A stretch of 64,000 nt of DNA, taken from an uncultured Gammaproteobacteria bacterium (GTDB taxonomy: Bacteria; Patescibacteriota; Patescibacteriia; UBA9934). The number at the start of each line of letters is the position of its first letter. The stretch's first letter is position 1. Positions 1 through 64,000 of this stretch are shown here, one piece after another. The notes beneath the pieces are model-generated. The model made no database searches, was not told the DNA's origin, and was given only the letters and a program-made list of their open reading frames with translations. The position numbers were made by a program, and so were the translations under genes. The DNA is taken from NCBI GenBank assembly GCA_964344415.1, contig CAYFMS010000001.1, forward strand, positions 10,126 to 74,125. The letters are read 5' to 3'.

Positions 1-119
1 AAAGCAAGGCGTGCTATTTTGCCGCCGATGCCAAGGTCCGTTAGCCTTGTTTCAATTTGTGCAAGTTCACGCTGGAATTTCTGATCCTGCACGAACTCGT
101 CATATACATAAAAATACAT
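1..119 (-). CDS. Partial CDS (N-terminal 39 aa, MYFYVYDEFVQDQKFQRELAQIETRLTDLGIGGKIARLA...), runs off the window; unknown function
   Basis: Minus-strand reading frame with an ATG at 119..117, reading into the window edge; SD-like AAGGAGG ~19 nt upstream; lies directly downstream of the bactofilin gene. Too short for the ORF track. Confidence 0.25.
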   Translation of the reverse strand, partial: MYFYVYDEFVQDQKFQRELAQIETRLTDLGIGGKIARLA

Positions 120-161
120 GTTTTGCGGTCATAAAATTTACCGCCTCCTTGAACGAAGACT

Positions 162-587
162 CTATTCCTCGTCCATTTCAGGGTGATCCTCAACTTCTTC
201 CACCGCTTCTTCTTCAGTGAAATCCTGTACCTGTTCCACCTGCTCTGTTGTCTCGCCCATCGCTACCGAACCATTGATTTTTGATCCAGAAGCCATTGCA
301 AGTGTTTCCACAACAATATCACCAACAATATTTGCCGATGCTGCAAGCTCCATTTGATGATTCACGTGTAGATTCCCTCGAATTTCTCCACCGATAAGTG
401 CATTATCAGCTGAAACATTCGCACGGATCTTTGCTTGCTCGCCCACGCGCAAATTGCCGCCTGCATGCACATTTCCATGAACCTCCCCTTCAATATTTAT
501 ATCCCCCTCACTAACAATATCCCCCTCAACTCGCACGCCAAGTGCGATGACAGTCGTCTCTGTGTTTTTAGCCATAGATTCATTCAT
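162..587 (-). CDS. Bactofilin-like cytoskeletal protein (DUF583/CcmA-like), acidic C-terminal tail
   Basis: 141 aa; repetitive beta-helix-like pattern (GDIxxEGDINIEGEVHGNVHAGGNLRVGEQAKIRANV...) typical of bactofilins. Confidence 0.6.
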   Translation of the reverse strand: MNESMAKNTETTVIALGVRVEGDIVSEGDINIEGEVHGNVHAGGNLRVGEQAKIRANVSADNALIGGEIRGNLHVNHQMELAASANIVGDIVVETLAMASGSKINGSVAMGETTEQVEQVQDFTEEEAVEEVEDHPEMDEE

Positions 588-660
588 TATGAAGCCATCT
601 TATCCACACTACACAGAAGCTGCAAGTAATGTGGGGATAGAAAAAGAGCCTTGCCGGCCC

Positions 661-2682
661 TTATCTATTTGCTCCATGAATGTCGAGCTCTCGAATTTTC
701 TCTTCTTCCTTATACAGTTCGAGCACATCACCCACTTCAATTTTTGTTTTTCCGATGAGTTCAATTCCACATTCTGCACCTTGCTGAACTTCTTTTACAT
801 CTTGCTTTCCGCTCTGCAAACGCTTCACAAGCATTTCGCCAATCACTTCCTCACCTCGCATAATACGAGCCGTCGCATCGACTTCTGCAACTCCTTTATT
901 GATGCGTCCCCCAATAACCATTCCTTTATCCGTCTTTTGGAATGTCGCAAGAACTTCCAAACTTCCGAGCTCTGTATAGATTTTCTCACTTGGAATCAAA
1001 GCCTTCAGCTTCTCAACAACATCTTCAAATAGCTTATAAATAACAGTGTATTCACCAATCTCTACCTTTTTATCTCTTGCGAGCTGACTTGCTGTTTTTG
1101 TTGGTTTCACATTGAATGCTGCAATATATGCATTTGTTGCTTCGGCTTGAAGAATTTCTGCATCCGTTACATTTCCAAGCCCTTTCTTCACAATTTTCAC
1201 CTGAACATAGGGATTATCGATTTTCTCAATCATTCCGATAATCGCTTCGAGTGATCCTAGTACATCAGATTTAATAATGACATTGAGTTCTGCTCGATCT
1301 TCTTCGTCATCGTCTTCACGCTGAACCTTTTTTGTATTCGCAATCGTGATTTCACTTGCACCAGATTTCTTATTCGGTTGGGATTTCATTTTTTCAAGAT
1401 CTTTCGGATTCTCTGGTACTTCCAAAATATCTCCCACAGAAGGCGCATCTTTCAATCCCAAAATACGTACCGGCATTGATGGCGGTGCTTCGGTCACTGT
1501 CTGAGCATCCCAAGTTTGCATGGCTCGGACACGTCCAAAATTCACACCTCGCACACCAAGCACATCGGAATTTTTGAGTGTTCCAGATTGCACCAGCACA
1601 GTTGCAACCGGCCCTTTACCCTTGTCGATATGAGACTCAATAATTGTTCCAAGTGCATTCCCTTCCGGATTTGCGACGATATTTTCAGATTCCACTTCTG
1701 CAACAAGAAGCAAACTTTCGAGTAATTGATCAATATTCGTACCTTTCTTTGCTGAAACAGGTACACAAATAGTCTTACCGCCATAGTCTTCAGGAACCAT
1801 GTCGAATTCCATAATTTCACCCTTGATTCGATCTACATTTGCTGTTTCTTTGTCGATTTTATTAATCGCAACAATATATGGCATTCCTGATGCCTTGATG
1901 ATGTCGATTGCTTCTCGTGTTTGCGGCTGAATTCCGTCATCAGCAGCAATAACAAGAATGGCAATATCTGCCACCTTTGCTCCACGAGAACGCATCACCG
2001 TGAATGCTTCATGTCCAGGCGTGTCGATGAAGGTAATTTTCTGACCATCATGTTCTACTTGATACGCACCAATATGCTGCGTAATTCCACCCGCCTCGCC
2101 TGAAACAACATTTTCATTACGAATGGTGTCGAGAAGTAATGTCTTTCCATGGTCAACATGACCCATAACGACAACAACCGGAGGTCGCCCCTGCATATTT
2201 TCGTCACTTGAGAGCACTTCTGCTAATCGATCTGTTTGAGATTCATCCGCTTTCTTTGCTTCATCTTCGGCCTTTGCAATGAAACCAAGATCTTCCGCAA
2301 CAATAGCAGCTGTATCAAAATCAATATTTTCGTTCAAAGATGCCAGAATCCCTGCACGCATCAATTCCTGCATAACTTTCGCGATCGGCAAATTCAACTT
2401 TTCTGAGAATTCACGAACCGTCATGATCGCTGGAAGTGCAACTGCTTCCGCTTCACCAGATTCAACCGCTTTCTTCCGCTCGAGACGCGCTTTTTGCTCA
2501 GCACGCTTCTTTTCAAGGTATTGACGCTTCTTAAATTCACGCCATGCCCCCATAATACGACCGACATCTCGATCCGGTACCTTCAATGCCTTTTGACCAA
2601 TATCAAAACCGAGCTCTGGTAATCGAGCTCTTAATTCTTCCGCCGGAACACGAAGACGTCGCGCTAAATCTGTAATATTCAT
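661..2682 (-). CDS. infB: Translation initiation factor IF-2
   Basis: 673 aa; G-domain [27 protein letters not shown] motifs; IF-2 N-terminal and C-terminal beta-barrel regions. Confidence 0.95.
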
Positions 2683-2748
2683 GACCGGAGTATAGCCGCT
2701 TTAGCCCTTTCCGTCAATAAATAAAGCCTGTTTTTTGGCCTTCACAAG

Positions 2749-3216
2749 CTATATTCCGATATCAACTTCCATTTCGAGCACTTCAGCGATATCTGGCGAG
2801 CAAGCGCCCGCAACAAGCATATCGCCACGCAATTCAAGATAGTAACCCGTTTGATGCTCGGAAAATGCCCCATAAGGATCAATCGGCGCCCAGTCACCAA
2901 GCTGCAAACAAACATCGCGCATATCCGAATCCATACAATGCTCACCATAAGAATCTGGACATAGATTCTCCATTCCTATCATACTTCGACCCGCCGCAGA
3001 CTGAGCCAGAATTGCCGCATAGGCTTCTTCGTCTGTTTCCTTTAAAAATAAAACTTCTTCTAAAATATTGCGTAAATCCTCCTGACGCTCTTGATCTCGA
3101 TACTCATGCAATTTTTGATTTGGCTGCTGAGCTAATGCTATGGCAATGGATGCAAAAATTAGAACTGTAAATACAGCAAGAATCTCAGCAATACTATGTC
3201 CATGGTTTTTCAGCAT
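2749..3216 (-). CDS. Type IV pilin-like / pseudopilin protein (class III prepilin signal)
   Basis: N-terminus MLKNHG|HSIAEILAVFTVLIFASIAIALA: Gly cleavage site, Glu at +5, then a hydrophobic helix, which is the prepilin peptidase substrate signature. Confidence 0.6.
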   Translation of the reverse strand: MLKNHGHSIAEILAVFTVLIFASIAIALAQQPNQKLHEYRDQERQEDLRNILEEVLFLKETDEEAYAAILAQSAAGRSMIGMENLCPDSYGEHCMDSDMRDVCLQLGDWAPIDPYGAFSEHQTGYYLELRGDMLVAGACSPDIAEVLEMEVDIGI

Positions 3217-3582
3217 ATTTTAGTTACGGATAGATGAGAAAAGTTAGAAAAGCAAGTAAAGTTAGTAAAATCGAAGAAAGAGACAAAAGAGATTTATGAG
3301 ATTGGAGAGATTCTAGTCGCAATTTGAACAGATCCTTCGACAGGCTCAGGATTTCAAATAATGTTACCCTCTTCCTGTCATTTCGACTAAGGCCGAAGGC
3401 CGCATGGAGAAATCTACTTAATGCGTAGAAGTTAAGAGGGAGAGTAAAGTTAGTAAGGTCGGAGAAAGAGACAAAAGAGATTTAGGAGATTTATTAGCTT
3501 GTAGGTTAGACTACACCCTACACCCTACTCCCTAAAACCTATACCCTAACGCAGTATACCAATTTTCTGCTAAGATACGGGC
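3217..3582. repeat. Mosaic intergenic repeat cluster A
   Basis: Two ~48 bp direct repeats at 3256..3306 and 3444..3491 (gtaaagttagtaa..tcg.agaaagagacaaaagagattta.gagatt). It shares module M3 (gagattggagagattctagtcgcaa) with 26955..26995 and module M4 (agatccttcgacaggctcaggatttc) with 8272..8300 and 26993..27020. A poly-pyrimidine ccctacaccctactccctaaaaccctataccc tract sits at 3505..3560. Confidence 0.7.
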
Positions 3583-4302
3583 ATGAATGAACAGCAATCA
3601 TCAGGATTTCTCCTTATCGATAAACCAGCCGGAATGACATCACATGATGTTGTTGATCGACTTCGACGCATTACCGGAATACGAAAAATTGGCCATGCTG
3701 GCACACTCGACCCTTTTGCGACGGGGCTTCTTATTCTTGCCATCGGACGATCGGCCACAAAGCGTATTCAAGAATTTGTGAAGCTTGATAAAGTCTATGA
3801 AGCAACATTTGTAATTGGCGCTACGACGGAAACGCTCGATACGGAATCTGAAATTGAAATAGATGAGCATTTTAAAGCTCCCTCGCAAGAACAGGTCGAG
3901 CAAACAGTAAAGACATTCATTGGGAAGCAAAAGCAGATTCCTCCAAAATATTCCGCTATCAAGAAAAATGGAAAAAAGATGTATGAACTCGCTCGAGCCG
4001 GTAAAGAAATCGAAATTGAACCAAGAGATATAGAAATTTTTGATTTTCAGCTTATTGGTGAAATGCACAAAACAGATATCGGCCTTAAAATTCCTGTCAG
4101 TATTCATGTGTCTTCTGGCACCTATATTCGAAGTGTTGCATTCGATCTTGGAAATAAGCTCGGCACGACAGGATATGTGAATCGCTTGCGACGCATTAGC
4201 ATCGGCGACCATCATGTGAAAGATGCGTATCAACTTGATAAGCTGTCTTCAGAGAATTGGATTGATTTTGTTCTTGATGATCCAAACTTACAACATAGCT
4301 GA
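3583..4302 (+). CDS. truB: tRNA pseudouridine(55) synthase
   Basis: 239 aa; GHAGTLDPFATGLLILAIG catalytic Asp motif of the TruB family. Confidence 0.9.
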   Translation: MNEQQSSGFLLIDKPAGMTSHDVVDRLRRITGIRKIGHAGTLDPFATGLLILAIGRSATKRIQEFVKLDKVYEATFVIGATTETLDTESEIEIDEHFKAPSQEQVEQTVKTFIGKQKQIPPKYSAIKKNGKKMYELARAGKEIEIEPRDIEIFDFQLIGEMHKTDIGLKIPVSIHVSSGTYIRSVAFDLGNKLGTTGYVNRLRRISIGDHHVKDAYQLDKLSSENWIDFVLDDPNLQHS

Positions 4303-4341
4303 ACTTATGGTAGTTTTACATGTCGTGACACGGAGGGAGTA

Positions 4342-4686
4342 ATGACAAAAACAGTTCCTTTGCTTGACTGGCTAATGATGCTAAAGCGTCAATTGGGCCC
4401 ACATCTTCGACAGGAAATTCTGGAGACAATCGGAATTTCCATTACTACTGGATACAACCCGGACGGGTCGATGCATTTCACTCTCAACGCGGAAGGTGTC
4501 AAGCAGCTTCGTGAGGCCTCGGAAGTATTCGGAATTGAGGCCCCTTTGACTGGCATCAATCAAGCACTCAAGCTCTACTACGTACTCTCAGATCTCGTCA
4601 AGGAGCATGGGGACGACCTGTACGTCCGCATAGGCCGCTGGGGAGAGTTGAAGAAGCTGGTACTCACACGCCGCAAAACAAAATAA
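4342..4686 (+). CDS. Hypothetical protein, compositionally atypical (GC ~52%)
   Basis: 114 aa ORF with a strong SD (GGAGGG, 6 nt spacer), followed by a rho-independent terminator; no recognisable motif. Confidence 0.5.
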   Translation: MTKTVPLLDWLMMLKRQLGPHLRQEILETIGISITTGYNPDGSMHFTLNAEGVKQLREASEVFGIEAPLTGINQALKLYYVLSDLVKEHGDDLYVRIGRWGELKKLVLTRRKTK

Positions 4687-4693
4687 TCACCGT

Positions 4694-4717
4694 ATCGGCC
4701 ATCGGCCGATTTTTTTA
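4694..4717 (+). terminator. Rho-independent terminator
   Basis: atcggcc-atc-ggccgat hairpin followed by T7. Confidence 0.7.
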
Positions 4718-4846
4718 TTGACGCGCTCATGCAGGGCTGATACCGTGTTTATATAAGTTGTAAACGGCTGGATTTGTGCGAACCTTGGCGGATCGGTTGA
4801 TATGAAAATGACTTTAATTTTGTTCGCGCGAACAGCACTTTAGTAT

Positions 4847-6370
4847 ATGAATAGTATTATATTTGGCCTGCTTGGCCTTGTTCTCGGAGGAATTGCCGGT
4901 TTTTTTATTCGAAAAGCTTTTGCAGCAAAACGTACAGCGGAGGCTGAGCAACGAGCAGAAAAACTTCTGAGTGATGCTCGGGCGGAAGAAAAGAACATGA
5001 TCCTTGAAGCAAAGGAACAGGCGCTTAAAATATCGGAAGAAGCTCGAAAAGAAGAAGAACAAATTCGATCTGAAATCAAACAAGCACAGCAGCGCATTGA
5101 AGAAAGAGAGCAGCGATTTGAAGATCGACTTCTCTCGCTTGAAGAAGACAGAAAAACAGTTGAGCATGATAAAAAGGAGCTCGAGGATCGCATGCAAGAA
5201 GTGCGCGCCATTCGAGAAGAATCTGTTTCAAAATTACAGGAAGTAGCTGGACTATCCAAAGAACAGGCGCTCGATCATTTATTGAAAGAAATCGAGCAGG
5301 ATAAGCAGGAAGTACTTATTGGACAACTTCGAAAACTAGATCAAATGAATGAGGAAGAAATTGAAGCAAAGGCTCGCAAAATTCTATCTCTTGCTATTCA
5401 ACGATTTGCATCAAGTCATGTCGTTGACGCAACAACCACACTTGTCGAGCTCCCATCCGATGACATGAAAGGGCGCATTATCGGAAAAGAAGGCCGCAAT
5501 ATTAAAGCGCTCGAACACTTAACAGGATGTGAAGTTATTATTGATGACACGCCAGGAATTGCCACCATCAGTGGCTTCTCCCCTGTTCGAAGGCAAATTG
5601 CAAAACATGCACTCGAGAAATTGATGAAAGATGGCCGCATTCAGCCGGCGCGCATCGAGGAGGCAGTGAATGAAGCAAAAAGAGACCTTGCCAAAGAAAT
5701 GAAAAAAGCTGGTGAAGATGCTCTATTTGAACTTGGCATTCCCGTTCCATCCATTGATCCAAAACTTGTTTCTATTCTTGGAAGACTAAAATTCAGAACA
5801 AGTTATGGTCAGAATGTTTTACAGCACTCCATCGAGGTAGCACGTATTTCTGGAATGATTGCTGAGGAATTAGGAGCTGATGTGTTTAATTGTAAAAAAG
5901 GAGGATTATTCCACGATATCGGAAAAGCGGTTGATCATGACATGCAAGGTGCTCATCCTGAGATTGGATACAATATCATGAAGAAATTTGGATTCCCTGA
6001 AGAGCTTTGCTATCAGTCCATTGCACATCATGAAGATAAACCGCGCACAATTGAGGGAGTGATTGTAAAGGCTGCTGATGCCATTTCTGGAGCGCGCCCA
6101 GGAGCAAGACGCAATAGCGTTGAGGAATACTTGCAACGATTACAAGCACTTGAAGATACGGCTACTGAATTTGCCGGAGTTGAGAAAGCATATGCCATTC
6201 AGGCGGGCCGCGAAGTTCGCGTATTCGTCACACCGCAGGAAGTTGATGATTATGGCGCATATAAACTCGCAAATCAGATTGCAAAGAAGATTGAAAATGA
6301 CTTAACCTATCCGGGCGAAGTCAAGGTGACGATTATACGCGAAACTCGCATCAGTGAGGTTGCAAGATAG
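4847..6370 (+). CDS. rny: Ribonuclease Y
   Basis: 507 aa; N-terminal TM helix, coiled-coil region, KH domain, HD domain (FHDIGKA...HHED). Confidence 0.9.
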   Translation: MNSIIFGLLGLVLGGIAGFFIRKAFAAKRTAEAEQRAEKLLSDARAEEKNMILEAKEQALKISEEARKEEEQIRSEIKQAQQRIEEREQRFEDRLLSLEEDRKTVEHDKKELEDRMQEVRAIREESVSKLQEVAGLSKEQALDHLLKEIEQDKQEVLIGQLRKLDQMNEEEIEAKARKILSLAIQRFASSHVVDATTTLVELPSDDMKGRIIGKEGRNIKALEHLTGCEVIIDDTPGIATISGFSPVRRQIAKHALEKLMKDGRIQPARIEEAVNEAKRDLAKEMKKAGEDALFELGIPVPSIDPKLVSILGRLKFRTSYGQNVLQHSIEVARISGMIAEELGADVFNCKKGGLFHDIGKAVDHDMQGAHPEIGYNIMKKFGFPEELCYQSIAHHEDKPRTIEGVIVKAADAISGARPGARRNSVEEYLQRLQALEDTATEFAGVEKAYAIQAGREVRVFVTPQEVDDYGAYKLANQIAKKIENDLTYPGEVKVTIIRETRISEVAR

Positions 6371-6396
6371 AATAAATACCGCTAAGATAAGCATAT

Positions 6397-6801
6397 ATGA
6401 ATAAAGCAGCACTTGCCCTGAAAATGGCTGAGCGCATGGATATTCCGCGCAAACAGGCCGAAGAGTTTGTCGAGCTCTTTCAGGAAATTATTACCGATAC
6501 GCTTGCAAAGGATGGTTCGGTGACCATCGCCGGCTTTGGAACATTCTCATCGCGCATACGAAGTGCGCGCAAAGGTGTAAATCCACGAAAGCCAAATGAG
6601 ATTATCGACGTTCCAGCCGTAAAAGTTCCTAAATTCAAAGCTGGAAAGGCACTCAAGGATGCATTAAAGGCGAGTATGGGTGGCGCAGTGAAACAAGAAG
6701 AGGAAGAACGAGAGCTTGCTGCACCAGAAGTTCCAGAGCTGTCTACAGACGCTCAACCGGAAGAAGAGTTTAAAGCAGCCGACGGACCAGTACTTGAATA
6801 A
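6397..6801 (+). CDS. hup: HU/IHF family DNA-binding protein with extended acidic/Lys-rich C-terminal tail
   Basis: 134 aa; MNKAALALKMAE...VTIAGFGTFSSRIRSARKGVNPRKPNE matches the HU fold signature. Confidence 0.85.
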   Translation: MNKAALALKMAERMDIPRKQAEEFVELFQEIITDTLAKDGSVTIAGFGTFSSRIRSARKGVNPRKPNEIIDVPAVKVPKFKAGKALKDALKASMGGAVKQEEEERELAAPEVPELSTDAQPEEEFKAADGPVLE

Positions 6802-6810
6802 TCATTTTAA

Positions 6811-6839
6811 AACAACCGCCTGCAGGCGGTTGTTTTTTG
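6811..6839. terminator. Bidirectional rho-independent terminator (hup / proS convergent)
   Basis: aacaaccgcc-tgca-ggcggttgtt hairpin flanked by A-run and T-run. Confidence 0.75.
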
Positions 6840-8120
6840 TTATTCTTTATTCCAATTCTCTATTTCTTGTTTTATATTTTCTAGTTTAACAAGACGCATT
6901 TCTTTTTCCGATCGCTCTTTCCATTCCGCCGAATCCTCAGTAAGCGTTTTTTCAGAAATGACAATGCGCAGTGGAATTCCAAGCAGATCCGACTCGCCGA
7001 ATCGAGCTCCGGGAGAGATACCATTTCTATCATCCCATAGCACCTCAATTCCTGACTGAATCAAATTTGTATACAGTTCCTCGCTTGTATTTTCAATGCG
7101 AGCCTGAATTGTTTCATCTTTTGATTCAAGTGAGACCAAATGCACCGCAAAAGGAGCCACAGATTTTGGCCAGACAAGACCTCGCTCATCACTCAAGAGT
7201 TCAGCAATTGTTCCCATGAGCCTGCCTGGACCAATGCCGTAACTTCCCATGAAGACGAATTGAGGCTCTCCATTTTCATCAATGTATTTCAAATCAAGAG
7301 GCTCTGAAAATCGTGTTCCAAGCGTAAAAATATTTCCAACTTCAACCGCTTTCGTTTCGCGGAGTGTATCCCTAGAAAGTCCAAGCTGTTCCAGCACCTC
7401 ATCATGCATCACCTCTTCATTCACAGCGATACGCTTTTCTTCATCAATATAAATCGTGTCCTCGCCGGCATCCGTTTCCGTTTGGAATTCATGTGAATAT
7501 TTTGAAAATGCCCCGCCAGATGCAAATGTTACATAGGTTTTTTCTCCAATGCCACAGCGATCAAAGACATTTAAATATGCCTGCTTTGATTCTTCATAAA
7601 ATGCATCATGTTGATCTTTATTGAGTGAAAATGAATAAAGATCTTTCATGATAAATTCGCGCGAGCGCATAATTCCACTCTTTGCACGCAATTCATTTCG
7701 AAATTTGGTCTGAAATTGATACGCCGCCGCCGGTAAATCTCGATATGATCGGATGTGGTTTTTCATGAGATTCGTAATCGGCTCCTCATGTGTCCAACCA
7801 AGCCCGAGCTTTGTTCCATTTTTTAATTCCGTTCTAAACCAAACATCACTTGCTTCATCGCTCCATCTGTCCGTCGTCTGCCAGACATCCTGCCCTTGGA
7901 GTGCCGTTAAAAACAATTCTTGTCCGCCAATTGCATTCATTTCTTCACGAATGATTTGCATCACATTATTAAGGACGCGAAGCCCAAGCGGAAGATACGA
8001 ATAGACGCCAGCCATGTCTTTATGAACATAACCAGACCGAATAAGAAGCTGAGCATTCTTCGCTTGCTCGCCTGCTGGGATTTCTTTTGTTGCCCTTGTA
8101 AATAATTGTGACTGTTTCAT
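6840..8120 (-). CDS. proS: Prolyl-tRNA synthetase, short form lacking the bacterial INS editing domain
   Basis: 426 aa; class II aaRS motifs; N-terminus MKQSQLFTRATKEIPAGEQAKNAQLLIRSGY matches the ProRS consensus. Confidence 0.85.
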   Translation of the reverse strand: MKQSQLFTRATKEIPAGEQAKNAQLLIRSGYVHKDMAGVYSYLPLGLRVLNNVMQIIREEMNAIGGQELFLTALQGQDVWQTTDRWSDEASDVWFRTELKNGTKLGLGWTHEEPITNLMKNHIRSYRDLPAAAYQFQTKFRNELRAKSGIMRSREFIMKDLYSFSLNKDQHDAFYEESKQAYLNVFDRCGIGEKTYVTFASGGAFSKYSHEFQTETDAGEDTIYIDEEKRIAVNEEVMHDEVLEQLGLSRDTLRETKAVEVGNIFTLGTRFSEPLDLKYIDENGEPQFVFMGSYGIGPGRLMGTIAELLSDERGLVWPKSVAPFAVHLVSLESKDETIQARIENTSEELYTNLIQSGIEVLWDDRNGISPGARFGESDLLGIPLRIVISEKTLTEDSAEWKERSEKEMRLVKLENIKQEIENWNKE

Positions 8121-8354
8121 GGCTGCAGTTTAGCAGAGATTTTCAATGGGGTGTAGGGGTGGAACGCCGTTACTAATTTACGGATGGTACAGATATACGG
8201 ATTTAGGTGCGAAGGAGATAAAAGAGATTTATGAGGTTGTAGGTTTTAGGTTGTAGCTTGTAGGCGTAGAAAGATCCTTCGACAGGCTCAGGATTTCGAA
8301 TGCGGTCGCGCAGTGAGCTTGGAAAGGTTGAACCTATTGCAGGCTCACAAGCGA
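8121..8354. repeat. Mosaic intergenic repeat cluster B
   Basis: Contains M2 (tacagatatacggatttaggtgcgaaggaga), M1 (gtaggttttaggttgtagcttgtagg), M4 (agatccttcgacaggctcaggatttcgaatgcggtcgcgcagtga) and a terminal hairpin cacaagcgac + T-run also seen at 13956..13972. Confidence 0.7.
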
Positions 8355-9521
8355 CTATTTTTTATGCAATAAGGCTGCAAACCATGTCGCAATCGGTACG
8401 GTAAGTACAAGTGCAGCCGTTCCCGCAAGCGTCCGGACAATTTCTTCCGCAATAAGCTCATCGTTCACAAAACGGATAATGCCCACCTCTTGCGTCATAA
8501 GAAAGAGTAAGAAAAGAGGCATTGCAACACCTGCATAGGCAAGTACCAGTGTATTCACTGTTGATGCAATATGATGCCGACCAATACGCATGGCACTTTT
8601 GAACAACTCCTTTTGATTCAATTTTTTATTTGCACCATGCAATTCCTCCACCGTTTCACTTTGTGTTATTGCAATGTCATCAAGTACACCGACAGCACCC
8701 AGAATGAATCCCGCTAGCAAAATTCCACTCGGAACTTGAACAAGATTAGACTGGAAATAGAGCAGTATCGCCTCTTCTGATGCAAAGCCCGATAAACGAC
8801 CGATAGAAACAAAGGCATGAGAAAAGATGACTGCAAGTACTAATCCGCAAAGTGTCGCCCCATATGAAACAAATGTACGCTTATTGAATCCATGCGATAA
8901 ATGCATATTAATAGCCAAAATCACAACCGATCCAATGACGGTCGCGAGCACCGGGTCCATCCCCTTTAATATTTGCGGAAAAATAAATCCAAATAATACA
9001 AGAATGGTAAGTCCAAGACCGATAAGTGCAGAAAGACCGCGTATCCGTCCTACAGCAATGATGAGTGCGGAAAATATAGCAAGTAACCACAATAATCCCC
9101 CCGTTCTCACAACGTCAACAAGAAATACTTGCACTATTTCACCATCTTGCAAGATGACTTGGAGATATACTTGATCTCCTTCTTCGATATCGTAACGAAG
9201 TCCTTCTAGAAAAGATTGTTGGGTGTCAACGGTATATTCCTGCCCATCAGCAACCGCGGTGAAAATGACATGTCGATTTCCGTCTATTTCAATCTCACTG
9301 ACAATTTCCGTAATCTCCGCCTTTACCTCGACTGTTTCAACGACTGGCAATTCCGAATCCTGCTGAGCAGAATCAATTGAGCGTTGCAAATCCTGAATCT
9401 CATTTTGTAATTCCTGCAATTCCTCTAAATCGCTCTCAAATAAAAAGTCGCTTTCTGTTTGAGCCAATGCCGGGGTGAAAATGACAAAGCTAAGAAGAAA
9501 TAATAAAAGTATCCATCTCAT
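8355..9521 (-). CDS. Multi-pass membrane protein with N-terminal signal peptide and extracytoplasmic domain (YibE/F-like)
   Basis: 388 aa; signal peptide MRWILLLFLLSFVIFTPALAQ, ~130 aa soluble domain, then ~8 TM helices; the YibE/F-like call rests on architecture alone. Confidence 0.4.
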   Translation of the reverse strand: MRWILLLFLLSFVIFTPALAQTESDFLFESDLEELQELQNEIQDLQRSIDSAQQDSELPVVETVEVKAEITEIVSEIEIDGNRHVIFTAVADGQEYTVDTQQSFLEGLRYDIEEGDQVYLQVILQDGEIVQVFLVDVVRTGGLLWLLAIFSALIIAVGRIRGLSALIGLGLTILVLFGFIFPQILKGMDPVLATVIGSVVILAINMHLSHGFNKRTFVSYGATLCGLVLAVIFSHAFVSIGRLSGFASEEAILLYFQSNLVQVPSGILLAGFILGAVGVLDDIAITQSETVEELHGANKKLNQKELFKSAMRIGRHHIASTVNTLVLAYAGVAMPLFLLFLMTQEVGIIRFVNDELIAEEIVRTLAGTAALVLTVPIATWFAALLHKK

Positions 9522-9522
9522 A

Positions 9523-9717
9523 TTACAGGCTGTTTCCTATAAAATGAATTGCGATAAGGAGTGCGCCAAATCCCATCATACCGAGGCCAAAATAGAATAA
9601 TGCTGCCGTATCGCCGTCATCGCGCACAAAGTTTGCGAATATAATGAATGAAAGCACAACCATTGTTACCGCCGGCAATGCCATAAAGATAATTCCAAGT
9701 ATTAAGACAAAACTCAT
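9523..9717 (-). CDS. Small two-TM membrane protein
   Basis: 64 aa, two hydrophobic helices, placed immediately upstream of 8355..9521 in the same orientation (operon-like). Confidence 0.4.
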   Translation of the reverse strand: MSFVLILGIIFMALPAVTMVVLSFIIFANFVRDDGDTAALFYFGLGMMGFGALLIAIHFIGNSL

Positions 9718-9737
9718 ATGAGGGCATTATAGCGCAT

Positions 9738-9766
9738 TGACAGATTGAGCGGAATCAGCTATAGTT
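9738..9766 (+). promoter_or_regulatory. Near-consensus sigma70-type promoter for the tRNA-Arg/tRNA-Lys pair
   Basis: TTGACA-17 nt-TATAGT, ending ~12 nt before tRNA-Arg. Confidence 0.6.
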
Positions 9767-9778
9767 CCGGCACAATTT

Positions 9779-9855
9779 GCGGCGTTAGCTCAGCGGATTA
9801 GAGCATCTGTCTTCGGAACAGAGGGTCGGGGGTTCGAATCCCTCACGCCGCACCA
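9779..9855 (+). tRNA. tRNA-Arg (anticodon TCG)
   Basis: 77 nt cloverleaf: acceptor GCGGCGT/ACGCCGC, anticodon loop cuTCGga, T-arm GGTTCGAATCC, encoded CCA. Confidence 0.9.
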
Positions 9856-9901
9856 TCCCATTTCGCCTTTCGGGCTACGTTGGGGAAATATCCAAATACA
9901 A

Positions 9902-9977
9902 GCGTTGTTAGCTCAGCTGGTAGAGCAGTTGGCTCTTAACCAATTGGTCGGAGGTTCGAGTCCTCCACAACGCACCA
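9902..9977 (+). tRNA. tRNA-Lys (anticodon CTT)
   Basis: 76 nt: acceptor GCGTTGT/ACAACGC, anticodon loop ctCTTaa, T-arm GGTTCGAGTCC, encoded CCA. Confidence 0.9.
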
Positions 9978-10044
9978 AAAGATCTTCGATATTTATGTCG
10001 GAGATTTTTTGTTTGTGGAGGACGAGGAACCTCCATTAAAGAAA

Positions 10045-10074
10045 TAAAAAACAGCCTTTTCTGGCTGCTTTTTT
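10045..10074. terminator. Bidirectional terminator (tRNA pair / rnc convergent)
   Basis: cagcc-ttttct-ggctg hairpin flanked by A6 and T6. Confidence 0.6.
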
Positions 10075-10075
10075 A

Positions 10076-10768
10076 CTACCACCCCTTTGCTTCGAGTGCA
10101 TTTGCTGCGGCAGCGATCTGAGCTTCTTGTTTACTCGTCCCCTTCCCTTCCGCTACCAATTCCTTTCCAAGATAGGCTCCGACACGAAATACCTTATTAT
10201 GGTCTGGCCCTGTTTCTTCAAGAACCTTATAAGAAGGCGTGATAGATGTTTCAGCTTGCGCAGATTCCTGAAAACGACTCTTTGGGTCAATGTAAAGCTT
10301 TTTCTCAAGAATCTCTGGAAGCGTAGACAAAACATGATTATGCACAAATTTCTTTGCTTCATCCCAGCCAGAATCGATATAAATTGCACCGATAATCGCT
10401 TCCATGGTATTCGCCAAAATATATCGACGCGCCTTTGAATTGCGATCCTTTCTCTCACCTCGAGATAAATAAAGGTAATTTTCAATATCCAAACTCTCTC
10501 CGATATTTGCCAAATTTTGCCCATTTACCACAGCGGCTCGCCAATTCGTCAATTCACCCTCGGGCTCATCATAATTTTCGTATAAATGCTCTGTGACGAC
10601 CAATTCCAGAACAGCATCACCTAAAAATTCTAGCCGCTCATTATGATCAAGTGGGAAATCATGATTTTCATTTAAATAAGATCTGTGAACAAGCGCCTGC
10701 CTGAAATGACCACCTTCGATAATGGGTACATCAAGCGCATCAGCTAAACTCTGAATTTCTTTATCCAT
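10076..10768 (-). CDS. rnc: Ribonuclease III
   Basis: RNase III signature ERLEFLGDAVLELVVTEHL plus a C-terminal dsRBD; the likely start is M14 (MDKEIQSL), giving 10768, since the ORF-track start at 10807 would overlap nusB. Confidence 0.9.
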   Translation of the reverse strand: MDKEIQSLADALDVPIIEGGHFRQALVHRSYLNENHDFPLDHNERLEFLGDAVLELVVTEHLYENYDEPEGELTNWRAAVVNGQNLANIGESLDIENYLYLSRGERKDRNSKARRYILANTMEAIIGAIYIDSGWDEAKKFVHNHVLSTLPEILEKKLYIDPKSRFQESAQAETSITPSYKVLEETGPDHNKVFRVGAYLGKELVAEGKGTSKQEAQIAAAANALEAKGW

Positions 10769-10769
10769 A

Positions 10770-11237
10770 TTATTCTTCTTTTTTCTCTTCGGTTTTCTTC
10801 GTATCAATTTCTTTCAATTCTCCTTTTGCTTCCATGTCTTTGTAAATCGCACCAAGCACTCCATTGATGAATTTTCCAGAAGCCTGTCCACCAAATGCCT
10901 TACCAAGCTCAATTGCTTCATTAATGGCGACCTTTGATGGAATGGATTGATCAAATCGTAATTCATATACACCAAGTCTAAGCACATTCCGATCAGTACT
11001 TTGCATATCTTCAAGCGTCCAATCTGGTGCAAAATGCTCGATCATTTCATCAATTTCAGCACCATGTTCAATCACACCCTTCACCTGTTTCAAGGTATAT
11101 CCTTCATCATCAAAATCTGAAGCGAATTCCTGCATGATATGTTCAACGATTTCTTCAACATTAATTCCCTCCTCTCGAAAATCATATTCAAAGAGGCTTT
11201 GCATGGCCATGGTTCGGGCTAAATGACGATTCGACAT
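10770..11237 (-). CDS. nusB: Transcription antitermination factor NusB
   Basis: [20 protein letters not shown]... NusB fold; start moved to M10 of the ORF-track frame. Confidence 0.8.
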
Positions 11238-11291
11238 AAATATTCTTCCGTAACAGTATAGCAAAAAAGAAAATATCGGCCTCCACCGATA

Positions 11292-11573
11292 TTATTTTGT
11301 TTCTTTTTGTTCGTTTTTAGATGGAGCAGGAGCTGCTTTTTTCTCTTCTTTCTTAGCCTTAGTTGGAGACTTCTTCGCTGAAGTCTTCTTTACTTCTTCC
11401 TTCTTTGCCTTCGGAGCTTCTGGCTTTACACTTTCTGTAGCCTGACCCTTCATATGCGGCAAAAATGCTTCACCGGTTTCCTTATCGATCTGAACACGCA
11501 CCGGTTTTAGTGCATGATGCGACCGACGTCGACGAACTTTTGATTTTGAGTTCTTAAATGCTGGTACTGACAT
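11292..11573 (-). CDS. rpmF: 50S ribosomal protein L32 with Lys/Ala-rich C-terminal extension
   Basis: MSVPAFKNSKSKVRRRRSHHALKP matches the bL32 N-terminal consensus; start at the internal Met (11573). Confidence 0.8.
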   Translation of the reverse strand: MSVPAFKNSKSKVRRRRSHHALKPVRVQIDKETGEAFLPHMKGQATESVKPEAPKAKKEEVKKTSAKKSPTKAKKEEKKAAPAPSKNEQKETK

Positions 11574-11590
11574 AGTTATATTTCGAGAGG

Positions 11591-11619
11591 ATATTACAAG
11601 GAATAGCAAAAATTGTCAA
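11591..11619 (-). promoter_or_regulatory. Near-consensus promoter for rpmF
   Basis: Minus strand TTGACA-17-TAATAT, ~18 nt upstream of the rpmF ATG. Confidence 0.55.
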
Positions 11620-11620
11620 T

Positions 11621-11660
11621 AAAAAAGTGCTCATCACAGCCGTGGATGGCTATGATGAGC
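11621..11660 (-). terminator. Rho-independent terminator ending the candidate ncRNA
   Basis: Minus strand gctcatcatagcc-atcc-acggctgtgatgagc hairpin followed by T6. Confidence 0.75.
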
Positions 11661-11930
11661 AGAATTGTTGTTGATTCCCCGATCTAACGAGGACTTCCAG
11701 CTCCCCGAGCCCGGTGACCAGCACCCCTGCGCACCGTACGTGGAGCCTTGCGTGCCACCTTTGCATTGAGACTGCTGGGCTCTGCAGCGCTTCTCGTGCT
11801 ACTCACCTTGTCAGTGCGTGCCTGGACTTCCCACTCACCCGTTTCTGGGTTGTAGGACTTGCTTTCACCCATTTCGTCGTTCTTATTCAAAACGCTTCCC
11901 CTGCTTGTCACGCCGTTCATCGGCGAGCCG
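11625..11930 (-). ncRNA. Candidate structured ncRNA of unassigned class (~300 nt, GC ~58%)
   Basis: A GC-rich island between a near-consensus promoter (TTGACA-17-TACTAT at 11964..11936) and the terminator at 11621..11660, inside a 42% GC genome. The internal 62-codon ORF has no SD. The motif GGAAGUCC occurs three times. Confidence 0.45.
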
Positions 11931-11935
11931 GATGC

Positions 11936-11964
11936 ATAGTACATCAAATAACAGCTTTTGTCAA
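11936..11964 (-). promoter_or_regulatory. Near-consensus sigma70-type promoter driving the candidate ncRNA
   Basis: Minus strand TTGACA-17-TACTAT. Confidence 0.55.
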
Positions 11965-11965
11965 T

Positions 11966-11997
11966 CAAAAAACCGGGTTGAAACCCGATTCTTTTTT
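11966..11997. terminator. Terminator downstream of the sod gene (bidirectional hairpin)
   Basis: ccgg-ttgaaa-cccg hairpin with T-runs on both strands. Confidence 0.5.
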
Positions 11998-12598
11998 AAA
12001 TGCGACCCTCGACAATATTCCAATTTAGATTCTTGAAAAAGGCGTCAATATAGTCTCCGCGCTCGGACGGTAGATAATCAAGCAAGAATGCATGCTCCCA
12101 TACATCCATTGCAAGCAAGACTTTCTGAGAACCAAGATGTCCTAATTCATGATCATTCACCCAGATATTGAAAAGATTTCCATTCGCTTCATCCTGAACA
12201 AGCAATGTCCAGCCGGCGCCACGTAATTTCCCAATGCGCTTAAAGTCATCCTGCCATGCTTCAAAAGAACCAAATTGCTCTGCAAGTTTTTCCTTCAAAA
12301 CCGTGTTCTCACCCTCTCCTTGTTCAAATTGTTCAAAATAGTATTCATGCAAACGCATGCCATTGAATTCAAATCCAAAGCGACGTGAAAGCTCAGCAAG
12401 TTCCGGACCCCCCTGCTCTTTCAGTCCATCAATTTTTTCGATCAAGAGATTCACATTTTTAACATAGCCCGCATATAAACCAAGATGTGCATCGATCTGC
12501 TTCTTCGAAAGACCCTCAAGTTCGGGTAATTGAAATTCCTTTTGTGTATAGAGTTTTTGCATACAAACGCATGGTAGCATAAACTCCTTAGTACTCAA
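11996..12598 (-). CDS. sod: Fe/Mn-family superoxide dismutase
   Basis: C-terminal MDVWEHAFLLDY signature (Asp/His ligands) and a FNGMRLHEYYF His; the N-terminal HHxKHH motif is divergent (IDAHLGLYAGYVKN). True start may be the internal Met (MQKLYTQKEF). Confidence 0.7.
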   Translation of the reverse strand: MSTKEFMLPCVCMQKLYTQKEFQLPELEGLSKKQIDAHLGLYAGYVKNVNLLIEKIDGLKEQGGPELAELSRRFGFEFNGMRLHEYYFEQFEQGEGENTVLKEKLAEQFGSFEAWQDDFKRIGKLRGAGWTLLVQDEANGNLFNIWVNDHELGHLGSQKVLLAMDVWEHAFLLDYLPSERGDYIDAFFKNLNWNIVEGRI

Positions 12599-12619
12599 GA
12601 CTAATTTTATAGAGAATAT

Positions 12620-13303
12620 ATGACGAATTATCTGAAATCATTTTTGTTTCTTGGCGGCCTTCTTCTTATTGGTGCCGGTTGTTTTCAATCAGCGGATCAA
12701 ATCGAACCGCTTGCCAGTGGAGAAACCGAGACAGCAAATGACACCCCTGTTCTTATCCATGAATTAACTGATGGCTCATATTCCATGAATGAAGAAAGCT
12801 CTGTACGATGGACCGGATATGGAATTGGAAAATCTCATACAGGAACATTTGATATTTCAGAGGGCGCATTCACTGTTACAGATGGGATGATTTCTGATTT
12901 TTCTGTCACTATCGATACGACAAGCTTCACAAGCGACGATATACAAAATCCTAGTTTGCGCGAAGGATTCGACAATCACTTGAAGTCAGCCGATTTTCTT
13001 GATGTTGAGAGCTTTGCAACCGCTCAGGGAATTTTGTCAGGAGATATCAATAATGTGAATGATAATACATATTCATATTCCATGGACCTCACGATTAAAG
13101 GCGAAACTGAATCTGTTCAAGGTGAATTTGATGTAGAAAGCGCTGATGATAGTGCAATCACGCTCAGCAGCTCGATAGCTATTGATCGTACCGTCTGGGG
13201 AATCACATCTCGAAGCAGTAATTTCTTCGATAATTTAGGTGATGAGCTCATCGAAGACAATGTCGACCTTGAATTCTCTCTCGATCTTTCACGTGTTGAA
13301 TAG
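12620..13303 (+). CDS. Lipoprotein with YceI-like domain
   Basis: Signal plus lipobox LIGAGC; SSVRWTGYGIGKSHTGTFD resembles the start of a YceI beta-barrel. Confidence 0.45.
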   Translation: MTNYLKSFLFLGGLLLIGAGCFQSADQIEPLASGETETANDTPVLIHELTDGSYSMNEESSVRWTGYGIGKSHTGTFDISEGAFTVTDGMISDFSVTIDTTSFTSDDIQNPSLREGFDNHLKSADFLDVESFATAQGILSGDINNVNDNTYSYSMDLTIKGETESVQGEFDVESADDSAITLSSSIAIDRTVWGITSRSSNFFDNLGDELIEDNVDLEFSLDLSRVE

Positions 13304-14025
13304 TTGCTGAGTAATGCAGTTGACTCGGTATCTGTTTATGTTTCGTAAACCAGGATACCGTGTCATCCCGGACGGAGCGAAGCGGAGATCCGGCCTGCCT
13401 GCCGGCAGGCAGGGAACCATCGCCAAGTGCCATCCCGAGCCCTGCCTGCCGGTAGGCATGGATCTCTTGTTTTCATCTTACTTTTCTTTAAAGAAAAGTA
13501 AGCAAAAGAACGCCGCCAGTGCTCGCTTTGTCACATGCATAAAGCGTCATCGCTCGGGCAAAACAGAGAGTAGGAATGTCTTTATTTTTCTTAATACAGT
13601 GGTGCGTTCATTCCTATCGGCTGTTTTGCAATTCCTCGCTCTTGCCGCATGCAATGTGACAGTCTCGCAGGTGGCAGCAGTTTCGGAAATGAAGGATATA
13701 AGGTAAATATTGGTCGCTTGTGAGTTGGATGATATTTCGTTGAAGTTTGAGTAGCGGAATGAGCCGTACTGGAATGTACGGTGAATGAGCAGTAAGTAGA
13801 CGAGAGGCTCATTCGTGTGGATCCCAAATTTAATTTGGGATTTCGAACGCGGTCGCGAAGTGAATGAGATGCTATTTCGGTGAAGATCGAGCACACGCAG
13901 TAAGGCGCACTGAAAGGTGCGACGTCGAGTAGCGCAGATCTGAGCCGGAAGAGCGCTCATTCACAAGCGACTTTTTTGATTTATTTACTTTCTTTATGGT
14001 TAAATAAAACTGAAAGGAGGTCGCG
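13304..14025. repeat. Mosaic intergenic repeat cluster D
   Basis: Perfect palindromes ctgcctgccggcaggcag (13395) and cttacttttctttaaagaaaagtaag (13470). The segment 13440..13690 is an inverted copy of 27000..27250. Two degenerate ~85 bp tandem units lie at 13720..13800 and 13860..13945. An 11 bp long-range stem gtcgcttgtga (13712) pairs with tcacaagcgac (13956), followed by T6. Confidence 0.75.
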
Positions 14026-14271
14026 ATGAACGGCAATTTCTACAGCGCGTATAATCGCGCTGATCCTGATTCTATCTTCGTACTGCGTCTACGCCATGGA
14101 AATGGCATGAGACGCGTAGGGGCCGTTTTACTGAAATACGGCATCGAACCGTATGAAATGGACGCGGAAAAACATATCGTCACTCTCCTGCGCAAATCAA
14201 CCGATCGCGAAATCGGACATGGCGCAGGGCTAACAATGAACCCATTAATCAAATACTGGGAACAATTGTAA
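14026..14271 (+). CDS. Hypothetical small protein (81 aa), GC ~48%
   Basis: Strong SD AAAGGAGG 7 nt upstream; no recognisable domain. Confidence 0.5.
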   Translation: MNGNFYSAYNRADPDSIFVLRLRHGNGMRRVGAVLLKYGIEPYEMDAEKHIVTLLRKSTDREIGHGAGLTMNPLIKYWEQL

Positions 14272-14295
14272 ACACGAGACTCGAGAGGGTCTTTT

Positions 14296-16821
14296 TTATG
14301 ACTTCGACGATTTCTCTACCTCTTTTTCTACTTCAGCAACTTCTTTTGCTACATCACCAACTAATGCCAAACTTGAAACCTTATCTCCCGCTTTCTTGAA
14401 CCGCATAATACGCACACCTTGCGTTGCTCGACCGAGTTTTGAAACAGATTTGAGCGCCGTTCTAATCACCTGACCAGCTTTCGATATGATAAGCATATCT
14501 CTAGCATCACTAGACTCAACGATTCTTGCCGAAACAAGCTGACCTGTTTTTGGGGTAATCTTACCCGTACGAATTCCACTTCCGCCACGTTTTTGTACTT
14601 TATATTCTTTAACCGGTGTACGCTTTCCGTAACCATTCTCTGAAGCAACAAGAAGCAATGAATCCTTATCACCCGTCAAAACAATACCCATACCAACAAT
14701 GCGGTCATCACCTTTCATTTTTACACCACGAACACCAGCCGCAACTCGACCCATAGATCGCACATCACTTTCTTTGAATCGAATAGACATTGCATTTGCT
14801 GTCACGAGCATGACATCTGCCTCACCGTCCGTTGCTCGAACCCATTCAAGCGAATCACCGCCTTTCAATTTAATGGCAATAAGTCCACTACGCCTTACAT
14901 TCGCAAAATCTTCCATGGCCGTTTTCTTCACCGTTCCCGACACCGTGACCATCATGATGTATTTCTTCCCCTCAAGATCGCGAGAAGACATATGAGCCGT
15001 CACTTTTTCACCCGGAGCAAGCTGCAAGAAATTTACAATCGCCTGCCCTTTTGCAGTTCGTGTCGTTTCTGGAATCTCATAGACTTTCAACTTAAAGACT
15101 CGACCACGTGATGTGAAGAACATCATTTCCTGATGTGTCGATGTAGAGAAAATTGCTTCAACGGTGTCCGCCTCTTTTGTTGCAAGACCAGCAACACCCT
15201 TTCCGCCACGAGACTGAGCACGGAAGGTGTCAGGAGCAATACGCTTGATATAACCATCCTTTGTCATCATAACAATGGTTTCATTGTCAGGGATGACATC
15301 TTCAATTCGGAAATCCTTAATACCCGTTTTTACGATTTTCGTTCGACGCTCTGTTGCATATGTATCGCGCATCGTTTCAATTTCATCACGGATCACACCA
15401 AGCATTTTCTTTTCAGATTTCAAAATAGATTCCAGTTCCTTGATGAGTTTCATTTTCTCATCATATTCTTTCTCAATGCGAATACGTTCAAGATTGGCAA
15501 GATTCTGAAGGCGCATTTCAAGAATGGCAACCGCCTGCCGTTCACTCATCTTGAATTTCTTCATCAAATTGAGGCGCGCTTCCTCTTTATCTTTTGATTT
15601 CTTGATTGTTTCAATAACCTTATCAATTTTTTCAAGCGCAATCTTTAACCCTTCCAAAATATGAGCTCGGTCCTGAGCACGCTCGAGATCAAATTCCGTT
15701 CGACGGCGCACTACTTCCTGCCTATGCTTAATAAATTCTTCGAGCATTGGCTTAATACCAAGTACTCGCGGCTGAATCCCATCCACAAGCGCAACCATAT
15801 TGTAATGGAATGTCGTCTGAAGTGATGTTGTTTGATAGAGCCGATTCAGCACTTTGCGCGGGTAGGCATCTTTTTTGAGTTCAATAACCATGCGAACACC
15901 ATCCTTATTCGATTCATCACGCAAATCTCTAATACCATCGAGTTTCTTTTCCCGCACCAAGTTGGCGATTTTTTCAAGAAGCGCTGCCTTATTCACCATG
16001 TATGGAACAGATGAAATAATAATATTATGAGAACCCTTTTTCCCTTCAACAATTTCCGCATCGGCGCGAACAACAACACCACCCTTTCCAGATGCCATCG
16101 CTGCTTGAATATCCTTTTGACCATATGCCGTTGCTCCCGTCGGGAAATCAGGACCCTGCATATGCTGCATCAAATCCTCGACCGTTGCATCTTTATTATC
16201 GATGAGTTCAATTACGGCATTACAAACTTCACCCAGATTATGCGGAGGAATATTCGTTGCCATACCAACCGCAATTCCAAGCGTTCCATTCACAAGAAGA
16301 TTTGGCGTCTTAGCAGGTAAAACTGACGGTTCTTTATGCGAGCCGTCATAGTTCGGACGAAAATCTACCGTATTTTTTTCAATATCCGTCAAAAGATGCT
16401 CAGCGATTGATTCGAGCTTCGCCTCCGTATAACGCATAGCCGCAGCTCCATCGCCGTCCATCGAACCGAAGTTTCCCTGACCACGCACCAAAGGATGACG
16501 ATAAGAGAAGTCCTGAGCCATTCTCACCATGGCTTCATAAATAGACGAGTCACCATGAGGGTGATATTTCGCCATCACCTCACCAACAACATTCGCCGAC
16601 TTTCTAAATTTCGCATTGGCGCGCAGACCAATCGTCCACATCGCATATAAAATACGTCGCTGTACCGGCTTTAATCCATCACGAATATCCGGCAAAGCTC
16701 GCGAAACGATAACCGACATCGCATAATCAAGGTATGCGCGCTTCATTTCATCTGTAATGCCCTGATCGATAATTTCTCCCGCTGGCTTCCCAAGCGGCAA
16801 TTTCTGATCTTTCTTTTTCAT
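14296..16821 (-). CDS. gyrA: DNA gyrase subunit A
   Basis: 841 aa; [11 protein letters not shown] active-site Tyr region, YHPHGD motif, C-terminal beta-pinwheel repeats. Confidence 0.95.
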
Positions 16822-16823
16822 AC

Positions 16824-17462
16824 CTAGCTCTTTTTAAGGACGACGAGTTGCATATCCTCGGTCGGCAATGATGATTTCTTTATTTTGAGCTTTGCGAGCT
16901 CATCAACTGGACATGCCAATTCTTTGCAAAACGCTTTCTCATCTACAAAGTCTCCCTTCATACCGCTTACTTTGAAATGTGATGGAATAACAATGCGAGG
17001 TTCAATTTGAGAAACAACATCTGGCGCTTCTTTTGCAAGGCCATTACCAACCGGAAGAATAAGAATATGAATATCTCCCAATTTCTCGATTTCAGCATCT
17101 TTCAATTTTCGGTCAAGTGAACCCAAATATGCGATATTCATTCCCTCAACTGTAATACGGAAAATCGTGTGAGCACTACCATCTTTACGCGGCGCATGAA
17201 TGCCGGTTACAAAAATATCCTGCACCTCATACTCCCCCGCATGCGTCACAAAAAATGGAGATGAATCTCCTTGCCCCGAGATAGCCGACATATTATTTGC
17301 CAAAGCACTATCTGATGAGGAAATACCCATCACCCCCTTTAATGTTCGCGGTGTTTTTAGCCCCGCCGAGCCGTCATATGGATCCGTTACAACGCTTACC
17401 TCCCCTTTCGCCAATTTACCCGTGATTGTAAAACATCCGATTCCGTGCCAAGTAATTTGCAT
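16824..17462 (-). CDS. UPF0173-like MBL-fold protein lacking the HxHxDH metal motif
   Basis: [16 protein letters not shown]... and the overall layout parallel UPF0173 metal-dependent hydrolases, but no HxHxDH motif is present. Confidence 0.4.
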
Positions 17463-17509
17463 AGTTTTCGTGCAACTATTTTAGCACAAAAATGCATTCA
17501 ATTGAAGCT

Positions 17510-18190
17510 TCACACTTCTTCATCCGCCCCCACACTCATCCAATATTCCTTTTCTTTTTGTATTTCTTCTACGCTTGGATCTTTTTGTGTAATAGACCAA
17601 CCTTCTTCCAATCGATATACAGATGCATTGATGTCGCTTGCATGCTCTGTAAATTCATTTGCCAATGCCCGAATTTCATCTATACCTTTTTGTATGCCTT
17701 GCGCTTCCTTCTCACGATTTTCAACCAATGTTTTATATTCTTCTTGTTTGTGATTACAACGATCGTCGCATTGATGATCAAGCGTATCTTGCGCCATCGT
17801 TATTGCATTACTAACCTGATACCGTTCATCACCTGTCAACAATGTTTCAAAAAGTTCAGACTTCACAAAATCCTCGAGAAGAACATATTGCACCGTTTCT
17901 TCAATTTTCTTTTGCACTGCATCATCAATCCGATCAAATACAAGCGTCTTCAATCGCTGTTCTTCATCGCCATCACACATATCATGATATGCCTTACGAT
18001 GCGGATATTCTTTTCGACCAATTTCGACAAGAGCTTTGTGAATTTGCTCAGCATTCGTTTCTGGATTCTCAGAAAGCGATGTGTGCAATTCCTTTGCTTC
18101 GTTCACAATTTCCTCCGGTGTTGTCGGGACAAGTTCCTTGATGGCTATTTCAAGCTCATTCAAAAATGCCTGATGTGGATGTTCATTCAT
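17510..18190 (-). CDS. Hypothetical acidic protein
   Basis: 226 aa with normal composition; the overlapping plus-strand ORF is F/C/I-rich antisense junk. Confidence 0.5.
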   Translation of the reverse strand: MNEHPHQAFLNELEIAIKELVPTTPEEIVNEAKELHTSLSENPETNAEQIHKALVEIGRKEYPHRKAYHDMCDGDEEQRLKTLVFDRIDDAVQKKIEETVQYVLLEDFVKSELFETLLTGDERYQVSNAITMAQDTLDHQCDDRCNHKQEEYKTLVENREKEAQGIQKGIDEIRALANEFTEHASDINASVYRLEEGWSITQKDPSVEEIQKEKEYWMSVGADEEV

Positions 18191-18235
18191 ATGACAATAT
18201 CTTACCGCAGGCGATGAAAATAAAAAATGGGACCA

Positions 18236-18790
18236 TTAAGCCCCCGTGTCGATAATGCGATCGATAAATGCGCAAAGCTTGTTCATTGACCGCTCGAACC
18301 CCCCTTCCCCAAAGTCATTCTCGATAACAAGATCCGTATTCAGCACTTGCACTGCAGTCGCCATTTTCTGGTCTTCTTCAATACGCGCTTCATTTCCACG
18401 CGTCTCGATATCTCGACCCATTGCCAAGACCTGAATGATGACAACCTCATACCCCTTCTCTCGATACCTCTGCGCCACTGCAGGGATGAGAGCCACGGCG
18501 CCCATTCGATGAGGCAAGAGCGCCTCGAGCGTCGCAATGTGGCATCCGTAGTAATTCCCCGCATATTCGCCAGGAACGGGAATTTTGCCCCGATCAATCA
18601 TGCTGCGCATTTCTTCATGCGAGTAGAATTGATGGATTTGCCTGTCGATGCGATTATTCCGCGGTTCACGACTCGTGCAGCTTCGCAGGAAATCGACATG
18701 ATTTGGACGACGCTCAGCAAGCGCCATCAGCAAGCTGGTTTTTCCGGCCCCTGATGGACCGATGAATGCCAAAATTGGCTTCATGGGCAC
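18236..18790 (-). CDS. P-loop kinase, guanylate kinase-like
   Basis: Walker A GPSGAGKTS; SCTSREPR...YQFYS resembles the Gmk S-x-T-T-R-x-P-R...Y-x-F region. Confidence 0.5.
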   Translation of the reverse strand: MPMKPILAFIGPSGAGKTSLLMALAERRPNHVDFLRSCTSREPRNNRIDRQIHQFYSHEEMRSMIDRGKIPVPGEYAGNYYGCHIATLEALLPHRMGAVALIPAVAQRYREKGYEVVIIQVLAMGRDIETRGNEARIEEDQKMATAVQVLNTDLVIENDFGEGGFERSMNKLCAFIDRIIDTGA

Positions 18791-18842
18791 CTCCTAAGCT
18801 AATATTAGCTATAATTCAATCTCAGTCAAGGTCAATTCTCCC

Positions 18843-18871
18843 TTGACATTATATCATTTATCTCATACAAT
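18843..18871 (+). promoter_or_regulatory. Near-consensus promoter for rpsA, overlapped by an inverted repeat
   Basis: TTGACA-17-TACAAT; the inverted repeat gtcaagg(18825)...ccttgac(18847) shares its 3' arm with the -35 box. Confidence 0.55.
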
Positions 18872-18916
18872 CCGGTCACAAATTAATTATTAATACCGAT
18901 TGGCCGCATCTCCCTG

Positions 18917-20161
18917 ATGCCGCTGGCCGGAAGAAAAACTATGCAGACAGAACCAAAAACAGACTCTAAGTTACATGAACTCCTGCAAGATGGAGCTTTT
19001 TTTGTTGTCCCAAAGCTTGGAGACATTATTAAAGCAACTGTTATTTCAACAGAGGGGCGTGAAGTAAAGCTCGACGTTAATGGGTTAACGACAGGCGTTG
19101 TTCGAGGGCGTGAATTATTCCAAGAAAGTGGAATGTTCGCTGACTTGAAGGCTGGAGACGAAGTTGAAGCAACCGTTGTTGGACTCGAAAATGAAAATGG
19201 TGAAATGGAATTGTCATTCCGTTATGCCGGTAATAAGAAATCATGGGAAGAATTGCAGGCAGCATTCGAAGGTGGAACCGCTATCAAGGTTAAAGTCCTC
19301 GATGCAAATAAAGGTGGTCTTCTTGTAAAAGCGAAGCATATCACTGGATTCCTTCCTGTTTCGCAGCTTTCACCAGACAATTATCCACGCGTTTCTGGTG
19401 GAGATAAGTCAAAGATCCTCGATAAATTGCAAAGCTTCGTAGGTCAAAACATGCAGGTAAAAATCCTCGACATGAATCAGACAGATGACAAGCTTATTTT
19501 GTCAGAGAAGGAACTTTGGGAGAAAGAACAGCGTGATGTTATTGCGCAAATTGCCGTTGGAGATGTTATCGAAGGAGAAGTGACAGCACTTGCTGATTTC
19601 GGAGCATTCGTAAAATTCTCTCCAGCAGGAGACAGTTCTCAGCTCGAAGGACTTGTTCATATTTCAGAGATCGCTTGGCAGCGCATTGATCATCCAAAAG
19701 ACATTCTAAAGAGTGGTGAAACAGTAAAAGCAGAGATTATCGGTATTGAAGGAAGTAAGATTTTCCTCTCAATCAAGAAATTGATTACTGATCCTTGGAA
19801 GGATGTTGAAAAGAAATACAAAGTTGGAGAAACCGTTGAAGGAACTATTCTCAAAATCAATCCATTTGGATTCTTTGTAGAGCTTGATGCAGACATTCAT
19901 GGACTTGCTCATGTTTCAGAGCTTTCAAGTAAGGCTGGAATTGATCCAAAGAAACTTGGACAAATCGGCGAAAAGCGTGAATTCAAAATTGTTTCTATTG
20001 AGCCAGACGAGCATCGACTTGGTCTTTCGCTCAAGGCACTGAGTGAGAAAGAAGAAGAGAAAACAGAGGAAGTAGAAGAGGCAAAAACAGAAGAAGCGGC
20101 ACCCGAAGCCGAAAAGAAAGAAGACACAAAAGAAGCTGAACAAACAGAAAGTCAAGAATAA
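18917..20161 (+). CDS. rpsA: 30S ribosomal protein S1 (four S1 domains, acidic C-terminus)
   Basis: Repeated S1/OB-domain pattern (GDVIEGEV..., GETVEGTI...), 414 aa. Confidence 0.85.
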   Translation: MPLAGRKTMQTEPKTDSKLHELLQDGAFFVVPKLGDIIKATVISTEGREVKLDVNGLTTGVVRGRELFQESGMFADLKAGDEVEATVVGLENENGEMELSFRYAGNKKSWEELQAAFEGGTAIKVKVLDANKGGLLVKAKHITGFLPVSQLSPDNYPRVSGGDKSKILDKLQSFVGQNMQVKILDMNQTDDKLILSEKELWEKEQRDVIAQIAVGDVIEGEVTALADFGAFVKFSPAGDSSQLEGLVHISEIAWQRIDHPKDILKSGETVKAEIIGIEGSKIFLSIKKLITDPWKDVEKKYKVGETVEGTILKINPFGFFVELDADIHGLAHVSELSSKAGIDPKKLGQIGEKREFKIVSIEPDEHRLGLSLKALSEKEEEKTEEVEEAKTEEAAPEAEKKEDTKEAEQTESQE

Positions 20162-20183
20162 AATCTGTGTTCATGTATGAAAA

Positions 20184-20208
20184 CCGAGGCAAAGACCTCG
20201 GTTTTCTT
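20184..20208 (+). terminator. Rho-independent terminator after rpsA
   Basis: ccgagg-caaaga-cctcgg hairpin followed by TTTTCTT. Confidence 0.7.
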
Positions 20209-20249
20209 GACCGCGACGTACTTTTCAGGCAGAATTCGCCTATACATAT

Positions 20250-22091
20250 ATGAAAAATCTAGGAAAAAATCTTCTCATTCTCTTTCTAATATTGATTGCA
20301 CTTGGCTTTATTTTTTCAAGTCTGCAAATCTCTGATAAGCCTGAAATTATTGGCACGAGCGCCCTTGTCGAAAAGATTCAAAATAGTGAAGTCACTCGCA
20401 TTGAAGTGCAGGAAGACACATTAACTGTGTTTGCAAATGACATCACATATACGGTTAAAAAAGAACCGGGTGAATCTTTGTCTGATCTATTGACGAATTA
20501 CGGTATTACTTCCGAACAAATCAATGCACTCGATACAATTGTAAAAGAACCGAATGCCTTGGTGAATTTGGGACGAATGGTACTCCCCTCACTTATTTTC
20601 TTGATTGGATTTGTCATTGTCTTCATGTTCCTTGCACGTCAAATGCAAGGCGCAAATAATCGAGCCCTTTCTTTCGGACAATCTCGGGCAAAAATGGCTG
20701 ACCAAGGTAAAAATAAAGTTCAATTCAAAGATGTTGCTGGAGCTGCAGAAGCGAAGGAAGAATTGACAGAGGTTGTTGATTTCTTGAAACATCCAAAAAA
20801 ATACAGCAATGTCGGTGCGAAAATCCCTAAAGGAGTTCTTATGATCGGTCCACCAGGTACCGGAAAAACGCTCCTTGCACGCGCCGTTGCCGGAGAAGCT
20901 GGAACACCATTCTTCCATATGTCTGGTTCTGAATTTATGGAAATGTTTGTCGGTGTTGGAGCATCACGTGTGCGCGATCTCTTCAACAAAGCTAAGAAAG
21001 CAGCTCCTTGTATTATCTTTATCGATGAAATTGATGCGATTGGTCGTCAGCGTGGTGCTGGACTTGGTGGAGGGCATGATGAGCGTGAACAAACTCTTAA
21101 CCAGATCCTGGTTGAAATGGATGGATTTGAATCAAATAGTGGCGTTATTGTGATCGCTGCGACGAATCGTCCAGATATTTTGGACCCTGCCCTACTGCGT
21201 CCTGGACGTTTTGACCGGCGCATTACCCTCGATTTGCCATCACTTGATGATCGGGAGCAAATCTTAGGAATTCATGCCAAAAATAAACCATTGCATGCAA
21301 AGGTGAACATAAGACGCATTGCAGAAAGAACAATCGGATTTTCTGGAGCCGACCTTATGAATATTATGAATGAGGGAGCTATTCTTGCTGCGCGTGAGAA
21401 TGAAAAGCAGGTTCATCAGCATCATCTTCTTGAGGCTATTGAGAAAGTTATGATTGGTCCTGCACGTAAATCTCGAAAATCTACAGAAGACGAGCGTACA
21501 TTAACCGCCTATCATGAAGCAGGGCATGCCATTGTTGGCCATGTTCTCCCGCATGCTGATGAAGTACATAAAGTTTCAATTATCGCCCGCGGTATGGCTG
21601 GAGGATATACACTTAGCCTTCCAGACAAAGACAGGAAGTTGCAATTCCGTCGTGAATTCATTGACCAAATGGCGATGATGTTAGGAGGTTATGCTGCAGA
21701 GCAAGAAATCTTTGGAGACATGACAACCGGCGCAAGCAATGATTTGCAAAAAGCGACAAAGCTAGCGAAGAAATTAGTTACACGATTTGGAATGAGTGAA
21801 AAGCTTGGACCGCGCACATATGGAGAGAGTGAAGAAATGGTATTCCTCGGAAAAGAAATTCATGAAAATCGAGACTATTCAGAACATACGGCAGAACAAA
21901 TCGATAGCGAAGTTATTACATTATTGAATAATGCCCTCCAAACGGCGCGTGACATTATTAAGAAACATCGATCGGACATGGACAAGGTTGTAGATGTACT
22001 CCTTAAGAAGGAAACGATCGAAAAAGAGGAATGGGAATCCATTATTGGACCACCAAATAAGCCACCAAAACTTGCCATTCAGAATGCATAA
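20250..22091 (+). CDS. ftsH: ATP-dependent zinc metalloprotease FtsH
   Basis: N-terminal TM helices, AAA Walker [12 protein letters not shown], second region of homology, HEAGHA zinc motif. Confidence 0.95.
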
Positions 22092-22164
22092 AACTCCCTT
22101 TGGGGAGTTTTTACTTTATAGAAGATCCTTGCTGCCGTATAATGTAATCAAAAGCCATGGAGGT

Positions 22165-23160
22165 ATGAAACAAAAACTTGGAGCAAGCATCGACGTTTAT
22201 CATGATATTTTAAAAAAGTCTTTTCAGCGTGTACTTCAGTATCGCTCATTATGGCTTTTTGGATTTTTTGCCGCCTTTATCAATAGCGGTACGATCTTCT
22301 ATCATGTCATGCAATTTGCAGCGAGGGTAAAACCACTCGACCATTTTGCGCTAGATCAATTTGCAGAGAATCCAGATATTCTCACGCAAGGATCGAAGTA
22401 TCTCTACATTCTCCTTGAACAGAATACGGTTTCTGTCACTGCAATTGTATTTATTATCGCTTTCTTTGTTATGTTCATGGCCATCATAGGACTTAGTTCT
22501 CAGCAAATCCTTATCAAAGGACTTGTTAGAAAGGAGAATGTTCATCCAAAGGAAGCTGTGAGCGATGTATCGCGCATGCATGTGCTTCAACTCTTCTTCG
22601 TAAATGCATTTCTTTATCTATCCCTTGCTGCACTCTTTGGCATTGCCAGCTTGCTGCTATCGGTTCTCTTATCCCCTGCTTCAAGTGCGAATGCATTCGT
22701 TTATGTCGGCATTTACATCTTCCTGCTTCCAGTCGCTTTCTATGTAAATATGGTTGGAATGCTCGCTCTTATCGAAGTTGTTCGAACAGATTCAGATGCA
22801 ATACAGGCGATTCGCCATGCCACCCATCTTATTTCAAAGCATTGGCTTGCAGCTATTGAAATGTCTGTAGGCCTCTTTCTTGCGAATCTCCTCTTTTCCA
22901 TTATTGGAACAGCGATTGCATTCATTATTCTCCTTATCGCAGCCATTCTCGCTATTGCCGCAGGAACGGCATCTTCCGCGAGTATCATTCTAGCGAGCGC
23001 CGGCATCATTATCGGCATTCTTGTCATTGTTTACAGTGCATTTATTACAGCGTTTAGCTATCAAGCTTGGATTATTTTCTCAAAACGCATATCTCGCTTC
23101 GGTATTATTCCTGTCATCGAACGTATGTTCCGAACACTATTTTCTAAACGTGCATCATGA
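22165..23160 (+). CDS. Polytopic membrane protein, unknown function
   Basis: ~7 TM helices; start set at the Met after GGAGG (22165) rather than the 21994 ORF start, which overlaps ftsH; the stop overlaps the pilB start (ATGA). Confidence 0.5.
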   Translation: MKQKLGASIDVYHDILKKSFQRVLQYRSLWLFGFFAAFINSGTIFYHVMQFAARVKPLDHFALDQFAENPDILTQGSKYLYILLEQNTVSVTAIVFIIAFFVMFMAIIGLSSQQILIKGLVRKENVHPKEAVSDVSRMHVLQLFFVNAFLYLSLAALFGIASLLLSVLLSPASSANAFVYVGIYIFLLPVAFYVNMVGMLALIEVVRTDSDAIQAIRHATHLISKHWLAAIEMSVGLFLANLLFSIIGTAIAFIILLIAAILAIAAGTASSASIILASAGIIIGILVIVYSAFITAFSYQAWIIFSKRISRFGIIPVIERMFRTLFSKRAS

Positions 23161-25085
23161 CAAATGATCTGCCAAGCATTGAAGATCTCTTAAAGAAGAA
23201 AGACCAGGATCAGCAAGAGGCCGCTGATCCTGCTATTGATGCTGCCAAAAAAGAAACCTTCAAATCAAAGGAACAGAAAGTACCCCCGCCGAAACCTCCT
23301 ATTGCAGAAAAGAAAACAGAAGCTGTTTTAGAAAAGAAAATAAGCGAACTTACAAAGAAAGGAAAGGAGCATGAAATCGAGCAACATGCAGCCGCATCCG
23401 GTACCCCCTATATTCAATTAAAAGGCTTCCCGATCAGCCCAGATGCATTAACCGTATTAACCGAGGAAAAGGCTCGAGAGTTTTCTGCTATTCCCTTTCT
23501 TTTTAATGGTCCAGAATTGAGGCTCGGCGCCGTTCACCCAGAAGATCCGAAAATTGAAGATCTTCTCTTTGAACTCGGGGAGCGACATAAAACACATAGC
23601 GTTTTGTATCAAATATCTCAAGAGAGTTTTGATGAGGCTATTGAACTCTATAAAACGCTTCCAAAGATTAAAAAAGTAGTAAAAGGCGTTCAAATTAAAG
23701 AGGAAGAGCTGTCAAAATTTCAGGAGCAAATGCAGGACATGCAAGACATTGACGCCATTCTTGATAAGGCAAATATTACGGATGTGCTTGCTATTCTTAT
23801 CGCTGCCGCTCTGAAACTTGGGTCTTCTGACATTCATATCGAGGCCGAGGAGCAAGGAATTGCCGTTCGCTTCCGTGTTGATGGCGTTTTGCAAGATGTT
23901 GCCACACTCGAAAAAGATGATTGGAAGAAAATGATTAGCCGCATTAAGCTCATTGCGAGTCTAAAATTGAACATTACTGATGCACCGCAGGATGGGCGAT
24001 TTACTATTTTTCAGAAAAAGAAAAAAATCGATGTCCGTACAAGCACCATACCGACTGCTTGGGGCGAATCGGTTGTGATGCGTATTTTGAATCCCGAATC
24101 TATTCAGCTCGAATTTGAAGGACTCGGTTTCAGACCTGCAATCTTGAAAAAACTTATACCTGAAATCGAGAAGCCGACTGGCATGATTGTCACAACAGGA
24201 CCAACGGGAAGCGGTAAAACAACAACTCTCTATTCTATTCTTCGAAGACTCAATAAACCGGGCGTAAAAATTATTACTCTTGAGGACCCGGTTGAGTATA
24301 AATTAGAGGGCGTGAATCAATCTCAAATTGACCAGTCGAAAGATTATACATTTTCAAAAGGATTGCGATCACTTCTCCGCCAAGACCCTGACATTGTTAT
24401 GGTTGGAGAAATTCGTGACCTTGAAACGGCAGAAGCGGCAATCCAAGCAGCCCTCACCGGGCATTTACTCCTTTCAACCATTCATACCAATGATGCAGCA
24501 GGAGCGATTCCTCGTTTTCTTTCAATGGGCGTGAAGCCATTTCTACTTGCCCCTGCCCTCTCCGTTGTTATGGGACAACGGCTCGTAAGACGGCTTTGTG
24601 ATAAATGTAAGAAACCAGCTGCGATTGACGAAGCAACCATACAGCAAATCAATTCCCTCCTCGATTCCATCCCAGCGAATTCCGGGGAGCAAGTTCCGAC
24701 TGAGCGACAATTCTATGCCGGTGAAGGATGTGATCACTGTTCTGGCAGCGGATATAAAGGACGTATTGGTATTTATGAAATCTTGATTAAAAATGAAGAG
24801 GTAGAGAAATTTATTCTGTCGGCGGATGTGTCAGAATATAAAATGCGCGAAGTCGCAACCGCGCAAGGCATGCTTTCCATGGCTCAAGACGGATTACTCA
24901 AGGCACTTGATGGCCTCACTTCAGTTGAAGAGGTGAAGCGTGTAACAGGATTCAAAAGTTTGCAATTGAGCGGTGAATCCGAATCAGAGCCCACCCCAGA
25001 TGCTACACAACAAGTACCAATAAAAAGACCCGTGAACAGTCCTCAAGAGGAGAATCTGAAAGATGAAAAACAGCCGAGCGTATAA
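23157..25085 (+). CDS. pilB: Type IV pilus assembly ATPase PilB / GspE family
   Basis: Walker A GPTGSGKTTTLYS, Asp box GEIRD, His box, tetracysteine CDKCK...CDHC; Lys/Glu-rich low-complexity N-terminal extension. Confidence 0.85.
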   Translation: MTNDLPSIEDLLKKKDQDQQEAADPAIDAAKKETFKSKEQKVPPPKPPIAEKKTEAVLEKKISELTKKGKEHEIEQHAAASGTPYIQLKGFPISPDALTVLTEEKAREFSAIPFLFNGPELRLGAVHPEDPKIEDLLFELGERHKTHSVLYQISQESFDEAIELYKTLPKIKKVVKGVQIKEEELSKFQEQMQDMQDIDAILDKANITDVLAILIAAALKLGSSDIHIEAEEQGIAVRFRVDGVLQDVATLEKDDWKKMISRIKLIASLKLNITDAPQDGRFTIFQKKKKIDVRTSTIPTAWGESVVMRILNPESIQLEFEGLGFRPAILKKLIPEIEKPTGMIVTTGPTGSGKTTTLYSILRRLNKPGVKIITLEDPVEYKLEGVNQSQIDQSKDYTFSKGLRSLLRQDPDIVMVGEIRDLETAEAAIQAALTGHLLLSTIHTNDAAGAIPRFLSMGVKPFLLAPALSVVMGQRLVRRLCDKCKKPAAIDEATIQQINSLLDSIPANSGEQVPTERQFYAGEGCDHCSGSGYKGRIGIYEILIKNEEVEKFILSADVSEYKMREVATAQGMLSMAQDGLLKALDGLTSVEEVKRVTGFKSLQLSGESESEPTPDATQQVPIKRPVNSPQEENLKDEKQPSV

Positions 25086-25101
25086 TGCTCGGCTGTTTTT
25101 T
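25071..25101. terminator. Bidirectional terminator (pilB / smr convergent)
   Basis: cagccgagc-gtataat-gctcggctg hairpin plus T6. Confidence 0.7.
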
Positions 25102-25387
25102 ATCCATGCAGAACAGCGTAAATAACCGCTCCGGTTTCATGCGTTCCACCTGGGCCACCTACAAATAAAACCAATGGATGAGACGAGGTAAAATCTGGAA
25201 TGGATTTTGCAAGACGCTCCGTTCCTTTGCCATGAATAATGCGCACAACACTTGTTCCTAGCCGAAAATGCTTATCCAAAAATCGATCAATTTCTATCTC
25301 AGCCTCGTGAATCCTCATGCCATGCAAATCGAGGGTTGGCGTGTCAGGGCTTAGCTCTGCAAGCGAGATGAGCGACTGATACTTCAT
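25100..25387 (-). CDS. Smr domain protein
   Basis: LDLHGMRIHEA...IIHGKGTERL, the Smr (MutS2 C-terminal-like) signature. Confidence 0.75.
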   Translation of the reverse strand: MKYQSLISLAELSPDTPTLDLHGMRIHEAEIEIDRFLDKHFRLGTSVVRIIHGKGTERLAKSIPDFTSSHPLVLFVGGPGGTHETGAVIYAVLHG

Positions 25388-25803
25388 AATGTCACTTTGC
25401 GTGAGCCATCATCCAATATTTCAAAATGAATTTCTCGGTGAATGGGAAATGCACGCTCTTCGAACATATCTGGCCATTCGATAAATATAATATTTTTCTT
25501 ATGTTGAACATCATCAAAAGCAAGTGCTTCAAGCTCTACCGGATCCTGAAATCGATACAAGTCCATATGAATGATATTCTCAATGCCTTTTTTGTTAATT
25601 GGATATTCATTCATAACGGTAAATGTTGGACTTTTCACTCGAATATCGACACCCAATGCTTTTACAATACCTCGAACAAATGTCGTCTTCCCTGCCCCGA
25701 GATTACCAATGAGTCCAAAAATCTCACCCCCTTCCAATTTCTCCGCCAGTTCAGCCGCAAGTGAATACATTTCTTGTTCAGTTTTTATAATATATTCCTT
25801 CAT
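25384..25803 (-). CDS. tsaE: tRNA threonylcarbamoyladenosine biosynthesis protein TsaE
   Basis: P-loop GLIGNLGAGKTTFVRGI typical of YjeE/TsaE. Confidence 0.85.
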   Translation of the reverse strand: MKEYIIKTEQEMYSLAAELAEKLEGGEIFGLIGNLGAGKTTFVRGIVKALGVDIRVKSPTFTVMNEYPINKKGIENIIHMDLYRFQDPVELEALAFDDVQHKKNIIFIEWPDMFEERAFPIHREIHFEILDDGSRKVTL

Positions 25804-25806
25804 AAT

Positions 25807-26844
25807 CTAAAAACCTAAATTTGGATTCGCCTTTAATGAAAGTGGGTCTGTAAAATGATGTTGACGCGCTCTAAAATATCCAGCTGCCGCAATCATTGCT
25901 GCATTATCAAGCGTATAGGCAAAATCCGGCTGAGCGAATTTCACATCAAGAGATTTCATCTGCTTTTTCATCCGATTGCGCAATTCAATATTCGCGGAAA
26001 CACCTCCAGCAATAACAACCGTTTTTGCATTATACGTTTTCAGAGCACGCATTGTTTTTCGTACAAGAACATCTACAACAGCTTCTTGAAATGATGCTGC
26101 AATATCGGATCGAAATGACGGATCGTCCATTTGATCCTCATGCTTGCGAAGTGTGTAGAGTACCGAGGTTTTTAAGCCAGAAAAACTAAAATCAAGATTC
26201 GGGCGATCAAGTAAACCTCGTGGAAAATCAAAAGCCTGCGCATCGCCGCTTTTTGCTAGCTTTGCTATTTCGGGACCACCCGGATAAGGCAGTCCAAGCA
26301 TTTTTGCAACTTTATCGAATGCCTCGCCTGCGGCATCGTCGAGTGTTTCTCCGATCCGTTCAAATACACCATGATCCTTCATGAGAACTAATTCTGTATG
26401 TCCGCCCGACACCAAAAGTGCAAGCAGTGGAAGCTCTGGCGGTTTTGAATCCAACCAATTGGCATAAATATGCCCTTCAAGATGCGAAACGGGAATGAGA
26501 GGCTTTTCCCATGACCATGCAAGCGTTTTCGCGACCTCTACACCCGTTCGAAGTGCCGGCGACAGTCCGGGACCCGCTGTAACCGCAATGGCATCTATGC
26601 CCCTTCCCTTTGGATTCACATGCTTTTGCAAAAGTGGAAATATTTTTTCGAGATGCTGTCTTGCCGCGATTTCAGGTACAACACCTCCATGCTCGGCATG
26701 AATGTCGGCCTGCGAAAAAATAACCGATTTTTTCACCTTTAATCGGTCACTTTTTGCGCGGATAATGGCAATTGCCGTTTCATCGCAACTTGTTTCAATT
26801 CCTAATATATTCACGCGCTTATTCTGCCTTAAAGTGATGGACAC
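25807..26844 (-). CDS. tsaD: tRNA N6-adenosine threonylcarbamoyltransferase TsaD (Kae1/YgjD family)
   Basis: ILGIETSCDETAIAI N-terminal motif and HLEGH metal site. Confidence 0.9.
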   Translation of the reverse strand: MSITLRQNKRVNILGIETSCDETAIAIIRAKSDRLKVKKSVIFSQADIHAEHGGVVPEIAARQHLEKIFPLLQKHVNPKGRGIDAIAVTAGPGLSPALRTGVEVAKTLAWSWEKPLIPVSHLEGHIYANWLDSKPPELPLLALLVSGGHTELVLMKDHGVFERIGETLDDAAGEAFDKVAKMLGLPYPGGPEIAKLAKSGDAQAFDFPRGLLDRPNLDFSFSGLKTSVLYTLRKHEDQMDDPSFRSDIAASFQEAVVDVLVRKTMRALKTYNAKTVVIAGGVSANIELRNRMKKQMKSLDVKFAQPDFAYTLDNAAMIAAAGYFRARQHHFTDPLSLKANPNLGF

Positions 26845-27310
26845 AGCAAGTCATATGCCGAGTGCAAAGTAAGTAGCTGGTAGGTTTTAGGTTGTAGCTT
26901 GTAGGGTTGCCGTTACAGATTTATGAATAGTACAGATATACGGATTTAGGTGCGAAGGAGATTTAGGAGATTGGAGAGATTCTAGTCGCAAAAAGATCCT
27001 TCGACAGGCTCAGGATTTCGATGTCCGAAACTGCCGCCACCTGTGAGACTGTCACACTGCATGCGGCAAGAGCGAGGAATTGCAAAACAGCCGATAGGAA
27101 TGAACGCATCATTGCATTAAGAAAAATAAAGACATTTCTACTCTCTGTTTTGCCTGAGCGATGACGCTTATGCATGTGACAAAGCGAGCACTGGCGGCGT
27201 TCTTTTGCTTACTTTTCTTTAAAGAAAAGTAAGAAGAAAAAACAAGAGATCTTTCCCGACTTCGCTCTGTGAGCTACGGCGGACAGGCGTATTCACTCGA
27301 GATGACGGAA
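26845..27310. repeat. Mosaic intergenic repeat cluster C
   Basis: Modules M1, M2, M3, M4 in the same order as cluster B, followed by the ~250 bp segment (27000..27250) that is the reverse complement of 13440..13690 at ~90% identity, including the aaagaaaagtaag palindrome. Confidence 0.75.
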
Positions 27311-27378
27311 TGAAGAACCACAATCGTGAGGTGAGAATGTTGACTTTTCTTGTGGCACACCTTAATGTTTCGACAGTT

Positions 27379-28494
27379 ATGAAAGTAGCACTTACACATG
27401 ATCATATGATCCAAAACGGGGGTGCTGAGCGTGTCCTCGAAGTCTTGCAGGACATGTGGCCCTCTGCCCCAACCTATACGCTGCTTTATGATAAGAAAAA
27501 AATGGATTCAACCTTCGGTCACAGAGATATTCGCACCTCATTTCTTCAATCCATTCCTTTTTCCCTAAAAAAATACCGCTGGCTGCTTCCCTTCATGCCA
27601 ACGGCGACAGAGCAATATAATCTTTCCGAATTCGAAGTCATCGTATCGAGCTCAAGCGCTCTGTCAAAAGGCATTATCCCCCCTGAATTTGGCTTACATA
27701 TTTGTTACTGTCATACGCCCCCACGATATTTATGGACAGATACATATGATTACATTCAATCCATGCGTGCGCCACGGCTCGCAAAACTTGCCCTTCCGCT
27801 GCTCATGAACTATTTACGTATGTGGGATCGAGCATCTGCCGATCGCGTTGATTTTTTTATAGCAAACTCAGAAACGGTCAGACATCGAATTAAACGTTTT
27901 TACGGAAGAGATTCCGTCGTCATTCACCCTCCGGTAAGTATTGAAAAGTTTAAGATATCGAAAGAACCGAAGCGATATTTCCTCATCGGCGGACGGCTTG
28001 TCCCCTATAAGCGCTATGACATTGTTATAGAAGCATTCAACAAACTCGGACGTCCTCTGAAGATTTTTGGAGATGGACCCCAGATGAAGGAATTACAAAA
28101 GCTTGCTAAACCAAATATTGAATTCCTTGGCAGAGTTTCAGACGAAAAGCGAAGCGAATTATTTGAAAATGCTATTGGCTTCATTCATCCGCAAGAAGAA
28201 GATTTCGGCATTACACCCGTGGAATCAATGGCGGCAGGCACGCCTGTTATCGCTTATGCAAAGGGTGGCGCAACAGAAACGGTGATCGACGGAAAGACAG
28301 GAATTCTTTTCGATAAACAATGCTGGGAAGAAATCGCTGACACAGTTTTTCATTTTGACGCACATGCTTTTGACCCCGTAGAAATTCGTAAACATGCCGA
28401 GCAATTCAGTGTGCAGAATTTTAGAAAAAAGATCCTCGATTTCACAAAAGACAAATGGCGCCATCACCGCCGAAACGTTTTAAATAGAATATAA
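27379..28494 (+). CDS. Glycosyltransferase family 4 (GT4)
   Basis: EDFGITPVESMAAGTPVIA GT4 C-terminal motif; start taken at MKVALTHDH. Confidence 0.75.
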   Translation: MKVALTHDHMIQNGGAERVLEVLQDMWPSAPTYTLLYDKKKMDSTFGHRDIRTSFLQSIPFSLKKYRWLLPFMPTATEQYNLSEFEVIVSSSSALSKGIIPPEFGLHICYCHTPPRYLWTDTYDYIQSMRAPRLAKLALPLLMNYLRMWDRASADRVDFFIANSETVRHRIKRFYGRDSVVIHPPVSIEKFKISKEPKRYFLIGGRLVPYKRYDIVIEAFNKLGRPLKIFGDGPQMKELQKLAKPNIEFLGRVSDEKRSELFENAIGFIHPQEEDFGITPVESMAAGTPVIAYAKGGATETVIDGKTGILFDKQCWEEIADTVFHFDAHAFDPVEIRKHAEQFSVQNFRKKILDFTKDKWRHHRRNVLNRI

Positions 28495-29591
28495 TGCGGC
28501 TTGCCATTGACATCAGACATCTCGCATCGCCCAATCCATCAGGAATTGGCAGATATACGATTGAATTATTGAAACGTATTCCAAGTATGATGCCTGATGT
28601 TGATTTTCTTCTTTTTGCATCGGGAACAGCGGAAACCCTTCGACATTTGCCTGTATTTGAATCAGACAATGTCACCGTTCAAAAACATGAAATGCCGAAT
28701 CGCATTCTTTCAGCCAGAATGCGCTACGGAAAGCTAAAAATCGAGGATTTGCTTGCTAGTGAAGTCGATGCTTGGTGGTTTCCGAATACCAATATTATTC
28801 GTACAGAACTTCCCTATGCATTAACCGTGCATGATATAAGTTTTTTCTTCTTTCCTGAATTCTTCTCGTCAAAAACACGGCTATGGCATCGTTTATGCAA
28901 AATACCGGATTTGATTCAGTCTGCTGACACACTTTTGTCCGTTTCGAATCACACTGCATTTGATCTTGTGAGCTTCTTTGCCATTGAAGAATCCAAAATT
29001 CGTACAACACATCTCGGTGCATCTGAAGAATATCAACCAAGGCAAAGGCCGGAAGATCATTCCATTCTTAGACAATATGGAATAAAACAGCCCTATTTTT
29101 TATCTCTTTCAACCATTGAACCTCGAAAAAACATTGAATCAATTATAGACGGATTTATTGCGTGGAAAAGTAGTGAAGCATCGAACACAAAACTTATTCT
29201 TGCCGGAAAGAGAGGTTTTCAATCAAAGCGCATTCTTTCGAAGATATGGAATCGCGATGATATTATTTTTCTTCATTATGTAAAAGAATCCCATAAACCA
29301 GCCCTGTACCGGCATGCGGACCTCTTCTTTTTTCCATCGTATTATGAAGGGTTTGGCCTTCCCGTTTTGGAAGCAATGCAGTCAGGGGTGCGCACGATTT
29401 GTTCCTATACATCATCATTGCCAGAGATTACTCGAGGCCAAGCACTCCTTGTAAATCCATATGATGTAACCGATGTCACGCGAGGAATTGACGCTGCACT
29501 TGAAATGCCCGCACCAAAACGATTGCCATTCAATTGGGATAGTACCGCAAAGAAAACCACAAAAGCGCTTTATAAATTATTGCAAGTTTAA
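28494..29591 (+). CDS. Glycosyltransferase family 4 (GT4)
   Basis: EGFGLPVLEAMQSGVRTICS motif. Confidence 0.75.
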   Translation: MRLAIDIRHLASPNPSGIGRYTIELLKRIPSMMPDVDFLLFASGTAETLRHLPVFESDNVTVQKHEMPNRILSARMRYGKLKIEDLLASEVDAWWFPNTNIIRTELPYALTVHDISFFFFPEFFSSKTRLWHRLCKIPDLIQSADTLLSVSNHTAFDLVSFFAIEESKIRTTHLGASEEYQPRQRPEDHSILRQYGIKQPYFLSLSTIEPRKNIESIIDGFIAWKSSEASNTKLILAGKRGFQSKRILSKIWNRDDIIFLHYVKESHKPALYRHADLFFFPSYYEGFGLPVLEAMQSGVRTICSYTSSLPEITRGQALLVNPYDVTDVTRGIDAALEMPAPKRLPFNWDSTAKKTTKALYKLLQV

Positions 29592-29612
29592 TGACTGCGC
29601 TATAATGCATGC

Positions 29613-30737
29613 ATGCGCATTGGAATTGATGCAAGATTTTATGGACCGCGTGTCGGTGGAGGAGGTATTGGGCGATATACCCAGCAACTCGTCGATCATT
29701 TGCAGACCATTGATCAAGAACATGATTATGTCCTCTTTCTAAAAAAGGACAATTTTCATGAATGTAAAATCACCAATCCTCGCTTTGAAAAAGTCATGGC
29801 CGATGTTCACTGGTATGGATTGAAGGAACAAATAGTCATGCCGCGACTGATTCGCCGATCGCGCGTCGACTTTATTCATATTCCCCATTGGAATGTCCCG
29901 CTTTTTTGTCCCGTTCCATTTTTAACAACGATTCATGATCTTATTTTGATTGAAGATCGGCATAGTGCGCGTTCAAGTACAAGAAATCCTCTACTACATG
30001 GATTTAAATATGCCGGATTCCGCACCATTCTCGAAACGGCCATTCATGCGAGTAAACATATTTTTACTGTTTCACAGTTTAGTAAGCAGGCAATCCTGAA
30101 ACACTTTGGGATTAAGACGGATAAAATCACCGTTACATATAATGGAATTCTTCCCCTGCCTGCCAGTCGATCGGTCCGCCTGCGCGATATGGGTGTATAT
30201 GAACCGTATTATTTATATGTCGGTAATGCGTATCCGCATAAGAATTTAGAAATGATGATCGAGGCATTTTCCGTTTTTGCTCTCGCGCATCCGCATACGC
30301 AACTCGTGATTGCAGGAAGAAGAGATGTTTTCTCAAGAAAACTTGAAATGCATGCTCAAAAATTAGGCATCGATCCACATCGTATTATTTTTGTTGATCT
30401 CCCAAGTGATGAACAGATTAGCGCGCTCTATAAACATGCAGAATTGTTCATTTTTCCATCTCGACTTGAAGGTTTTGGCATGCCTCCGCTTGAAGCTTTG
30501 CAATGCGGGACACCGGCTGCTATTTCAAGCGCCGGACCACTTCCTGAAATTGTTGGCGACCTTGCAGAATATTTCGACCCAGATGACATGCGAAGACTTG
30601 CTGAAATTATGCTACTACGAGCCAAAAAACCAGATCTTTTTGCTGTTGATAGCCACAAGGTAAAGAATAAGCTTTCATTGTATAATTGGAAGGACATGGC
30701 CGCAAAGACCCTCGAGGTCTATAAGACATTTCGTTAG
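29613..30737 (+). CDS. Glycosyltransferase family 4 (GT4), leaderless start
   Basis: EGFGMPPLEALQCGTPAAIS motif; TATAAT lies 6 nt upstream of the ATG. Confidence 0.75.
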   Translation: MRIGIDARFYGPRVGGGGIGRYTQQLVDHLQTIDQEHDYVLFLKKDNFHECKITNPRFEKVMADVHWYGLKEQIVMPRLIRRSRVDFIHIPHWNVPLFCPVPFLTTIHDLILIEDRHSARSSTRNPLLHGFKYAGFRTILETAIHASKHIFTVSQFSKQAILKHFGIKTDKITVTYNGILPLPASRSVRLRDMGVYEPYYLYVGNAYPHKNLEMMIEAFSVFALAHPHTQLVIAGRRDVFSRKLEMHAQKLGIDPHRIIFVDLPSDEQISALYKHAELFIFPSRLEGFGMPPLEALQCGTPAAISSAGPLPEIVGDLAEYFDPDDMRRLAEIMLLRAKKPDLFAVDSHKVKNKLSLYNWKDMAAKTLEVYKTFR

Positions 30738-30754
30738 AAATAGGTCATTCCCCC

Positions 30755-33310
30755 ATGCGAAATAACAGCGAACAATCTTCGCCACGTATTTTTCGGACAG
30801 AGAATGTGTCTCTTCTTTTTGACTCTGCCCTTCCAGAATCGCTCATTCATACCGGTATTGCTAAAAAAACATCGGCATCACCCCGTATACATATTGGTGC
30901 AGAAAACCCGTCCCCATATGTCATTCATCTTGGTCATGAGCGAGAAGAAAACGCGATCAGTCAGGACCCAATTGCACAACTTGAATCAGATTTATTGAAT
31001 CAGTCTGAATTTTTTGTAGAAGAAGATGAAGTGGAGGATAATTTAGAAATTAGTATTGATGCTCTTCATCATCAACTAAGCGAGCTCGATCGCAATCAAC
31101 ATACTTCCCCTATTCACGTCGAAGTCGCAGCGTCAAAGGAAACCGTTCCTGAACCTTCAGCATCTCCTCTTCCTGCCTTTCAAGACAAGTCTGTGATTCA
31201 AGAGATCTTTCATACGGATGAGCTGCAATATCAAGCAGATGAGCCGGAATCTGCCAAAGCGACGAAAACAAGAATATTTCCTAAACCCCAATTGCGACTG
31301 CAGCTTTTTACGACAATGCGCGCAAAGGCACTTGCAAGCTTTATTGGTCTTTCCATGCTTATTGTCGGCCCAATTCATGCCATGCAAGGTTTTTCTAGCC
31401 TTCCTACAACCGCAGAAAAAACCACATCTCACGGGCTTTCAGCACTTTCAGAGCTAGATGCAGCTAAAACGGCTCTCGCAGACCAAGAATTCGAACTTGC
31501 TGCATCAAATTTCTCACGGGCAGAATCTGCTTTTTCGGATGCTGAAAAATCTGTGAATGAACTTGGCGCGGGTATTGCATTTGTCGCTAGCCTCATTCCT
31601 CGCACGAATAAAACATATGACTCTGTTGTAAACCTCATCGATGCGGGCCGATCTCTTTCAAATGCGGCAAAGCTCTTTTCAGAGGCAGCAGCTGAATTGA
31701 ATGTCGAAACAGAGGCCCCTGTCCCTGTCACGGAAAAATTACAAAGACTTGAATATTATTTTGCACAAATTCTTCCACAATTAGAACAGGCTGCGAATGC
31801 ACTTGATCATGTTGATGCAGGCATTGTTCCTGAAGAACATCAGCAAACAATTGCCGAGCTCAAATCATCCGTTCCAGCAGCTAAAAAGAGCGCTGAAGAA
31901 TTTCTCGCATTCTCAGAGACGCTTCGCACCATGCTCGGGGATGAAATGGACATGCGTTACTTACTCGCCTTCCAAAACAATACAGAGCTTCGAGCAACCG
32001 GTGGATTCATTGGTAGCTTTGCACAATTAGATTTCTCTCAAGGCAAAATCAAAAAGCTACATATTCCAGAAGGCGGAACGTATGATGTCCAAGGGCAACT
32101 TCAATCATTCGTAGAAGCGCCTGAGCCACTCACGCTTATTAACCCTCGATGGGAATTTCATGATGCAAATTGGTTCCCTGACTTCCCACTTTCAGCGCGT
32201 AAAATGCTCGATTTCTACGAGGAATCTGGCGGGCCAAGTGTTGACGGACTCATCGCCATCAATGCGAGTATTCTCCCAGAAATCTTAGCGATCACCGGAC
32301 CAATTGACTTACCGAAGTATGATCGTGTCATCACCAGCGAGAATGTTCTTTTCGAAACACAAAAAATCGTTGAATTTGAATACACGGAATACGAAAATGA
32401 AAATGATGAGCGAATCGAAGAAGCTCCGAAGGCATTTATCGGGGAGCTTGCCCCCCTTCTCCTTGAACGTATTGGTGAGCTTGAAATGAATGAATTATTG
32501 CAAGTTGCTGATCTCTTTGCCGGACAATTAAATCAAAGTGAAATACAGCTTTATTTTGCGAATAATGATTTACAAAAGACCATTGATCATCTTGGCTGGT
32601 CCGGAAAACAGCTCCATTCAACTGGTGACTATTTACAAATCATCAATTCAAATATTGGCGGAGGTAAAACGGATGGCATCATTGATCAGACCGTTCATAT
32701 GCAAGTTGAATTGCAACAAGATGGAAGTATTGTAAATACGCTTCACATCACAAAGACACATCGCGGTATAAAATCAGCGCTCTTCGAGGGGCAAAATAAT
32801 GTTGATTATATGCGTGTCTATGTGCCTGAAGGGTCCGAACTTCTATATGCGGATGGTTTTGAAATCCCAGATGAATCTCTCTTCGAGCAAAGCGCTATCC
32901 CTTTGAATACTGATGAAGACTTGGCATTTATTACATCTGACGCTTCTGAACATGAAGAAAGTCAAACGGATATTTGGCATGAAAATGGTAAAACTGTCTT
33001 TGGAAATTGGGTGCAAACAAAACCAGGCGAAACGCAGATTGTTACCATTAGCTATGAGCTTCCATTCAAAATTGATGCCGAAAAGCCAGATACATTCGCG
33101 CAAAAAATCAAAGATCAGATCGGCCTTCGAACACTTGATAATTATTCACTCTTGATTCAAAAGCAATCCGGCGTTGAGCATCGCGAAACAAGCGTTCAAT
33201 TCATTCTCCCTTCTGACAAAACTGTTCTTTGGAGCAGTCATGATGAATCGCCCGTCACCGTTCAGAATGAAAATAATGCGCTCATTCATTATCTCATTGA
33301 GTCATTTTAA
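30755..33310 (+). CDS. Large membrane-anchored DUF4012-like protein
   Basis: 851 aa with a TM at ~190; YLLAFQNNTELRATGGFIGSFAQLDF matches the conserved DUF4012 core found in polysaccharide loci. Confidence 0.5.
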   Translation: MRNNSEQSSPRIFRTENVSLLFDSALPESLIHTGIAKKTSASPRIHIGAENPSPYVIHLGHEREENAISQDPIAQLESDLLNQSEFFVEEDEVEDNLEISIDALHHQLSELDRNQHTSPIHVEVAASKETVPEPSASPLPAFQDKSVIQEIFHTDELQYQADEPESAKATKTRIFPKPQLRLQLFTTMRAKALASFIGLSMLIVGPIHAMQGFSSLPTTAEKTTSHGLSALSELDAAKTALADQEFELAASNFSRAESAFSDAEKSVNELGAGIAFVASLIPRTNKTYDSVVNLIDAGRSLSNAAKLFSEAAAELNVETEAPVPVTEKLQRLEYYFAQILPQLEQAANALDHVDAGIVPEEHQQTIAELKSSVPAAKKSAEEFLAFSETLRTMLGDEMDMRYLLAFQNNTELRATGGFIGSFAQLDFSQGKIKKLHIPEGGTYDVQGQLQSFVEAPEPLTLINPRWEFHDANWFPDFPLSARKMLDFYEESGGPSVDGLIAINASILPEILAITGPIDLPKYDRVITSENVLFETQKIVEFEYTEYENENDERIEEAPKAFIGELAPLLLERIGELEMNELLQVADLFAGQLNQSEIQLYFANNDLQKTIDHLGWSGKQLHSTGDYLQIINSNIGGGKTDGIIDQTVHMQVELQQDGSIVNTLHITKTHRGIKSALFEGQNNVDYMRVYVPEGSELLYADGFEIPDESLFEQSAIPLNTDEDLAFITSDASEHEESQTDIWHENGKTVFGNWVQTKPGETQIVTISYELPFKIDAEKPDTFAQKIKDQIGLRTLDNYSLLIQKQSGVEHRETSVQFILPSDKTVLWSSHDESPVTVQNENNALIHYLIESF

Positions 33311-33312
33311 TT

Positions 33313-35139
33313 ATGTCCAAAAAGAAAAAGCCCTCAAAGGCTCAGCATAAAAAAGAAAATGTGAAGCAGATTCAAGATGGATTGAAGGCTATTTATGGTG
33401 ATGAAAAAGTAGATTTTTCTAAGATCGACAGAAAAAAGGCTGACACAACGACATGGCTTTTAAGAATTATCTTTATCCTTGCAGGTATTGCAGCGGCGGC
33501 ATGGGGTAGTTTTTTTGTCTATCAAAATTACTTCGCACAAAAAGGTGAAACGGGATTTGAACTCGATATTTTGCATGAAAAGGACATTACAAGTGGGACA
33601 GAAACGAGTTTGAGCATTCATTATCGTAATCGCAGTAATGCGCCGCTGGCCGCGCTTGATATCGATTTAAATATCCCAGACGGTTTTATTATTACATCGA
33701 CAAGCGAAGAAATGGACGATACAGATGAACTCATTTGGCAACTCGGTTCCTTGCCGGCTCGCAGCGATGGCATTATTGATATTGAAGGAATCTGGGTTTC
33801 TGACATACCAGACACACAAGTGGTGCAGGTACTCGCTGAATATAAACCGAGTAATTTTAATGCAGATTTCCAGAAAATAGAGACGCTTCAAATCAATACG
33901 ATTCATAGCATTATCGACACAGAACTCACTGGACCCGAGGAATTAACACCTGGTGATATTGGTGAATACGAACTCATGATTTCAAATCCAAGCGCCTTTG
34001 ACAGCCCGCCGCTGCGAATCACTATCGATGCACCAGACGGTTTTTTCTTGGAAGATAGTGATCCAGAAATTGAACCCGGATCTGCGCTCATATTCGATAT
34101 CCCTGCCCTTGAAAAAGAATCTGAAACATCTATTTCCTTCTCCGGATCTTTTTCATCCGATACGGAAGGGTTTGAATATGTAACCGCTATCACATCTTTC
34201 AAGCATAATGATCAGGTATTCGAACAAACAAATTCACAAATGTTCACCGATGTACTTGCAAGTGACCTCTCTGTACAGCTCGTCATCAATGGGTCGGGCA
34301 ATTCGGCGAGTGGTGCTCTTGGAGAAGATTCAAGAATTACGGTAGCCATCGAAAATACAGGTTCGAGCACCGTTGATGACGCTTCACTCCTACTCGATTT
34401 CCAGGTTGAAGAAGGAAAAAGGATGCCAATTCTGTGGTCAAGCGCTGATTATGATGGCGGGACGCTGACATCGGATGGTGTTCGGTGGAATAGCTCAGAT
34501 ATTGGCAGTATTGCACCGGGTGAAAAAAAGCTCTTCAATTTACGATTCCCTATTAAATCTACCCTTGCGGGCGATGATGCGGATGCCTTAACCGTTATCG
34601 CACATGTTGAACGATCGAGTGGAACAGTGCGGTCAAAGACCATACCAATTATTATTTCAGCTTCAACCGATTTTAATGCATGGCTTCGATACTTTGATGC
34701 GGACGGTGTCGTTATTGGATCTGGCCCCTTGCCCCCAGTATCAAGTGAAAAAACCACATATCAACTTGTATTTGAAATTGGGAATTCCATTCACCCGCTT
34801 CAGGATATTCGCGTCGAATCTACACTTGCGCCCGCTGCAGCATTCGAAGGTGGCACTTCATCGGATTCGGGAAGTATTTTCTACGATGCCGATACAAGAA
34901 AAATCATTTGGGACATGAATGACTTGGCAGAGCATGCGGGAAATATACAGGCTACTGTATTTATTTCCATCACGCCGGACGCTCAGGACATTGGAAATTT
35001 TGTTCAGCTTTTATCAGCACCGACTCTCATTGCAACCGATGCTGAAACATCTGACTTCATTCAAGAGTCAGAATCAAAATTAACAACCGAACTCGTGGAC
35101 GACTCTTTCAATACCGCCAGCGGAGTGGTTTCGGAGTAA
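33313..35139 (+). CDS. Large N-terminally anchored extracellular protein, unknown function
   Basis: 608 aa; basic cytoplasmic N-terminus, one TM, then a D/S/T-rich beta-rich ectodomain. Confidence 0.5.
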   Translation: MSKKKKPSKAQHKKENVKQIQDGLKAIYGDEKVDFSKIDRKKADTTTWLLRIIFILAGIAAAAWGSFFVYQNYFAQKGETGFELDILHEKDITSGTETSLSIHYRNRSNAPLAALDIDLNIPDGFIITSTSEEMDDTDELIWQLGSLPARSDGIIDIEGIWVSDIPDTQVVQVLAEYKPSNFNADFQKIETLQINTIHSIIDTELTGPEELTPGDIGEYELMISNPSAFDSPPLRITIDAPDGFFLEDSDPEIEPGSALIFDIPALEKESETSISFSGSFSSDTEGFEYVTAITSFKHNDQVFEQTNSQMFTDVLASDLSVQLVINGSGNSASGALGEDSRITVAIENTGSSTVDDASLLLDFQVEEGKRMPILWSSADYDGGTLTSDGVRWNSSDIGSIAPGEKKLFNLRFPIKSTLAGDDADALTVIAHVERSSGTVRSKTIPIIISASTDFNAWLRYFDADGVVIGSGPLPPVSSEKTTYQLVFEIGNSIHPLQDIRVESTLAPAAAFEGGTSSDSGSIFYDADTRKIIWDMNDLAEHAGNIQATVFISITPDAQDIGNFVQLLSAPTLIATDAETSDFIQESESKLTTELVDDSFNTASGVVSE

Positions 35140-35141
35140 TA

Positions 35142-36095
35142 TTAGCGCCCTCGCAATTTCTTGCTCAAGCGATACATGCCATACCATAATTGCTTCATGG
35201 CAAGGTCATATGTTCCGGGCATTTCAATATAATTTCCCCCAAAGCTCATTTTGTATCTTGTGATACCCGACCAAGACGATTTTTCATTTCCACCCTCCGG
35301 TGCCACACCCCAAAAATCAAATTTGTTCATACCACGAGCGCGAGCATCTTCAATAAGAAAATGATGTAAAACATATTGCGCCATAACATTGCGATGCAAA
35401 TTACTTGTTGCACCATGCAAATATGTTCGCGTCCCCGCAAAATCAAGAATGATATTCATGGCAATAGGTCGATCTTCAAAAAATGCGCCAACAAGCTTTG
35501 CATCAAGAGATGAATCAAGCAATGCTTTATAATAATTTGCCGCATGCGCACTGAATCCATCGCGTACTCGCGTTTGATCCATCAGCCTTAGGAAATCTTC
35601 AATATATTCCTCCGTGTCTAGAAATCTTGTTTCCACCCCTTTACGCGCACCAAGCCGAATATTATAACGAGTTTTTGACTTCATGCTTGCCAAGATTTCA
35701 TCACTCTCTCGATTTAAATCAATCTGAACCGTAGCCCGCGGCTGAACACTACTAACCAATTTTAAACTACAAGACTGATCTGGTTCCATTCGTAAAAACA
35801 TGGCATCACCCAGTTTTTCACGTAAAAGTGGGAGTATGTCATTCATTTCAAATGATCCAATTGGCCCTTTTGGCATATACCAATAGTATTGACCAAGAGG
35901 CAAATCCATTTGAATTGCGCTTGCTGCCATACCCGCTTCATGAATCCGCTCGATACGTCTTCCAAGGGCTGACTGAAATTCACCCCATTCCCATGACTGT
36001 AAGAAGCCACCAAAGGGTGGTTTATGCTCGACAACAAATTGATTCCATTCTTCTCTCGTCATGTTATTTTGAACCTCCCGCCATGCGTAAGGCAT
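35142..36095 (-). CDS. FemAB-family peptidoglycan bridge-forming (aminoacyl)transferase-like protein
   Basis: 317 aa; overall similarity to FemX/FemAB GNAT-like (RYNIRLGARKGVETRFLD...); start may be the internal Met at 36062, immediately after the ruvA stop. Confidence 0.5.
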   Translation of the reverse strand: MPYAWREVQNNMTREEWNQFVVEHKPPFGGFLQSWEWGEFQSALGRRIERIHEAGMAASAIQMDLPLGQYYWYMPKGPIGSFEMNDILPLLREKLGDAMFLRMEPDQSCSLKLVSSVQPRATVQIDLNRESDEILASMKSKTRYNIRLGARKGVETRFLDTEEYIEDFLRLMDQTRVRDGFSAHAANYYKALLDSSLDAKLVGAFFEDRPIAMNIILDFAGTRTYLHGATSNLHRNVMAQYVLHHFLIEDARARGMNKFDFWGVAPEGGNEKSSWSGITRYKMSFGGNYIEMPGTYDLAMKQLWYGMYRLSKKLRGR

Positions 36096-36618
36096 TTTTT
36101 ATTTTCTCTTCCATCGTATCTCCATCAAGGTCCGCAGCCATAGCTGCTGCTTCCTTCGATGGATAGCCAAGACTCACAAGGGCATCGATGACATCTTTAT
36201 CGCCCGTCTCTGTTTTCGACTCATCATCAAGCGCCAATACTCCCTTTAATTCGAGTACGATTTTTTGAGCTGTCTTCTTCCCCACTCCCGGTAAACTCGT
36301 TAGAAAATGAACATCCCCCTCAACTATTTTCTGAGTAATTTCATCCGGTTTGAATGCATTCAAAATCTTCTGCGCCATTTTATGACCTATTCCGGGTACA
36401 TCAATAAGCTTTTCAAATACTTCCATTACATCCCTCCCCTGAAATCCATATAGTTCACGACGATCCTCGCGGACTAAATCATGAATCCAAAACTCAACCC
36501 TAGATCCATTCAGCGGATTGCATCCCACAGGTGCGACAAGATACCCAATTGCATTTGCCTTAACAATGACCCCCTCTAGACCAACATCCATAACCTCCCC
36601 TTCAATATAACGAATCAT
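36064..36618 (-). CDS. ruvA: Holliday junction branch migration protein RuvA
   Basis: HhH motifs LTSLPGVGKKTAQKIVLELKG, N-terminal OB fold; start at MIRYIEGEV (36618). Confidence 0.8.
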   Translation of the reverse strand: MIRYIEGEVMDVGLEGVIVKANAIGYLVAPVGCNPLNGSRVEFWIHDLVREDRRELYGFQGRDVMEVFEKLIDVPGIGHKMAQKILNAFKPDEITQKIVEGDVHFLTSLPGVGKKTAQKIVLELKGVLALDDESKTETGDKDVIDALVSLGYPSKEAAAMAADLDGDTMEEKIKNALRMAGGSK

Positions 36619-36719
36619 ATACTCAATATTATAATGCAGGTTCGTCCTCTTAGCGAATATACCAACTTTCAATATGGCGCGCGCTCCCTACTTACTATTT
36701 ACTACTAGCTACTTACCGG

Positions 36720-37910
36720 TTATGCATGCCACTCCTTCCTTGCATGATGTATTCTCGATTCGAGTGCAGACAAATCAGGATCTATAGCTTTATGAGGGCC
36801 TCGAATCAACGAATGCACCCTTTCAATGAATGACGCGCGCTCTGGACCGAATGGAATCTGTAATTCCTGAAATATTTCATCAGAGCTGAGATTATGTTTA
36901 TGTAAAATGTCTTTAAACGCTGCCTGTTCCTGCTGTTGAATACGATCCTTTCTCACCTGTCTATGCTTTGCCATCAATAAATCTTCACTGCGCAAGAAAC
37001 TCAAAAACACATGATAGTCGCTCGAATGCTCACCATGTTCATAATGAACACTGCCGCAAACAACATCAAGGAAAAGTACGCATGCCATCAAATCCATTGC
37101 ATCGCCCGCATCAAATCCTGCGCGGTGAGCCCTGTCAATCATGACCTGCATTTTTGTAGCTGATGGATTTTGGAAGAACTCAATTGCGTCGACATGATAT
37201 TTGATCAGAAAATTCACCAATTCAATATCTCGCTCAGACAATCGAAGCCACTCACCCACTCCCCTCCTCAAATCTGCAGATTCTCTGGAACTAGAAATAG
37301 CAGCATGATTTGGGTAATGCACCTCGATTTCATATTTATCATAAAAAGCACCCATCACTTCATGTACAGCCGCATGCGGATACTTTGCATGCATTCCCCG
37401 AAATAATTTCAGAAAAAGATCACGCTCACCTGAACTCATTTTTTCATGCTTTCGATGCTTATGCTGAAAAAGGGACAATCCCGCCCCCTCACTATGACGA
37501 TGAGCTTCAAATGTGGCTGTCTCGACCTTGCCGATATCGTGCAAAAGACAAAAAGCATAAAGACTTGCTGCTTTTTCCTTCATAATGAGCTGAAGATGCA
37601 AAATGTCGTCGGCGAAATTCTTCTCTCTTTTCAATTCCTCGATTTCAAGTAGCGATACATTGTCAGAAAGGGCAAAAAGCGTCGCAAGCATCCGCTTTAC
37701 ATGATCTGAAACAATTGCCCCTTCACTATGCCAAGGAGGTGACTGAGGTACAGAATTCAATCCCTTGAGATCCGGAAATTTCTGCGCTGCAGAAAGCCAT
37801 GCATCATCCGCAGATAGAATATTCTTTTCCGTCAACACACGTTCATTCATCCAATCCAAAATAGAATATGTGAATGGAACAGATGTTTTTTTGGTTAATA
37901 ACCTGAGCAT
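36720..37910 (-). CDS. HD-domain phosphohydrolase family protein
   Basis: LLHDIGKVE with upstream His; 396 aa. Confidence 0.55.
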   Translation of the reverse strand: MLRLLTKKTSVPFTYSILDWMNERVLTEKNILSADDAWLSAAQKFPDLKGLNSVPQSPPWHSEGAIVSDHVKRMLATLFALSDNVSLLEIEELKREKNFADDILHLQLIMKEKAASLYAFCLLHDIGKVETATFEAHRHSEGAGLSLFQHKHRKHEKMSSGERDLFLKLFRGMHAKYPHAAVHEVMGAFYDKYEIEVHYPNHAAISSSRESADLRRGVGEWLRLSERDIELVNFLIKYHVDAIEFFQNPSATKMQVMIDRAHRAGFDAGDAMDLMACVLFLDVVCGSVHYEHGEHSSDYHVFLSFLRSEDLLMAKHRQVRKDRIQQQEQAAFKDILHKHNLSSDEIFQELQIPFGPERASFIERVHSLIRGPHKAIDPDLSALESRIHHARKEWHA

Positions 37911-37934
37911 GATTTGTATTATAGCGCAGTTGAG

Positions 37935-38765
37935 CTATTCAATTTCGAGCATGCGCATCACATCATCCACAATATCCTCCCCCTCTTTCTGCCATATTCC
38001 CCAACAAGTGTCTCCGCCATATGTAAATCCCCCGAAGCGCTTCAGTAAATCAAGCGCCTTGTCTGTTTCCTGCACATATAAAATATGCCCCTGCTTCAAA
38101 AGCAGAGTTGTTGGCTTGCCAAAATGATGCGCCATTTCAAATGAAAGAGCATCGCGAATTCCAATCTCTGGATTTGCATTCTCGACAAAGACAAAATTGC
38201 CCCTCCCCTCTCTTTCGGCAAATGCTTTTTTCGCCTGCGCCTCTTCCTCTTTTCTCTTATCTCCCCCAAGCTCGAGCAGTAATGCATGATAATAATCCAG
38301 CCCCCGTTTTTCATCTTCTGGATTCAAATTCATTTCCTTTACCGCCCAGACAAATCCTCTGTCCATTGCTGCCACTATTTGAATCATGAGAGAATCAAAT
38401 CCATGTTTTTCAAGTTCTTCATTTGAGATTTCGAAATAAGCAAGAAATTGCTCAAGAGAACTTATGTCATTTGTTCGGTCGAGCTCACCGTATCGGTGAT
38501 GGTCAATGATGACCACTTTTAATCCTTGATCTTCGAGCTCTTTTTCTGTTTTTGGATCTGGGATTTCGATAATGACAATTCTGTCAGCATCTGGATTTAC
38601 TTCTTTTGCGCGAGCAATGAGATTCTCTTCCTTGTCGAGCTTCGCTCCATGCGGCTGATTTGAAATAAGCGTCGGGATTTTTAATTTCTCGGCGATTGCC
38701 CTAATCGTAAGCGATTCAGGATCATTAATAGGTATCAGAAGTACAATTGTATCGGTAGAAATCAT
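37935..38765 (-). CDS. DHH-family phosphoesterase-like protein
   Basis: VIIDHH motif; start moved to MISTDT (38765) because the upstream extension runs into a terminator. Confidence 0.4.
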   Translation of the reverse strand: MISTDTIVLLIPINDPESLTIRAIAEKLKIPTLISNQPHGAKLDKEENLIARAKEVNPDADRIVIIEIPDPKTEKELEDQGLKVVIIDHHRYGELDRTNDISSLEQFLAYFEISNEELEKHGFDSLMIQIVAAMDRGFVWAVKEMNLNPEDEKRGLDYYHALLLELGGDKRKEEEAQAKKAFAEREGRGNFVFVENANPEIGIRDALSFEMAHHFGKPTTLLLKQGHILYVQETDKALDLLKRFGGFTYGGDTCWGIWQKEGEDIVDDVMRMLEIE

Positions 38766-38796
38766 ATACGCTATTGTACCCGAGGATGATATTTGC

Positions 38797-38833
38797 AAAA
38801 AGAAAAAGCCCCGCCGCATTGCAGCGACAGGGC
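38797..38833 (-). terminator. Strong rho-independent terminator closing the GC-rich cassette
   Basis: Minus strand gccctgtcgc-tgcaat-gcggcggggc (10 bp stem) followed by TTTTTCTTTTT. Confidence 0.8.
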
Positions 38834-39206
38834 TTGACGTGATCGTTTGGCGCGACCCTAACGAGGTGATCGACCCCCGACAGCCATTATGTATCCACGC
38901 GCCCTAGGCTATATGAGGCGCGCTTCTAAACTACATCATTTCATCTCACTTCTGAGTTTCAATCTGCTCCGTACCCTGATTCCTTCCCGAGGGAACGTGG
39001 AAGGGGGCTGCATTATCTGTTTGCGATTTAAGTTCTTGGATGTTCAGATGGCACACCCAGAACCGAGGATTTCTTTTTGGCGCGTGATACCTACGCATTG
39101 GTTTCGAGCATTTCTACTCCTTTTTCTCTCAGCAAGTTTGATTAATCAAACTCGCAGTTGAGTGGCCGACCCGTGGATTTCTCCAGGGTCGGCCCGTTGG
39201 TACGGA
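38834..39206 (-). other. GC-rich structured non-coding tail (~370 nt) of the 39207..39773 transcript
   Basis: No plausible ORF on either strand; several strong hairpins (ggccgaccc...gggtcggcc, gcgcgcc...ggcgcgu); GC well above the genome background. Confidence 0.5.
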
Positions 39207-39773
39207 TCACTGACCAGGATCGAAGTTGAACTCGTACTCGTACAAGACGTCCCCGATTCGATCCCATGCATCGCCCTGCCTGACACAGCAGTGCAAGAGA
39301 GCGGCGATCTTTTTGCCAAGACCAGGGACTTCAGGGTTGTACCCGCCATGCATCTTGGCATCACGATCCTCGAGAAGCTCCTCGATGCGCTCGTAGCGCT
39401 CGTCGGAGGTCATGCCGTTCCAGTTCTCACGCCTCTTGGGCTGAGAGCAGGAATTGACATGCCTCATTACCTTCTCGATCTCAGCAGGATTCATCCCCCC
39501 GCGGTACCCGATTTCCTGCTGGAAGGCGGAGGCGGCTTCCCTCGCAACAACGAAAGCTCTCAGTGCCTTCAGACGATCTTCCAAGGTCTTGATGAACTTT
39601 TCGACAGCCTCTGCTCTGAATTTCCCTCGCCAATCTGCCGCCCGCTTCAGGCGGCGACTCTCGTTCACGAGCTCGAGCAGTCGCTCCAGGTCTTCGACGC
39701 GGCGATTCTTCGCCCCGTGGAACCCGCCACCGATCACCTTATCGCGCACTAGTCGCAAATTCTGCTTTCCCAT
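39207..39773 (-). CDS. Orphan hypothetical protein in a GC-rich cassette (188 aa)
   Basis: SD GGAGG 5 nt upstream; helical charged protein, no recognised motif; preferred over the antisense ORF 39162..39752 on composition and RBS grounds. Confidence 0.5.
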   Translation of the reverse strand: MGKQNLRLVRDKVIGGGFHGAKNRRVEDLERLLELVNESRRLKRAADWRGKFRAEAVEKFIKTLEDRLKALRAFVVAREAASAFQQEIGYRGGMNPAEIEKVMRHVNSCSQPKRRENWNGMTSDERYERIEELLEDRDAKMHGGYNPEVPGLGKKIAALLHCCVRQGDAWDRIGDVLYEYEFNFDPGQ

Positions 39774-39833
39774 CTCTTCCTCCAGCGCCGGATAGGCGCA
39801 AAATGTTCATGTCGCCAAAAATGAACGACGTAT

Positions 39834-39863
39834 AAATATAGCAAAAAAACAGCCTTTTGTCAA
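39834..39863 (-). promoter_or_regulatory. Near-consensus promoter of the GC-rich cassette, overlapping the ileS terminator
   Basis: Minus strand TTGACA-17-TATATT; hairpin gcctt...aaggc plus T7 at 39851..39882 serves as the ileS terminator. Confidence 0.5.
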
Positions 39864-39955
39864 GATATAAGGCCGTTTTTTGGGCTAATCTTAGTGTAAT
39901 AACCATTCAAGTGTCGATCGACACTTATATGAATAAAAGAGAATTTAATACTCCC

Positions 39956-42835
39956 CTAAAATGCTATTTCTACTTGGAATTCTGCGACTTTGAATGATGT
40001 TTTTTGACTACCTTCCGCTGCTTCAAATGACACATTATCAGCCAAAACTGCTTCTTTCAATGCATCTGCATGTTCTTCAAACATCTTTTTCACATCATCC
40101 GATTCAGACCAAATCTTCAAATCAATACGATCTTCAATCGTTAGTCCTGCCTCTTTCCGCAGTCCATTTACGCGACGCGAAATTTCCCTAAGCATTCCTT
40201 CGCGAATTAATTCCGGCGTTAATTCAAAATCAACCGTAACAGCTAATTCACCCTTTTCCACCTTCATTTCTTTTATATTAACTTCATCCAGAATCACCTG
40301 CTGCAGCTGCGCATCGATTTCACCAGATGGAGTTATAACTACGACCGAACCAAGTACTTGCTTCACAGGAATACCTGCCTGCTCTCGCGCTTCGAGAATC
40401 CTACTCACAATTGCGCGCGCTTCACCCATTGCTTCAATGATCTCTTCATCAACTTCTTCGGCATTAGGCCATAATTCCAAATGCACAGAACTTCGATCAC
40501 CCTCCCCTTTCCAATTTCCGTCTAATTCTTGATACATCATTTCAGCAAGGAAAGGCATAAATGGCGCAAGACAGCGAGAGAATACCTCGAATACTGTGCG
40601 CATAGTTGCAAGCGCCTCTTTCTGATCATTACCCTCAACTTTCACGCGATCACGACTTCGGCGTACATACCATGTTGAGAAATCCGTCACGAAAGATTGA
40701 AGCGGCCTGCTCGCACCTTGCAAGTCATATTCGTCCATATGATCTGTAACCTCTACGAGCGTCTGATTCAGACGAGCCAAAATCCATGCATCGAGCGCCG
40801 AATCACCCGATGGACTGCGCCCATCATCATGCTGACGATACAGGGTGTAGAATGTGAAGCTATTGCGCAAAATACTGATAAATTTCTTCGCAATTTCATC
40901 AACATCCGTCTCCTTGAATCGTAAATTCTCTGCATGCACAACATTACTTGAAGCCAAATAATAACGAAGTGCATCCGCGCCATATTCATCAACAATATGA
41001 TTCGGATCAGGATAATTTTGCAATCGCTTACTCATTTTCTTTCCGTCTTCCGCGAGAATGATCCCATGTACAATCACATTCTTGAATGCCGGCATGTCAA
41101 ATAAAGCATTTGCAAGAACATGCAATGTATAAAACCAACCGCGTGTTTGATCTTGCCCTTCAGCAATAAACTCAGCTGGAAAACCATGTTCAAATAATTC
41201 CTTATTTTCAAAAGGATAATGGATTTTTGCATAAGGAACAGATCCGGAATCGAACCAGCAATCAAAGACCTCTGAAATACGTGTGTACGTCTTACCATCC
41301 TTTTCAATCGTCAATTCATCAACGACATGCTTATGCAAATCATCAACTCGAGTTCCTGTTAACTCGTGCAGCTCATCTACACTTCCGACAACAAGAATAT
41401 CTCGATCTTCACTACGCCAAATTGGAATAGGCGTTCCCCAATACCTCGAACGAGAAATCGACCAGTCCGGAGCCGTTTCAAGCCCCTTCCCAAATCGCCC
41501 CGCGCCAATATGATCTGGCATCCAATTGATTTCTTTATTCGACCGAATCATCTTTTCTTTAATATCCTCGACCTTCACAAACCAAGATGTCGTTGCATAA
41601 TTAATGAGCGGACAGTCTGTGCGCCAACAAAGCGGATAGCTATGTTTATACTTTTTCTTCGAGAAAAGCTTTCCATGATGCGCAAGCCATTTCACCATTT
41701 CAATATCAATGGACATATTGTCGTCCGGCGTCTTGATAGGTTTTGCGACATCGTACCCTTCATCAACAAGCGCCTGTTCAACTTCGGGGACAAAGCGACC
41801 ATTCATCAGTACATGCACAATAGGGTCCACCCCCTCTTTTTGTCCAAGTTCTAAGTCATCCTGACCAAATCCGGGAGCAATATGTACAATTCCCGTTCCC
41901 TCATCCGTCGTCACAAAATCAGCATGAACAATACGGAAAGCATTTTCATGATCCGTAAAGTATGGGAAAAGTGGTTCATATGAAGCATCTATCAAATCCT
42001 CTGTTTTCACATCATCTGCAACTTCATATGTCTTGCCCTCGAAAACATCTTTAACCAAATCCTTAGCGACGATATATGTATCGCCCTCATGAGAAACGGT
42101 TACATATGTAATTGCACTGTGAATGGCAAGAAGCGTATTCCCCGGAAGTGTCCAAGGTGTTGTCGTCCATGCAAGAATGAATGCACCTTCATGCTCCCCG
42201 CTTGTGATCTTGAATTTCGCCGTAGCAGAAAGATCAGTTAATTCCTGATAATTCTGACTTACTTCAAAATTCGAAAGTACCGTTTCAAGAGCCGGAGAAA
42301 TATGCATGCTCTTATAACCTTCATACACCAATCCCTTTTTGTAGAGCTCAGAAAAGACCCACCAAACGGATTCCATAAATGACAAATCTTTCGTCATATA
42401 TGGCCGGTCCATATCTACCCATCGACCAATACGTCGAATTGTTTTCTTCCAATCATCAGCATAGGTCATTATCTCGGCTTCGCAACAAGCATTGAATTTT
42501 GCAATGCCCATATTTTCAATCGCTTCTCTATCATTCAAACCGTATTTTTTCTCAACAATGGCTTCAATCGGTAATCCATGACAATCCCAGCCCCATGTTC
42601 GATCAACACGGTACCCCTTCATAGTGAAATAGCGCGGAACAATATCTTTTTCCGTACTTGCAAGTAAATGACCATAATGAGGCTTCCCCGTTGCAAATGG
42701 AGGCCCATCATAAAAAACATACGGATTTCCTTCGCTGCGTTCACTTACACTGCGCTCAAAAATCTTATGCTCATCCCAAAATGCTAAAATCTTCTCTTCT
42801 TCAGCGCTATGCTTTGATTGTTTTTTTCCTTCCAT
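39956..42835 (-). CDS. ileS: Isoleucyl-tRNA synthetase
   Basis: 959 aa; HIGH-type PHYGHLL, KMSKRL, editing CP1 domain, C-terminal zinc-binding region. Confidence 0.95.
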   Translation of the reverse strand: MEGKKQSKHSAEEEKILAFWDEHKIFERSVSERSEGNPYVFYDGPPFATGKPHYGHLLASTEKDIVPRYFTMKGYRVDRTWGWDCHGLPIEAIVEKKYGLNDREAIENMGIAKFNACCEAEIMTYADDWKKTIRRIGRWVDMDRPYMTKDLSFMESVWWVFSELYKKGLVYEGYKSMHISPALETVLSNFEVSQNYQELTDLSATAKFKITSGEHEGAFILAWTTTPWTLPGNTLLAIHSAITYVTVSHEGDTYIVAKDLVKDVFEGKTYEVADDVKTEDLIDASYEPLFPYFTDHENAFRIVHADFVTTDEGTGIVHIAPGFGQDDLELGQKEGVDPIVHVLMNGRFVPEVEQALVDEGYDVAKPIKTPDDNMSIDIEMVKWLAHHGKLFSKKKYKHSYPLCWRTDCPLINYATTSWFVKVEDIKEKMIRSNKEINWMPDHIGAGRFGKGLETAPDWSISRSRYWGTPIPIWRSEDRDILVVGSVDELHELTGTRVDDLHKHVVDELTIEKDGKTYTRISEVFDCWFDSGSVPYAKIHYPFENKELFEHGFPAEFIAEGQDQTRGWFYTLHVLANALFDMPAFKNVIVHGIILAEDGKKMSKRLQNYPDPNHIVDEYGADALRYYLASSNVVHAENLRFKETDVDEIAKKFISILRNSFTFYTLYRQHDDGRSPSGDSALDAWILARLNQTLVEVTDHMDEYDLQGASRPLQSFVTDFSTWYVRRSRDRVKVEGNDQKEALATMRTVFEVFSRCLAPFMPFLAEMMYQELDGNWKGEGDRSSVHLELWPNAEEVDEEIIEAMGEARAIVSRILEAREQAGIPVKQVLGSVVVITPSGEIDAQLQQVILDEVNIKEMKVEKGELAVTVDFELTPELIREGMLREISRRVNGLRKEAGLTIEDRIDLKIWSESDDVKKMFEEHADALKEAVLADNVSFEAAEGSQKTSFKVAEFQVEIAF

Positions 42836-42901
42836 ACGTCGCTAAGATTACCAGTCAAGTCATTGTATTACAAGAAAAAACCACTACACGAAGTGAAGTG
42901 G

Positions 42902-43390
42902 TCAGCGATTCTTCAATTTGTCTGGATAGCAGACGGCATGCAGGTAACCGTCCCCGATTCTGATGCTGCGATCGGACTTACGTGAGCCGTAAGCATATCC
43001 GAGATCTCGAAAACGAATTCCACATCCCCAGTGCACCCACTGACCTCCACGAGGACTATGTGCGGGTATCACCGTGCAGTATTTTCGTTCGGCGATATAC
43101 TCGCCTATTTCCGCTACAACCCCCTGCAATCTCTTGATGACATTCTCGAATTTCATCATTCCGTCCAAGCCGTAGATGCTCTCATCCCAAATGAAAGCAT
43201 GAATGACCTTTGCGTATGGGTCCTCAGGAGCCAGCTCTCCCGAAACGATATCTTCCGGCCAGACGTCGCGCCGATGCTGATTTTGACTCAATCGAATCAC
43301 ACGTCCATATCCATCGAGAAAAAACTGAATATGATCCCCGGTGCGCGAGACCCTCAATGCACCCATAACATTTCGAATTGACATGCTCAC
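42902..43390 (-). CDS. Hypothetical protein, GC ~52%
   Basis: 162 aa; no motif recognised with confidence. Confidence 0.4.
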   Translation of the reverse strand: MSMSIRNVMGALRVSRTGDHIQFFLDGYGRVIRLSQNQHRRDVWPEDIVSGELAPEDPYAKVIHAFIWDESIYGLDGMMKFENVIKRLQGVVAEIGEYIAERKYCTVIPAHSPRGGQWVHWGCGIRFRDLGYAYGSRKSDRSIRIGDGYLHAVCYPDKLKNR

Positions 43391-43450
43391 CTCCTAAAAA
43401 GAAATTAACAGACTACCAACACTCTCGCAAGCTGATGCTATAATACAATC

Positions 43451-43903
43451 ATGAAAACAGTATTCCTTGGTGCCGATCATGCCGGTTTCCATATTAAAAA
43501 TAGTATTAAAGAGCATTTAGAACATGCCGGGTATCATATTGAGGATCTTGGCGCGCATGAACTCGATCCGCATGACGATTATCCGCAATACGCTCAAGCC
43601 GTCGCTGAAGCTGTACTATCTCACCCAAATTCTCTTGGCATACTCAGCTGTGGAAATGCAGAAGGCATTATGATCGCTGCAAATAAATTTGATGGAATAC
43701 GCGCCGGGCTTGGATATTCAATCGAATCTGCAAAAACAATGCGTCAAGATGATAATGCAAATATCATTTCTATACCGGGAAGAATAGAAACCGATGATGA
43801 CCCTCTATCAATCGTCGATGCATTCATTCGTACATCATTCAGCGGCGACGAGCGCCACGCAAGGCGTTTAAAACAAGTCGAGAATATTGAAGAACACAAT
43901 TAA
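43451..43903 (+). CDS. rpiB: Ribose-5-phosphate isomerase B (RpiB/LacAB family), leaderless
   Basis: MKTVFLGADHAGFHIK...LSCGNAEG; extended -10 TGcTATAAT 6 nt before the ATG. Confidence 0.85.
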   Translation: MKTVFLGADHAGFHIKNSIKEHLEHAGYHIEDLGAHELDPHDDYPQYAQAVAEAVLSHPNSLGILSCGNAEGIMIAANKFDGIRAGLGYSIESAKTMRQDDNANIISIPGRIETDDDPLSIVDAFIRTSFSGDERHARRLKQVENIEEHN

Positions 43904-43904
43904 T

Positions 43905-44546
43905 ATGACATTGATCGTCCCAGCAATACTCGAAAAAACAGAAAAAGACTTCAAAGAAAAAATTCAGAATGCAGAAATGAGGTCTCTTGCGAACATATGG
44001 CAAATTGATGTACTTGATGGAAGTATGTTCAATGCAGATTCTTGGGCTGATGCATCCAAACTCCAAGAACTTGACCTACCCCATATCGAATTGCATCTTA
44101 TGATCGACGATCCATTGCCGGTTATTGAAGAGTGGACCAGTCATGTCCCGAATGTCATTCGAGCTATTATCCATGCAGAAATCCCGCAAGACCTACGCTC
44201 TACAATAGATACAATTCATGCAATGGGTATCGATGCCGGCCTCGCTATCAATCCCGACACTCCACTTGATGCCGTATATGAACTTCACGAATCCATTGAC
44301 ATGCTGCTCATTATGGGAGTGCAGCCCGGATTTTCTGGGCAAAGATTCCTGGGAGATCAAATTCTTGAGAAGATTAAAGAAGCAAAAAATTCCTTCCTTG
44401 CTATTCAAGTCGCCGTCGATGGAGGCGTGAAAGAAACCAATGCAGAAAGGATTATTGACGCTGGAGCAGATCAGCTCTGTATCGCTTCTGGCATCTGGGA
44501 TTCAATATCTCCTGCAAAGGCATATAAAATGTATTCAAATCTTTAA
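43905..44546 (+). CDS. rpe: Ribulose-phosphate 3-epimerase
   Basis: HLMIDDP, GVQPGFSGQRF, AVDGGV motifs; start at MTLIVPAIL. Confidence 0.85.
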   Translation: MTLIVPAILEKTEKDFKEKIQNAEMRSLANIWQIDVLDGSMFNADSWADASKLQELDLPHIELHLMIDDPLPVIEEWTSHVPNVIRAIIHAEIPQDLRSTIDTIHAMGIDAGLAINPDTPLDAVYELHESIDMLLIMGVQPGFSGQRFLGDQILEKIKEAKNSFLAIQVAVDGGVKETNAERIIDAGADQLCIASGIWDSISPAKAYKMYSNL

Positions 44547-44591
44547 ACAGAGTTATATTTGCACACCTTTTTTATAATGTTATAATCACGA

Positions 44592-45431
44592 TTGACTAAT
44601 TCCCCATTATTTATGACAAAAACAATCACATTGAAGCAGGTTTCGCTCGTCTTTATCGCAGCGACAATCGCACTTGCCGGATACTTCACGGCATCTATTC
44701 CTCAAGCGCGCGCACTCGTAAGCATCGAAAGCGTGCAGGCGGGAGATTTATTCCGCGGCGAAACTCTTTCAGCCGTTTACTATATGGGAGCTGATGGTTT
44801 CCGCTATGTTTTCCCAACAAGTGGCACTTATTTCACTTGGTATGACGATTTCAATGATGTGAAATTCGTGGCAGACTCTGACTTGCCAAAAGTACAAATC
44901 GGCGGAAATATTTCATATAAGCCAGGTGTTCGCATGATTAAGATCGACAGTGACCCTAAGACATATGCCATCGACGCAGGCGGAACACTTCGTCATGTTG
45001 CGTCAGAAGCGGTAGCGACAGATCTTTATGGATCAGCATGGAATACCATGATTGACGACATGCCAGATGCCTATTTCGCAAATACATATGCAATGGGATC
45101 TGAAATTTCTTCATCTTCGCAGTTTGATAAGTCTGCTATCACAGCAGCTGCAGCAAGCATTGACGATGATATGGGACTTATCGCACCAGCAAATATCTCA
45201 ATCACCGATAGCGGATTCAGCCCAATCGATGTAACGATTGAACCTGGGCAAGGTGTACGATTCACCAATAATGGAACAACAACGCATAATGCAACGGCAG
45301 ATGACCTAAAATGGGGTACGGGAACATTGCAGCCGGGAGCATCAAAGATTCGAAAGTTTGAAGAGTCTGGAACCTACACATTCTTCGACGGACTCAATTC
45401 ATCAAGTACCGGAGCAATCTTCGTTGAGTAA
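44592..45431 (+). CDS. Secreted/anchored hypothetical protein with C-terminal cupredoxin-like beta-sandwich lacking Cu ligands
   Basis: N-terminal TM/signal; C-terminus ITDSGFSP..VTIEPGQGVRFTNNGTTTHNA..GTYTFFD. Confidence 0.4.
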   Translation: MTNSPLFMTKTITLKQVSLVFIAATIALAGYFTASIPQARALVSIESVQAGDLFRGETLSAVYYMGADGFRYVFPTSGTYFTWYDDFNDVKFVADSDLPKVQIGGNISYKPGVRMIKIDSDPKTYAIDAGGTLRHVASEAVATDLYGSAWNTMIDDMPDAYFANTYAMGSEISSSSQFDKSAITAAAASIDDDMGLIAPANISITDSGFSPIDVTIEPGQGVRFTNNGTTTHNATADDLKWGTGTLQPGASKIRKFEESGTYTFFDGLNSSSTGAIFVE

Positions 45432-45487
45432 GAATTGCCTACAAAAAGAATCCCACAAGGGATTCTTTTTTATTTGCGCTATAATGC

Positions 45488-46399
45488 ATGCATATGCCCG
45501 AGATTCGCGCCATACCTACCCTGACACAAGAGAAGCTTCTTAAACTTGAAAGCCGTGCAAATGATATTCGCAAGGATCTTATTGAGATGCTGACGAAGGC
45601 GAAAAGTGGCCATACCGCCGGTCCTCTTGGCCTTGCGGATATTTTTACTGCCCTCTACTTTCATGTGCTTGAATATGATGCGAAAAAGCCTGATTGGGAT
45701 ATGCGGGACAGACTTCTTCTTTCATGCGGACATGTCGTCCCCATTCAATATGTTTTGATGGCACATGCGGGGTACTTTCCAAAAAAAGAACTCGATACCC
45801 TGCGGAAACTTGGATCGCGACTGCAAGGTCACCCAGAAATAACGCATCTTCCCGGTATTGAAAATACATCTGGACCACTTGGTGATGGCTCACCCCAATC
45901 TGCCGGCCTCGCATATATCGCTAAAAAAGAAGACCTGCCTTGGCATACCTATTGCATTATGTCCGACGGCGAATTAGAGGCAGGTATTACATGGGAAGCG
46001 GCAATGTTTGCGGGGAAAAATAAGCTTCATAACCTCACATGGATTATTGATCGCAATAATATTCAAATCGATGGATACACAGAAGACATCATGCCGCTTG
46101 AACCACTTCATGATAAATTTGCAGGTTTTAATTTTGAAGTTGTTGAAATCAATGGTCACAATATCCGAGAATTTGTCGATGCATGCAGTTATGCGAAAAG
46201 TGTTTGGGATAAGCCGGTTGTAATTATTGCACATACCATTCCAGGAAAAGGAGTGGATTTCATGGAAGGAGATTTTAAATGGCATGGATCCCCTCCTGGA
46301 AAAGGCCCTGAAGACAAAGTGAAAAAAGAAGAGCAAATGAAAGAAGCTCTCAAAGAATTACGAACACTGGGCGGCTGCATAACATCTGAATGTGAATAA
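45488..46399 (+). CDS. Transketolase, N-terminal (TPP-binding) subunit
   Basis: GHTAGPLGLADIFTALYF...LSCGHVV; leaderless, likely translated from the second ATG (45494). Confidence 0.85.
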   Translation: MHMPEIRAIPTLTQEKLLKLESRANDIRKDLIEMLTKAKSGHTAGPLGLADIFTALYFHVLEYDAKKPDWDMRDRLLLSCGHVVPIQYVLMAHAGYFPKKELDTLRKLGSRLQGHPEITHLPGIENTSGPLGDGSPQSAGLAYIAKKEDLPWHTYCIMSDGELEAGITWEAAMFAGKNKLHNLTWIIDRNNIQIDGYTEDIMPLEPLHDKFAGFNFEVVEINGHNIREFVDACSYAKSVWDKPVVIIAHTIPGKGVDFMEGDFKWHGSPPGKGPEDKVKKEEQMKEALKELRTLGGCITSECE

Positions 46400-47390
46400 T
46401 ATGGCCAAAAATCGAGATCCAAAATTGAATCGAAGCTGGAAAAAGCGAGATACACTCAAACAAATCCCGACCAGAGATGGATATGGCGAAGGTATTGTTA
46501 TGGCCGGAAAGGAAGATTCAAATGTCTATGTTATCTGCGCAGATTTAACTGATTCCACAAGAAATACTGAATTCAAAAAGCAATTCCCAGACCGCTTTGT
46601 TCAATTTGGCGTCGCTGAGCAAGGAATGGCTGCCGTCGGTGCCGGCATGGCTCTTGCTGGAAAAACAGTTTTTATTGCTAGCTATGCCTGCTTCTCTCCG
46701 GGAAGAAATTGGGAACAAATTCGTACGACTGGATGTTTACAAAATACCAATTTAAAAATCGTTGGCGCTCATGCAGGTGTGTCAGTAGGTCCAGATGGAG
46801 CAACGCATCAGATGCTTGAAGACATCGCCCTCATGCGTGTTTTACCGAATATGACCGTCCTAGCGCCATGCGACGCTATTGAAACAAGAAAGGCCACCAT
46901 TGCTGCTGCTAACATTGATGGGCCCGTTTATATTCGTTTTGCAAGAGAGAAAAGCCCTGTATTCACAACGGAAGCAACACCATTTGAAGTAGGAAAAGCG
47001 CAGATTTTTCGAAAAGGAAATGACATTGCCATTATCGGTTGCGGCCCCCTGCTCTATGAAGCAATGCTTGCAGCGGAAGAATTAGCAAAAGAAGGGATTG
47101 AAGCGCGCGTCATCAATAATGCAAGTATTAAACCAATGGATGAAGCAACGATTCTTGCGGCGGCAAAAGAATGCGGTGCTATCGTGACCGTGGAAGAAGC
47201 ACAGGTCGCGGCTGGCATGGGTAGCGCCATTTGCGAATTTACAAGCGAACACTTCCCTGTCCCTGTTGAACGCATAGGAATGCAAGATCGATTCGGAGAA
47301 TCAGGCTCTCCGCAAGAACTGATTGAGCATTTTAAATTAACTGCGCCACACATTGTAAAGGTTGCAAAAAGAATTATAAAAAAGAAATAG
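46392..47390 (+). CDS. Transketolase, C-terminal (pyrimidine-binding / C-terminal domain) subunit
   Basis: Overlaps the N-subunit stop by 8 nt; the split-gene arrangement is typical. Confidence 0.85.
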   Translation: MNNMAKNRDPKLNRSWKKRDTLKQIPTRDGYGEGIVMAGKEDSNVYVICADLTDSTRNTEFKKQFPDRFVQFGVAEQGMAAVGAGMALAGKTVFIASYACFSPGRNWEQIRTTGCLQNTNLKIVGAHAGVSVGPDGATHQMLEDIALMRVLPNMTVLAPCDAIETRKATIAAANIDGPVYIRFAREKSPVFTTEATPFEVGKAQIFRKGNDIAIIGCGPLLYEAMLAAEELAKEGIEARVINNASIKPMDEATILAAAKECGAIVTVEEAQVAAGMGSAICEFTSEHFPVPVERIGMQDRFGESGSPQELIEHFKLTAPHIVKVAKRIIKKK

Positions 47391-47419
47391 GGACGAGTTC
47401 AGCTCGTCCCTTCGTTTTC
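47390..47419. terminator. Terminator after the transketolase pair
   Basis: gggacgag-ttcag-ctcgtccc hairpin plus T-rich tail. Confidence 0.7.
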
Positions 47420-47599
47420 ATTGTTGGTGTAGAGAATTTCGAGAGACCATTCGGAATCATCATTCTGACGTGCGATGACAGTAGCATCATCACGAATACG
47501 CTTCCCCACAATCCCATTATCGCATGGGGCCAACATTCGAATGGCGACACTTTCGCCACTTGCGAGAATGAGCTCCACAATCTCACCTACACATTTCAC
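47399..47599 (-). CDS. Small protein (~65 aa), possible OB-fold (IF-1/S1-like), non-ATG start
   Basis: SD GGAGGTG followed by GTG (6 nt) or ATG (11 nt); the ORF-track start is TTG; weak IF-1-like pattern GEIVELIL..ESVAIRM..DNGIVGKRIR. Confidence 0.35.
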   Translation of the reverse strand: MKCVGEIVELILASGESVAIRMLAPCDNGIVGKRIRDDATVIARQNDDSEWSLEILYTNNENEGTS

Positions 47600-47637
47600 C
47601 AAACACACCTCCAAAACGTTTCCGCATATTATCAGAT

Positions 47638-48582
47638 TTATTCAATTGATACGAGTTTTTGAAGTGTTTCGAGGTCGCCGCGGCGCTTTTCAATTTTTGT
47701 TTTAAGCCCTCCGAAAATTCGTTCCAATTCTTTTGCATATTTTTCTTTTAGCATACCATTACCGCCAGCCAAAAATGATGCTCGCAATTTATATACATCT
47801 CTTATTTCTTCTTCAGATAAATCAAGTGCCTCCGTTAATATATCGATACTGATTCCATGGCTAGACATTAATTCTTCAATACTCGTCACCTCGGTGCGAT
47901 AGCCTGAATCGAAGAAAAACCTCTCCAATTCTCGAACAGATGCATCAATTCTCTTTTCTAGATTTAGATTCTTCGCATACTGAATCTTTAGACCCTCCGG
48001 TGTTAATACATTCATACCTGAAATTCTGTGACGGTATCGATTTTCCTTTGGAACCATCACAGAGTCCTGAAATATCTCAAATGGATATTCATAAAGCTGT
48101 CCCTCATGATCAAGCATGACGGATCCTCGTAAAATAGCAGCTCCATCAAGAGATGAAATAAAAAACATACCATCTCTCATATCATCATCCGACGGCGCGT
48201 CAAAGACGACACTCTTATTGTCAGATAAGCGCGATGCAATTTCACGGAATGACTGTTTTGAATCAATGGAAATATCTAAATCTCCTGGGGATTTTTGTAA
48301 CTCGGCCTCATCAAATTTTTCTCCGTGAAGAAACATGGCAGTACTAGCAAAAACAGTGTAATCATCAATCCCTGTAAATACATCGCGGAAGAAATCGATT
48401 CCTTTTCGAACGATTTCATTTCGCCTATCTTCTGGTAGACTTTCATCTTCAATGTTAATAGCGCGGAGCTCGCGCTGCCCATCTTGTGGCCCTTGGGCGT
48501 CTTCAGCCTCGGTCGCCTCTTCATGCTCTTCTTCTATTTCATGATCATGAACGAGCTCTGCAAGATTTCTTTCATTCTCCAT
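47638..48582 (-). CDS. Pol-beta-superfamily nucleotidyltransferase-fold protein, AbiEii/DUF1814-like
   Basis: Acidic N-terminus, then ASTAMFLHGE-x12-SPGDLDISID, matching hG[GS]-x9-13-D-x-D. Confidence 0.35.
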   Translation of the reverse strand: MENERNLAELVHDHEIEEEHEEATEAEDAQGPQDGQRELRAINIEDESLPEDRRNEIVRKGIDFFRDVFTGIDDYTVFASTAMFLHGEKFDEAELQKSPGDLDISIDSKQSFREIASRLSDNKSVVFDAPSDDDMRDGMFFISSLDGAAILRGSVMLDHEGQLYEYPFEIFQDSVMVPKENRYRHRISGMNVLTPEGLKIQYAKNLNLEKRIDASVRELERFFFDSGYRTEVTSIEELMSSHGISIDILTEALDLSEEEIRDVYKLRASFLAGGNGMLKEKYAKELERIFGGLKTKIEKRRGDLETLQKLVSIE

Positions 48583-48631
48583 ATAAAAATATTGTAGCAG
48601 TTCTGACTATCTCATGCTAAACTCCGTTTGT

Positions 48632-49321
48632 ATGAGAATCAATAAATTCCTTGCAAGCAGCGGTTTTTGCTCGAGACGCAAGGCGGACACATTAATTGCA
48701 GATGGTCATGTAACCATCAATGGAAATATTGCAAAACTTGGCGACGATGTTAAAGATCATGACATCGTGAAGGTTGATGAAAAGCAAATTATTTTAAAAG
48801 AACAACGCATATATTTGGCCTTCCATAAACCAGTTGGCGTTATTTCTACTGCAGATCCAAATGCTGATAATACGATTTTTGATTACGTTGATGTGCCAGA
48901 AAGAGTCTTTTATATTGGAAGGCTCGATGTTGCGTCTTCGGGACTTATGATTTTAACCGATGACGGCGATCTAGCACAGAAAGTAGCGCGACCAGAATTT
49001 GGTCATGAAAAAGAATATATTGTCACCGTGAATGAAGCATATAATCGCAAATTCATCGACGGCATGAAGTCAGGAGTCGTTTTGGACGATGGAACAAAGA
49101 CGAAGCCGGCTCATTTTAAGCGTGAAGGCAAACGACGATTCCGACTCATTATTACCGAAGGAAAAAATCGGCAAATTCGCCGTATGTGCGAAGCGCTTGG
49201 ATACGAGGTAACGAATTTAAAGCGCGTTCGTGTTATGAATGTGCGACTTGGTGATTTAGGTCCAGGAAATTGGCGTCAACTTACCAAGAAAGAGCGAAGA
49301 GGACTCCTTGAATCTATATGA
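48632..49321 (+). CDS. rRNA pseudouridine synthase, RsuA/RluB family
   Basis: S4 domain N-terminus, catalytic YIGRLDVASSGLMILTDDG. Confidence 0.8.
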   Translation: MRINKFLASSGFCSRRKADTLIADGHVTINGNIAKLGDDVKDHDIVKVDEKQIILKEQRIYLAFHKPVGVISTADPNADNTIFDYVDVPERVFYIGRLDVASSGLMILTDDGDLAQKVARPEFGHEKEYIVTVNEAYNRKFIDGMKSGVVLDDGTKTKPAHFKREGKRRFRLIITEGKNRQIRRMCEALGYEVTNLKRVRVMNVRLGDLGPGNWRQLTKKERRGLLESI

Positions 49322-49833
49322 TGATTGTTTTCTGGGTGCTATTTTTTACTATTGTCGGATCGGCTGCGATCGCGGGTCTGTCTGCCGCACCATGGCTTCC
49401 AACACGCAAGGGGGAAATTGAATTGTTAAAGGAAGCACTGGGAGATATTGATGGGAAAACTGTGTATGATCTCGGCTGTGGCGATGGACGTATTCTCTTT
49501 TCGCTCGCAAATGATTTTCCAGATGCAACACTCATTGGAATTGAACTTTCCATAGCTCCTTTTTTATATGCTGTGACCCGTAAATATCTTGGCCGATACA
49601 AAAATGTCAGCATACGATACGGAAATTTCTTCCGTCATGACCTGTCTAATGCAGATATCATCATTACATTTCTCCTTGAAAAAGCATATCCAAAATTATT
49701 AAAGAAATTCGACACTGAATTAAAATCAGGGGCGCAAATTTTTGTTGAAGCTTGGCCATATCAAGACCGCAAGCCAAATCATGTCTTTGAGAAACCGGGA
49801 CGACTGAAAATTTTTGAGTATCGCATTGATTGA
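49318..49833 (+). CDS. Class I SAM-dependent methyltransferase with N-terminal TM
   Basis: VYDLGCGDGRILFSL (motif I). Confidence 0.6.
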   Translation: MMIVFWVLFFTIVGSAAIAGLSAAPWLPTRKGEIELLKEALGDIDGKTVYDLGCGDGRILFSLANDFPDATLIGIELSIAPFLYAVTRKYLGRYKNVSIRYGNFFRHDLSNADIIITFLLEKAYPKLLKKFDTELKSGAQIFVEAWPYQDRKPNHVFEKPGRLKIFEYRID

Positions 49834-49884
49834 CGATATTCGTATTTTCTGCTACGGTTTCTCCTCGTTCTTTTAGGAGGAATC

Positions 49885-50451
49885 ATGAACGAAAAACTGA
49901 CAATTTCCGCGATTCGCGAGCGTTTCATGGAGCTCAAACCGGATGACTATTCGCTTGACGATGACATCTACGAGAATCTATGGCCCTGGATGGTCGAGAA
50001 CGGATGCTCACCCGTCATTGTGAGTACCCTTCGTGTTCTGGCGAAAACGATCCGGGTGGATCTCTGCAATAACCACATTGACGATGAGCATATTCCCCAG
50101 GCCATACTGACTATTCTCGATAATAATGAAATCGACTGGGACGAGGCAAATCCACTTCTCGAGAGCCTACTTCGCGAAGAAATTCAGTGCAATGGAATAC
50201 CTGACTGGCCAGGCTTGTCAGTGTGGATCAAAAAGGTGGTCATTGTTCCCGATGAAGCGATGAAGCTGATCGAGGGACAGTCCATCACGCCCCATCGGCA
50301 CACAGGTGTAGACTGGAGCTCGGAAGTCGTTCTGTTCCCAATGAAACTTGTTCTCATCCAATACGGAGGAGACTGGTACTTTCAAGGGCATCAAGAAAAC
50401 GAGGGTCAGCTGACTCTCTACCCTGCATCCTGCATTAACATCGATGATTGA
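49885..50451 (+). CDS. Hypothetical protein, GC ~50%
   Basis: Strong SD AGGAGG; terminator at 50478..50504; no known motif. Confidence 0.5.
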   Translation: MNEKLTISAIRERFMELKPDDYSLDDDIYENLWPWMVENGCSPVIVSTLRVLAKTIRVDLCNNHIDDEHIPQAILTILDNNEIDWDEANPLLESLLREEIQCNGIPDWPGLSVWIKKVVIVPDEAMKLIEGQSITPHRHTGVDWSSEVVLFPMKLVLIQYGGDWYFQGHQENEGQLTLYPASCINIDD

Positions 50452-50477
50452 TGCTGAGGGGTCCGCGCCGACGCCAA

Positions 50478-50504
50478 CCACGGACAATGTCCGTGGTTTT
50501 TTTT
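50478..50504 (+). terminator. Rho-independent terminator
   Basis: ccacggac...gtccgtgg hairpin plus T8. Confidence 0.75.
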
Positions 50505-50560
50505 AATTTACACCCCCAAACGCTACCCCCTACCCCCTAGCTACGTTATAATGCAATCAT

Positions 50561-51529
50561 ATGCTTGATGTTCTTACGATTGGTGATATTAAAATGGACG
50601 CTTTTATTCAGGTGCCGAAAGCGCATGTCATTTGCAGAGTTGATGCCCTTTCTTGCGAAATGTGCATCTCTCATGGAAAGAAAATACCTATTGAATGTGC
50701 CTTGGAAATGCAAATTGCTGGTAGTGCGCCCAATGTTGCCGTTGGCCTTGCTAAATCAAAGAAGAAAACAGCAGTCCTAAGCGCTATGGGAGATGATGCA
50801 ACATACAAAGAAGCTCTTTCATTTCTGAAGTCCAAATCCGTTTCAACAAGATACATTTATTCATATCCTAAACAGCAAAGCAGCTTTTCGGCTGTACTCA
50901 ATTATCAAGGAGAATCAACACAGCTTGTTTCTCATATGGATCGGGAGATGAAAATACCTGCGAAACTTCCAAAATGTAAATGGATTCAAATTTCTGAGTT
51001 TGGAAAGGGATATGAAAAAGCATTTCGACGTCTCGCGACATTGAAAAATGTGAAGATTTGCTTTAATCCAGGAGCTCTTCAGATCAATGAAAAGAAAAAA
51101 GAGTTGTATGATTTGATCGAGAATACATCTGTGCTAATTGTGAATCGCGTTGAAGCTCATCTACTGCTCCATAAAGAAAAAAATGGAAGCCTCTCGCGCC
51201 TTGTGAAGGAATTGCGAGAACTTGGAAGTGACATTGTTGTCATAACGGATGGAAAAAAGGGTGCCTGCAGCTATGACGGCAAAGAAGTGGCATATGCGCC
51301 TATGTTTCCTGGTAAGCGAAAGGAAGCGACTGGCGCTGGTGATTCATTCATGACTGGTTTTCTTAGCGCTATCATGTCTGGAAAGGATCATAAAACTGGC
51401 CTCGCCTGGGGCAGTGTGAATGCCGCAGAAGTTGTTCAGCATGTCGGGCCTACAAAAGGACTCCTTTCTGTGAATCAAATCCAGAAACGCCTTCGAGAGA
51501 ATAAGAAATACAAAGTGACCGTAAAATAA
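50561..51529 (+). CDS. PfkB-family carbohydrate kinase
   Basis: C-terminal TGAGDSFMTGFL (DTxGAGD-like). Confidence 0.7.
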   Translation: MLDVLTIGDIKMDAFIQVPKAHVICRVDALSCEMCISHGKKIPIECALEMQIAGSAPNVAVGLAKSKKKTAVLSAMGDDATYKEALSFLKSKSVSTRYIYSYPKQQSSFSAVLNYQGESTQLVSHMDREMKIPAKLPKCKWIQISEFGKGYEKAFRRLATLKNVKICFNPGALQINEKKKELYDLIENTSVLIVNRVEAHLLLHKEKNGSLSRLVKELRELGSDIVVITDGKKGACSYDGKEVAYAPMFPGKRKEATGAGDSFMTGFLSAIMSGKDHKTGLAWGSVNAAEVVQHVGPTKGLLSVNQIQKRLRENKKYKVTVK

Positions 51530-51530
51530 T

Positions 51531-52454
51531 ATGCTCGTAAATCTCAAAAAGATCCTGTCAGGAGCCCAAAAAGGAAAATATGCCGTAGGGGCATTCAATA
51601 TCAATAATCTCGAAATTACACATGCCATTGTTGACGCGGCGCTCGCAGAGGATTCTCCAGTTATTTTGCAAACAAGCGAAGGTGCAGTGGAGTATGCCGG
51701 CATGATGGAGCTTGCTTCCCTCGCCCATATTGCGGCGAAGAAGCATTATATTCCAATCTGTTTTCATTTAGATCATGGGGCAAATTATGATTTCGTTGTC
51801 GAAGCTGTGAAATCTGGGCTCTATACAAGTGTTATGTATGATGGGTCCCACCTTCCCTATTCTGAAAATGTAAAAAATACAAAACGTATTGTTCAAATGG
51901 CCCATAAGCGCGGGATTTCCGTCGAAGCAGAGCTTGGAAGAATTGCTGGGACGGAAGATAAAGTAAGTGTTAAAGATCGTGAAGCGAGTTTTACCGATCC
52001 AGATGAAGCAACCGACTTTGTAAAAAAGACCGGATGCGATGCTCTTGCCGTTTCAGTTGGGACAAGTCATGGTGCATATAAATTCTCATCCGATTCAAAG
52101 CTTGATCAGAAACGATTGCAGGCCATTGCAAAAAAGGTCCGCATACCGCTTGTTCTTCACGGGGCTTCTGGGGTGCCGGCCAATATCAAAAAACTCTGCA
52201 TGTCTTATGGTTGTAAAATTGCTGATGCAAAAGGCGTTTCAGATGCTTCTATCAAGAAAGCTGTCCAAAATGGAATACGAAAAGTAAACATCGATACCGA
52301 TTTACGCATTGCATTTGACGCGGGAGTACGTAAATTCCTCAAGGAAAATCCAGAAGTAATTGATCCACGAAAAATCCTTGGACCGGCACAAGAATTGATG
52401 ACAAAAGTTGTTAGACAAAAAATCCGCATGCTTGGAAGCAGCGGAAAAGCCTAG
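51531..52454 (+). CDS. fba: Fructose-bisphosphate aldolase, class II
   Basis: HLDHG, GTSHGAYKF, LVLHGASG motifs. Confidence 0.85.
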   Translation: MLVNLKKILSGAQKGKYAVGAFNINNLEITHAIVDAALAEDSPVILQTSEGAVEYAGMMELASLAHIAAKKHYIPICFHLDHGANYDFVVEAVKSGLYTSVMYDGSHLPYSENVKNTKRIVQMAHKRGISVEAELGRIAGTEDKVSVKDREASFTDPDEATDFVKKTGCDALAVSVGTSHGAYKFSSDSKLDQKRLQAIAKKVRIPLVLHGASGVPANIKKLCMSYGCKIADAKGVSDASIKKAVQNGIRKVNIDTDLRIAFDAGVRKFLKENPEVIDPRKILGPAQELMTKVVRQKIRMLGSSGKA

Positions 52455-52885
52455 CGAGCAATTTTGATTTCGACTTCCTCCCCCGCGAGGATTTGAGGAA
52501 GCCACTCTCTGTCCGACGCCCTCATGCGGTCCCATGGGAGATCGTGAATCGAATACCAATTGTAGTCACCCATTTCATGGGTGTCTTTTGGTTTGCCAAG
52601 AAATTGAGAGCAAGTGAATACGTGGATGACCACATGATCCATATCTCCACCATTCCCCGTGATTTCAACCCGCCCACTCGCGCAAAGCTCGAGAGCGCGA
52701 AGCCCTGATTCTTCATACAGCTCCCTCACCGCGCAGTCATGAATCGATTCACCGTTTTCGGGCTTACCTCCAGGGCCGGTCAATAGCCCTGAAAGAATCT
52801 TTTTCCGCTTTACGCCAAGTAGAACTTTATTCCCTCGCATCGGGAAAATAAGCGTGCAAATATTCATAATCATCCCCTCAATCAC
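52451..52885 (-). CDS. NUDIX hydrolase
   Basis: Nudix box GGKPENGESIHDCAVRELYEESGL. Confidence 0.8.
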   Translation of the reverse strand: MIEGMIMNICTLIFPMRGNKVLLGVKRKKILSGLLTGPGGKPENGESIHDCAVRELYEESGLRALELCASGRVEITGNGGDMDHVVIHVFTCSQFLGKPKDTHEMGDYNWYSIHDLPWDRMRASDREWLPQILAGEEVEIKIAR

Positions 52886-52965
52886 AGCCTACCACAAAAC
52901 CCATCTCCGAGATAAAACCCCCGTTTTAAATCGGAGATAGAATTAGAATGTTATACTAGATCTAT

Positions 52966-53637
52966 ATGAAACGATATTTTCTCTTTCTTGCTCTGCCCCT
53001 TCTTGGAATGGGCTGCACCGTTGGAACATCCGATGTGACATATACCGATATTGAGACAGATGAGTCGACGGAAGTAACTGAACAAATTCGTGATGCACAG
53101 GTTTTTGAATATTCCCTTCTATCAGACTGGGATAATGCCTATCAAGCAACGCGATCAATTCGTGAATTAACACCGAATCAAATTATCGCATTTGGAATTA
53201 TTGATTCGCCGTATGAAGAACATATTTCTTATTTCGCTGCGAATGCCGTGACCGACCAGGACAGTATTCTTGCTAGCGTATACCGATACGATAATAGTAA
53301 TTACAATTTTGAACGAATATACAGGGAGGAATTTGAAAAAGGAGAGCAGGCCTACACGACAAGCACTGACCCAGCAGCACTCGAGGAATTTCATGTAATT
53401 GGAATTGATGGCGAAAAACTGATTGTATTAGTTACACAAAAAGATAAGCAGCTTGACCAATGTGAATCAGCGCTTGTTTATGCGAGTACATTCCAAATAG
53501 AAGACGATCAGGGGCAACTCATTTCAATGGAACTCGATGACCCTTATGGAACAGTAGAGAAATATCACCCATCCGGTTCCATATTGCAGATTGGCTGGGA
53601 TTGGCAAGAAGAATGTGAAAGTCTTCTCGATAGATAA
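52966..53637 (+). CDS. Lipoprotein, unknown function
   Basis: Signal plus lipobox LLGMGC. Confidence 0.5.
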   Translation: MKRYFLFLALPLLGMGCTVGTSDVTYTDIETDESTEVTEQIRDAQVFEYSLLSDWDNAYQATRSIRELTPNQIIAFGIIDSPYEEHISYFAANAVTDQDSILASVYRYDNSNYNFERIYREEFEKGEQAYTTSTDPAALEEFHVIGIDGEKLIVLVTQKDKQLDQCESALVYASTFQIEDDQGQLISMELDDPYGTVEKYHPSGSILQIGWDWQEECESLLDR

Positions 53638-54610
53638 TATGTTTGATGTTATTACAATTGGTAGTGCGGTGCTTGATACCTTTCTTGTATCGGACGAGTT
53701 CCAAATTATAAAATCTGATGCTTTTGCTGGAGGATATGGTGAATGCATTAATCTTGGCGATAAAGTCGACGTTTCTCATCTCGCCATTTCAACCGGCGGA
53801 GGTGCAACAAATTCAGCTGCGACATTTTCATCGCTTGGATTGTCATCTGCGGCTATTTGTAAAATCGGTAACGACACATCTGGACAAGCAATACTTGATG
53901 ATTTGCACGCATTCGATGTGAATACGAGCCTTGTAAAGCAAGTGAAGAAAGGACAAACCGGACAAAGCACGCTTCTTACAACAACCGACGGTGAGCGATC
54001 AATTCTTGTATTCAGAGGCGTGAGTCGTGAATTCAAAAAATCAGATATTGTCCGTTCACAGTTAAAAACACGCTTCCTTTATATTTCCTCACTTGGCGGA
54101 GATTACGACGTTCTTGAATATATTCTGACATTTGCCCAGCGACAAAAAATAAAAGTGGCATGGAATCCTGGCAATACAGAATTGACTGGGCCAAGAACAA
54201 AATTGAAAGCCGCTCTGAAATTGATAGATATTCTTATTGTCAACAAACAAGAGGCAGAGCTCATTACCAAAAAAGAGCTCGACCACCTTCCCCTACTTAC
54301 AGAATTAGCTGCATATGCTCCAACCGTAGTGCTAACAGACGGGCTACGAGGATCTTTTGTTAAATCTGATGATGGAACAATCCATGCACGTCCAACGGGT
54401 GTTAAAGCAGTGTCACGTGCTGGTGCCGGAGATGCATTTGGATCTGGATTTGTGGCCGGAATTGCGCTGGGTCATGATATTGGAATCGCGGCGCAGATCG
54501 GAACGCTAAATGCCGAATCTGTCATTCAGTCCTTTGGAGCAAAGCAAGGAATACTCAAAAAAATACCAAACAAAAAACAATTAGACACGATTAAAGTACG
54601 CTCGCTATGA
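53638..54610 (+). CDS. PfkB-family carbohydrate kinase (second copy)
   Basis: AGAGDAFGSGFVAGI; start at MFDVITIGS. Confidence 0.7.
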
Positions 54611-55590
54611 AGATATTTATCACAAGAAATATTCCAGACGAAGGAATAAAGATGCTTAAGCGCAGAAAAAGCATTAAGCTTGATATTTGGAAAGAAGATC
54701 GCCCCATCCCTAGAAAAGAACTGCTAAAACGTGTCAAAGGTGCTGATATTATTTTATCTATTTTGACCGAGCAAATGGATGCAAAAGTCATGGATGCCGC
54801 TGGACCTCAACTAAAAATGATCGCAAATTATGCCGTTGGATTTAATAATGTAGATATAGCAGCGGCAAAAGAACGAAAGATCATTGTGACGAATGCTCCC
54901 GCAAAAGAGGTTGGTGAATCGGTTGCCGAACATGCCATTGCCATGATTTTTGCTCTTGCTCACCGCATCGTTGAGACGGATGATTTTACTCGCGCGGGAA
55001 AATATAAAAGCTGGGGGCCAGAATTATTGCTTGGAACAGACATAAAAGGAAAAATACTTGGGATTATTGGCACTGGACGCATTGGCGAAGCGCTTGCAAA
55101 ACGCATGTACGACGGATTTGGCGTAAAAATTCTCTACAACGATATTGAGCGCAAACCAAAACTCGAAAAGAAATACAAAGCAAAATACCGAAGCAAAATG
55201 CAATTACTGAAAGAGGCTGATTTCGTGAGTTTGCATGTTCCCCTTCTTGATTCAACGCGCCACTTGATTAGTACGAAGGAATTAAAGGCGATGAAAAAGA
55301 CGGCATTCCTTATCAATACAGCACGCGGACCCGTCGTTGATGAACTTGCCCTCGTGAAGGCGCTGACACGCGGCGATATAGCAGGAGCTGGGCTTGATGT
55401 ATATGAATGCGAACCAATGATTGATTGTAATCCAAGGGATAATTATGAACTTCGCAAGTTAAAAAATGTCGTCCTTACTCCGCATACCGCTTCGGCAACA
55501 ATTGAAACCAGGCAGGCAATGAGCAGAGTCGTAGCAAAGAATATTCTCGCCTTCATTGACGGAAAGCGAGTCCCAAATAAAGTTAAATAA
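54607..55590 (+). CDS. D-isomer-specific 2-hydroxyacid dehydrogenase (glycerate DH / hydroxypyruvate reductase-like)
   Basis: NAD-binding GIIGTGRIGEAL; catalytic R/E/H triad region. Confidence 0.8.
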   Translation: MKIFITRNIPDEGIKMLKRRKSIKLDIWKEDRPIPRKELLKRVKGADIILSILTEQMDAKVMDAAGPQLKMIANYAVGFNNVDIAAAKERKIIVTNAPAKEVGESVAEHAIAMIFALAHRIVETDDFTRAGKYKSWGPELLLGTDIKGKILGIIGTGRIGEALAKRMYDGFGVKILYNDIERKPKLEKKYKAKYRSKMQLLKEADFVSLHVPLLDSTRHLISTKELKAMKKTAFLINTARGPVVDELALVKALTRGDIAGAGLDVYECEPMIDCNPRDNYELRKLKNVVLTPHTASATIETRQAMSRVVAKNILAFIDGKRVPNKVK

Positions 55591-56100
55591 TCACAACTCA
55601 ACTACATCGCAATTCGCAATATTCAAACTCCCCTTGAAGAGAACTTGCGGGAGTGGATGTAGAATATCGACATCTTCAGCAGATGCATAACGCGTATAGT
55701 AATCAATAATCGCAGGTGAGAGCTTGCGATATTGTTTTATTACTTCCGAATCAAAGGCAGTGAAATTTGCCGGATGATACCAATTATCACCCTTTTTACC
55801 ATGAAAAATAATTGCCTTACTCTGACGAATGGACCCAGGATGAATCTTCCAAAATGCTACGCTTTTCTTTATGCCTATTTTATTTAAGACGCTGCGAATT
55901 TCTTCAGGATGCGCCATAATAAAGTGTAGCGTATCACTCCATCTTGCATTCACATATGGAATAATTTCCCTATCTCTGTATCGCTTATCTTCCCTCTTCT
56001 GCCGCTTATGTCGGTATAATTCAGGAAAATGAAACTTGAGCCTGCTAACCGGATGTAGAATATCTCCCTTCATTTCTTTTGGAATAATATGATACAGCAT
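55591..56100 (-). CDS. Hypothetical protein
   Basis: 169 aa, no motif recognised. Confidence 0.4.
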   Translation of the reverse strand: MLYHIIPKEMKGDILHPVSRLKFHFPELYRHKRQKREDKRYRDREIIPYVNARWSDTLHFIMAHPEEIRSVLNKIGIKKSVAFWKIHPGSIRQSKAIIFHGKKGDNWYHPANFTAFDSEVIKQYRKLSPAIIDYYTRYASAEDVDILHPLPQVLFKGSLNIANCDVVEL

Positions 56101-56192
56101 ATCTACATCTTATCCATAAACAAAAAACCACCGCAAGTAGCGATGGTGAGTGCGGGCATTACTGCCAGAAAGTTCGCGAGGGCGATTCAGGT

Positions 56193-56420
56193 TCACTCCT
56201 TCGGCGTGACTCGTTCAGCAAGAAGTCTTTTCCTCCTTTTTGGTGCCGCGTCTTGTGGCAATTCGTTGCGTTTGCGGTCGACTGCAACGAAATACCGTTG
56301 GACGGAGGCTGGCAACTTCACTCCTTTCCAGAATTCCTCAACGGCCTTCTCTGCACGCTTGGCAGCCTCAGCGTCCAGCGACCCAGTCAGTTTCTCCGAA
56401 CGTACGCCACGGTTGAACAT
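56193..56420 (-). CDS. Small basic protein (~75 aa) within the tRNA-Ala-linked islet
   Basis: Strong SD GGAGGAG 4 nt before ATG (MFNRGVRSEKL...); the ORF-track N-terminal extension was rejected. Confidence 0.45.
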   Translation of the reverse strand: MFNRGVRSEKLTGSLDAEAAKRAEKAVEEFWKGVKLPASVQRYFVAVDRKRNELPQDAAPKRRKRLLAERVTPKE

Positions 56421-56465
56421 AGCTCTCCTCCTTTTTCTTGGTGTGGACACTCTGAGCTCATCGTA

Positions 56466-56693
56466 TCAGACGTCAACCCCCTTGTCATCTTCAGAAATCT
56501 TGCGACAATCGAACAGACTTGTGCCTAAAACAGTCCAAGCAAAAATCTGTACGACAATTATGAAAACGATCATCTGTATGACGGCGCTGATAAGCCCCAT
56601 GAAGACTACGAGGCAAAATTTTAGTATCATTAGCTCCCCCACATCAATCCAGAAGCAATAACCGATGTGGAGATCCAATAATTGGCTGTACAA
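56466..56693 (-). CDS. Small two-TM membrane protein in the islet
   Basis: 75 aa hydrophobic protein. Confidence 0.35.
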   Translation of the reverse strand: MYSQLLDLHIGYCFWIDVGELMILKFCLVVFMGLISAVIQMIVFIIVVQIFAWTVLGTSLFDCRKISEDDKGVDV

Positions 56694-56736
56694 GTTAGCC
56701 AGAAGGTTACGAACGCAGTCACGTCGGCTCGCTGAT

Positions 56737-57396
56737 CTATAATCTACTTTCCCACGAAGAAAAATCTTCGCTTACCGTTACTAGGTGATCTGCTATTTTG
56801 GTTGCATTTGCAATCTCGGCAGCGTCCTGCACGACCCATCCCCCTTGAATTAGACCTGTCTCGTCATAGTCATGCACCAACATACCATAGTCGTCGAACA
56901 GCAAAAAGTCGCGAGGCGGAACTGCACTTAGCCCCCAAGGAGCTTCCGACCCGTCAAGGATACGAACCTCTTCGCCCATCTGAATGGTTGCCCTATACGC
57001 CTCGAATTCATATTTCAAATAGTCAGATATCGGCCGATTTACTGGGCGAACTCGAACAATTTGCACGCCACGCGCCGTTGCTGTATTGAGAAGTTCAGCT
57101 TGCGTCAGGACCCGCTCGCGCAGTAAGCGAGAAGCTTCGTCGAAGTCCCCCTGCACTAATGCTTCGTAGCTAGGATCACCTGGCTCACGGTACGACTGCC
57201 AAGATTCCCACTTGAAGAAACGCGATCGCAAATCATGCCAAAGCTCCCTAAAATGGGTAAAGAAAGCATCGACATCATGGTAAGTGCCGTTCGGTGGTTG
57301 TGCAATCATAGAGTGATCTACTGTTACTCGGTAGGGATCGGTTCCAATGCGGCGTTTGAACATGATTTTCATGATTTCTCCAGGACCTACTTGCAA
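56737..57396 (-). CDS. Hypothetical protein in the islet (GC ~52%)
   Basis: 219 aa with normal composition. Confidence 0.45.
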   Translation of the reverse strand: MQVGPGEIMKIMFKRRIGTDPYRVTVDHSMIAQPPNGTYHDVDAFFTHFRELWHDLRSRFFKWESWQSYREPGDPSYEALVQGDFDEASRLLRERVLTQAELLNTATARGVQIVRVRPVNRPISDYLKYEFEAYRATIQMGEEVRILDGSEAPWGLSAVPPRDFLLFDDYGMLVHDYDETGLIQGGWVVQDAAEIANATKIADHLVTVSEDFSSWESRL

Positions 57397-57522
57397 TGTG
57401 ACTTATTAACATCAACCTGTCAAACTCATCATTCAGTACGTTGATAACCAACCACCAACAGTGAGTCTCTTATCCGTGCGCAAAAAACACCGTTTGAAAT
57501 GCAAAACAAAACCACCACCCAT

Positions 57523-57756
57523 TTAATGATGAGTGGTGAGATAACGGCTCACATATTCAAGCTTGCGTATCGCCGCTCGTACAAGTGCATCGACTCTGCG
57601 GCTGAGCGACTTGTTGGACATGGTCCTTACCGGAGCGTGCATAGGTACGAAGACACTGCGATCTCGAAAATGCAACACTCCTGCATATATCTCATCAAGC
57701 TCCGAGAGCATCCTGATGCACTCTTCCGATTCATTCTCCTGACTCAACGTTGACAT
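57523..57756 (-). CDS. Small hypothetical protein in the islet
   Basis: 77 aa. Confidence 0.35.
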   Translation of the reverse strand: MSTLSQENESEECIRMLSELDEIYAGVLHFRDRSVFVPMHAPVRTMSNKSLSRRVDALVRAAIRKLEYVSRYLTTHH

Positions 57757-57850
57757 GGATCTACTCCTCCATTCATGTGATTAACCGTCTAATCACTCAA
57801 CCTAAAATAATACTAACATAAGCGCAACAAAAAACCACCGCAAGTAGCGA

Positions 57851-57927
57851 TGGATTTTTGGTGGACCCTACCGGAGTCGAACCGGTGACCTCCTCGGTGC
57901 AAACGAGGCGCTCTAGCCAGCTGAGCT
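57851..57927 (-). tRNA. tRNA-Ala (anticodon TGC)
   Basis: 77 nt: acceptor GGGCCCT/AGGGTCC with the G3:U70 Ala identity pair, anticodon loop ttTGCac, T-arm GGTTCGACTCC, encoded CCA. Confidence 0.9.
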
Positions 57928-58112
57928 AAGGGCCCATGCGACACTCACATATCTTTTTTCTCCACCTACTTTGTCGATCATCTCCGCTGCTCAATGAATC
58001 TCCTCGTATGTGACGAAAAATCTTATGTTCATGAATCTCGTCAAACAAGATGGTGGCGAAATAGTACCTTTTTGATCCCCATATGTCAAGACGAGTATGA
58101 TAATATAAATCT

Positions 58113-59498
58113 ATGAAGTGGGGGATTTTTTTACTTCTCTTTTTGCTGACAATGCCAGCAACCGCTCTTGCAGCCGACTCGACACATGTACCGGTTGAAT
58201 TTAGGATTCACACAAATACTGGAAAAACACTTTCAAGCTTTTACCCATTCGGAAAGTCCTATGCTGGCCGCGTCGATTTCGATATCCAAGACATGAATCA
58301 AGACGGCATTGATGAAATTATTATCGGTGGCGGGATGAACCTTGAACCCTCTGTTAAAATCTTGAATCAAAATGGGGATATTCTTTCTGAATTTATCGCC
58401 TATCACCCGCTTTACCGGTCGGGAGTCAATGTAACAACATGCGATATCGACAATGACGGCGATCAAGACATTGTTACTGGAACATTTCCCGGCGGAGGGC
58501 CACATGTACAGACCTTCTCGCAATCGGGAGAACCACTTTATGGAGGATTCTTCGCATATGGCGAGAACTTTCGTGGCGGTGTCGATGTAACATGCGCTGA
58601 CATTGATAGAGATGGTCGCGCAGATATTGTGACGGCACCTGGCATTAGTGGAGGGCCTCACATTAAAGTCTTTTCTCCAGAGGGAGAGCTGAAATACGAA
58701 GTTTTTGCTGGCGAAATTTATGATAATGCCGGCGCAACCGTCATGACAGAAGACATAGACAATGACGGACGTATTGAAATCATCACCGGAAGTATGGGCG
58801 GAAGTAATTCCCTAATACGCATATTTGAATTCGATACGTATACACAGCGCATTGCGCCTCAATCTGAATTTGATTCTGGAATTATTACCACCGACGGTAT
58901 TGAACTCGGGATCACAGAAGCAAAGAATAATGCTCTTCTGCTCACCGTATCCCCTTCGAATGCCCCCTCCCCTGAAATACATTTATATGACATCTCGGGC
59001 AAGAAGGTGACTCAATTCGACCTCTTCAAAACAGAAAATCACGGAGCTAAAACAACACGAATTAGAACAGAAAATGGCATTCATCAAATATCTGCATCGA
59101 ATTCAGGCATTCATCGTAATCGCGTCGGAAAAAACATTATTGTCGATGTCGGTGAACAGGCACTCTATACATTTGAACATGGAGCTTTCGTGAATTCATT
59201 CCTAGTGTCGACTGGCTTGCAGGAATTTGAGACTCCGCGGGGTGAATTTTCCGTAACACATAAGCTTCCAAAACATGATTACAGATGGGTATATGGTGAA
59301 AATGATCCCCGTAATTATGACCTTCCAAATGTAAAATGGAATTTGCGATTTAAGAAATACTTTTATATTCATTCAGCACCTTGGCATAATAATTTTGGCC
59401 GGCGCATGAGCCATGGCTGCGTTAATGTGCGAGAAGATAATGCTGAATGGATTTTCCATTGGGCTGACGTGGACACGCCCGTTGAGATTATCGATTGA
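58113..59498 (+). CDS. Secreted FG-GAP/VCBS-repeat protein with C-terminal L,D-transpeptidase (YkuD) domain
   Basis: Signal peptide; repeats CDIDNDGDQDIVTG, CADIDRDGRADIVTA, TEDIDNDGRIEIITG; catalytic HSAPWHNNFGRRMSHGCVNV. Confidence 0.75.
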   Translation: MKWGIFLLLFLLTMPATALAADSTHVPVEFRIHTNTGKTLSSFYPFGKSYAGRVDFDIQDMNQDGIDEIIIGGGMNLEPSVKILNQNGDILSEFIAYHPLYRSGVNVTTCDIDNDGDQDIVTGTFPGGGPHVQTFSQSGEPLYGGFFAYGENFRGGVDVTCADIDRDGRADIVTAPGISGGPHIKVFSPEGELKYEVFAGEIYDNAGATVMTEDIDNDGRIEIITGSMGGSNSLIRIFEFDTYTQRIAPQSEFDSGIITTDGIELGITEAKNNALLLTVSPSNAPSPEIHLYDISGKKVTQFDLFKTENHGAKTTRIRTENGIHQISASNSGIHRNRVGKNIIVDVGEQALYTFEHGAFVNSFLVSTGLQEFETPRGEFSVTHKLPKHDYRWVYGENDPRNYDLPNVKWNLRFKKYFYIHSAPWHNNFGRRMSHGCVNVREDNAEWIFHWADVDTPVEIID

Positions 59499-60051
59499 TG
59501 GATACTTGAACAATTGGAATAAATAGACCAAGAAGGACAATGAGCCGCCTCGCTGTATCAAAATCATTATTCACGAGAGAAATGGCATTTAAAAGAGCAA
59601 AGCCAGCAAAAATGATAAAAAGAATACGTACCGCAATGCGTATTTTTTCTTTAGTTATTCGGATAAACCACGATGCGGTAAATAGAATAAGTACGCTCAT
59701 CGCAAAGGCTGGCAAGGCAAAAATTGATGCGATAACACGGACAATATCGCCCACACCTCGCAATTTTTTATGCTTTTTCCTTTCCGTAAGGAAGATAAGG
59801 GCTGTGAATGAGATCAGAAAAATCCAAAGTGATGCCTTTAAATCTGAACTAAGAATGCTGAATTTTGACGATGTCATGGCATGCTGCACTATGCCTCCAG
59901 CAGAAGCAATTGCTGCGATTTGTGCTATAGCTTCAAGTACTTCTATTGCGATCAAATATCCAGCTGCCAATTTATATTTTTGTACGAATACAAAAAACTC
60001 CGTCCAATATTCTTGAACCGAGTCCTTTATATTCAGAGCAAAATCAATCAT
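59488..60051 (-). CDS. Polytopic membrane protein, unknown
   Basis: 187 aa, ~5 TM helices. Confidence 0.4.
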   Translation of the reverse strand: MIDFALNIKDSVQEYWTEFFVFVQKYKLAAGYLIAIEVLEAIAQIAAIASAGGIVQHAMTSSKFSILSSDLKASLWIFLISFTALIFLTERKKHKKLRGVGDIVRVIASIFALPAFAMSVLILFTASWFIRITKEKIRIAVRILFIIFAGFALLNAISLVNNDFDTARRLIVLLGLFIPIVQVSINR

Positions 60052-60052
60052 A

Positions 60053-60802
60053 TTAACCCATGATTCGTTCAGCGCGCTTTAATTCCTCCGGAGTATTAAT
60101 ACCCATCACTTCAAATGGATTATCTACCGTAGCTGTAACAATTTCTTCGCCCTCATCGATTGCCATTTCCATGAGTTCTGTCAGATAGTACTCTCCGCTC
60201 GCATTTTCATTACCAAGTTCGGAGAGATGGCTCCAGAGCCACTCTGTATTAAACATGTAAATTCCAGGATTCACTTCTGTGATCTTGCGTTCTTCTTCAG
60301 ATGCTTCCTTATACTCTCTTGTCGCCTTAACAGAGCCAACACTGTCTCTAATAATGCGTCCCCAATGTAAGAAATTCTCATAATCGCCATCAAAATTTGG
60401 AAGCTTCGCCGTTAACATTGAAATAACAGCTTCATTTTCCGCATGTAGACTTTGTAATTTACTCAAAACTTCAGCCGATATAAATGGATGATCACCATAA
60501 AGGACAATAACTGATTCAGCGCCATTTGCAGCTGCCTCGGCAGACATGACCGCATGTCCAGTTCCAAGCTGTTCTTCTTGAACCGTATATTCGCATCCTT
60601 TATGCGAACAGAGATTGTCATATGTCTCCACATGTTCGGGAGCGACAACTAAAATAGGCTTGTCATCGATTTCTGATTCATGAATTGAATCAAGTAAATG
60701 AACAATCATCGGTCGTCCGGAGACCTCGACAAGTGGCTTTGGAACATCAGCATTCATGCGTGTACCCTTTCCCGCTGCAAGAACAATAACTCGTGTATTC
60801 AT
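60053..60802 (-). CDS. Sugar-phosphate nucleotidyltransferase (GlmU N-terminal-like / MobA-like NTP transferase)
   Basis: VIVLAAGKGTRM N-terminal motif, 249 aa with no acetyltransferase domain. Confidence 0.7.
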   Translation of the reverse strand: MNTRVIVLAAGKGTRMNADVPKPLVEVSGRPMIVHLLDSIHESEIDDKPILVVAPEHVETYDNLCSHKGCEYTVQEEQLGTGHAVMSAEAAANGAESVIVLYGDHPFISAEVLSKLQSLHAENEAVISMLTAKLPNFDGDYENFLHWGRIIRDSVGSVKATREYKEASEEERKITEVNPGIYMFNTEWLWSHLSELGNENASGEYYLTELMEMAIDEGEEIVTATVDNPFEVMGINTPEELKRAERIMG

Positions 60803-60865
60803 AGGCTATTTCTTGCAAAACAGTAGCGTATTTACCCTTTTTGGTCAATCAAAAAATCAGCAATG

Positions 60866-60975
60866 TTCCGGCGCCCACCTACTCTCGCCATTCTTGACTA
60901 CCATCGGCCCTTAAGGCTTAACTGCCGTGTTCGGGATGGGAACGGGTGTGACCCTCAAGGAAATGGCACCGAAAC
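60866..60975 (-). rRNA. rrf: 5S rRNA
   Basis: Minus strand GGTCACACCCGTTCCCATCCCGAACACGGCAGTTAAGCC...GCCGATGGTAGT core of 5S. Confidence 0.85.
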
Positions 60976-61169
60976 ATTACTGACTTTTTTCTGATCTACT
61001 AAATATCAATTATACGAGGCAAATATTCCTCTTCTCATTTATCGAGAAAAGTGAGTGGAGAGCTGGACAATTAGTACTACTCAGCTGAACACGTTACCGT
61101 GCTTACACTTGTAGCCTATCAACCAGATAGTCTCTCTGGAGTCTCATAACGAAGATTAATCTTGGAATC

Positions 61170-61202
<33 letters not shown>

Positions 61203-61325
61203 GAACCGAATGTCGCTACCCAGCAATGCCCTTGGCAGGACAACTGGTACACGAGAGATTCGTTCACCCCGGTCCTCTCGTACTAGGGGCGAGTTTCCTC
61301 AATCTTCAACGCGCGCAGCGGATAG

Positions 61326-61444
<119 letters not shown>

Positions 61445-61983
61445 GAACCTCCCCGTCGCTGTGGACGCTTGGGGGAGACCAGCCTGTTATCCCCGGAGTA
61501 GCTTTTATCCGTTGAGCTTCCGCCGTCCTATATCGAACGGTCGGATCACTAGCTTCTGCTTTCGCAACTGCTCGACATGTCAGTCTTGCAGTAAAGCTGG
61601 CTTATGCGCTTGCACGTCCAGCCCGATTTCCATCCGGGCTAAGCCAACCTTTGTAAACGCCTCCGTTACTTTTTGGGAGGCTACCGCCCCAGTCAAACTA
61701 CCCATCAGATACTGTTCCCGCTGCCGGATTCACGGCTGCAGGTTAGGATTCACATAGTACAAGGGTGGTATCTCACTGATGCCAAGGCTCCCACCTATAC
61801 TGAACATGTAAAACATGAACCCAATATCAAACTGTAGTAAAGCTTCACGGGGTCTTTTCGTCCGGCTGCGCGTAATGAGCATCTTCACTCATATCGCAAT
61901 TTCGCCGAGTACATCGTTGGGACAGTTTGGAAATCGTTATGCCATTCGTGCAGGTCGGAACTCACCCGACAAGGAATTTCGCT

Positions 61984-62710
61984 CATTCTGTTACTTTGTT
62001 ACCTTATTGAGCTGGTAACGGACCAAGCTGAGCTTGGCGGTTCGTCGCGAAACGAACTCTACATGTCGCCATGCAGGTCGGACTATATCTTCATCATAAT
62101 GATGTTTGGCATATAGTCTCTGAGGATTCCAGAAATCTAGATGGAACTTTACGATTCATTCTTTGGATGATTTTCGCGATTTTTATCATTCCAGTCTTTT
62201 CAAGATGCATTCCTTCTTCCATTAAATGGAGGATAGAAACAAAGTTCTCGTAATCAGCTTTTTTGGCTGTCTTTAGAGAATATCTTTCAAAAAAGGGTAT
62301 GATTTTCTGAATAAGATCTTTTCGAGATCTTACACAGTATCGCAACAAATTTTCCTTATGATTATCACGACGGCGATTTTGATAAATCGATCCACACTTG
62401 AAATAATCCTTGATTATTTCGAGTGATTCACGACTCTTTTCACCTTGCGTGACAACAAATTCAGGAAAAATTTGCCATCCGGAACTCGTCGTTTTATTGC
62501 GGATAATACTGACCGAGAAGCAACCTTCTCCGTCAACGAATCCACAAATCCATCCAGCTAATTCTGGCCTTTCCTGCTGATTGTCTGGCTTCCTTTCGGA
62601 AACACCTCGTGGATTTTTACTGGGCATACTATGTGTATAGTTTACCCTAGTACCCGAGGATACTCCAGATGTTCCAGCATATAGCCAAATTTTACTAAGG
62701 CAGCTATTCC
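61984..62710 (-). mobile_element. Group I intron in 23S rRNA (inserted after ...CCTAAGGT, E. coli ~1917 region) carrying a LAGLIDADG homing endonuclease
   Basis: Exon continuity ...GGTCCTAAGGT | intron | AGCGAAATTCCTTGTCGGGT...; the intron ends in G. Confidence 0.8.
62094..62627 (-). CDS. LAGLIDADG homing endonuclease (intron-encoded)
   Basis: LAGWICGFVDGEGCFSV motif; 177 aa, single-motif (homodimeric) type. Confidence 0.8.
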   Translation of the reverse strand: MPSKNPRGVSERKPDNQQERPELAGWICGFVDGEGCFSVSIIRNKTTSSGWQIFPEFVVTQGEKSRESLEIIKDYFKCGSIYQNRRRDNHKENLLRYCVRSRKDLIQKIIPFFERYSLKTAKKADYENFVSILHLMEEGMHLEKTGMIKIAKIIQRMNRKVPSRFLESSETICQTSL

Positions 62711-64000
62711 ACCTTAGGACCGTTATAGTTACGGCCGGCGTTCATCCGCGCTTCGGTCGCAAGCTTCTCTACCGAAGTAGATAACCCGCTTCCTTAACGT
62801 TCGGACACTGGCCAGGCATCAGCCCCTATACATCACCTTACGGTTTAGCAGGGACCTGTGTTTTTGATAAACAGTCGCTTCCAATCCTTAGCTGTGGGTC
62901 TTCTTCTCCCGAAGAAAACCAGGCCTTATCCCGAAGTTACGGCCGCTGTTTTGCCGAGTTCCCTAACGATGTTTCTCTCGTACGCCTTAGTGCTTTAACA
63001 CCCACCTACCTGTGTTGGATTTGGTACGGGCACATAATATCTAATCTTAGAGGCTTTTCTTGGCCCACTTTCCTTTCCTCTCCCTGCACAAAGTGCAAGT
63101 CGCGCTGACCCAGAGTCTGATGACCGGCGGATTTGCCTACCAGTCGACCCCAAGCCCCCAATGTCATAGCCATAGGACACAGGAAATTCAAGCAAGCGTC
63201 CCCTCATCGAAATATTACGTGGTGCAGGAATATTAACCTGCTGTGCATCGGCTACGCCTTTCGGCCTCGTCTTAGCTCCCGACTAACCCACAGACGATTT
63301 ACGTTGCTGTGGAAACCTTAGGTTTTCGGCGGACAGGGTTCTCACCTGTCTTTTTGCTACTCATGCCAACATTCTCTCTTCCCATCGCTCCACCATGCCT
63401 CACGACATGACTTCAGCGCCATGGAAATGCTCTCCTACCGCCCAAAGATTCCGGAGAATCAATGGACCCATAGCTTCGGTGTACTACTTAGCCCCGGTAC
63501 ATTTTCGGTACAAGAAAACTTGACCAGTGAGCTGTTACGCTTTCTTTAAAGGATGGCTGCTTCCAAGCCAACCTCCTGGTTGTATGAGTCTTCTCACCAC
63601 CTTTTACACTTAGTAGTAACTTTGGGACCTTAGCTTATGATCTGGGCTGTTTCCCTTTCGACTAATGGAGCTTCGCCCCCATAGTCTGACTGCCAGGAAC
63701 ACATTGTAGTATTCGGAGTTTGGCTCGGTAGGCTACCCGAAGGCGCCGAACCGAATCAGTGCTCTACCCCCACAATGCTATTAACTGACGCTATGCCTAA
63801 ACATATCTCGGAGAGAACCAGCTATTACCGAACTCGATTGGAATTTCTCCGCTAACCACAGCTCATCCAAGCGTTTTGCACCACGCGGTGGTTCGGGCCT
63901 CCACATGCTTTTACACATGCTTCACCCTGGCCATGGTTAGGTCGTCCGGTTTCGGGTCCTATATGAGCGACAAACGCCCGTTAAGGCTCGCTTTCACTCT

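Follow-up and report, generated by a model that had tools for sequence, protein, structure and literature searches.

A segment of about 1.68 kb lying between a tRNA-Ala gene and the gene for a conserved 169-amino-acid protein is probably horizontally acquired DNA that entered the intrinsic terminator separating these two host genes, duplicated the 28 bp of that terminator, and now persists as an immobile, decaying remnant, a reading held with moderate confidence. The features of this islet and its flanks, in coordinates of the window (the whole 64-kb stretch of DNA that was analysed), are:

55591 to 56100, minus strand: gene for a conserved 169-amino-acid protein, function uncharacterised; host flank
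56119 to 56146, minus strand: first copy of the 28-mer, a predicted terminator closing the islet transcription unit just upstream of the 169-amino-acid host gene
56193 to 56450, minus strand: basic small ORF, 85 amino acids from GTG or 75 amino acids from ATG 56420, the latter preceded by AGGAGGAG
56466 to 56693, minus strand: hydrophobic small ORF, 75 amino acids from TTG or 54 amino acids from ATG 56630, with two predicted transmembrane helices
56737 to 57372, minus strand: DUF6879 protein, 211 amino acids from ATG 57372; predicted fold PLD-like
57468 to 57495, minus strand: possible degenerate third copy of the 28-mer, CGGTGTTTTTTGCGCACGGATAAGA, similar (21/26) to the 3' half of that sequence together with the flank on the side of the 169-amino-acid gene
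57512 to 57539, minus strand: predicted internal intrinsic terminator with an 11-bp stem and a U-tract, overlapping the end of the 77-amino-acid ORF
57523 to 57756, minus strand: orphan ORF of 77 amino acids with a GGAGGAG Shine-Dalgarno motif
57826 to 57853, minus strand: second copy of the 28-mer, a predicted intrinsic terminator (CCAUCGC/GCGGUGG followed by U6) that begins 5 nt past the CCA of the tRNA and is predicted to terminate tRNA-Ala
57859 to 57935, minus strand: tRNA-Ala(UGC), a host gene with encoded CCA at 57861-57859
58113 to 59498, plus strand: FG-GAP/YkuD L,D-transpeptidase gene; host flank

The sequence-only reading had reported perfect 28-bp direct repeats at the two ends of the islet, and this proved exact: AACAAAAAACCACCGCAAGTAGCGATGG occurs identically at both positions and exactly twice in the 64-kb window, with no such pair expected by chance (0 in 100 shuffles). 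Among the window matches listed, no perfect two-copy direct repeat is longer, and identity between the copies ends sharply on both sides. On the minus strand, each copy reads CCATCGC-TACTT-GCGGTGG followed by T6, a hairpin with a 7-8 bp stem, 5 GC pairs and a 5-nt loop, with predicted folding energies of -16.4 kcal/mol for the tRNA-proximal copy (z = -4.3) and -13.9 kcal/mol for the other. The hairpin had previously been noted only at the second copy; both copies are called terminator-like, and both are predicted to be intrinsic (rho-independent) terminators by the defining features of that class, namely a hairpin, a U-tract, and a position downstream of a transcription unit. The perfect identity of the two copies is only weak evidence of a recent event because terminators are conserved, 25 of the 28 positions being common to the relative discussed below. 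The internal sequence CGGTGTTTTTTGCGCACGGATAAGA scored above 500 of 500 shuffles, but since an equally high score was reached by 1 of the other 33 window chunks, it is kept only as a weak observation of what may be a degenerate third copy.

That the 28-mer might simply be a commonly reused terminator was anticipated by the sequence-only reading, and the corresponding explanation is that it is the favoured terminator of this genome, reused or homogenised by gene conversion, around fast-evolving native accessory genes. Terminators of the form CCACC...GGTGG with a T-run are indeed common here and in the relative, another terminator within the islet resembles the 28-mer, and the count of copies covers only the 64-kb window, out of a contig of at least 768 kb. 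Such an origin is nevertheless improbable: the window contains just the two copies within 3 mismatches, the next best match being 71% identical; the interior ranks first among compositional outliers and carries donor-type Shine-Dalgarno motifs absent from host genes; and members of the DUF6879 family have otherwise been seen in unrelated bacteria and on plasmids of actinobacteria.

The tRNA-Ala gene was identified by ARAGORN, Rfam and blastn, and is 98.7% identical to the copy in the relative (blastn); Rfam detected nothing within the islet besides this adjoining tRNA. The second 28-mer copy ends at 57853 and the tRNA at 57859, leaving a gap of 5 nt (AAAAT) and no tRNA sequence inside the repeat. 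The earlier statement that this copy includes the CCA end of the tRNA was therefore mistaken, and the repeats are not the classic attL/attR footprint at a tRNA 3' end that had been proposed, because they do not overlap the tRNA. A classic attB at a tRNA 3' end is that of phage YA3 (PMC7326022).

The interior of the islet has 48.4% GC, not the approximately 52% originally estimated, compared with 43.4% for the window (sd 1.5% in same-sized windows); it lies about 3 sd above the mean and therefore in the top 1% of same-sized windows. A patch at about 37.4-39.6 kb is as GC-rich. The suggestion of foreign composition itself stood, as the tetranucleotide distance of the islet (0.34, versus 0.233 with sd 0.026) shows it to deviate more than any other stretch of the window. 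A GGAG(G) Shine-Dalgarno motif precedes all four islet ORFs, versus a 5-mer Shine-Dalgarno motif in 0 of 38 long host ORFs. Composition, Shine-Dalgarno motifs and absence from the syntenic locus of the relative together support the view that the islet (approximately 1.7 kb) is foreign, lineage-specific DNA. The host genome is small, streamlined, and poor in mobile elements.

For comparison, one relative species was found, and only one. Homologues of the 169-amino-acid flanking protein were found in this species (67% identical) and in Bacillus (31% identical), and the FG-GAP/YkuD L,D-transpeptidase gene is syntenic in the relative. The syntenic locus there consists of tRNA-Ala, an unrelated terminator, a native-looking gene of 183 amino acids, and then a single terminator, which is orthologous to the gene-proximal 28-mer copy in both position and sequence (25/28) and has in common with it the 3' flank TA(T/G)GG(A/C)TAAGAT. 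The 5' flank of the relative's terminator is A-rich and similar to that of the tRNA-proximal copy, a pattern that would be expected of a single ancestral site split by an insertion. The islet is considered lineage-specific because it is absent from this locus. In the empty-site comparison that had been proposed, the islet is missing from the only relative, but the 183-amino-acid gene stands in its place, and a clean empty site (tRNA, one 28-mer, 169-amino-acid gene) was found neither in the relative nor in contigs of three samples. Because the relative carries this gene, which is compositionally native, the history of the locus needs an extra loss or replacement event.

This last circumstance lends some plausibility to a recombinase-independent arrival, by uptake and illegitimate or homology-facilitated recombination or by template switching at the hairpin, in which the incoming DNA would have replaced an ancestral 183-amino-acid gene and the terminator duplication would be a by-product of repair. 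With a native-looking gene at that position in the relative, one-step replacement is as parsimonious as loss followed by insertion; the islet has neither mobility genes nor terminal inverted repeats; and hairpins are hot spots for template switching. Even so, a precise, perfect 28-bp duplication with sharp edges that match those of the terminator is more usual for conservative recombination at a shared sequence than for illegitimate joining, and the junctions bear no microhomology scars, so that this route is possible yet doubtful. As the source is a metagenome contig assembled by MEGAHIT, the islet might also be an assembly chimera, a reading of negligible probability: both junctions are identical in assemblies of three sequencing runs by separate assemblers, and the 28-bp repeat is far shorter than the k of 127.

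The four minus-strand ORFs described between the repeats are present as claimed. The one regarded as an unknown protein of 219 amino acids is a genuine ORF, more likely of 211 amino acids from ATG 57372, and is no longer unknown, since it is a clear member of DUF6879 (Pfam, E = 2.4e-34, 118.7 bits versus a cutoff of 23.9, profile positions 2-165 of 167). All 24 invariant columns of the DUF6879 alignment are kept in the islet protein (23 without the start methionine). None of the homologues found exceeds 42% identity, and they lie in unrelated contexts and on plasmids of actinobacteria; a search of phages gave no match. In the two- or three-gene DUF6879 modules, which are common on actinobacterial plasmids, a small Cys-containing partner precedes DUF6879, which is followed by an XRE/DUF5753 regulator or a transmembrane protein. 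The islet protein matches the domain over its full length and keeps its invariant residues like the proteins of those modules; unlike them, it has no regulator or third gene, its host is a small-genome bacterium rather than an actinomycete, and its partner is reduced to about 12 fused codons. A partner gene of 63-103 amino acids lies directly upstream of DUF6879 in all seven other loci examined and is not in the islet. Residues 4-15 of the islet protein (MFKRRIGTDPYR, about 57363-57328; tblastn match 57363-57331) represent what is left of the N-terminus of a 78-amino-acid partner gene, whose first 11-12 residues are fused in frame to DUF6879. No trace of the third gene of the module, of the body of the partner, or of the relative's 183-amino-acid gene was found by tblastn of the islet. 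The description of the islet as decayed is thus apt, because its DUF6879 module has lost an obligate partner gene.

The AF2 model of the DUF6879 protein (pLDDT 87) is predicted to have a PLD-like fold of the phosphodiesterase/nuclease type. The top 25 PDB matches by Foldseek all belong to the PLD superfamily (E = 4e-6 to 2e-3, probability 1.0, TM about 0.45-0.49), and comparison with a viral library also gave PLD-like proteins. Besides the predicted fold, the protein resembles single-domain PLD (HKD) nucleases and phosphodiesterases (PLD3, Zucchini, Nuc) in a conserved His that ends a strand and is followed by a Gly-rich turn. It appears to differ from them in lacking the H-x-K-x4-D motif, in place of which the family has H-D-Y-D...GGW; the invariant residues of the DUF6879 alignment are H167-x-Y169 followed by G173, G177, G178 and W179, with no Lys. 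No sequence-level similarity between DUF6879 and the PLD superfamily was found.

The profile searches suggested by the sequence-only reading identified DUF6879 and left the other three ORFs with no homologue. The 77-amino-acid ORF has none among 1.84 billion representative proteins. For the hydrophobic ORF, which matches no family, the start at ATG 56630 (54 amino acids), preceded by GGGGGAG, is more likely than the TTG (75 amino acids). The basic ORF has 19 Lys and Arg versus 11 Asp and Glu, and no homologue among 5.8 billion clusters. These last two ORFs had been suggested to be addiction or phage-defence cargo, an idea that gained nothing from the searches: neither has a homologue in the large collections, a convincing match to PADLOC, PHROG, Pfam or NCBIfam, or a convincing defence or toxin-antitoxin profile. 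The islet as a whole gave two weak, sub-threshold Cas matches in PADLOC (E = 0.0013 and 0.014) and nothing meaningful in PHROGs or NCBIfam. A plus-strand ORF of 190 amino acids (56089-56661), preferred by one gene caller, was judged spurious because it crosses a terminator, has neither a Shine-Dalgarno motif nor a family match, and shows the non-coding-like pattern GC1<GC2<GC3.

The islet is bounded by exact direct repeats, one of which is at the native site, as judged by the relative's orthologous terminator and 3' flank. Its reported lack of an integrase was borne out in the islet and among the window genes checked: no recombinase was found in the four islet ORFs, in the gene calls of 29956-62100, or in 10 of the 13 ORFs of at least 250 amino acids in 1-30000. 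Several classes of element were considered and rejected. A DDE transposon, IS, MITE or casposon does not fit an islet with no terminal inverted repeats at its ends, no transposase, and a 28-bp duplication far longer than usual target-site duplications; an integron gene cassette does not fit a 19-nt hairpin without the RYYYAAC / GTTRRRY core-site pattern, in a window with no integrase among the genes checked; and the defining features of a group II intron are absent from the islet. The 23-mer core of the 28-mer had no match in metagenome or genome contig collections, and a single 19-mer match in viral contigs was discounted as lying inside a coding sequence with no T-run, at a chance-level frequency. 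Islet DNA had no blastn match in phages or plasmids.

A still-mobile, non-autonomous (satellite- or cassette-like) element, with the 28-bp hairpin as its att site and a recombinase encoded at another genomic locus or by a helper phage or plasmid, is unlikely. The perfection of the repeats would suit it, as would the dyad symmetry of the 28-mer, which is like that of recombinase core sites, the possible degenerate third copy within the islet, and a composition and Shine-Dalgarno motifs that have not come to approach those of the host, suggesting that the islet arrived recently; there is also precedent in the tycheposons, in which cargo accretes between repeated att copies next to tRNAs in streamlined genomes (bioRxiv 10.1101/2020.12.28.424599). 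Opposed to this, the hunt for the same cargo elsewhere turned up no second copy of the islet or of the 28-mer in viral, metagenome, genome, phage or plasmid collections; three samples contained no empty-site or circular variant; no recombinase is present among the genes checked in the 64-kb window; and the cargo is already truncated. Neither an excisionase nor a circular form turned up in the collections searched, nor did the islet occur there a second time, and no evidence of current mobility or of the satellite behaviour once suggested was found.

In the preferred reading of an immobile remnant, some 1.68 kb of foreign DNA would have entered the intrinsic terminator that separates tRNA-Ala from the 169-amino-acid gene, and the insertion would have doubled this 28-bp sequence. 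The likeliest route would be recombination of the chromosomal terminator with an identical sequence carried by incoming DNA that was probably circular, by means of a recombinase supplied in trans or later lost; alternatively, short homology alone may have been enough. The tRNA-proximal copy would still terminate tRNA-Ala, and the distal copy would terminate the imported genes and insulate the downstream host gene. The islet would now be immobile and in decay, with DUF6879 as the only recognisable gene, its partner lost, and three orphan ORFs that retain donor-type ribosome-binding sites.

The closest parallels are degenerate tRNA-adjacent islets and tyrosine-integrase remnants, such as the tycheposon remnants of Prochlorococcus islands (bioRxiv 10.1101/2020.12.28.424599), with which the islet has in common foreign cargo by a tRNA, perfect direct repeats of which one is at the native position, the lack of a functional mobility module, and a small streamlined host genome. 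It is unlike them in that its repeat is a terminator hairpin 5 nt beyond the tRNA rather than a partial tRNA, that it contains no integrase fragment, that it measures only 1.7 kb, and that no second instance or empty site was found. The islet would also resemble two mobile elements that target terminators, Tn7 (that of glmS) and class C bacterial group II introns, in its insertion point, an intrinsic terminator behind a conserved gene, where no gene is disrupted. Tn7 has 5-bp duplications, terminal repeats and Tns genes, whereas group II introns contain a ribozyme, encode a reverse transcriptase and insert without any duplication; the islet shows none of these hallmarks. A bolder interpretation, to which little probability is assigned, sees in the islet a cargo-only cassette belonging to an undescribed system of integration in an ultra-small genome. 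The whole terminator hairpin closely downstream of the tRNA would then serve as att and be duplicated on entry so that both tRNA and cargo are terminated; the recombinase would be encoded at another genomic locus or by a helper, and the degenerate third copy would mark successive insertions at one site.

The islet looks like a fairly ordinary leftover of gene transfer that leaves current understanding unchanged, and the mobility mechanism proposed for it is one that we infer. The DUF6879 family gains a predicted PLD-like fold and an obligate small partner, and so becomes testable as a phosphodiesterase or nuclease module. If the preferred reading is true, the islet would record horizontal transfer in a very small, mobile-element-poor genome, and a terminator hairpin by a tRNA, rather than the tRNA itself, could be a landing site for foreign DNA at no cost to either neighbour.

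The islet beside tRNA-Ala is bounded by two exact copies of a 28-mer (AACAAAAAACCACCGCAAGTAGCGATGG), as claimed in the sequence-only reading; copy 1 is distal to the tRNA, on the side of a 169-aa gene, and copy 2 is proximal to it:

56119-56146: copy 1 of the 28-mer
56147-57825: islet interior, 1679 bp
57539-57512, minus strand: internal terminator, following the 77-aa ORF
57826-57853: copy 2 of the 28-mer
57859-57935: tRNA-Ala(UGC), with its CCA at 57861-57859
60866-60973: 5S rRNA

Among the window matches listed, no perfect two-copy direct repeat is longer than the 28-mer; the pair has a chance expectation of 0 (100 shuffles), and identity is lost sharply beyond either end of the copies. Read on the minus strand, both copies give CCATCGC-TACTT-GCGGTGG followed by T6 and score as terminator-like, which bears out the hairpin proposed for copy 2; the folding energy is -13.9 kcal/mol for copy 1 and -16.4 kcal/mol (z = -4.3) for copy 2, where the A-rich spacer pairs with the U-tract too. 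The repeat had also been thought to take in the CCA of tRNA-Ala, but the tRNA ends at 57859 and the 28-mer, beginning after a 5-nt spacer (AAAAT), therefore holds no tRNA sequence. It is very unlikely that the 28-mer is a generic, reused terminator flanking native accessory genes: no third copy at three or fewer mismatches exists elsewhere in the 64-kb window, the closest further sequence listed is 71% identical, and the islet ORFs are not core genes, although this comparison, suggested at the outset as a way to refute insertion, covers the 64-kb window only. A 19-nt inverted repeat (84% complementary), with arms within the 169-aa gene (56003-56021) and at the islet edge adjoining copy 2 (57806-57824), is probably due to chance.

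The islet is almost certainly not an artefact of assembly of the 768-kb metagenome contig (ERZ930061) to which the window belongs, since the 169-aa-gene-side junction recurs in contig L002 (run ERR2281803) and the tRNA-side junction in contigs L013 (ERR2281803) and L023 (ERR2281802), at 99.9-100% identity to the window. No empty-site contig was found among the contigs of the assemblies compared.

The islet is a foreign, lineage-specific segment. Its interior has a GC content of 48.4% (+3 sd, top 1% of same-sized windows), lower than the ~52% first estimated, and its tetranucleotide distance of 0.34, versus 0.233 (sd 0.026), makes it the most deviant stretch in the window, in agreement with the original description of its composition as foreign. 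GGAG-type motifs (GGAGGAG, GGAG, GGGGGAG and AGGAGGAG) precede all four minus-strand ORFs, each with coding-like codon-position GC, so that they look like real genes of a donor with Shine-Dalgarno (SD) initiation, their composition still unlike that of the host. A plus-strand 190-aa ORF favoured by one gene caller does not have coding-like codon-position GC. Among the 38 host ORFs (200 aa or longer) elsewhere in the window, a 5-mer SD motif precedes none and its 4-mer core two, which suggests SD-independent initiation in the host. The host genome appears to be very small, judging from the contig size, the genes without SD motifs and a LAGLIDADG homing-endonuclease ORF (177 aa, 62094-62627, minus strand) in an AT-rich patch, an intron-like insertion, of the 23S rRNA gene (61051-64000, minus strand, cut by the window end). 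The organism may be CPR-like. The window also contains a second compositional outlier (37351-39601, up to 49.5% GC, second-highest tetranucleotide distance), which may be another foreign patch, with three genes (188, 276-294 and 396 aa) that lack Pfam matches, between ileS and ruvA; and a dispersed repeat family of ~45-77 nt, 64-94% identical (3232-3504, 8166-8299 and 26875-27021; for example GCCGTTAC..GATTTAGGTGCGAAGGAGAT and AAAGATCCTTCGACAGGCTCAGGATTTCGA).

One relative, with a homologue of the flanking 169-aa protein (67% identity) and a 23S rRNA 94-96% identical to that of the window, is syntenic on both flanks (NTP-transferase, 197-aa gene and YkuD on one, 2-hydroxyacid dehydrogenase and PfkB on the other). 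In this genome, tRNA-Ala is followed by a terminator unrelated to the 28-mer (AAATTCAC...GTGGATTTTTT), a 183-aa signal-peptide gene, a second terminator (AAAAAACCACCACCACTTGCGGTGGTTTTTTGTT) and the 169-aa gene homologue. Copy 1 and this second terminator are orthologues (25 of 28 positions, all three differences within the 5' arm), so that copy 1 of the exact duplication occupies the ancestral position. The 3' flanks agree too (TAGGGCTAAGAT and TATGGATAAGAT), and an A-run 5' of the relative's terminator resembles the AAAAT before copy 2; because its flanks thus resemble both copies, the locus fits a single ancestral terminator that would have been split and duplicated through insertion. The relative has no counterparts of the four islet ORFs, nor the window of the 183-aa gene, which is native in composition to its own genome; this leaves two histories for the locus, loss plus insertion or replacement. 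Replacement mediated by repair, with no att mechanism, would account for the exchange of gene content and is an unlikely reading beside the exact terminator duplication. Two genes of the relative near the locus are without window counterparts (7481-8032 and 8694-9371 of its contig L003), namely the 183-aa gene at the islet position and a gene whose 225-aa product is a paralogue of a 223-aa protein in the window (52966-53637), which makes the surroundings a local hot spot for changes in gene content. The 169-aa protein itself (55591-56100, minus strand) has no Pfam match and belongs to a very rare family, with only two clusters found among 5.8 billion and a Bacillus homologue (31% identical).

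The cargo is decayed, as had been proposed. The large ORF encodes a DUF6879 protein (Pfam E = 2.4e-34) that is at most 42% identical to its closest homologues and retains all alignment-invariant residues. In all seven other loci examined (L007, L010, L017, L018, L019 and the actinobacterial plasmids L020 and L021), a Cys-containing partner gene of 63-103 aa (consensus MFKRRIGxDPH...GCPDIWELExGxFAxIG...CGxDERIVxIPR) lies directly upstream of DUF6879, and a TM protein or XRE/DUF5753 regulator often comes next. Only MFKRRIGTDPYR remains of the partner in the islet, fused in frame to the DUF6879 start; the module has undergone an internal deletion. The AlphaFold model (pLDDT 87, pTM 0.83) has its structural matches in the phospholipase D superfamily (PLD3 5' exonuclease, Streptomyces PLD, Zucchini; E = 4e-6 to 2e-3), and PLD-like proteins are among its matches in a viral structure library as well; the family motif is H-D-Y-D...GGW, not HKD, and catalytic activity is therefore uncertain. 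DUF6879 is found on 48 actinomycete plasmids; no phage record contains it. In L017 (1848-6031) the module adjoins a CBASS operon (SAVED plus SMODS) and a large serine recombinase, a hint that the family moves in defence or mobile islands. For the other ORFs, no homologue was found of the 77-aa protein among 1.84 billion proteins or of the basic 75-aa protein among 5.8 billion, and the hydrophobic protein has no significant family match; PADLOC and PHROG searches of the islet ORFs gave no meaningful match, leaving the suggested addiction or defence pair unsupported.

Mobility genes are lacking; the absence of an integrase had been noted at first reading. Neither an integrase nor a transposase occurs in the islet, in the gene annotation of 29956-62100, or in the 10 of 13 ORFs of at least 250 aa scanned in 1-30000. 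The ends of the islet carry no inverted repeats, and its sequence yields no structured RNA in Rfam. Directly past the internal terminator, CGGTGTTTTTTGCGCACGGATAAGA (57468-57495) is similar (21/26) to the 28-mer's 3' half together with the flank on the side of the 169-aa gene, a score matched by 0/500 shuffles but by 1/33 other window chunks; it may perhaps be a degenerate relic of an older junction, or chance. A cassette still mobile through functions supplied in trans would fit the exact repeats but, given the decayed cargo, is decidedly unlikely. Exact direct repeats do adjoin the tRNA, as in the proposed att footprint, but with no integrase and the repeat outside the tRNA, two defining features are missing and the islet is not classed as a tRNA-targeting integrative element. 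The classic att site of phage YA3 overlaps the tRNA (PMC7326022), in contrast to this repeat; the closest likeness is to degenerate genomic islets next to tRNA genes, a kind of remnant that has been reported for tycheposon islands (bioRxiv 10.1101/2020.12.28.424599).

The account slightly favoured overall is that of a foreign, lineage-specific, decayed islet inserted by recombination at a terminator, which it duplicated. The recombination would have been site-specific, through a recombinase that acted in trans or was later lost, or else would have relied on short homology, and each 28-mer copy would since then terminate one transcription unit. The islet is a further case of a familiar type, with the modest twist that a whole terminator hairpin was duplicated.
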